A stretch of DNA of 43,113 nucleotides from Aplysia californica. Lineage: Eukaryota. Made by a program: the position numbers and the translations under genes. The stretch covers positions 2,604,655 through 2,647,767 of the forward strand of contig NW_004797273.1 of NCBI RefSeq assembly GCF_000002075.1, written 5' to 3'. Each line of letters starts with the position of its first letter. Within the stretch, counting starts at the first letter, position 1. The notes beneath the pieces were generated by a model that was given only the letters and a program-made list of their open reading frames with translations, searched no databases and had not been told where the DNA came from. This document shows, piece after piece, positions 1 to 43,113 of this stretch.

Positions 1-99
1 ACACACACACACACACACACACAATTGACATACACACTCACGTAGTACGTAAGCGCACGTGAGGAAGGGAGAGAGAGAGAACTCTTTCTCCGTTTTGCT

Positions 100-312
100 C
101 AACACTTGACTTTAAAACTGAAGTGCATTAGTGGATGGTTGGCGGCTGCTCTGGTGTGGTTTGCTCCTTCTTTCATATCAAACATCTTTTGTCTCCATAT
201 ATCTCTCATTCTTTTTTGTGTTTATTATACTCTCTTGTAACACCTCTAATCTTTTGCATTTATATGACCTTATTGTGTTGCAAGTGCCGCAAAACTCTTA
301 CTAAAACTAAAA
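100..312 (+). mobile_element. Short retroposon family B with I/Nimb-type 3' tail
   Basis: Ends TATATGACCTTATTGTGTTGCAAGTGCCGCAAAACTCTTACTAAAACTAAAAC. Body (TTTGCTCCTTCTTT...TTTTTGTGTTT...ACTCTCTT) matches the minus-strand copy at 20940-21560. Confidence 0.65.
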
Positions 313-314
313 CG

Positions 315-469
315 AAGTGCGGTTAAACATTTGTGGCGCAACTTATTGTCAAATATCTCCCCAACTGTAGAACATAACATAGACTCTCCAACTTTTGCAC
401 AATGATTCACTCGTTAAAAAGATCGTTGAAGTTGAAGATAAGTTGCGCCACGAATTTCTTACCGCACTT
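315..469. mobile_element. Small MITE with ~32-bp inverted termini
   Basis: AAGTGCGGTTAAACATTTGTGGCGCAACTTAT (315-346) vs the reverse complement of 438-469 (AAGTGCGGTAAGAAATTCGTGGCGCAACTTAT); a related end recurs near 18740-18790. Confidence 0.65.
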
Positions 470-3400
470 GAGATAAGTTTGTAAGAAGGTACTGCAACTC
501 AGAAGTGAATTTAAACTGCAGGTTTAAGTAAGGGAAAAGGGCTATTCCATATAAATGAAAAAAACAAAACAAAAAACAACAACAACATGAGATCGAGCGC
601 ATGTTGCAACACAATTTGGGGAACCAGGGGGCACTTATGATACAGAGGTACTGTGTTCGCCTCTTATTCAGTCAAACTTTCACGTAAGAAATGTAACCAG
701 TAACAATATGACAAGACTATTTACTATTTAGATATATATGAGCTTTTTCGAAAAGTTCGTCTTTCTGGGGTACTGTTCTCTTTGTAAATGTATTCAAGGA
801 GAACGAGAATGGAAATCCAATCATATTTGGTGTCAATAGATCCAGTGAATGCCACTGATAAACTGGGAGAAAAGTGAGGTAGTTGGGGAAAGTCGTTTTT
901 TTTTTTTTACGATATAAATAATATAATTCAGCTGCCATGTTGACCGATCCGACTCTTGACAAGGAGGACAAAGAGTGACCGAGCGACTGAATCTTGCCCA
1001 ATTGATCACGTGATTTAACGGATAATGCGCAGAAATCCCCACGGGCTAGAACACGGAACATGCGCAGAAATTCCCACGGGTCAGAAGCCGCAGGCTAATC
1101 GACCGAATTAATTTGAGTCGCAAAACGCTAGCCACTCCAGATTGGGCAACTGGCCACTTTGTTTTACAATACTATTTCATTATTTTGATAAGCGCCTGAT
1201 TTTACCTTGATAGGCCTACCATGCATTTAGATAATGGGGGGGGGGGGGGGGGGGCTTTTTCAAAATTTGTCTGTCGGCTCGGGCATAGTGGGATATATCC
1301 ATAATGACAGGGTGAGATGATATAAAATAACCCCTAACACCACACCCCCCCCAAAAAAGGAAAAAAGCAAACAAACACATTGTGGTGTTTACATGTATAA
1401 GAACAACAGCAACACCCTTCAGAAAACAAACAAACAAATTTACAAACAAAACCATCACCCCCCCCCCACACACACACACACACACCTAATAAAAACCTCA
1501 AAATCTAAACTATGCAGAATAACTCTGGGATTATCGAACACCTGTCTTCACCGTGTACATGTTACAGCGAAATCCCTTACTATTACAATTTCCACCACAC
1601 ACACATACACCACACGCACACATAGACACACCAGGTGTATGTATATTATATTTGTTGGACATTATGCGCCTGTGTATACAATTTCAACACCACAGGTATT
1701 TCAGACACTCATGGGCCTACTTAATTAGCCACGTCATCACAGTTTATAACACAAATTGTAAACCAGTATAGCCGCCCATTTAATTTTAATCATACTCTTC
1801 TCCTGTCTGGGATGGCCCTGTTAGGCAGGGTCAGAAGCCCACCTCCTAAATGATCCAGTTTGTGTCCATGGCGGTGTAAAATCACCTTCATAAGATAAAA
1901 ATTGCCTAATCATCACTCTCGCCTTTGACATGGCAAGTCAAAGTGCAACGCGCACCATTGTGTTGTTTTGGCTTCATTATCACGGACACGCTTCACTGGT
2001 TTGCTGAGTGTCTTACGTGTACATGACGTAATCTGATACCGCACCAGGGACAGTGTTTACACAACAAAACTACCCCCCCCCCCCCCCCACCACACACAAA
2101 CACGCGAGCGCCTCGGGGTGCACATGGATACATGTACAAAAAAAGAAAGAAAGAAAGAGAGAGAAGGGGGGGGGGGGGCAGAAAGGGGGTGTGTGAGGGA
2201 GAGAGAGAAAGCGAGAGACTGGGGGAGGGGGGTGGACAAACACAGAGCAAGCGAGTGAGGGAGAGAGAAAGGGAGAGAAGNNNNNNNNNNNNNNNNNNNN
2301 NNNNNNNNNNNNNNNNNNNNNNNNNNNNNNNNNNNNNNNNNNNNNNNNNNNNNNNNNNNNNNNNNNNNNNNNNNNNNNNNNNNNNNNNNNNNNNNNNNNN
2401 NNNNNNNNNNNNNNNNNNNNNNNNNNNNNNGCAGTTGAAAGGTTTTGTTTGGAAGATTGAAACAATAAAGAAACTGCAATAAATTTCACTTGTTTAAATC
2501 TAGTCTGAATGTTGATCACAGCGCCGTCCAGACTGATCTTCTGGTAGTCCTCGTGATTTATTTTGGTTTAAAAGAATAATTTTTTAAAAAGCAATATTAA
2601 AATACCAATAATGGTCGACTTCACTTTCTGGAAACTTCGTAGAATGCTTCGTCATTATAAGCAGAGCCAAAAATTTTACTGTTCTAAGCTTTAAAAAAAT
2701 GAAACTTCACCGATTTCAAGCTGTCTGGAAAACAGAGATTGCACAAAGCAAAACTACAGTGTTCCCTCACTGTACCCCCATCCCCTTTCACCAATCCACA
2801 ATACTTAATAATTTTATAGACGGCTTACCAAGGGGAGACAAAAGTGGAAGGGTGTGGTGGTGGTGGAGGGGTTGTGTTTTTTGTTGTTTTTGTTTTTGTT
2901 TTGTTTTGTTTTTTAGGGGGGGGGGTGGTATCTGTGCGTAAATAAGACACATTGTTGAAGTTGAAGAATATTGTGTAGTGTGTTTTATTGGTGAGCCCTC
3001 TGATTTTTGTTGACGCCTACCTTTTTCTTCACTCCTATTAAACCCCATTTCTACAATTTAAAGTGGTACATGTCATATTTATTTACTCCCGAAAAGACCA
3101 TAGTTTTATCCTATGCCAGGAACACATTTTGTGTCAATAAACTTCGAAATAAAAGTCGAACTGGGTATATGGTTCCTTTTAAATACATCTTTTTTGGAAA
3201 GTCTATAGTCGGTCTTTCCCCTGGATCATAATTGTTTTTCTCCCAAATAGTTTGAGAAAGGGTTAACGATTAATACATTTTATCTCAGCCCACGGCGATA
3301 AAGTGTCAGGGAGGGGGAATGTGGTGTGAAAGTTACAATTAAATTACTTTCACAATTAGACTACAATTCTGTGAGCGCTAAACTATTTCAAACGTTATGA

Positions 3401-3653
3401 ATGTAACACAATAATTAGCACAATTCAAATGTGGACAAAAGCGAGAGTGCCCAGGATAAATTCCCTTCAGGCCGGACACGCAACAGTTGCGCGCGTCGCT
3501 TGGGACAAAGGATAAGTACATGTAGGCTATCCCTCACAAAGACTCAGGACTGACTTGTCGATGAGCGTGGGACTGTGAGAAGGCGAGAAAGCCTCAGTCT
3601 AGAGACTGGACATCCGAGAGCCCTCACCTTTTTTTAAAGCTTGTTATTCACTT

Positions 3654-3745
3654 GTAAGTGCTTGGACGAATGTGTTTAAAACTACTAGTTAGAAAGAAAA
3701 CGCGGCTTATTGTATAATTTTCATGAATTGTGCACATGTTTACAG
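3654..3745 (+). other. Candidate 5'UTR intron of the kinase gene
   Basis: Consensus donor CTT|GTAAGT at 3654 and acceptor TGTTTACAG| ending 3745, about 100 bp upstream of the ATG. No transcript evidence. Confidence 0.4.
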
Positions 3746-3849
3746 TGTTAATCTAATCATCACGTTGACAAACTTCCCTTGCACTGTGTTTTGCCATCCT
3801 ACGTTGAGTTTACGGAGTGTTGGAGTAAACCAAGCTTGTGTTAGCCACG

Positions 3850-4911
3850 ATGATATCGCAGTCAAGTGAAGGGATGAGCTGTCTGTCCAAATTCCCGGAA
3901 TCTGGCGTCATAAACGCATATGGTGACAGCGCACTGAGTATACCGAGGACAGATGCACTCTGTGTTGATACGAACGTATTTCTTACTTACTCCAAAAAGA
4001 AAGATGGACAAGACAAACCCAACACTCCTTGTTTCAACGAGTTGTACCAGCCTACAGGAGAAATTTTGGGCCACGGTTCGTTTGGCTCCGTGTGCACATA
4101 CAAGAGGAAGAAAACGGGGATGGAATACGCCGTAAAAATCATCAAGAACTGCGATGATCCTCGCAGACGACCGGCAGTGTTGAGGGAGATCAGAGTTTGC
4201 GGTCGCTTCAAAGGCTGCGAAAATATCATTCAGCTCGTGGAGTTTTTCGAAGAAAAAAATACATTTTACCTAGTGTTTGACAAGGTAGCGGGAGGTACCA
4301 TGGACAAGGTGATTAAATCACAGGCGTTTTTGGACGAGCCTGACGCTTCCCGTGCGATCAGCGCCATTGCCCGCGCTCTGTTGACTCTCCACAGCGCCGG
4401 AGTGGCCCACAGAGACATTAAACACAGCAACATCTTGGTTCATACAAAAGGGGAGGTCACCCCACTCGTTCTGTGTGACTTAGGCTTAGCGAGTGAGCCC
4501 ACTCCTAACGGGGCCAGACCTTCCCTGACGACCGCTGTAGGCTCACCAAAGTTCATGGCACCGGAAGTCGTAGCCGCGATCAGGCAACGTCCCGTGGTAC
4601 CCTACGACCACCGCTGTGACATGTGGAGCCTAGGTGTCCTGCTTTTCTCTATGCTCTACGGCTTCCTGCCTTTTAAAGGCGACTGTGGTAAGCACGTAGG
4701 TGTCTGGCGCCAGCCTTGTCATGACTGCCACCAAATCATTCTACACAAGGTCCTGCACGGACAGTTCAAACTCCCGCCTGGCCCCACGGAGTTGTTGTCA
4801 CGTGACGCAGTGAATTTGGTCCGAGGCCTCCTGGCCGTTGACCCCCGAGACCGCTACTCGGCCTTCGACGTGCTGCAACATCCTTTTGTCACCGCGCATG
4901 CACAAAGGTGA
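3850..4911 (+). CDS. Intronless MAP kinase-interacting (MNK/MKNK-like, CAMK group) Ser/Thr kinase, ~353 aa; probable retrogene or lineage-specific paralog
   Basis: Uninterrupted ORF (track starts at GTG 3838; first ATG 3850; TGA 4909-4911). Kinase motifs LGHGSFG, YAVKII, LREI, HRDIKHSN, DLG and APE. MNK hallmarks: FNELYQPTGEILG, EFFEE..FYLVFDK, YDHRCDMWSLGV, and the Cys insert GDCGKHVGVWRQPCHDCHQ. Confidence 0.93.
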   Translation: MISQSSEGMSCLSKFPESGVINAYGDSALSIPRTDALCVDTNVFLTYSKKKDGQDKPNTPCFNELYQPTGEILGHGSFGSVCTYKRKKTGMEYAVKIIKNCDDPRRRPAVLREIRVCGRFKGCENIIQLVEFFEEKNTFYLVFDKVAGGTMDKVIKSQAFLDEPDASRAISAIARALLTLHSAGVAHRDIKHSNILVHTKGEVTPLVLCDLGLASEPTPNGARPSLTTAVGSPKFMAPEVVAAIRQRPVVPYDHRCDMWSLGVLLFSMLYGFLPFKGDCGKHVGVWRQPCHDCHQIILHKVLHGQFKLPPGPTELLSRDAVNLVRGLLAVDPRDRYSAFDVLQHPFVTAHAQR

Positions 4912-5658
4912 TGCCGTCACTGAAATCGCTTCGTCCTCCCCTTTGCTACCTCAGAATTATAAAGATCTGTCTACTCAATACCTAGTTTTGAGAAATTTGA
5001 GATAAATTTTTTTGGGTTTGTTTTACAATGTGTCAAGCTTTTTTTAATGTAAGTTGTTGAATATCTTGATAACGGCTGGGAATATTTTTACGATTTTGAT
5101 ATAGCAGATAGAGCATTTGCTTTCTGATCTCATGGTGTTAGTAACACAAATCGGCCAAAAATGTCAAATAGAACTTTGTAATTTTTAGGTAGCGACTTTG
5201 CTGTCACAGTCTTTTCAGTGAACGAAGATGATGTCATTTCGCAAAGGATTATTATTGTCTGGACTAAGCTGAATATGACGGTTTCGCCGAATAATGACAT
5301 ATCTTGAAGATTTTGTCATATTATGGTGTATGTATTCACTTTTTGTTCTGTGTGTTTGTGACTGTAAATGTTTTCTGAAATGCATGTTACTACTCTAATG
5401 CATGATTGACTAGGAGATATGATCATTTACTTTCTTTTAAAAAATTCTATTACTACATACAAGCGAAAATAATACTTTTTTTTCTCTTTATTTTTTAACA
5501 CCAGGAAGCTCATGACTATCAAAGAAAACCAAACTGAATGAACCTTGTTCTAAATTTGCTGTTCCTCAAATATGGTTAATGTCACTGGGATTTGCTATAC
5601 ATTCTGTCTTGTTATAGCAGTCAGTAGATAAAAAGGGGCAAGGGGGGGGGGACTGATC

Positions 5659-6146
5659 ACTTTTTTAAAATAGTCGATGAAATACTTCAAAGATGAGGTA
5701 CGAACCAGCGAAGCGATTTCAACATGATGTACAACATCATTTATTTTACTGGGAAATGCAAATGTATGAGTATTGCACTGAATAAATTGCACCATCTTCT
5801 TCATACAAATCTTCTGTTTGAACTATCCCAAGCAGGAAATATTTCTACAACACAGTGACAGATACAGAGTCCATTTAACCTTAATGAGGATGTGCGTTAT
5901 GGTTACTTAAACATGCTTGAAGGCGCGGGTTTTTGTTTTTTTTAAGGAAGCAAAACTTCGCTATTCGTACAGAAGAATTTTCAATTCTATTTCCTTATCC
6001 TGAAACTTTAAAAGGTAGGCAAGAAAATATATGGATTCTGTGAAATATTTGGCAAAAATTTTGCGAAATGACTTTTTTAAAATAGTCGATGAAATACTTC
6101 AAAGATGAGGTACGAACCAGCGAAGCGATTTCAACATGATGTACAA
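5659..6146 (+). repeat. Exact 76-bp direct repeat (5659-5734 and 6071-6146)
   Basis: ACTTTTTTAAAATAGTCGATGAAATACTTC...CATGATGTACAA occurs twice, 412 bp apart. Confidence 0.9.
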
Positions 6147-6758
6147 AACTTCGTGTTTCTGATTTGAGTATAAGGTAAAATAAAGGTAGGTGTACAAATG
6201 TACCACAACATTGCGATTGTTCTACTGCTGATCACGCATATTATATCTGTTACGTTTTGAAAAGTGAACTGTGTCTATGTCAGCCAGGCTCTTAGATGGT
6301 CAGTATAATTTTACTTTTGCACCCATTTTGTTTTCAGATAATATTTTAAAGCAGCTTTATGTTCATTTTTAAAATCTGTTTTACTTGAATTTTCACTTTA
6401 AGTTCGCCGCAAATTAATCTATTATTTTATTAGTATGAAAACGTTTGAGTATGACGGTTTTAATACTGAGCTAAAAGACAACGTACAGGCCTAGGAATTA
6501 CATAGCAATATTTCACCTGTCTTTAACAAACTGGGGGGTATTTTAAGGTAGTAAAAAAAAGAACACGTTTTTTTTTCCTTTNNNNNNNNNNNNNNNNNNN
6601 NNNNNNNNNNNNNNNNNNNNNNNNNNNNNNNNNNNNNNNNNNNNNNNNNNNNNNNNNNNNNNNNNNNNNNNNNNNNNNNNNNNNNNNNNNNNNNNNNNNN
6701 NNNNNNNNNNNNNNNNNNNNNNNNNNNNNNNNGAAAATGTGCGCGCACGGGCGCCCTT

Positions 6759-6834
<76 letters not shown>

Positions 6835-7620
6835 CTTGATTGTCTTTGTACTCTACTCACTGTTATACACGACTTTGTAAAAACTATCATGTCAATAAAA
6901 TGTGTTATTACCATTGATTTGGAAGTTGCGTAATGTGTGTTGTAAGTGTTGACTATCGACTCACCAACCTTCGTTTCAGTAAAAGTTGTGGGAACAACGT
7001 TATTATAAAACAAACAAGAATCTAGATCTAGATCAATTTTGTTTATTAAAAAAAGAGCGCTCTAATTTCCGGCTTCCGGTGAGAAGGAGATCACTCTAAC
7101 GTCGTCAGCTCGCTTCAGTTTAATTTTTTTTTGTTCGCAATTCTACGTCAGGAAGTTTATTGACGCCGCAAAATTTGTCAAAATTCTGCTAAATTCTGCC
7201 AAAAATCAAATTCCGCGGCCGCAGCCGGGTGAAATTCCGCGGCGCAGTTGATCCATTTTTCGGCGCGAAAAACTACGATGTCCGAAAATTTACAATCACT
7301 GCCCCCCCGCCCACTTTTATTAGAGCAGGGGAGGTAACGAAATGAAAATAAATCCAACATGGTTCGAATACCATACAACATTGTGTAGTTGTCTCCCATG
7401 AAAAGGATTTGTTTTATCAGGACCTGTCCTGAATCCAACGCAAGAGAAAGTGTTTTCAGGTGATTAATCATTAAACAGACGTAAAATAACAATCAACTAA
7501 CCAACCAAACAAGCAAAATACATGGTGTTGTATTGGAGATCGTTTGTATTGAAATCAAACACTAAACAAAAGTCAACTTAAATTCAGCTCAAGTCTAATT
7601 TATATTATTGTGAATAAGTT

Positions 7621-7825
7621 TTAAAATACTTCTGCGTTCTGCACAGTACTTGTGCCAACAACCGGGCTCCCCTTTCGCCTGTAACATGCTACAGGGCAAC
7701 AAAGAGAAAAACTTGACCACAGGACGATGGTGAGGTGTTGTCGAAAGGTGCTGCTCAGACATATGTAAGAAGTGAAGCTCACGAGGTCGCTGCAGAGTTG
7801 GCCAATGGTGAACGTCTCTTTGAGT
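7621..7825 (-). CDS. GPCR coding exon 6 (TM7, helix 8, Cys-rich tail, stop)
   Basis: Acceptor ttattgtacag|; LKETFTIGQLCSDLVSFTSYICLSSTFRQHL...LCCPVAC...VF*. Confidence 0.9.
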
Positions 7826-8116
7826 CTGTACAATAAACACGGTAATATTAAGGATTGAAGTAACAATAACAACATCGTAGGAAGAAATATTATAGCTGTC
7901 CCCGTGGTTTTATGCACCCTGCATAATTTAGCAAAATTGAGCATTTTTTGGCGTAATTTCTGATTATTTTCCTTTACCATTCTTAGTTAAAATTAACAGA
8001 ATCGCATAATTTCAACTTTTTAGGCTCAGTTTGTATTATTAATTTCAGAATTTTTCTTGCTGGGATGTAATGTAGACTGTGGAAGAAAGAAGCCTAATGT
8101 CCGGCAGTTTCTCTAA

Positions 8117-8171
<55 letters not shown>

Positions 8172-11100
8172 ACTATCTATCTATCTATCTATTGTTGCAA
8201 GTGTCTTTAAACTTTTACTGAAAACCGTTTAACTAAATGACTACCCCAAAAAAATAATCATAGAAACGTTTACAACTTCACTCACGTCAAGTACAGATAG
8301 TGTTCCTTCTGGCCTACCCCATAATGGTCCAAGTCATCCCTCACTAACACGTTCACGTTATTCGGCAGCGAAAACAGGATGAAGAAAAAAGTCGAGACCA
8401 AAACCACAGTAGTCGTCTGTTTTTCCAAGTGGTCACGTGAGACGCTTTTGTTGACTTTATTACTTTTGTTTTCGGCGACGCCGCTTGAACTTGAGGGTAA
8501 AACTTGGCTGTTGGTCATCTTTGAGCGTCGTTTTGAGTGGAGGAACAGTGCGGTGACCATGCCAGAGTTGGTAAAAGTGCCTACTATGAGTGGAATGTAC
8601 ACCATGATGTAGCTGAAATGAATGAATTGTAAAAGCGATATGACATTCAGCAATATATCATTTTTTTTTAACGTAGGTGATTTTAACCTTTTAACCCCCC
8701 CCCCCCCCCCCTCATCAACACAATCTAGATCATTAAGGAAGCAGGAGAGACATCCCAGCCATAAGACCAAGATACGAAATAACAATTTTTCTCCCCACTG
8801 ATCGGGAATCGAACTCAGGTCGCTTGCGTGGGATAGCAAAGAGCCTAACCGCTACGTAATAGTAAAAAAAAAAAAGCGTAGCAATATCTCTGAAAACTTG
8901 TATGTACGTTAACTTTGTCCTTTTAATTTCTGAGGAGCTCTTTAACGTACTTTAAACTTTTTAGTGTTTGTGTGCCTTCCCTTTGCTGAGACAGTGGTTG
9001 TTAATGCAGAGATTTTTGTTGCAATACTATGAGTCACTCATATATATACAAAGATAAGAGTAAGATTCATAAAATATATTTTATTTATTTGTCAATCTTC
9101 TTTCTTCTTTTCCCTCCTCTTTTCCCGTTAAGCGTCTTCGGGAGATGTAGTTTTCCTCGGTCGGCTAGCTCTGCTGCTCTTTATTTCACTGAAGCCTTCA
9201 AAATGTAGATTCTAGATGTCCTAAATTTTACTAAAAATTAGGCCCTAAATCGTTAAAACGTGTTATGAGCAAAGCTGTCCTCTCTTATTCTTGTTTTCTA
9301 GTAGACAGCAGCAGTTATTGTAAAATGAGTAGGCTACCATAAAGGCAGATTGAGGTGAATGGAGATTCTCTGTCTGGCTCAGTGTCTAATTCAGTTTTAA
9401 AAAATTGTGTTTAAACAAACTAATGATAATGGACTCATAAACACGAGTGGTTGGCAGGTACTCAAGACTCAAGGGTGGCTTGCTTTTTGCTCCTTTTCTG
9501 TACAGCATCTCGCATCCGTATCTCTCCTCCTTCTTTTCTTTGTATCTTAAACTAACGATATATGAGGAAGGAGAAAGTAAAGTACCGGTAAGAAAAAAAA
9601 AAAAGCAACCCTCAAACAACTTACGAAATCGAGCGTGCGATGTGTACAAATAGAAGAGGATAACTTTTAGCCAGTGACGTCGTCGCGACGAAGTGATAGC
9701 CCTGAGAATTGCCGGACTTGACTGTGTAGCGGAAGAACAGGTAGACATGAGCCAGGAGTGAAAGGGGCAGCACTGACGAACACACGGGCAGAGTTTGGTT
9801 CAGCACTCGAAGGCGACGGGCTCTGTAGAAAACATAAGAACACACTGGAAAGTAGACAATTGCGAGCCATCGTGGTGAAATCAAACGCTCGTCAAAGTAA
9901 TGAAATCGCAGAAGCCGACATTTTTTCTACCGTTGAACAATTTTTTGTTTAACGTTCATTAAAAAAATTCGGGGTGGATTTTACTGAAAAGCGTTGATCA
10001 AAACATCCCCCCCCCCTAAATTAAATAACCCCCCCCCCCCAACCTCAAATAAACAAACAAAACCAAACAAATTCATTAACAAATTAACAAAATAAATAAT
10101 TTTCTAAAAAATATTATGAAAATGAATAAATGAATAAATAAATAGATAAATAGATATATTTTTTAAAGTAAAAAAAAGGAAGTGATTTTTGCTTTTATTA
10201 TTTTTTTTACGAAGGTGAATTCGCAGTTTCCAAGAACACTCAAGATTAGGAAGTCAATAAACTTTTTGAGGCCATTTTCTGGTTACTTTGATCTAAGACA
10301 CAAAACGACATCAACCTTCTTCAATCGCAAATATCTTGACTTCTTTTCAAGACAGATAGGTATTTTTTCCACAAAACGAGAGACATTGGCTAAGCTTAGA
10401 GATTATACTGATAACTCTATCACCATCATCCGGTGCCTTGTCGACTGGCGCGGGCGATCATGGACCTCCACTTCATTCTGTCTTGCGTTGCAGCGATGGT
10501 CTCTTGCTGTTCCCAGTTTTGTTGTCAACCTGTCCTGTATCTTTTCCCTCTGTCTGCCTCTGCTTCTCTCTCCATCCAACTAGCCAATTGTTACAATATT
10601 CTCCAATGCTTCTTTCCACATTGTGTGTCCAATGAACATTGCTTGTCGCTTTCGTATATATTCGCCATAAGCTGTCATCTGTAATAACTCATTGCAACCT
10701 AAAACTGTCGGGCACCTGATTCCACCGCGTCACGACGTTATTATTATTGAGAGCAACGGTGTGGAAAATCGGAATAGCGGCACTTACAGTGAACCAAGTT
10801 TGAAATACAATGTATAATTTAAATTACGTGACAACTTTGTTGGCATCTGATACATTTTTGGTGTTTGATCATTATCTATGGCTCACCAACTTCCCCGCTT
10901 TGATTTAACAATACAGTCATGTACGAGGGAGAGTAAAAAAAATAATGCAAGTTGTTCGTTATTTTTCACAATTTTGCATCAAATTTAATTCAGTTAAGCT
11001 CACAAGTACTTACTCATATATTTTTGAATTCAAACTGTTAAAATTAGAGTTTCTTTAATTTTGGCCCGAATAACGTCACATCAAAATGGCTACCCTCTTG

Positions 11101-14100
11101 GAGGTCTGTCAGAGGTAAAGAGCAGTGATTGAATTTCTTGTTTTAGAAGGAGAATCCACCGATAACACACAAAAGAGACTTCAGAATGTTTACAAGGACC
11201 AAGCTCCAGATTTTGTCACTGTATACAGATGGGTCAGAGGTGTAAGCAATGAACCGGAAGAAGAAGAAGAGCTGTCCATGTGCTTTTCAGATAAGCATCG
11301 TCCCGAGGAGTCAGCCGGAAAAATCACGGCAATTGTGTTTTGGGACGTTCATAGCGTGCTTTTCACAGATATTTTTTAACCACGAGTATCAACTGTCAAT
11401 TCTGAACCCTACATTGAAACATCGAAACGACTGAAAGCAAGAATTCGACTAGTCAGACCAAATTTGAACTTGGAAAGAATGTTTTTTCACCATGACAATG
11501 CCCGCCTGCATTCGAGTACCAGAAAAGGGTAGACAATCACCTGTTTATGTGGAAATTACCGCCACACCCAACTTATTCTAGATATTTGGCTCCTTCAGAC
11601 TTCCACCTATTCTGTCCTAGAAAAGAACCATTCAGAGGTCAACACTATGGAAACGATGGATAAATCAAGACCGCTGCACCCCTACGACCAACCTGCTCAG
11701 CTTAACGCAGCTGGCATGGGAACTTAGTAAATGGTAGACAGTGGCTATTGAACGAAATGGAGACTATATAGAGGATTAAAAATGTGATCCCCAGATGCTC
11801 CCCTTCAATTTATGGTATGGTAGTTGCAAGTGTGTTATTTTTTCTTTAAGTTATAAACGAACTTGATTACCTTTTGACTCACCCTGGTACTTAGTTTTGT
11901 TTTTGTGTTGTGAAGAAAACTTAAGAGATCTCCAGGGTGCAATTTGGGTATAGATTATTGGTACCATGACACTTATTAAGAAAGAACAGGTTAATGAATA
12001 TCAATAACAACAGCAACAAGAAGAACCACCCCCCCAGATAATACAGACACATTCTCAAGACCGCGCTATCTTTTTCACTCTGCGAACACATAATATCCAA
12101 AGAAAATGAAAAGAAACAACTCTCCCAATAAAACAACAAACAACTCCCCCCCCCTACCCCCTCAAAAAAATAAAAACAAAATGAAAAACAAAAAACACCC
12201 GTCCCGCCAAGAAAAAAACAACAACCTGCAAACAAACAAACAAGCAAGCAAACAAACAACCAAACAAACATATATCGCTTTTACTTTTACAGTTAGCCTA
12301 CTTCTATTCTAACAGTGCCATCATCCTGACCTCATGGGGAACGCGACGACGACAAATCGCTGTAGAGAGACGAGACAGTTGAAGACGTAGACACAGCGGC
12401 GACACGAGGTGCCCAGGTACAGGTTGCCTACGTACACAAAGTAGGTGAACTCTGTGGTTCTCCCACAGCTGTTGGAAGAAATGCAAGCCTGCAAGAGAGA
12501 AAGAGATAGCAAGAAATAGACTATTTATTTATGTCTGTTCAGTAATCAATATTAGACGTCTTAATTCCCTTATCCTTTTGAAAACAACAACACCCCCCAA
12601 CCAAAAAACAACAACAAAACAACAAAATTTAAAAAATAATAATGAATCCATGAAAGAAAATATAAAAAAAAGAACCAAACAAAAAAGCAAAACATTCCCC
12701 CCCCCCTAAAAAAAAGCCAAAAAAAGCCTAAACATGAACAAAAATGATTTACATGTACATGTACTCTCTTACAAGAACAGGCTTTACTTCAGTCTCACAC
12801 ATTTTGGTAAATATAATGCACCCCACATACACACACCTTTTCTTTCCCAGTTCCCAAACTCACTACACTGCTAGACAGATTTAGTAAAACTTGAATGTGA
12901 TTGAATCCTCATTGGTCCTAAAAAAAATGAACGATTGAAAGAGAACAAAACCCGCTCATTCACTCTCACTTCAGAAGCAAAACTACTTTTTGTGTTTGTT
13001 CCTTACTTCTTATAGTTTGTTGTTGTCTTTGTTGTNNNNNNNNNNNNNNNNNNNNNNNNNNNNNNNNNNNNNNNNNNNNNNNNNNNNNNNNNNNNNNNNN
13101 NNNNNNNNNNNNNNNNNNNNNNNNNNNNNNNNNNNNNNNNNNNNNNNNNNNNNNNNNNNNNNNNNNNNNNNNNNNNNNNNNNNTGTCAACTTCTCTTCCC
13201 TAAAGAACTCCAGAACAAATTTTTAGAACTTTTTAGTACCGTATAGATCTAAGAACTCTTCCCTGTTAAGCATGCACTAAGCACTAAGTAGTAAGTACAG
13301 TAGTCTCCGCCTAAATGCACGGTGCTCGGGAGGGCTCCTTAGCGTGTGTTTGTATGGAGCGTGCGTTTACATTAACCTTTGGAAAGGGAGGACGGGACGC
13401 AGTCATTTCAATTCCTTATTACCATGGTGACCTCCCTTGGAGGGTGGGTGTGTTTTTGGCGGATAATGTGACGACACGTGACTGTATTGTGAAGGATTCC
13501 CCGACTGGGCTTAAAAATACAAAGGCATCCGGGGGGGGGGAGACTCAATGTCATGAATATGCACTGTAAGATAGCCTAAGAGGAAACTGTTGATGATAGT
13601 CATAGTCATAGAGACGACTGCCCGACCACTTGGCTTTCAAAGCGACCACCCCCGATTCATGGAGACATCAGCATCACAGATCTCGATATTCAGAAAAACA
13701 TTTCTTTTGCGATTCGTTGAAGAAGCACGTTTTAAGTTCTTCGAGCGCAGCTGACTAGGCTTACTTGGCTATAGAGGCCTGTCTAGTGTTTTACGCGTGT
13801 CGCCTAGGTCTAACTTAACATTAAATGCCGTCACCCAAACACCTGTCAGAAACCTTCTCTCAAAGATACATTTCCATTGACCAATCGAAAAACATTTGAG
13901 TACCCCAATCCTCCCCCCCCCCCCCCCCCCCCCCGCTCCCCAACATTTCACCAACCAGTCCTAGACCCATGTTTCTGTGGAAAGTTGGGTGTGAAAACGC
14001 TGTCTATCACTCTCTTTGTTCGGCATGAGGGGCAGTCTCACCAAAAATCCGGTTTCCTAGGCTTGTCTTATGCAAGCTGTGCAGGTTGTCGTGGAAATTC

Positions 14101-14523
14101 CCCCTTGAAGCTTTACCTTTTGGCGTGTTTCACGGATCAGACCTTGCGTTTAGAGAGAGTGACCCTGCGTTTGTACGTCTAAATTATAGTAAAAGACCCG
14201 TCAGATGACGAAAGCGTGCTTTTGTATGGCGTGTGTTTAGGCGGAGACTACTGTACATGAAGTGACTTTTGACGAAAACCCACCTGGTGCAAAGTTTGTA
14301 ATGTAGCGCAGAAAGCTTCCACAACACACATGACCACCAGATAGGACGTGGTTGGGTTCCGCATCTCTTTTCGCATGAACACGACTGCGCTTAACAATAA
14401 GCAGATGACTGAGACAGGCTGGCCTATTGTGACGGAAGGGGGGGGGGGGGGGGTTGAGGTCGAAGACGATAGGAGTAGGAGATTGAAAACACACAATGAA
14501 AGTGGTGGTGGTGGTGGTGGTTG

Positions 14524-14560
<37 letters not shown>

Positions 14561-14631
14561 GATGGTTTTTTTTTAAAGATACTACATGTGCACCATTCTG
14601 TTTTCTTCATACTAAACAATAACATTTGCAT

Positions 14632-14689
<58 letters not shown>

Positions 14690-14996
14690 AATCCAAGGGA
14701 TGAAAATGTCGGTTCAGTTTATTTCATTATTATGACGAGCGTTCAATTTCAATACGATGCCACACAAATTATGCAAGCTCAAAACTGAACAGTCGTCCCT
14801 CACCGATAGACTTGACCCATGTAGAAGTATTCTTAAAGAACAGGTAATCTTCCCTGGTGAGAAGACCAGAAGCCATCACACCGGGTGGCGCTGGTCCAGA
14901 AGTGGTGACGTTTCTGCCCTTGATGACGTCTACCCCAAACATAATGCTGGAAGCTGTTGTCATGGCAGCGAGTGGACTCAAATCTGAACTCGACAT
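7621..14996 (-). CDS. Six-exon rhodopsin-class (class A) 7TM GPCR, 406 aa, divergent peptide-receptor-like or molluscan chemoreceptor-like; join(14804-14996,14284-14423,12331-12488,9625-9822,8286-8612,7621-7825)
   Basis: All five introns are GT-AG with matching phases (1,0,2,2,2); CDS 1221 nt, no internal stop. Motifs: N-terminal NVT/NTS sequons, TM1-ICL1 VFMRKEMRNPTTSYL, TM3 SLQRFVVVAFPMR, TM5 VYIP, TM6 FFILFSLP, TM7-H8 SFTSYICLSSTFRQHL. Confidence 0.9.
8117..8191. repeat. (CTAT)n microsatellite; others include (CTAT)n 14633-14688, (GT)n 6761-6832, (GAT)n 14525-14557, (GAA)n 27361-27430 and (CA)n 25356-25410
   Basis: Directly visible simple repeats. Confidence 0.95.
8286..8612 (-). CDS. GPCR coding exon 5 (TM5-ICL3-TM6-ECL3)
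   Basis: Acceptor ttcatttcag|, donor AC|GTGAGT; YIMVYIPLIVGTFTN...EKQTTTVVLVSTFFFILFSLP. Confidence 0.92.
8680..8857 (-). mobile_element. tRNA-derived SINE, degenerate
   Basis: Minus strand has A-box-like GTAGCGGTTAGG and B-box GAGTTCGATTCC, then GCTGGGATG...AATGATC, shared with 31555-31683 and ~1800-1890. Confidence 0.65.
9625..9822 (-). CDS. GPCR coding exon 4 (ICL2-TM4-ECL2)
   Basis: Acceptor ttttctacag|, donor TC|GTAAGT; phase 2/2 matches neighbouring exons. Confidence 0.88.
10420..10685 (-). mobile_element. RTE-clade LINE 3' fragment
   Basis: Minus translation IRKRQAMFIGHTMWKEALENIVTIG*LDGERSRGRQREKI, typical of the RTE ORF C-terminus. Confidence 0.75.
10924..11887 (+). mobile_element. 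Mariner element, internally deleted and frameshifted
   Basis: TA-flanked degenerate TIRs (TA|CGAGGGAGAGTAAAAAAAATAAT vs TA|CCAGGGTGAGTCAAAAGGTAAT). Transposase remnants RAVIEFLVLEG...VYRWVR, SAGKITAIVFWD, FHHDNARLH, HPTYSRYLAPSDFHLF. Confidence 0.92.
12331..12488 (-). CDS. GPCR coding exon 3 (ECL1-TM3)
   Basis: Acceptor ctctctcttgcag|, donor AG|GTCAGG; ends NCLVSLQRFVVVAFPMR (DRY-equivalent QRF). Confidence 0.9.
13298..14253. mobile_element. Non-autonomous Tc1/mariner (pogo/Tigger-type) element in GPCR intron 2
   Basis: Perfect 18-bp TIRs CAGTAGTCTCCGCCTAAA with TA at both ends; a lone matching end occurs at 27859. Confidence 0.85.
14284..14423 (-). CDS. GPCR coding exon 2 (TM1-TM2)
   Basis: Acceptor acaatag|GC, donor CAG|GTGGGT; encodes QPVSVICLLLSAVVFMRKEMRNPTTSYLVVMCVVEAFCATLQTLHQ. 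Confidence 0.9.
14804..14996 (-). CDS. GPCR coding exon 1 (N-terminus MSSSDLSPL...WVKSIG)
   Basis: ATG lies directly after a polypyrimidine acceptor (ttctgttgttccctcag|ATG), implying an upstream UTR exon; donor G|GTGAGG, phase 1. Confidence 0.8.
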
Positions 14997-15139
14997 CTGA
15001 GGGAACAACAGAAAAACCCAACTAAAAACAATAACATAATGTTCCCAACCACAGAGGTGACGATATGGCTTTTTGTGTCTTGACAGTAGATCTAAGAGTA
15101 GCATACATAATACATGATCCAGCTTTGCTTGGGCGGTAG

Positions 15140-15525
15140 ACATCATAATCATTGCCTTTCTCACATTGCACCAGGGTATGGGCCACGTACAAACACTTTC
15201 CACCTTTCTCCATCCTGGGCTAGCCTCTTGATATTATACCATATCTTCCCACTTTTTCTGTACATTAATTTCTTAGATTTTTCTGCAGTTTTCCTCTTGA
15301 TCTTTTGCCCTGTGGATTCTAATCCAACACTCTATTTGTCATGGAGATGCCTGATTTCCTGAGAGTATGTCCAATCCATCACCAACACTTTTTTCCTACT
15401 TCATCTCTGACTGGGATCTGTCTTATTTTCAGTAACACTTCCTCGTTGGTGACCCTGTCTGGCCATTTGATCCTCGGTATTTTCTTAGACACTTGTTCAA
15501 GAAAACCTGGGTCCTATTCATGCAG
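15140..15525 (-). mobile_element. RTE-clade LINE 3' fragment
   Basis: Minus translation QVFLNKCLRKIPRIKWPDRVTNEEV...WIGHTLRK...NPQGKRSRG...LAQDGERWK, with a (TGA)n-like tail. Confidence 0.85.
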
Positions 15526-17392
15526 CGTTAGACATTAGGGAGGCAGATTGCACAAGACAGAATGAGGCCACTTCCCTCTCTTCTGGTCTTGACTTCATTT
15601 ATATTCCCCAAAGAAGAGACGTCGCGTATCGTCTAGCTCAGAAGCGAATTGTCTAAGTCATTTTTTCGCCGGTTCGGAGTTTTGGTTCGGAATGAAATGA
15701 AGTACAGAGCCAGCTTGGTAATAATATAGTTCTCTTGGACAAAAGTATAATCTACATATAAAATCAACTGAGTGGCCAAAAATTCAAGCAACAGGTTTTT
15801 TTCTTCTCATTTTCCCAAAATGGCTAAAAATGACTTCAGCATTTATCTTATGATCGGGACGATATGTTGCTTTCTGAAATCTTTTCCGAAAGTGTAACAA
15901 CAGGCAATGTTCTAATTTATGAATAAACACTTGGCTTGTGCAGTAACAGATTTTGTGGCACAAGACTGCAAAATGGTATCCCAAATGATTATTAATAGTA
16001 CGGTAGCGCCTGGATTTACCATAGGCTTGGGCCTAAGCTAGTTGCGCAACGTTGTCAGGGGACAAATTCTTTCATTGAAAGTAATGAAAGGAAAAAGAAA
16101 ACAAAAATCCTTACTTTGAAATCAAAATATTGCGCTTGTTCAGTAAGGGAACAATAACAGTTCTCAGTCTGGGAGCTCGAAACTCTGACACAGTATGGTC
16201 GGAGAACTCAGTCAGAGATCCAGGTCTATTATATCGTAATAGCTTTATCGATTATTCCCCCACCCCCCTTGTTATTCCCCTTCTACCCCCCCCCCCTTCC
16301 TTACTTGACCCACATATATTTTGGAAAAATATTATGATCATCATCGTCCCCCTAACAGTGCACAGAGCAATACAGAGATTTTATGTCGCTCCGTTTCCTG
16401 ATTGAAACATAATTGAGATAATTTACTATACATACTAGAGTAAAATAGTAGAATATCAATAAGACAATTCAAATGTACACAAACATCCTGTTGAGGTAAA
16501 AACGTTTTCCTGCAAATTGAATGCAATGAATAGCAGTGAAAGGTGAAACTGTGGGGTTATTTCTTGTGTTCTAAATCCATTCCTGCTCTGCCATGACAAC
16601 TATTTTAAGATTCCAACGAACAAAGATCAGTATCAGTCTATCAGGTGGATCGATAACAACGACATCAGTCTATCTGCCCCCGGGGCTCGATCAAATTCCA
16701 CGTAATTCAAAGGTTTACACAGGGGGAGCGGGGAACAACATTTAAAATAATGATCTTCTTCCCCTGCTAAGTTACCGCTCCACTTTGCAGTTACCATCGA
16801 AATGTGGTTAGTACATTAAGGTGATGGGGAATGAGGAACGATGCTATTGACATGGTATTAGGATAAACTTATTTACGTGTTATGGTTATAATTCATACCG
16901 TAATTTGTCGTAATCTTTTACATTTCATTATTGAAACTATGTGACGGTAAAGTATATACCACGACTTTCAGATCAAGCATAGTGAATTATGAACTTTTTA
17001 AAGTACATGTGCCCAGGATTTTTGTTTGTCATTTTTAGACTTCTTTTCCTTCTGTTAAGTAAAGGGTCGATAGCTGTAACAGGGATTTTATGTGTACAGT
17101 CAGAAAAAAGCGCGATGCATTTAATTGATTTATAGGGAGGGGGGGCAAAATTTATGGCACAACTTATCCTAAAAAATATCTCTCTTAACAAGTAAATCAA
17201 TGTTGCCCGAACTTTGCACATCAGTTTGTGTCAATTTGTCTTAACTTACTCATATTTTTCCAAAACAATTGAGGCTAAATATAAAAAAAAAGTTTTCTTC
17301 ATAAATGTATATAAAATATTAGAAATTCTCGTCACGCGTAAACTGAGATTGTTCACTGCACTTCCAGTTCCTAACACACATTATGCACACGC

Positions 17393-17397
<5 letters not shown>

Positions 17398-17441
<44 letters not shown>

Positions 17442-17832
17442 GACATTTATGTAGCGTTCAACCCCGATTAAAATACATAGGCTCTGAGCGCTTTACACAG
17501 CGTACAACAGTAACATTAAACTTTGTGTTCTGACTAAAGAAAATTATTCAAAATATTCATCTTATTAATTTAAAAACAGAAACGACTTCAGCTGACATTT
17601 GAAAGAATCAAAAGATTTGATCTCTCTTAAAGTACTTGGTAAAGCATTCCAGATCTTGGGACTTTGGTATTCAAATGCGCTTTCACCTATTGTTTTAAGT
17701 TTCATAGATGGTAAAATAAATTTATTTTTGTCAGCTGATGACCTTAAACAGCGAGTTTGAATGTACAGTCTTAACAGATTTGATAAATATGATGTTGCAT
17801 TATCATTCAAACATTTGTGACATAGGGTGGCC
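17398..17832 (-). mobile_element. L2/CR1-group LINE 3' end
   Basis: ORF 17565-17810 (RCLRSS...GESAFEYQSPKIWNALP...FKCQLKSFLF), followed by tail TGTAAAGCGC...CGCTACATAAAT and (ATT)n. Confidence 0.85.
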
Positions 17833-18133
17833 TATGTCATAGCTCATCAATGACATCTTTTAGCGGTAAAACTTGTTACAAGAAATTAATTTTACAGTGA
17901 ACACATTGTTGCACAAAAGGTTCTCAAAGCATACTTTCAATAAAATAAGCATGATGTCAAGATTAGAAAAAAACAACAACATGGCGCACTTGCTTTTAAA
18001 AACGATATTGCCCCGGCTGCAAACCTTTTAAAACCTGTAGAAACCAACCACTTGGATTTTTTATTTGTATATTTATAACGTTTAGAAAACCTGAATTTTC
18101 TAGAATACAGCTTGCAAGTGTTTACAAAAATGT

Positions 18134-18668
18134 GCGTGTGTGCCTAAAGAAAAGTACCAAAAGTCGGATTTTGGCCGTTTTGAGTTAAGAGTTGTACCTT
18201 ATAGGAAATTCAATGCTGAACACAGGGTTAACAAATTTTTTTTTTAGATACCTCAAGTAGATTTTTAGATATTGCACATTTTGCGAGGTAGGGTATAAAA
18301 ATGTAATTTCGAGAAAATGAGCTTTAAGTTTAACAAACTTGAGAAGATATACATACTTTAAACAAAATGATTTTTAAAATGTATTTATTCGTGGAAAATT
18401 CATTTCAAAATTGGCATTCAGTTGACATCGGTATCATGAATGGGATTTGGTAAGACATAGCAGGGACGAGAAAACGTGTTTCAAGAATAGATTTTTTATA
18501 CCTTTCTCTCTAAAAAAATCAAAATAAAACATTTAGAAGTCAAATCAATGAAAACCCTCTGAACAGATTGTTTAAAAAAAAATGAAAAAACGTGATTTTT
18601 GTCATTTTCAGCGTGTAGCGCAAAACGGTCTGGGGCGACTTTTGGTACCTTTCTCTAGGCGCACACAC
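18134..18668. mobile_element. TIR element (MITE) with apparent 6-bp TSD
   Basis: GCGTGTGTGCCTAAAGAAAAGTACCAAAAGTCG vs reverse complement GTGTGTGCGCCTAGAGAAAGGTACCAAAAGTCG; flanked by AAATGT on both sides. Confidence 0.7.
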
Positions 18669-18871
18669 AAATGTTGATCTGTCAAGATAAATTAATGCAC
18701 GTCATTGTGCAAAAGTTGAAGAACCTATATTTAATTAGAGGAGATATTTGACAATAAGTTGCGCCACGGATTTTTGACCACACTACGAGTTGAAAACGTC
18801 ATTTGTTTTTCTACGTTGACTTAACTCAATGAAGGTGCTTTTTCCGGTAATTTGACAACGATTATATACCC

Positions 18872-19090
18872 TCTGTGCCTGAACTGCAATTGGGCACTGC
18901 TCATGCTGTTTTTTCTTTCCTAATCCTTACTATCGTCATTTTTCCTCTCCGTCTTTTGTATGTTTGTCACACTCCTGTGACCCGCTATTTCCGGGGTGCC
19001 TTGATAGTCGAAGCACACTTTGTGCTGTTGAAGCAAGAGTGGTGAACAGAGTAAAAAATCTGATTCCCTGTAAGAACTTCCCTGTTGATC
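18872..19090 (+). mobile_element. Internal fragment of retroposon family A
   Basis: Reverse-complement match to the body of the 21023, 31060 and 37300 copies (TTTCTTTCCTAATCCTTACTATCGTC...GGGTGCCTTGATAGTCGAAGC). Confidence 0.85.
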
Positions 19091-19765
19091 TTGTATTAAA
19101 CAGAATGTGTACTAGATCCAAACCAGACAGCAGAACAGTTAAGGAAGAACTTTCATTTTTCACTTGGACTGCATAGAATGCCCTGAAGGAGAGCAAAAAT
19201 GTCTTTCAATGGCAAAAGCCAAAGAGACCTATTCTTTCATTTTATTTTTAAAAAATAAAAGAAGAAAAATAAGGAATCAAGGAGAAAAGTCTACACACAT
19301 TTCAATGAAAAAAAACAACGCTCTGCCATCTCTTTATGTAAAACATGATTTTATAAGCATATACAATGTTAAATGAAAATGAGCAGTGTAGTGTACCTTC
19401 TACACTAAATTATGACAAAGTGTTTAACAGTAAAAGAAAAGCAAAGAGGAACTTTAAAGCTGCATTTTTCAAAACAAGTATTTGACCAAATGGCCATAGA
19501 GAACGTCTTTTACAACATAAAATACGAAGTCAGTGCCTGGTAGTCTGATACTTGAAGACTCCCAAACATACGTCATGCGCTTCATTCACTCTTGTGCTCT
19601 ACATTTAATGATCTTCACAGGCAAAAATGGTTCCACTTTTAGAAAAGATATGTACAAACTTTTACAAAAGAGATGAAAAGTCAGTTCAGGTTGTCAGATC
19701 TTTCCTACACATAAGTGTGAACAGCTGTCAATGGAGACTATAGAATCTAAAGACTTTTCCATATA

Positions 19766-20577
19766 CAATGGAATCCTGTTATAACGAGAGGGAGGGGACC
19801 TGTGCGAAATTTCCGTTATATCAGGATTCACGTTACAAGGGATCCAGTAATAAATTCAAAGGAAATAGTCAAATAGGCCTGATCTATGAGTTTGGCGTTC
19901 TGTTTATTCGCTTTTGTATTTCCCCTGATGATGATTTGTTCAACATGATCTCTAGGTCTTACTTGATCAAAAACCGAATCAGGTTTCTTTCTCTAGCGCT
20001 AGCAATGTTGACAGCTCGGCGTTGGAGATCAGAAAGAAGGGGCTATGGCTCTAGGCTAACTCAAGCGGCTGTGTTGTCCCCCCCCCCCCCCCCCCCCCCA
20101 CACACCATGTGGTGTGTTGCGTCTGCTTGCGCACGTCACACATTCACTCCATCCATCTATCACAGGATTGTGACCTCTCCATCCGCACCAGAGAAGTGAG
20201 AGGCACGGTATGCCTAGATAATCTAGACTGTGCTGGCCTATTACGCAATGCATTCTGCTTGTCTGCGCATGCCACACCCTCCCCACTTTTACGCTCCGGC
20301 CTTCATTGTTGGTTCGCGTGGGCTCTCCCATTCTTTGTTTCGCTGGATCCCCAACAACTTTCTCAACTGGCGAGGTTTTATAAGCTGTTTAATTGTTCTG
20401 TGCACTGTGCAGAGCAGCAGCAATATTCTGTTATAACCAACTAGCATGTTTGTCTGATTGCGCAATAGCAGTATTTTATTTACAAAGGTAAAGCAGGAGA
20501 GAAAACAGGGTTATAGAATAGTGTCTTTATAACAGACTTCTCGTTGTTTCAGGACTCGCAATAAGTGGACTCCACTG
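19766..20577. mobile_element. pogo/Tigger-type non-autonomous element
   Basis: TA|CAATGGAATCCTGTTATAACGAG vs TA|CAGTGGAGTCCACTTATTGCGAG, with subterminal GTTATA repeats. Confidence 0.7.
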
Positions 20578-20939
20578 TATATAAAATAGACAAAATTAAT
20601 ATTATTTTTTTCTTTGACAGCAAGTATAAACATCTTTCTGTGGTTTATAAGCTTCTTGAAGTGAGCCACTGACTAAATGCAAATAAGCATGGTGGACACA
20701 TTCATTACTCGGTGCCGCTGTGGACAGCATCATAAGCATCATCTCTGTATTGGTCAGTTCTATGACTGTACTAGTCAGTTGTATGACAGTATTTGTCAGT
20801 TTTATGACATTTAAATGAAATATCAATCAGCGGGATTTAGTACAACCCCGTTCAGCTTTTACAAAGGAAGATTCTGGGTAGAGTTCTGATAGAGTATGTA
20901 GACTACAACTGAAGCACTTTTAAAACTACGAAAGTCGAA

Positions 20940-21560
20940 TTTTGTTTTAGTAAGCATTTTATGGCACTTGCAACAAAATAAGGTCATATAAGTGCCGAAG
21001 ACTAAAGGTTTTATAAGGGAGTTTGTTTGTTTTAGTAGAGGTTTAACGGTTTTCAGACGCTCACAACTGCATAAGGTCATATGAGCGCCAAGGGGTGGAT
21101 GTCAACAGAGAAGTCCTTACAGGGAATCAAGACTTACTCTGCTCACCTCTCTAGCTTCGACAGCACAAAGTCTGCTTCGACTATCAAGGCACCCCAGAAA
21201 TAGCAGGTCATAGGAGTGTGACAAACATACAAAAGAAGAAGAGGGAAATGATGATAGTAAGGATTAGGAAAGAAAAAGCAGCACTTCCCTGTTGTAGTTC
21301 AGGCACAGTTTATGAGCATGACAGAGTTGGATCAGCCCATTAACTGTGCATTAGAACGAGAAATGTCCCCCCTTTGGGAAATGCCTAAAGACACTTCAGT
21401 CAGAGGGACTGCCCCGAAGGGTTATAAGAGAGTAACAAACACAAAAATAAGGAGGGGAGATAAGGATGATACCTATTTATAGTCATAGAAAAGAAGGAGC
21501 AAAACACACCAACCACCCACGCTAAATTCTGTATACTTGAAAGTCCAGAACGTAAAAACA
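20940..21560 (-). mobile_element. Retroposon family B copy interrupted by a family A insertion
   Basis: Tail at 20940-21000 and body at 21434-21560 rejoin into a sequence matching 100-312. Confidence 0.7.
21023..21421 (-). mobile_element. Retroposon family A, full-length ~390 bp
   Basis: Colinear with the 31060 and 37300 copies; flanked by 12-bp TSD TTATAAGGGAGT / TTATAAGAGAGT (1 mismatch). Confidence 0.88.
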
Positions 21561-23982
21561 CACTGCCCAAGTCAGGAAGACCTACAGTGCAAGATAGATT
21601 TTAACCAGTTTTTAACTTTTACAGAAATAACAGAAATCAGAGAAATTATAAAGATTTTGTTGCCATTAATTTCACGACACACCTGAATAGAATCTACATC
21701 TAGAAAAGAAAAAGAGGGAGACGGGAAGAGATCATTCCTCTAGAAACAACACACACAAACAAGACACAGAGCTGTGAGTAGCACCATAGCATTGATGATA
21801 TCATTTCGTTCTTTCTTCATTCAATCATCCACAGAGCAGACGGAAAGTTTCTGACAGATTGCTACCCCAGGTTAAAAAAATTCCATCTACCATTTCAGTC
21901 AAATGCAGATAGCAATTTTCTACCCTAAGCCCACTAGTTCCCCACTGAATCCTAATTGTGGAGATACAGATATATATCGATCTAAACCAGAATCAATAAG
22001 ATGGAACTCTAGTCTTTCCTGATTTATAAATGATGTAAATCTCCCATATACCTGTAAATTAAAAACAAAACAAAACCAAAACAAAATAAAATTAGGAGAT
22101 AATCTTCAGGCTTCTCAAAATAGCACCCATACATTCGTATTAATTAGGCACATAATTGTTACATTTCAAATTCACCTGTCCCACTGATATCTCAAAACTA
22201 ATAATAGTCCACATTCATTGTTCATTGAAATACATGAGTGTCCACAGAGAGAAGCATCAAAGTTAGACTGTTCACTGTTTGTAGACTTCAAACCGCAGTG
22301 AGTTGCCCTGGAAATAAAAAACATGGAAAGTTCAGAAACATTCAAAAACATATATACCACTACTCTTCCAAAAAAAAGGATAAATGTGAGGCAGCATGGT
22401 GAAATCAGGCACTCCTCAAAATAATCAAAGTAACTCTTTATCTCCAAGGAGGGTAAACCCTCTACACCGGGCCCCTTTTTTGGAGCTAAATCTAAAAATG
22501 AAAAAAAAAACCGTCATTAAATGGGTTATTAAATAGAAACCAGCAAACCTATTTTGATAGTTCTTCATCTAATGAATGAACTTTCGGTATAAGAGACCTG
22601 TTTCCGGCAATCGCCGAAAAGTAAATTGATGTCGAATTCATTGTAAAGGAATGTGCCCAAGCCGCTGTCAGCGGCTCACCGGCACAGTGGTTCCGACCGC
22701 GGGCTGCTGGGAGCGGCTTGCCGGAGAGAAGAAACTGGCAATTTTCCGCAGGTTTATGAATTTTTAGTTTTTTGGCCCAACACCTTTCATGCCCATTAAA
22801 GAACACATTTCAGTGTGGATTTTACTGAAAAACATTGATTAAAGGCACAAGAAATGTAAATTTTCAGTTTCCATGGACTCTCTAGCTAGGGAAATAACTA
22901 ATCTTTGGTGGCCATATTCTCCCTAATTTTATCTCTGAAACCAGATGACCCCCACCTCCTTCTTTGCAAATATCACGACTTGTATTCAAGATAAATTTTT
23001 TTTTTTTCATCCAAAGCAAGACGAATGAACAAGCTATAAGATGATACCAATAACTCTATAAGAACAAAAATTGACGAGAGCCTGATTCCAGTGTCGTGAC
23101 ACAAATGGATCTTTGTTTATTTGTTTTAGTTATTAGTAGAGGTTTTACGCGAATCGCAACTGCATAAGTCAAATGGATCTTGCAGGACCCTTAAACTTAC
23201 ATGAACTTATAAAAAATCTCAAATAAAGAACTACAGTTGGGAACAGATGAATCAAAAAAGTTGAGTATTGAGAAATAACTTCAACACATCCATAATTCGG
23301 GTTAACAAATGATGAAAAGTTAAAGAACTACCAGTCGGGGAATGGCAAACTGTACGAGCTATCCGTGATTTTCAGTTTTTGCAGGTTCATGTTATCTGTG
23401 TTGTCTAACTGTAGGTTGAACAAGAGAAGGATACAATAAACCATCCTAGTTTCTGAATGGGCACAAAGAAGACAAAGCCAGTGACAGATATTTTGTAAGG
23501 ACACGCAAAGGTGTAAAGAACAAAAATCTGTATTGTTGTCTGCCAAAATCGGTGTCCTTTTTTATACACTCCTTTAGTTGCAGCTGATCCATTATACAGA
23601 TGGATTTAAACAGCACAGAGGGTTTGGCACATAGGGTCGCACGTCAAGCAAGGACCAAGTAAGATGCCTGAATGGTGGCAAGAGGGCAATACGAACCGAA
23701 CATGAGTACAATAGTATAGTATTTTGCGAGGTGTGCTAACAAAACAAGTTAATTCTCGCAATCCACAAATGGAGATATTGGCTGAAAAAATACACATCAA
23801 ATTTGTAGATTTCAAACTGATGCCCTTTTCCTCTTTTATAATTTCATATACCGGTAAAAAACTGAAAAACTCATCAACTCACATTTGTTTCAAAGGTGGT
23901 CCTTAAATGTGCCCTAAATCTAAAGTGTTAGTTTTTCTGGCCTTCTATAAGTTATACGGTGAAGCCCACTTAAACCAAACAC

Positions 23983-24253
23983 TGCTGTGTCCTTGGGGAA
24001 GGCACTTTATTTGAATTTTCTTCACTTCACCCAGGTGGGAATGGGTACTCGGCCATAGACAGGGAAAGATCTTGTCAGTATGTTAGTATTTTAGCGGCTA
24101 TAAAATGGCAGATTGCACTGAGTGCTTCTCAAAAAGTTGAGATTGTTTCAGATCGCTCTCAGGTCTGCTGGGGTAATAATATTAGATTGTAAAGCACATA
24201 GAACTTGCTGTTGAGGGGGAGTTTGCGCTATACAATTAATGCTATCTTCTATT
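23983..24253 (+). mobile_element. 5'-truncated SINE with Meta/MESC-like core and L2-type tail
   Basis: Core TGTGTCCTTGGGGAAGGCACTTTA...CACCCAGGTG..AATGGGTAC; tail TGTAAAGCAC...GCGCTATACAA. Confidence 0.7.
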
Positions 24254-24508
24254 GATCCTTACCAGCCTTAATCTAAAAGAAAACAGAATTCCTATTGTTT
24301 TCCCGTTCTTTCTCTTTGTAGAAAAACTACCCATTAGCTGAAATGCTCCTATTTCTAAACCGAAAAGACATCTAGTGCTATGTTGTCTATATCTTCACCA
24401 GCAAGCACTGGGCTGTGATAATCATGATGTGTCAAGACATTGGGGCTTTACCCTCAAGCCGACTTGATGCTCCTTGCAACAGAACAAGCTGAATGCAGTT
24501 ATAGATCT

Positions 24509-25090
24509 TTAGTTTAGTTTAGTATGGGGATTTACGGCGCTCGCAACTGCATGAGGTCATATGAGCGCGCGAAACACAAGTTAGTTTTTTTATACGCAGT
24601 TCACTGCACGGCTGGGTACGGGTTATTTGCTCTTAAAACGTTAAAATATTGAAAATTTGGTGTAGATATATAATTTCAATCTAAAACAACTTTCATAAAA
24701 ATGTTTAATAATTCAGTTTTGTTCTACACTACAATTTTCCATAAAGGCTAATGGCCTTCATAAAATCCAAAATTCTGTTGGGACCAACGACGGAAAATAA
24801 GTCTTGCAACTTTTTTGCATTTAAAGTATTTCCTTCGGATCTCTCAAAAGTCTAGACATTCTGTTAAAATGTGTCTAATGGTAAAATCTGTGTCGACACA
24901 AAACGGCTTCCCATCTCCCTGAAGGAGGTATTTGTGTGTCCGGGCCGTGTGTCCGATGCGCAATCGAGTAAAAATGACTTCGTCTCTTCTGGAGAGGTCC
25001 GAAGGATATCGCGGTCTCAGTTTGGGTTTAATATTATAGAGTTTGTTACTCGTCCGTTTTTTACAGTGGCTCTCCCACAGACTGGAGGTG
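24509..25090 (-). mobile_element. I-group (Nimb-like) LINE 3' end
   Basis: NKLYNIKP...RRDEVIFTRLRIGHTARTHKYLL...TIRHILTEC (C-terminal Zn-knuckle region), then 3'UTR, hairpin GCGCTCATATGACC...GAGCGC and (CTAAA)n. Confidence 0.9.
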
Positions 25091-25354
25091 TACTTTTTGA
25101 CTTTCCATAATAATAATAATAACAACAACAACAACAACAACAAAAATAATAGTAATAATAACAACAAAATTATAATAATGGGAATTTAAAGTGCTTAATC
25201 GCTAGATAGTAGAAAGCGCCATGCCACCCAAAGTAGAATTACCACTCAACTGACGAATCAAAAGACAGAAAATGCACATTGTGAGACTAGTTAACAACAA
25301 CACACACACACCACACACACACGCACATACGCACGCCTGCACGCACGTATGCAT

Positions 25355-25407
<53 letters not shown>

Positions 25408-25450
25408 TACATGCACAACTTTCATCTTCATCAAGTACACTTCTCTTTAC

Positions 25451-25577
25451 CGTTCCTCGCTTCCTGACGTCCATGCCAAGGGCAGTGGCTGTTTCCAGGA
25501 TGCAGGCGATCTCATTCTCCGTCATCTGGCGCTCTGGGAATGGCATCTCTGTCATGCATGGGTCATTCTTGAACTTC
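25451..25577 (-). CDS. FKBP6: FKBP6-like exon (R3H-like core: KFKNDPCMTEMPFPERQMTENEIACILETATALGMDVRKRGT)
   Basis: Acceptor taacctttcag|, donor ACG|GTAAAG, 127 nt, phase 2/0. Confidence 0.8.
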
Positions 25578-28500
25578 CTGAAAGGTTAAAGGTCACAGTC
25601 AAACTACAATAAGAGGTCACTGTTCTTACTTACTGACCGACTAAATTATATCCAATTAATTATAATATGTTGAATTGGGGTTGCAGCCAATTAGCAAATT
25701 AGAAAGTTTTTTTTCCATTGAAATAAAACTGCTGCCATTTTCAAAAAAATTAACTGAGAGATGAAAGAATAGCGCGACATGAACCTTCACATACAACAGA
25801 TGAGTATATCATGCAACTACCCTGAAAATTCAGTTTCTTGCATCAGGTAAAAATAAATTAGACTGTTGCACCAGGTCTGACACACTTTTCTCAGTAGACA
25901 CTACATCATGGTTAACCCTTCCAGCGAACAGCCGCTTTTGAGCACTCCCAAACCTCAGTCCCAGCCAATACAGCAGTATTTTAAAAAAAGAGGCATGCAT
26001 TCTAAAAAGTAATGTAGTATCTTTATAACAAGGTTTAGATAATAACATATAACAATATCTAAAGGATAATGAACAAATATTATCAAAATTAAAGTTTAAA
26101 TAAAAATAGGCTCGATAATTTAGAAAAATGTGCAAATTCAGTACCCCCCGAAACTGAGAATATATGCTCTTGGGACGGTGGGAGGTACAAGCGCTGCTGA
26201 AAATACACGTGCATGGGGCTGGAAGGGTTACCACAGTCAAATCATACATTGAGGAAATCCTGTATGAGAAGCACTTGGGATGCTCGGACAGGTTGAACGC
26301 TGGCGCTGTATTCTTTATGAGCCCATTGTGGGTAGGTGGAACAGGAAAGGCATAAAATTATTTTGATCTATGACTAAAACAAAATGAGAGAGAGAAAAAA
26401 AAAGTGTGTTGACTATTCTGCTTGCGAAGATTTTAAGTTTTTGAGGAGGGAAGGAGAGATAGAAAGAGAGAGAGATAGATGGAAATATATATATATATAT
26501 ANNNNNNNNNNNNNNNNNNNNNNNNNNNNNNNNNNNNNNNNNNNNNNNNNNNNNNNNNNNNNNNNNNNNNNNNNNNNNNNNNNNNNNNNNNNNNNNNNNN
26601 NNNNNNNNNNNNNNNNNNNNNNNNNNNNNNNNNNNNNNNNNNNNNNNNNNNNNNNNNNNNNNNNNNNNNNNNNNNNNNNNNNNNNNNNNNNNNNNNNNNN
26701 NNNNNNNNNNNNNNNNNNNNNNNNNNNNNNNNNNNNNNNNNNNNNNNNNNNNNNNNNNNNNNNNNNNNNNNNNNNNNNNNNNNNNNNNNNNNNNNNNNNN
26801 NNNNNNNNNNNNNNNNNNNNNNNNNNNNNNNNNNNNNNNNNNNNNNNNNNNNNNNNNNNNNNNNNNNNNNNNNNNNNNNNNNNNNNNNNNNNNNNNNNNN
26901 NNNNNNNNNNNNNNNNNNNNNNNNNNNNNNNNNNNNNNNNNNNNNNNNNNNNNNNNNNNNNNNNNNNNNNNNNNNNNNNNNNNNNNNNNNNNNNNNNNNN
27001 NNNNNNNNNNNNNNNNNNNNNNNNNNNNNNNNNNNNNNNNNNNNNNNNNNNNNNNNNNNNNNNNNNNNNNNNNNNNNNNNNNNNNNNNNNNNNNNNNNNN
27101 NNNNNNNNNNNNNNNNNNNNNNNNNNNNNNNNNNNNNNNNNNNNNNNNNNNNNNNNNNNNNNNNNNNNNNNNNNNNNNNNNNNNNNNNNNNNNNNNNNNN
27201 NNNNNNNNNNNNNNNNNNNNNNNNNNNNNNNNNNNNNNNNNNNNNNNNNNNNNNNNNNNNNNNNNNNNNNNNNNNNNNNNNNNNNNNNNNNNNNNNNNNN
27301 NNNNNNNNNNNNNNNNNNNNNNNNNNNNNNNNNNNNNNNNNNNNNNNNNNNNNNNNNNNNAAGAAGAAGAAGAAGAAGAAGAAGAAGAAGAAGAAGAAGA
27401 AGAAGAAGAAGAAAAAGAAGAAGAAGAAGATTGTCCATGGGGATGAAAAGGAAGGAGAAACAAAAACTCACTCAAACTGTTCTTGTACAAGAGCTCTAAA
27501 ACCATCGGAGCACGGAGGTTGACTCGGCCTCTCCACAGACTCTTCTTTCTCTTTGTCCCCTGAGGTTTCTGTACAGAGAAAGAGATAAAGGGAGACACAT
27601 TTGATAGAAATAGATCTACAGATGAACCTACTCTAACTGCCAACTGTCTATGACAATCACCTTTACATTCAACCACTTCTTATCCCCCTCCCCACACCAT
27701 GCATTAAAAAAGAAAATAAACAAAAAAACTTCTAAAAAATCAAAATTATAATGACATTGTTTGAAATGTCCACCTGTCTAAAACAACCTCTTTTCTCTCT
27801 AAAAATTAGTGGCCATCTTGGATAATTCCGACAGCACTTCAAGTTATAGTAGGTTATACAGTAGTCTCCGCCTAAGATCCCACACTGAGGTGTGAACTTA
27901 CCAACGTATTTGTTTTCCCCAAACATCGCATTCACATCTGAGCTCTCCACCTAAACTTACATCACTCGCTGGGTGGGTAGGGCCCACAAATTCGCTCCAG
28001 GCAGGATCACATCAAACTGAACTCTTCCCTGACCATTGCATCAGTTGTCTCTACACGAATTTGCGAGACAGACTTGTTATTGGAGTGGTCACAATGTAAT
28101 GGAGAATAACGGCAAAGGTGGGGGAAATCGGTCAGAGACGGAGTTATAAATTTTGGACAGGGAAAGGGGAGGGGCAACTGGATAAGCGTAGATCCTTGAG
28201 ACTCACGAAAGGACAAAAAGTGTAAATGGCATGTCTCATGCCACCGTGATTGGTCATCAAGGTAGACCACTCCTTGCTCGCCATATGTCACAAACCCATC
28301 CAGGGGTCAGGTCAGTTCATTTTAGAGTGGGGAGAGACCATTTTACTGGTAGTGGGCCTTAACATAGATCACTGAAGATTCTTCCTTTGGTGTATCGACT
28401 AAGATCTCCTTTCTGATTATCAAAACATTACAACAGTTCTAAACAATTAAACAACGAAAAAGAAAGTCAAATATATCAGAACTATGCAAAAAAATTATTT

Positions 28501-28707
28501 GAAACACTGGGCAACATGAGTTAAATTCTCACATTCTGGACTGTAAAATGAGGACTAAATCACCTACCCCCTGCATCACTGGCTGGCTGAGAGAACATCT
28601 TACGGTAAAGACTCTTTTCAAATGACGTGTGCTCTTTGATAGACCTGTTATAAGAAATTTCACGAGGTCAAATAATTTTTTATACAGTAATAGCAATAAT
28701 AATAACA

Positions 28708-28738
<31 letters not shown>

Positions 28739-31700
28739 TAATGGGAATTTATATAGTGCCTAATCCACCAACAACAACAACACTACAAACATACACATAC
28801 ACACACACACACAAGCACACAACTTCTAGACTAAAACACATTCTCATATACAAAATTTACAGGCAGAGAATAGTAGGCTTACAAAACAGTATAAAAACAT
28901 AGAAATCTACAAATAATAAAGAATCTGATTACTGCAAGAAAGAAACCTAAAAAACACATGATGGAGCTTGTGGGTTGTTTTTTTTAAATTATCTTGACAC
29001 TGTCGGAGACATCCACCTCTAAGACAACCACTTTTCTCCTTTAGTTTGTAGTTTTAGCAAAGATAGTACAGCCTATGGTAAGATGCTGCAGTGGCCCAAT
29101 TTTGTGAGGCACATCGACTCCCAGCACCACTAGCGGCAAGCGTGCAACAGAATGTAAACAAACACGGCCAGAGACTCGTTACGCTCATGCTGTCGGCTTT
29201 ACTGGCCAGTTTTGTTCAGCGATCGGCCGTTTTAATTCCAGAGGAAAAACCAAATAATTGTCTTTCTTCAGATTCCCTAAGGACGAAAAATGGAAAGATT
29301 ATGTAAAATTGATTTTTTAATCTAGAGTCTAGATTAGAGCTAAACTAGAGAGACCAGATAGTCCAGCCTGTAAGCTTTGTTTACTCTCTGCATCATGCAT
29401 CCTTGACAAGGACAAATGCTTTGTACTCTGTACTTTGTTGTGTGAGGGCCCATTCCATTAGGTGTAGAATTAGATTCTAGGTGTAAATGTTATATAGATC
29501 TATATGTTTTCTGTGTTGTAGGTTATTATGTAATTTGTGCTTTAGCACAACACAGAGAGATCAGTATTTTGCATATTAACTTGTAACTTTTTATGAAGTA
29601 TATGGGCCATTGACCTGTGAAGTCAATAAAGTCTAATTCAATTCAATTCTCTCTTACTACACACACTCATACACAAATTATGTACGCAGGTACACGCACA
29701 CACACACGCGCGCGCGCACGACCATATGTCCTGACCACCTCTGTACATTTTATCGTCATCACGGATACCATCACATCATCATGAAATCATCTTCATGTAC
29801 ATCACAAAAACCACCTCCACAAACATCCAGTGGCCGTGGGTGGACCAAGATTTGGGTGGGGCTTAGGTTGGTTCCACTTCTTTACTACAAAACCTCAAGC
29901 ACTAAGAGCTCAAGAGTGATGATTTTTCTATACTCACGGTGAGCCACGGCATTTTAAGAACCATTCAAACGGAGAATCAACTTTGTCTTCCATCTTTTTA
30001 TTCTAAGTTAACTCTAGATTCTCCTGGATAGCAGGGACGAAACCGTTTCACCTCCACATTTTTTCTTAACTAATTTTCATCTGATGAAAAAGTTGCCTTA
30101 AAAGTGGTTCGACGTGATTTATAACACTTAAATCTCAGGAGCACACACAGCACCTCAAGCATATTATTATTCCGTCTATGATGAGCTGGCTGCAGCTGTG
30201 TAGTCGAGGAAAATTGAAAGCACCTTACGAAGGTCCAATGAGTGCATAGGTGACTGTGTCACTGGGGAAAGTGTCGTAAACTTTCACCCCGTTGTCAAAG
30301 CAAGGAGAGCGTGAGCCCTTAAAAAAGAGAGAGCGAGTTAATAAGACATATAGATCTATAGATCTACTTCTATGTTGTATTCTTTGTATTCATTCTCTCT
30401 CTCTCTCTCTCTCCCTCTCTCTCACTCACCCACTCTCTCTCTCTCTCTCTCTTTCTCTCCCTCCCCCCCTCTCTCTCTCATGCTATTGTAGCGTTCCCTG
30501 GTTAATACTAATTGAAACTATCTTTTGATTTCAAATAACGCATACTCTTAAAGATCCTGTCATCAGTACTATCTCATCAATACGATCAATGATATTGCAT
30601 TGGTCTAGGCCTAGATTTCGTGATTGTCAATGTCTGGGCCTAGATCTAGATCTAAATTTAGTAGATCGTGAGCTATGCACCCGGTGCCCGGTACACTAGA
30701 TTTATCCTCTGATCTTATCACTCGTTACCGAAGTGAGACTTTTTAAATCTAATGTTTTTCTTTTTAAATAATTTAGATCTAGATAAATTATTGAAATACG
30801 TTGATCAATACTTAAGTTTGGTAGACAGGTCTATATAAGTATTTAGATCGATATAGATCTAGGTCTAGATAAGATTGGGCCCTAGAGTAGGATTAACTAG
30901 GACTCTCTCATACTTTATCCAACAAGCCCAGGGCCAAGACATCGGGGCTCAGTCACACGCTCGCTAGGGGTGTGGCCTATTTTACGCATGCTACGTCTTT
31001 TTAACAAAGGGAAAGAGACAGCTGCAGCATCTTAACGTAGGGTGTTGTATCTTTGGTCTTAGTAGAAGTTTTACGGCGCTCGCAACTGCATAAGGTGATA
31101 TGAGCGCCAAGGGGTGGATGTCAACAGAGAAGTCCTAACAGGGAATCAGACTTACTCTGTTCATCTCTCTAGCTTCAACAGCACAAAATCAGCTTCAACT
31201 ATCAAGGCACTCCGGAAATAGCAGGTCACAAAAGTGTGACAAAAATACAAAAGAAGTAGAGGAAAACTGACGATAGTAAGGATTAGGAAAGAAAAAGCAG
31301 CAGTTCCCTGTTGCAGTTCAAGCACAGTCATGAGCATGACATCGATGAACCAGGCCATTTACAGTTCTACTGTTCATAAGAAGAGGTTAATGTCCCCCCT
31401 TTGGGAATGGCCTAAAGCCACTTCAGTCAGTAGCACTGCCTCGGGGGGTAACTTTTCTCCTTGACAGTTTGTAGCCATCTTTAACAATTCTATCCCCTTT
31501 TCTTTTTTTTTTTTAAATGCAGGTGTTGTTACACCCCCATCAAACAAAATTTTGATCATTTAAGAGGCGGGTCAGGGCCAATCCGAGTTGAGAGGGACAC
31601 ATCCCAGCAGAAAGATATTCGATATAGATTTTCCCCCCATTCAGGAATCAAACTCAGGTCTCCTGGCATAACTGCTACATCAGACACCTGTAAATTTGAC

Positions 31701-34700
31701 TGTATACATATCCATTGGCACAAAGAAATAGAGAGAGAATACAAGTCATATTATGACACTGTTGGGTCCTTACCAACAAAAATACATCTCTTCTAAGTCT
31801 GAGAATTAGACTGGGACAAAACTGAAATGTATGAACAGTCTGAATTTGGCAGCTTTGAAAACAACATTGCAATAAAAGCAGCCAGACATGTGAAAGTTTT
31901 CAAAAAATGTTTCGAACCCATTTGAACTACAGATGAGTAACTTTAAAAGACTAACCACTGAAATTGGTAAAGTCTGCAGTCGCTGGGTACATTTCTAGAA
32001 AATTGTACTTTGCATGGTTTAAAAAAAAATTATGATGTCTTATCTCATTAGGAGTTGTGCCCATTTTACTATGGATTCAGCATGTTGAGGGCAACTTTTG
32101 CAACACAACTGTAGGGTTTAAGAGGTTAAAAATACAATGACAATTATATTGTGATTTGAACATAGAAAAAGCTGATACCAGATCTGGATCTAACAAGCTC
32201 TCCCTCAAACCACCCTCTGCCAGCCTTATTATACTGCAAAAACCCGTCATCACTCACTTGGCTAGATCTTTCAACGCGTTATTGATCAACATATCACTGG
32301 GCTTGAGATTCCGAGCTGTGCGCAAACTCTGCTTGGCATCCTCAAAGCTGCCCAAGGAATGTAAGGCCTGGAAATGGAAAATGAAGCAGCTAAATTAAAT
32401 GCAATTGAGCACAGACGACATAAACATGGAAAACTCTCATCGCTTATAGCTCTTAAAATTTTCCATTCCCCAACTGATACTGATATGTCTTAATTAATTT
32501 TTCGTTATCGGTTAACCCGATTTACGGATGTGTCATACGTATTTTGTCGATCCTTGATATTAATCTGTGCCCGACTGTATCAACATTTTAATCTTAAGTC
32601 GCATATCTGTATATCTGCGATGAAGTACCAATTCAATTTTTAAAAATAGAAATAAAGACAAAGAAACTACAATTAATGTGTGACAACAAAACCAGCTCAA
32701 AAAGATCAAATATTGCCGCTCAGAGAGAAATGGGGAGGATATGGGATTTAAACTACCGCAACTACTGTAGCAGAATAACAGAAGAGACAAAACTCATTTG
32801 CTAGAAAAACAAAATTAGAAAAGCGAACTCAAAGAGCCAACACAGTCACCTACCAGCTCGCACCCCTCCTATCTCATCCAAACATCTCCATGAAACCAAA
32901 GAGACAGCTTATCACTTTAATATATACATACCAAAATTATGCTACCAGAGCCTGACCTGGACATTAAGTAAAACTCAGGAAAGCAAAATCACTGCATGTG
33001 AAATGAAATGTCTTTGCAAAACCCTTAACATCACAAGACTAGACAGGCAGAGAAATGAAGATGTAAGAGAAGCCATTGGCACTGAGTCCTGCCTGCATTA
33101 AATAGAAAGACAGAATAAAATGGTTTGGCCACCTGTTACATATGTCACCTAGCCAGCCAGCCTCAGGAGTCTATAACACCAAGCATTCAGGTTCAGGGAT
33201 GCCACTCAACTTTTTTTAAATAGCTGAAAATCCACGCGCCACGGTTTGCTAACATATGAATATCAATTTGAAACCCAAAGAATGTACATTTTTTTTCTAA
33301 CTATAGCACAGCGGGTAAAATACCGTCCAGACCGCTCACTTAGTTTTCCTTCCCCGGTTCCCCCTCGACCATCCTCACCACCCTGCCCGCCCCGCCCGAC
33401 AGCCCAGCGCGTAGTCATAAATCACTTGTCAGAGGGGTTAATTGGGGTGACTGCAGCGCCACTCCTCCTGTGCCGGGGCAGTAGTAAATATGGCGTTTTA
33501 GTGCGAACTGAAAGCCTCCTAACTCTGAAACTATAAATGCTACAAGGCCGATTGAGATTTCATTGTAACGTGCTATGTTTGACCTGTAGGCCGGTATAAC
33601 TTGTTTTCTTGTAAGTCCGATTATATCAGTTTTACAAGGGATTTAAGTAAGTCTGTGATTTTCAAATTGGCATCTTCAATGTTTAGAACTTTTTCAGTTT
33701 GGATTTAGATATTTCAATCCGGCCCCCAACGATTTAAACAGAAATTCATGTATCAACTGTGGTGACAATTTTCATTTACATGTGCAAGTTTCAAATGCAC
33801 GAAGTTATTCTATGATTTTCTGTGATTTTTAAAAAATACCAACCCACCACTCTGAACATTCATCCTTGCTGTTTTTAGTTTTCTTGCCTCTACTACATCT
33901 GAATTTCGTTGTCATTTTTAACAATATTGTTGTCATGGAGTGCCACACTCAACATGATCATATGGTGGGCATTGTGCTCAAACATCATCGCCTTCTTGAG
34001 GAGGCCGCACATGATATAGATGTACAGCTGGTCCATCAATCTATGGAGAATTGCACGCCTGGAATAGGACAAAATGTGCATATCTACGGCAAAAAATGAA
34101 AGAGGGCTGGACAAAAACGAGGAGGACATTCAATTGTTACAGGGCTGTCAGATTTTGTCGGATAATCCACGAGAAGCAGACAGATTTGAGAGGAAGGGTT
34201 CTAGTGTACATGATCAGCTGTCAGAGTTAGAGTTTGAGGAGCTTATTCCAAGGTCAAGTCCTGCCTGCTCTGAATTTGATAACATCCTCAAACAACACAA
34301 CATCACACCACAGGCCTACCACAGCCGTTCATTTATAGGAAGCCACTGCCATAAATACATCACAGCCCATGTGTACAGACAGCTAGCATCATTTTTAGCA
34401 AAAGGAACAGTTGCATGTACACGAAATCAAAGCATAATAGACACCGCATTAATTGTTCTGAGAGAGAAATTTGTTCATGTAAAAGACACCTTCAAAGATA
34501 TCCACACAGTAATTGCACATGGAAAGCCAATCACTTTAGAGAGAATACCACATATTCAGTCATGCATCACACGATATATGTCTTTATACAGAAACATATT
34601 TGGCAAATAAAAGGTCTTGAGTTGATAGTGCCGTAAAACACGTGCTACTCAATCAAAATCGATCAAAAGAAAAGGTCATCCCCAAACAACACATCCCTGA

Positions 34701-37700
34701 CAAACACTGCGTTCCTTGGATACAAAAATGTGGGTTTGGAATGGCCTTCCATTGTGAGCAAGGGGGTGATCTCATTCATGCAACCGTGGCCTAACAGACA
34801 AAGAAAAACACGTCAAAACAATCATGCAGTCACAACACGTCCAAACCCACCCTGAGCTACTCTGTCGTGTGCACCACCAATCAAAAGATGAAAGCTTACA
34901 GCGGAAAAATGAGATAATTCCTCCAGTCCAGCAATATTGTGTTCTTTTTGTATTTTGTGTTTAGGTTGTGTTTTCATAAGTGTATCGGCAAGAAAGATCT
35001 GTCCTGTAGTTACATGTATCGTGGATATCGCTATGAAAAAACAAGGTCGCAAAGCAAGAGTATTGCAAAAATCAACTTCAAACCTGAATAATTACGGATC
35101 CAGAAACTTCGTGCATATGCCCCTTTGTCAGTACAAATTTCATTATGTTCTCAGTCCTGTGTGCAAATTTGATTGAATTCGTCGGGGGCAATCATATTTA
35201 AATCGATGTTTATAATTGATTACCCATGACACATTTATCAAATTAAGTCCCCTTTTTGAGGACTTCACAGCTTTTAAGTGTAAAGTACCATGTTCTTCCG
35301 ATTTCTTCATTTTCTTCCTTAATATGTTGAATATTTACGTGGTCTTTATTAAAATATTCATCTTACATTAGCTTTGGCTCACTGTGCTGGTAAACTTTGC
35401 AAAAAATACAAGAGCGCTGCCGGTGTTCGGCTGATTAGGGAAATCCCCGGCGGCGCAGGTAAATGACCCCGTGACCTGGGGAAGAGCGGGCTTGCTTGCC
35501 TCGCGCCAGCCGAAACTAAATGGGCGCTCTATAACCGCTGTGATAGATTCTATCTCGATCAATAACGGAATAGTGGATCAGGATCAAAATACCGGATAAA
35601 AGCGGAAAAGTGGCATCCCTGCAGGCTATAAAGGAAGAGGAAGGCCACAAAAAAGGTGGATTGAAAGTGTCAAGGAAACCCTGAGCAATCATAATATCCC
35701 AACTGAAAGAACTGCTGAGTTGGCCTTCCATAGAAAACTGCATCTCCCCTTGATGCTCAACGGCAACAGAAGAAGAAAAAAGTAAAAGTAAAGTAAGTAA
35801 AAAACTCATTTTGGAAGGATGAAAGAACAAGTACCGGATACAGTAGTGAGTTATGGAATGTCAAAAAAAACCCATGTCCATTTTCTTTTTGAGGACACAC
35901 TTACATCAGTATGTTCAATTTAAAAAAAAGAGAAATAAAGAAAAGGAAACTACTGTACACCTACCTTGCCCTTGAAGTAATGTGCCTTCACAGCGTTGCG
36001 GTCCAGCCTCAGGGCATTGTTGCAGTAGGAGATGACGCGGCCAAACTGCTTGAGGTAGTTGGAGCAGGTGGCACAGTTCAGGTACACCCTCAGGCTTTGC
36101 TTGGTCCACTGCGTCTGTTCCTCCTCATTCTTCAGATTGTATCTCTGGAGCACTTCTTCTGCCTGCAATAAGTGATGCACCAGCAATATCAGTCTCACAT
36201 CTAGATGCTCATTGGTCAAATTTATGATTGGATCAGGTAAGACATGCAACAATATTAGTCTCATATCTAGAAACAGTTGTCCTTTAGTCAAATTCAGGAT
36301 TGGATAGAGTAAGTGATGCAACAATAGCAGTCTCAGATCAACCAACAGGAGCCCGCTGGTCAAATTCATGATTGGATTATTGTGGGTTGGGTCGAGTAAT
36401 AGTGTTGGCCACTGCACATTGTATCAAATAAGACTTCAGCTTTGCTTCATCAAATTTGACCCAGCAGCCAATGAACGATACTCTCATATCCAACTTGTTC
36501 ACCAACTTGCTTCAAGACAACCTCTCATTTTCAGAAGGAGTTGAAGTTTGCTGCTTCACCTACAGTTGCTGGGAAGTTTATATATTTGCTCCGTGCTATT
36601 TACCGATGATTGCGCAGCCCGCTTTAACAATCGTATAATTGTGCAGCAATCTTAAGATTGCCGCAGCAATCTTAAGATTGCGACCCGCCTTTTAACAATC
36701 GTATAATTGCGCTGCAATCTGAAAATTGCGTTAATATTTTATATTTTTAGAATAATTATTTTAAAAAATTCATTCCGTCTTTATTCTTTTACTCACATCA
36801 AGGAACATTCACATATATTTTCCAAAGTGGAAAAATATGAAAATTAAAATTAAAATAAACATCAGAAACTGAAGAGCTCACAAGAATGATACAATGCCAG
36901 GCTCAAAGTTCCCAGAGTACATTTAGTTTATTTTATATTTTTTAAATAATAAAAAAAAAAAAAATTCACTTCCATCTTTTTATTTTTTACTCACATCAAG
37001 GAACATTCACATATATATATATCGATTTTCCAAAGTGTAAAAATATGAAAATAAAAAATTAAAATTAATGTATGAAACAAGTGTAAAAATATGAAAATCA
37101 AAACTAAAATCAAAATTAACATATGAAACTGAAGAGCTAACAAGAATGATACAATTATACGATCCTTAAAATGCACATCACAATCATCAGATTCTGCGCA
37201 AATATACAATCGACCGATCGCTAAAACCCGCAGCGCAATCTTGCACCCATCGGTAAATAGCGCGGAACATATTCACTAGTCGCAGGACTATGTCAAACTT
37301 ACTTTTAGTAGAGGTTTTACGGCTCTCGCAACTGCATATGAGCGCCAAGGGGTGGATGTCAACAGAGAAGTCTTTACAGGAAAACAGGCTTACTCTGCTC
37401 ACCTCTCTAGTTTCAACAGCACAAAGTCTGCTTCAACTATCAAGGCACCCCGGAAATAGCGGGTCACAAGAGTGTGGCAAACATACAAAAGAAGTAGAGG
37501 AAAATGACGATAGTAAGGATTAGGAAAGAAAAAGCAGCAGTTCCCTGTTGTAGTTCAGGCACAGTTATGAGCATGACATTGTTGGATCAGCCCATTTACA
37601 ATTCTACAGTGCATTAGAACGAGAAATGTCCCCCCCTTTGGGAATAGCCTAAAGACACTTCAGTCAGTGGCACCACTCCGGGGGGGTTATGTCAAACTAA

Positions 37701-38274
37701 AATCTGAAGCAACTGTTCAACTCTGAAAGGAAAACTGTCTATCGATAATATAAATCCACCAAATTATGTTTTAAATCTTTCAATTCAATTTTTTAAAATT
37801 AAAAATATCTCGAGGTAGCTGACAGACATCAAATGTGAATTTAAAAGAAGACAAAACAAGGACCACAGCCTATCATTATGAGAAACATCAGCATAAACAT
37901 CACAATCACAAGCATCAACAGAACAGTGATTATACAACACCCATTAAAGGGAGGGGGGGGGGGTGTAATCACTTTTCAGAATAATCTAGATATCCATCTT
38001 GACATGATAAGAAATACGTGTAAAAATCTTGTTGCAAGCGCAGTTACAAAAGTACATGAATAAACACGTCTCCTATCTATTAGTGTGAGCAAAAAGATTT
38101 TGAACCAACCCATCTTCTCTGTAATAGCCTAAGTAAATAAAAAGAATATGCTTTTATACTCGCTATACCAGCTAATCCACAACACAGAGCGGACAACAGC
38201 ACCAGCATGCCTACCTTTCTGTATTTACCAAGAGCTCTGTGATATTCACGCTTCTCAAAGTACTCTTTTCCCTC
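25451..38274 (-). CDS. FKBP6: Partial FKBP6/Shutdown-like TPR co-chaperone (TPR1-3, capping helix, linker, R3H-like tail); join(38215-38274,35965-36162,32258-32367,28568-28644,27472-27568,25451-25577); 5' FKBP-domain exons and last exon not resolved
   Basis: Six GT-AG exons with consistent phases (0,0,2,1,2). Three TPRs followed by the large-FKBP motif EKSLYRKMF. The 198-nt and 110-nt exons and junctions K|A, GK|A and LA-K resemble my recollection of vertebrate FKBP6 exons 6-7 (needs verification). The PPIase domain is not seen in the window. Confidence 0.8.
27472..27568 (-). CDS. FKBP6: FKBP6-like exon (acidic linker plus helix: TSGDKEKEESVERPSQPPCSDGFRALVQEQF)
   Basis: Acceptor ctctttctctgtacag|, donor GA|GTGAGT, 97 nt, phase 1/2. 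Confidence 0.8.
28568..28644 (-). CDS. FKBP6: FKBP6-like exon (SIKEHTSFEKSLYRKMFSQPASDAG)
   Basis: Acceptor tttcttataacag|, donor G|GTAGGT, 77 nt, phase 2/1; EKxxYxKMF motif. Confidence 0.88.
31060..31449 (-). mobile_element. Retroposon family A, full-length
   Basis: Colinear with 37300-37687 from tail to the GGGGGGT end; TSD not clear. Confidence 0.85.
31555..31683 (-). mobile_element. Degenerate tRNA-derived SINE (family of 8680-8857)
   Basis: GACCTGAGTTTGATTCC B-box-like motif; GCTGGGATG...TAAATGATC. Confidence 0.55.
31913..32129. mobile_element. Possible piggyBac-type MITE
   Basis: AACCCATTTGAACTACAG vs reverse complement TTAACCTCTTAAACCCTACAG; TTAA is intact only on the right. Confidence 0.35.
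32258..32367 (-). CDS. FKBP6: FKBP6-like exon (TPR3b: ALHSLGSFEDAKQSLRTARNLKPSDMLINNALKDLA)
   Basis: Acceptor ttttccatttccag|, donor AA|GTGAGT, 110 nt. Absent from the ORF track; found by reading the minus strand. Confidence 0.88.
33194..35621. mobile_element. hAT-type non-autonomous element
   Basis: 13-bp perfect TIR CAGGGATGCCACT; flanks CAGGTT / CAGGCT (6-bp TSD, 1 mismatch). Confidence 0.8.
33240..35386 (+). mobile_element. Chapaev-type (CMC superfamily) DNA transposon, internally deleted; transposase remnant ~33955-34800
   Basis: HMVGIVLKHHRLLE, ITPQAYHSRSFIGSHCHKY, IPKQHI..HCVPWIQKCGFGMAFHCEQGGDLIH. Putative ends CACGGTT and CACAGTG (reverse complement); no TSD seen, so the ends are tentative. 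Confidence 0.75.
35965..36162 (-). CDS. FKBP6: FKBP6-like exon (TPR2-TPR3a)
   Basis: Acceptor ttattgcag|, donor AAG|GTAGGT, 198 nt; LRVYLNCATC...CNNALRLDRNAVKAHYFKGK. Confidence 0.9.
36168..36378. repeat. Three diverged ~70-bp tandem units abutting the FKBP6-like exon acceptor
   Basis: Recurrent GTCAAATT(C/T)A(T/G)GATTGGAT and AGTCTCA(C/T/G)ATC motifs with a 69-72 nt period. Confidence 0.8.
36587..37269. mobile_element. Ginger-like MITE
   Basis: TIR TG(C/T)TCCG(T/C)GCTATTTACCGATG, TG...CA termini, 4-bp TSD TATT; internal palindromes GCAATCTTAAGATTGC and an internal direct duplication with ~200-bp period. Confidence 0.75.
37300..37687 (-). mobile_element. Retroposon family A, full-length
   Basis: Perfect 11-bp TSD TATGTCAAACT (37289-37299, 37688-37698); I/Nimb-type tail. 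Confidence 0.92.
38215..38274 (-). CDS. FKBP6: FKBP6-like exon (TPR1: EGKEYFEKREYHRALGKYRK)
   Basis: Acceptor ttcttttttcctcag|, donor AAG|GTAGGC, 60 nt, phase 0/0. Confidence 0.85.
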
Positions 38275-38519
38275 CTGAGGAAAAAAGAATTTATTATGTG
38301 ACACAAACAAAGATGGTACATACATCATGAACTTATTCTCTGAAGTTAGAGAATAGATTAATTATGGTCACTAAAGAGAACCCTAAAAAAATTAAAGTTT
38401 TTCCCCAACACAACATAGCTACTTCAGGTTCTTCAGTATATATTTAAGTATGACCAACAGATCATTCCTTTATCTAGCATAAACATAACTCTCATACAAT
38501 ACTTAATCCCGCACAGTTA

Positions 38520-39213
38520 AGCCGGTCCCAGAGTGGCTCTGTAGGTCTGACCTGTAGCTCGCCTGGCTCGCTCCGTGAAAATGAATGTATACATTATTGT
38601 GTGCTAAAGCAGCGTAGCTGTATCGTCTGTTTTTTGTCTGCAGAGCTGCGCGATGCGTCAGACGTGCTATTCAACAGTGTTGTAAAAATGGCGGACATGT
38701 GTCGCCTCGCTTGGTGTTTATTTTCGACTGAAACTCTTCACAGATCATCAAAATCAACAAGAAGTATGTATTATTAGGTGCTTTACTATTAAATATTGAT
38801 GCTAGCCTCAACACTTGGCCACAAAATCACCAAGAAATGCACTTTATCATACTTTGAAACTTCGAATCGAGAGGTTGACCTAGTTTCGACTGTTGTCGTA
38901 GGCCTTGGCCTAGGCCTAAATTTAGGCTAGGTGTGCTTCTCTAGATTTAGATCTACTTTCCGAACTGCACTCCCTCCTTGGCTGGGTGCACAACCAAACA
39001 TAGATCTAGATCTAGATCCACGTTTATTCATTAATTAATACTTTCTCTCTCTCTCTCTCTCTCTCTCTCTGAGCTAAAATAAATTAATTCTAGTAGGCCT
39101 AGGCTAGACATACAGCCCGAGATGATCAGCAGATCTAGATCTAGATCTAGATCTAGCCTTGCATTGTAACCAATGTAAACTATCGCCGCGTGCAGCTGCA
39201 AGTGTGTTTGTGT

Positions 39214-39244
<31 letters not shown>

Positions 39245-39518
39245 GGCTGCACTTGGCACATGACGTAAAGAAAGAAGAGTTGTCCCGTCTTGGTACCATT
39301 GGTCTTGGATTACACAGTACCTAAATATAGCAAGGCAGACCCGTCAGTTGCACACCTACACACGTCAACACACAGTGCGGCTGTGCTGAGACGCAGCGAG
39401 TGTGCCCCGCGCTCGCTGAGACATAGGCGCCAACCCACAGTGCAACTGTGCTGACACGCACACGGCGTGCGCCAGGCCAGCTACAGGTCAGGCCTACAGA
39501 GCCACTCTGGGACTGGCC
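38520..39518. mobile_element. PIF/Harbinger-type non-autonomous element
   Basis: ~58-bp TIRs ((A/G)GCC(G/A)GTCCCAGAGTGGCTCTGTAGG...) with TTA TSD on both sides. Confidence 0.88.
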
Positions 39519-39988
39519 TTACACATGAAGGGCTGAGATGCAAAACCCTCTACGTCCAATTTAGCATTTTTGAGAAAAACAGCTTATTTCAATTTAGCAC
39601 TTTTGAGAAAATCAGCTTATTTCAATGCTGCTATACACAGAAACATGAATAAAAAGATTTTTTGGTGGCTTTTATGAAGTATATGATGTTGGGTTTTGGC
39701 CGAAAACACTTTGTGCATCTGACAACTGGTAACAAAGTGCATTTAATAGCAAATAATTATAATAATTTTCATTTTTTAAAAAAATGTCGGTTAGCAGGTT
39801 TTCCATTTCACCCCCTCACATATTTCGCCAAAATTCCCCAAGATGGCCACCTACTGTCGAGGAGAATAGTAGTTGTCTTACACTGGTGAACGTCTTGGAC
39901 GTTGATAATACTATTACTATCATTATATATTTTTTATGCAAGGGTAGAGATGGGAAGTGATTTGGTGGGGGGGATGGGGATGGGGGAT

Positions 39989-40400
39989 GAGCATTTTACG
40001 GCGCTCGCAACGGCATAAGGTCATATGAGCATGCGGGACAAACCAAACATTTTCAGTTAATAGAAAATTTAGAATTTTGCCCGAGGGGGACCTCCCAAGA
40101 TTTTTCGCCCTAGTCTGAAAAGGCTAGGGGTAGATCTTACCTACCATAAAATCAGGGGGTGGCTGTAAGACAGGAGCCAAGGAGAAGCGATAGAAATGCT
40201 GCAAAAAGAGTCAGGAGCCCAGAGGAGGGGGCAAAGGAGGTGAGGGGGAGGGAGCACAAAATGAAGACGAAAGCAGAAGACAGAACATTGTTAGAGAGCA
40301 GGAAAGGATGTGAAAGAATACAATTTTATAGAAAAAAATTTTCTGGCGCTATTCGGATTCGAACCCGCAACCTATTGGACGAGAGCCCTCAGTGTTGTTT
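39989..40400 (-). mobile_element. tRNA-headed SINE with I/Nimb-type tail
   Basis: B box GGTTCGAATCC at ~40355-40365 (minus), pyrimidine-rich body, tail GCTCATATGACCTTATGCCGTTGCGAGCGCCGTAAAA. Confidence 0.75.
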
Positions 40401-41299
40401 GAATGCAGATGACTGTCTTGGACAGGTGGCTGTTAAAGTAAGTTCGAATGTACACATATTTGACATTTGAAAACAACATTGATTTTCTGTAAAACCTGCA
40501 GGGAGAAAACAAATTATTTTGTGTCAGAAGAGAAGCTAACTTTATGGTCATGTACATACGAACAGAATGTCCTGACTTTGGACAGACCCGAAGGAAATAT
40601 TTTAAATCATTGATATTATATAGATCATTGATCACTGCTGTTCTCGAGCGGAGCACTTAGTAACCTGAGGAACTGACCCGGTCAACCATGCCACGCCCGC
40701 GTGGTCATGGAGGTCACTATAATCTTTGCTCTACGAGTAAACTATTATGACTTTACAATTTTTATACAGTTTAATAGCGTCATCGTGGCTTTTCCCATAA
40801 ACAAATCAATGTGAAATTATTATCAACAGATAGAGGCATTCTTGGACTGTACAGCAAATAACTTTTTATAGATATTCTTAGCAGGGCACCCTTTAAAACA
40901 TGGGCGCTCATGGGGGCATCTATGGGGAAAATTTTTACGTGGGTCTACTTTTTAAAATTATGATATTTTAAAATGTGTACACCAGATCTCTAAAATAATC
41001 AGTGGCACACAACAGTCACATGATGAGCTTTCAGATTCAGTTACATTTGCTTTGATTAATTCAGATATGGGGAACTTGTATAAGATTTACTACTGACCAA
41101 TTAATGAAACGAAAGATTTTTTGTCGTCTCCTCACAGTTTTCACAAATAGGAAACTTGTAGAAGATTCACTGCTATCCAATTCCATGAAACAAGATTTTC
41201 CTCGTTGTCTCCTCACAGTTAGAGCTGTTTTCACATTCACAAACACATTACATATGAATACCCAAAATTATAACAATAATTGCAAAAGGGTCTTTGTAT

Positions 41300-42140
41300 C
41301 CACAGGCTAGTCGTCCTCTTCTTTTTTTTCTATTCCCAAGCTGCTGCCACAGCGTAGACGCATTTTGCAGTCTGTGGGCCTCAAATACAGCTTTCAACTG
41401 TTTCCCTTTTCCTATAATTCCCACTGTCCTCTTCTCCAGTTTTGCGATGCTGGAGTGTTCAAGTTTGCCACCCTGCTCGCCCATTAAACCCAGGCCAAAT
41501 CCATATCTTTTAATAAAAGGCAGACAGTGGTGCTCTATGTGTTGTTTGGGTGTGACTGTGTTTGGAAATAGTAGTCTGTACAGCTTCAAATAAGCACAAA
41601 TTGCTGTTCTTATAAAGTCAAACTCAGTTTCTTATATTTTATGTATGTAAGAGATGAGGTGGTGTACTTCCGCATAGCTGTTGTTTAATAAATCAGATTT
41701 CTGTCTGATTGTGTGGGCTGCATCTATGGTGTTTTGGTTAGATGTAAGAGCCGCAGTGTGTGTACAAATGTATTTGTGATGTTTGTGTACACTGGGCGCT
41801 TCAGTATTGGTGACAGTGGTTTCTTATCAGAGGTTGATTACGGTAAGGTGTCCAGCTGTGTAAACTTTCTTCAATACTTTTTTGTGCGGCAGATAAGGTT
41901 GCTTCTCAAACTAGTTTCCTTAAGCGGTAAATGCGTTGTACACACATTTGTTGCACAATTTACAGGGACGCGTGTCAGAACCATCCGTGTCCACGTTTAC
42001 TCGATAGAAAACAAGTATGTCATTTTTTAAATTTACACAAAAATATCTGCCCTGGTTTGTTTCTTAGTTTTTCGACTTCTGACCCTGCATGTTCTACAAT
42101 GTTTTTTAAAACACTCAAGGCGTAGTTCCTATGTATGTTA
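41300..42140 (-). mobile_element. Second Chapaev-type transposase remnant (element ends undefined)
   Basis: N-terminal Chapa-like Zn finger (CRTC...YFC...NVDTDGSDTRPCKLCNKC) joined to NHCHQY...LYRLLFPNTVTPKQHIEHHCLPFIKRYGFGLGLMGEQGG; stops and frameshifts present. Confidence 0.8.
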
Positions 42141-42920
42141 CATTTTCCCTCTTGTAGCAGATTTTTCTAACAGTTGTTCTTAAAGCATATGGGAAAGTGA
42201 AAGCGGGACCTCGGATGAATACCGCGCAGGGCAGCACGGCAGTCGGGAAAATATCACAGGGTGAAGTAACAGAACTCGCCGTCCTGCTAAAGTTTTCCAG
42301 TGAATCTAAACGATTTTTTCACAAATAATCTCCTTACTGATTCTTGATACGGCAGATAAAAAAATTGATAACAATCTGCATTTCAGAAATGGAAAAATTA
42401 TCATGATCTTTGTAGCAATCCGAGAAATATGTGCACCACAAGGTAGGGTTAAGTACAGAGGTAGTGTGTGTACACGTTCAGATCTAGAAATGAACTAAAG
42501 AAAGCGTTTTTTTGGGGAAGACTCAGGGCTTTCATTTGATACCACACACATCCATAGTGATAGATAAGAGAGGACATTTACTACAGGGGTTTATATAGAG
42601 AAAATATTACAGACTTTCTTCCCAAAATCGGCCTATAGCGCTATTACACGCGCGGCCCGACAGTCAGGTGGGATTCATCATAATTTACGACTCCAGGAGG
42701 TCAGCGGACGGGTTAAACTGAGTGGTCCTCAAGGATAGTAGAACTGAACAGCCATGCGCTGATTCAAACAGAATTCTCGATTTCATAAGACCGTTGGTCT
42801 TTATTCAAATATATAAACAGTGTTATTTTATAACATAAATGCTACTTCAACCATTTTGAGAGGCAAAGTAAAACCAAGCTGGGCTATGAACTAATGTGAA
42901 AAGAACTAACTTATGTCCAA

Positions 42921-42985
42921 TGTGCTCATATGACCTTTTGCAGTTGCCAGTGCCTTAAAAGTTTTACCAAACTAAATTAAAATCC
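42921..42985 (+). mobile_element. Isolated I/Nimb-type 3' tail (another at ~23130-23172, minus strand)
   Basis: GTGCTCATATGACCTTTTGCAGTTGCCAGTGCCTTAAAA...CAAACTAAA. Confidence 0.6.
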
Positions 42986-43113
42986 TACAATAATGTTGAG
43001 AAGACTAGAAAATTCATCAATCCGATCTGTGAGTGGAGTGCTGTGTTTCTGTTTTTCCATACAGTCTGCAGTTTCGTCAAGCCAGTATAGTTGCTACCTG
43101 GGTAAACGTGGAG

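Follow-up and report, generated by a model that had tools for sequence, protein, structure and literature searches.

It has been previously reported that piRNA biogenesis and fertility both require the Shutdown/FKBP6 family, which PMC3463805, PMC5870485 and PMC4331008 describe in terms of PPIase and TPR domains. Drosophila Shutdown (Shu), an FKBP6 ortholog of 455 aa (PMC12014135) with its clamp lysine at Lys304 (PMC3463805), is likewise described in published main texts as a PPIase domain plus TPRs, with an acidic N-terminus. In the main-text accounts, Shu binds Piwi and Armitage (Armi) and bridges them in a complex in which Hsp83 was undetected (bioRxiv 2024.11.13.623522), also binds BoYb in S2 cells (PMC12014135), and, when its TPR clamp is mutated, leaves flies sterile with Piwi localisation largely spared (PMC3463805). 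Furthermore, fly Shu is reported to act in both the primary and the secondary pathway of piRNA production, whereas mouse Fkbp6 acts in secondary biogenesis only (PMC3683924). These accounts offer no structural explanation for either the Hsp83-free binding of Piwi and Armitage or this difference between the fly and mouse pathways.

R3H domains (PF01424), known from SMUBP-2/IGHMBP2, SPAG7, PARN and KhpB, sit in their canonical form on a helicase, nuclease or KH domain. In KhpB the motif arginine, the motif histidine and a second arginine are described as contacting RNA, as in SMUBP-2 with dGMP, and an R/H double mutant of KhpB is impaired in RNA binding (main text of PMC12408800). R3H-like folds have also been recognised by structure inside other proteins, as insertions within the RNA enzymes Xrn1 and PUS7; that of Xrn1 is reported to bind RNA, and that of PUS7 was placed on tRNA by docking (main texts of PMC9684461 and PMC8599909). 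Here we describe an FKBP6 gene of the sea hare Aplysia californica whose product carries, on a chaperone scaffold, a C-terminal tail that matches R3H domains in predicted fold, length and structural residues.

The window analysed, a stretch of 43,113 nucleotides, contains seven exons of this gene on its minus strand. Aplysia FKBP6 is 481 aa long (RefSeq protein P0001, named inactive PPIase FKBP6); the TPR exon used as a query returned one protein, P0001, at 100% identity, and the seven exons translate without a stop into P0001 residues 248-481. Residues 1-247, which include an N-terminal motif and the FKBP domain, are encoded on the same strand past the window end (G000:C3:2647807-2657228). 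The six exons between 38274 and 25451 are bounded by AG/GT and agree in phase. The exon at 38215..38274 encodes part of TPR1 (aa 248-267; exon ends, phases and RefSeq match), and that at 35965..36162 runs from TPR1 to TPR3 (aa 268-333) and carries the clamp residues N296 and K326 (RefSeq match and contig). TPR3 and the start of the capping helix (aa 334-370) follow at 32258..32367. The remainder of the capping helix, with a KMF-type motif (aa 370-396), lies at 28568..28644; an unconserved linker, predicted to be disordered (aa 392-411), and helix 1 of the putative R3H-like domain are encoded at 27472..27568 (aa 396-428). The core of that domain is encoded at 25451..25577 (aa 428-470), comprising the end of helix 1, strand 1, helix 2 and strand 2, an assignment that draws on alignment as well as on contigs. 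These last three exons have AG/GT borders, matching phases and support from spliced contigs.

Exon 25577-25451 closes at a GT donor, and the FKBP6 protein therefore extends further. The initial annotation, whose quoted peptides all lie on the minus strand where it had placed them and whose two phase-consistent exons behind the TPRs have the expected AG/GT ends and phases, had ended the protein at ...KRGT. That end was wrong: a seventh exon at 22272..22307 follows in phase 0, contributing 11 codons (aa 471-481) plus TGA, with the 3' UTR after it, as seen from the RefSeq match and contigs. It supplies strand 3 of the domain. Its acceptor at 22307 is one of 31 phase-0 candidates below 25451 and opens a short strand-like peptide before the stop; other candidates (e.g. 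22051 and 14996) were excluded as the last exon by the RefSeq model and the spliced contigs.

The two junctions that had been proposed for the tail, 28568>27568 and 27472>25577, were each found joined within one contig in 4/4 runs from 4 studies; the RNA status of these runs is guessed only ('RNA?'), and the joints remove GT-AG introns exactly. Among the loose ends listed, contigs of runs X12 and X11 carry on from 25450 into exon 22307-22272, and an X12 contig passes from 28644 into the TPR3 exon. In addition, one 1813-base X12 contig contains both the TPR exon and the last exon with 411 bases between them, which is the sum of the four intervening exons. Two raw poly(A) runs gave almost zero cover of these exons and are silent either way on expression. 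An origin of the tail exons in faulty prediction or in another gene is already refuted by the spliced contigs in all four runs, and the RefSeq model and orthologs in many phyla also speak against it; we give this explanation practically no weight.

Three other features of the window lie outside the FKBP6 exons. An intronless Ser/Thr kinase frame at 3829-4908 on the plus strand (Pkinase E 8e-60), which looks MNK-like to us, belongs to an expanded family: it has 18 near-full-length single-frame matches in the genome including itself, the others 47-61% identical, and one of these relatives sits about 6 kb upstream. A young repeat of ~2.2 kb (about 33307-35542) lies inside an FKBP6 intron and is covered by contigs of the runs guessed to be RNA; its part at 33700-35500 has 32 near-full-length matches including itself, at 92-100% identity. 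An exon-like frame of 75 codons at 14996-14772 on the minus strand, behind a strong acceptor and outside FKBP6, has no Pfam match and is single copy except for a flanking simple repeat.

Pfam recognised in P0001 an FKBP_C domain (residues 122-210, E 1e-18) and TPR matches, that is, one FKBP-type domain followed by three TPRs, which form a helical array in the full-length model. When a tree was built from the FKBP-TPR core (39 rows, midpoint root; the unrelated protein P0278, found in the cluster of the fragment P0167, was excluded), P0001 fell within a 31-row clade together with five fish FKBP6 proteins, with support of 100/100 and apart from FKBP4-like rows. Together with the RefSeq name and the single strong FKBP6 locus in the genome, this bears out the FKBP6 identity proposed initially. 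By alignment, the Hsp90 clamp is partly kept in Aplysia FKBP6: N296 is retained in 63/64 rows and K326 in 60/64, while the TPR1 lysine position is N246 and the TPR3 arginine is F330 (these clamp positions were assigned from FKBP4-like rows and what we take to be the general TPR pattern). Since this arginine is present in just 22/64 invertebrate FKBP6 rows, many of these proteins may bind Hsp90 weakly. At the PPIase site, the Trp of FKBP4-like rows is Leu in Aplysia FKBP6, and the source name itself says 'inactive'. A germline role in PIWI loading would be assigned to the Aplysia protein by analogy with its orthologs only.

For the tail, which is 66 residues long, an alpha-beta-alpha-beta-beta fold is predicted (mean pLDDT 84 for the tail modelled alone). 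The same fold appears within the full-length model (helix 417-432, strand 438-440, helix 448-460, strands 464-468 and 475-479), in which the linker 392-411 has low confidence and the pTM is 0.48. When the tail model was compared with 48,161 chains, four of the top five matches were titled R3H: 2cpm (Z 9.7, rmsd 2.7, 67 aligned), 2lrr (Z 8.6, rmsd 2.5, 63 aligned), 1whr (Z 8.2, rmsd 1.4, 62 aligned) and 1ug8 (Z 7.9, rmsd 2.5, 68 aligned). The other, 7zw0 chain sh (Z 8.9), presumably holds an R3H domain as well. Foldseek placed 7zw0_sh, 1msz, 2cpm and 2lrr in this order at probability 1.00, with ranks 2-4 titled R3H and TM values of 0.69-0.79; with the tail model it gave no match at E <= 0.001. 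Atlas's own model also matches R3H parts, and 4/10 of its rows pass the bar for the R3H name; an arthropod TPR cluster whose aligned part has no family is also among the rows, and the Atlas search by features gave no usable match. Thus the tail is predicted to have an R3H fold, as had been suspected from the sequence, and the domain is complete only with the last exon.

Profile searches reached the same family. A profile of 19 tails searched against the PDB found the R3H domain of SMUBP-2 (1msz, E 0.0026) as its best natural match, and in a further comparison it found an R3H helicase at an HH probability of 94%. The top row of the PDB search, the designed repeat protein 8v2d, was set aside as the sum of six weak stretches, none significant alone. 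In Pfam, 3/19 tails matched PF01424 weakly (best E 0.0031); P0001, its tail and the single exons had no R3H match, lying under the gathering score, and a single-sequence PDB search with P0001 showed FKBP and TPR matches only among the best 60 of 236. A profile search of 1.84 billion representatives found 214 proteins at E <= 0.001, of which the best 150 were listed; when 73 of the 146 new proteins were run through Pfam (E 1e-4), R3H was called in 7, none of them FKBP-bearing. Of 263 proteins, the tail profile could align 201, made up of 97 linked to an FKBP6 core or TPRs, 49 with RxxxH, and 55 unassigned, mostly short fragments, which were excluded from every count. The canonical R3H proteins reached by the tail profile indicate homology and more than resemblance; the tail, on these profile matches, is therefore an R3H homolog rather than a mere look-alike, which bears out the pattern fit first noticed by eye. 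In a tree built on few columns and half of the rows, the tails lay on one side of a branch from canonical R3H (95/88). This branch allows a single origin of the FKBP6 tails but does not prove it. Some 20 short fragments in the database align solely to profile positions 15-18 to 53-65, which is the stretch encoded by exon 25577-25451; they hint that both introns of the domain are common to distant species, and none of them could be linked to FKBP6.

The residues that contact nucleotides in canonical R3H domains have largely disappeared from the FKBP6 tails. In Aplysia, I451 and L455 of helix 2 occupy the Arg and His sites of RxxxH, and L474 the site of the second arginine. The loss of RxxxH, already read from this one sequence, proved to be general: among the 97 FKBP6-linked tails the histidine is found in 0/97 and the arginine in 9/97 (amphioxus and sea cucumber rows). 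All three contacts are missing from 69 of 74 non-redundant tails; five keep one contact and none keeps two. We compared these tails with 43 canonical R3H domains, a set in which R and H are fixed by the selection of its members. The second arginine occurs in 41/43 canonical domains and is outside the four commonest residues in FKBP6 tails, and a Ser and a Gly invariant in 43/43 canonical domains vary among the tails. Hydrophobic residues occupy the R site in 59/74 tails and position 465 in 66/74, compared to 0/43 for canonical domains; in bees and ants the R site is acidic. F430, E438, P442, E450, A458, G462 and K480 are common to both groups. Beyond the two hydrophobic positions (the R site and 465), the tails showed no invariant surface patch specific to FKBP6. 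Taken together, the FKBP6 tail is best described as a pseudo-R3H domain, in which the predicted fold is that of R3H and the defining RxxxH motif is gone; in this, and in lying below the Pfam cut-off, it differs from canonical domains.

One alternative, which the initial annotation had proposed beside protein contact, is that RNA binding persists in the tail (a piRNA precursor, held by its 5' end or backbone, would be one example), through a non-canonical surface or only in combination with the TPRs or PIWI. Its ancestors bind single-stranded nucleic acid, with the SMUBP-2 R3H placed at 5' ends (by the title of a reference in PMC12408800), the R3H-like motif of yeast Xrn1 is described as RNA-binding (PMC9684461), and the job of FKBP6 is small-RNA loading. 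Furthermore, the H site is basic in 20/74 tails and a lysine of the last strand is invariant. Against these points stand the absence of all three contacts from nearly all tails, a ligand-face net basic count of 0.3 in tails compared to 4.0 in canonical domains (face columns were hand-picked and the canonical R and H are fixed by how the set was chosen), and a domain net charge of -0.7 compared to +1.6. We regard continued RNA binding as unlikely.

The pseudo-R3H tail is widely distributed in animals. We found it in a sponge (Corticium) and a cnidarian (Hydractinia), in arthropods (Centruroides, Athalia, Hylaeus, Petrolisthes and Homarus), in the annelid Owenia as well as Tubulanus, Lingula, gastropods, bivalves and cephalopods, and in Ptychodera, four echinoderm genera, the amphioxus Branchiostoma and the tunicate Styela. 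In two whole-protein searches, which share two rows, the tail was present in 23/33 and 20/22 FKBP6-type rows and in 0/29 and 0/20 of the other FKBP/TPR rows. The twelve FKBP6-type rows without it comprise five jawed fishes, five records that end before the end of the capping helix, P0242, which ends at the capping helix, and P0027, which has a shorter end with no tail match. The fish proteins share the FKBP domain, the three TPRs and the capping helix with Aplysia FKBP6, but end 3-8 residues past the capping-helix match (tail absent in 5/5), in agreement with the expectation that vertebrate FKBP6 stops soon after the KMF-type motif; mammalian FKBP6 is likewise short-ended. The protein set is rich in molluscs and consists of animals, its vertebrates being these five jawed fishes. 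In terms of identity, conservation of the tail is close to that of the TPRs: measured against the 8 closest relatives it scores 0.63, compared to 0.58 for the TPRs and 0.13 for the linker, and over 64 proteins the values are 0.27, 0.32 and 0.09.

The ancestral animal protein was therefore likely FKBP-TPR-pseudo-R3H, with the domain later lost in vertebrates; we infer a gain before the split of sponges from other animals and a loss between invertebrate chordates and jawed fishes. The initial annotation had viewed the tail as an extension of FKBP6, and it is indeed an extra domain; the idea of a lineage-specific addition does not hold, as the domain is likely ancestral in animals. A functionless vestige, retained because truncation is slightly harmful, would account for the missing binding residues and for the loss of the domain from jawed vertebrates, perhaps also from P0027 and P0242. 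Its retention from sponge to tunicate, at an identity like that of the TPRs and far above the linker's, across three exons, argues against this, and we consider it very improbable.

Of the 42 rows from the search for fly or moth Shutdown, none was a named FKBP6 from Diptera or Lepidoptera. From the published length and Lys304, 151 residues lie behind the clamp lysine in fly Shu, compared to 155 behind K326 in Aplysia, and on this count fly Shu likely bears the tail. An insect-clade record (P0241, 447 aa) has a fly-like K-x-x-x-Q clamp and a weak match to the tail profile (E 1e-4). The difference between the fly and mouse pathways would fit the likely presence of the tail in the one and its absence in the other, with two data points.

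We judge it somewhat more probable than an even chance that the pseudo-R3H domain, held on a tether, provides a docking site for a partner protein in the piRNA pathway. A single fusion of an R3H domain to FKBP6 would have preceded the divergence of sponges from other animals; its nucleotide pocket would have decayed early, with hydrophobic residues taking up part of it, and the linker of ~20 residues, predicted to be flexible, would let the folded module reach out from the TPR scaffold. There it could bind PIWI that is still unloaded, or a factor of piRNA biogenesis such as Armitage/MOV10L1 or a TDRD12-type protein, and so supply the Hsp90-independent arm of Shutdown function, a module that vertebrates would then have lost. 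A folded, tethered, non-basic module with a hydrophobic former pocket is a natural candidate for Hsp90-independent contacts. On the other side, most conserved positions of the tail are common to canonical R3H domains, the R site is acidic in bees and ants, the hydrophobic residues could be buried, and vertebrate FKBP6 works without a tail, with P0027 and P0242 also lacking a tail match. We are doubtful of the more specific proposal that the domain docks on Armitage/MOV10L1 or unloaded PIWI and thereby licenses primary loading in invertebrates, its loss explaining why mouse Fkbp6 is secondary-only.

Invertebrate FKBP6 proteins also share a conserved motif at the other end of the protein. In P0001 it spans residues 12-36 (G000:C3:2657106-2657228, past the window end), with 0.64 identity to the 8 closest relatives, and it falls in the region whose deletion alters self-association of fly Shu.

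The tail might instead fold back on the TPRs, the FKBP domain or this N-terminal motif, tuning stability, self-association or Hsp90 access. The N-terminal motif (~aa 12-36) is missing from the same 5/5 fish proteins that lack the tail, the Hsp90 clamp of Aplysia is partly changed, and fly Shu without its first 77 residues is reported to self-associate and to bind Armi harder (bioRxiv 2024.11.13.623522). However, the main text of that study attributes the N-terminal effect to charge, by means of substitution mutants, and the low-confidence linker and the pTM of our full-length model predict no fixed domain arrangement. We consider folding back rather improbable, and protein docking remains our preferred reading.

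No published description of an R3H-like domain on FKBP6 or Shutdown was found in the literature covered, by titles and the opening lines of abstracts and in mostly open-access main texts, and the term 'R3H' is absent from the main text of the papers searched for it. An R3H-like fold may already be annotated for some entries in structure-based databases. What is new here is a third, separately folded domain (as predicted) on a known family. An overlooked domain that is probably as old as animals and was probably lost in vertebrates bears on the question of how Shutdown binds its partners independently of Hsp90, and the FKBP6 tails would represent a family-wide case of an RNA-binding fold outliving its binding site.
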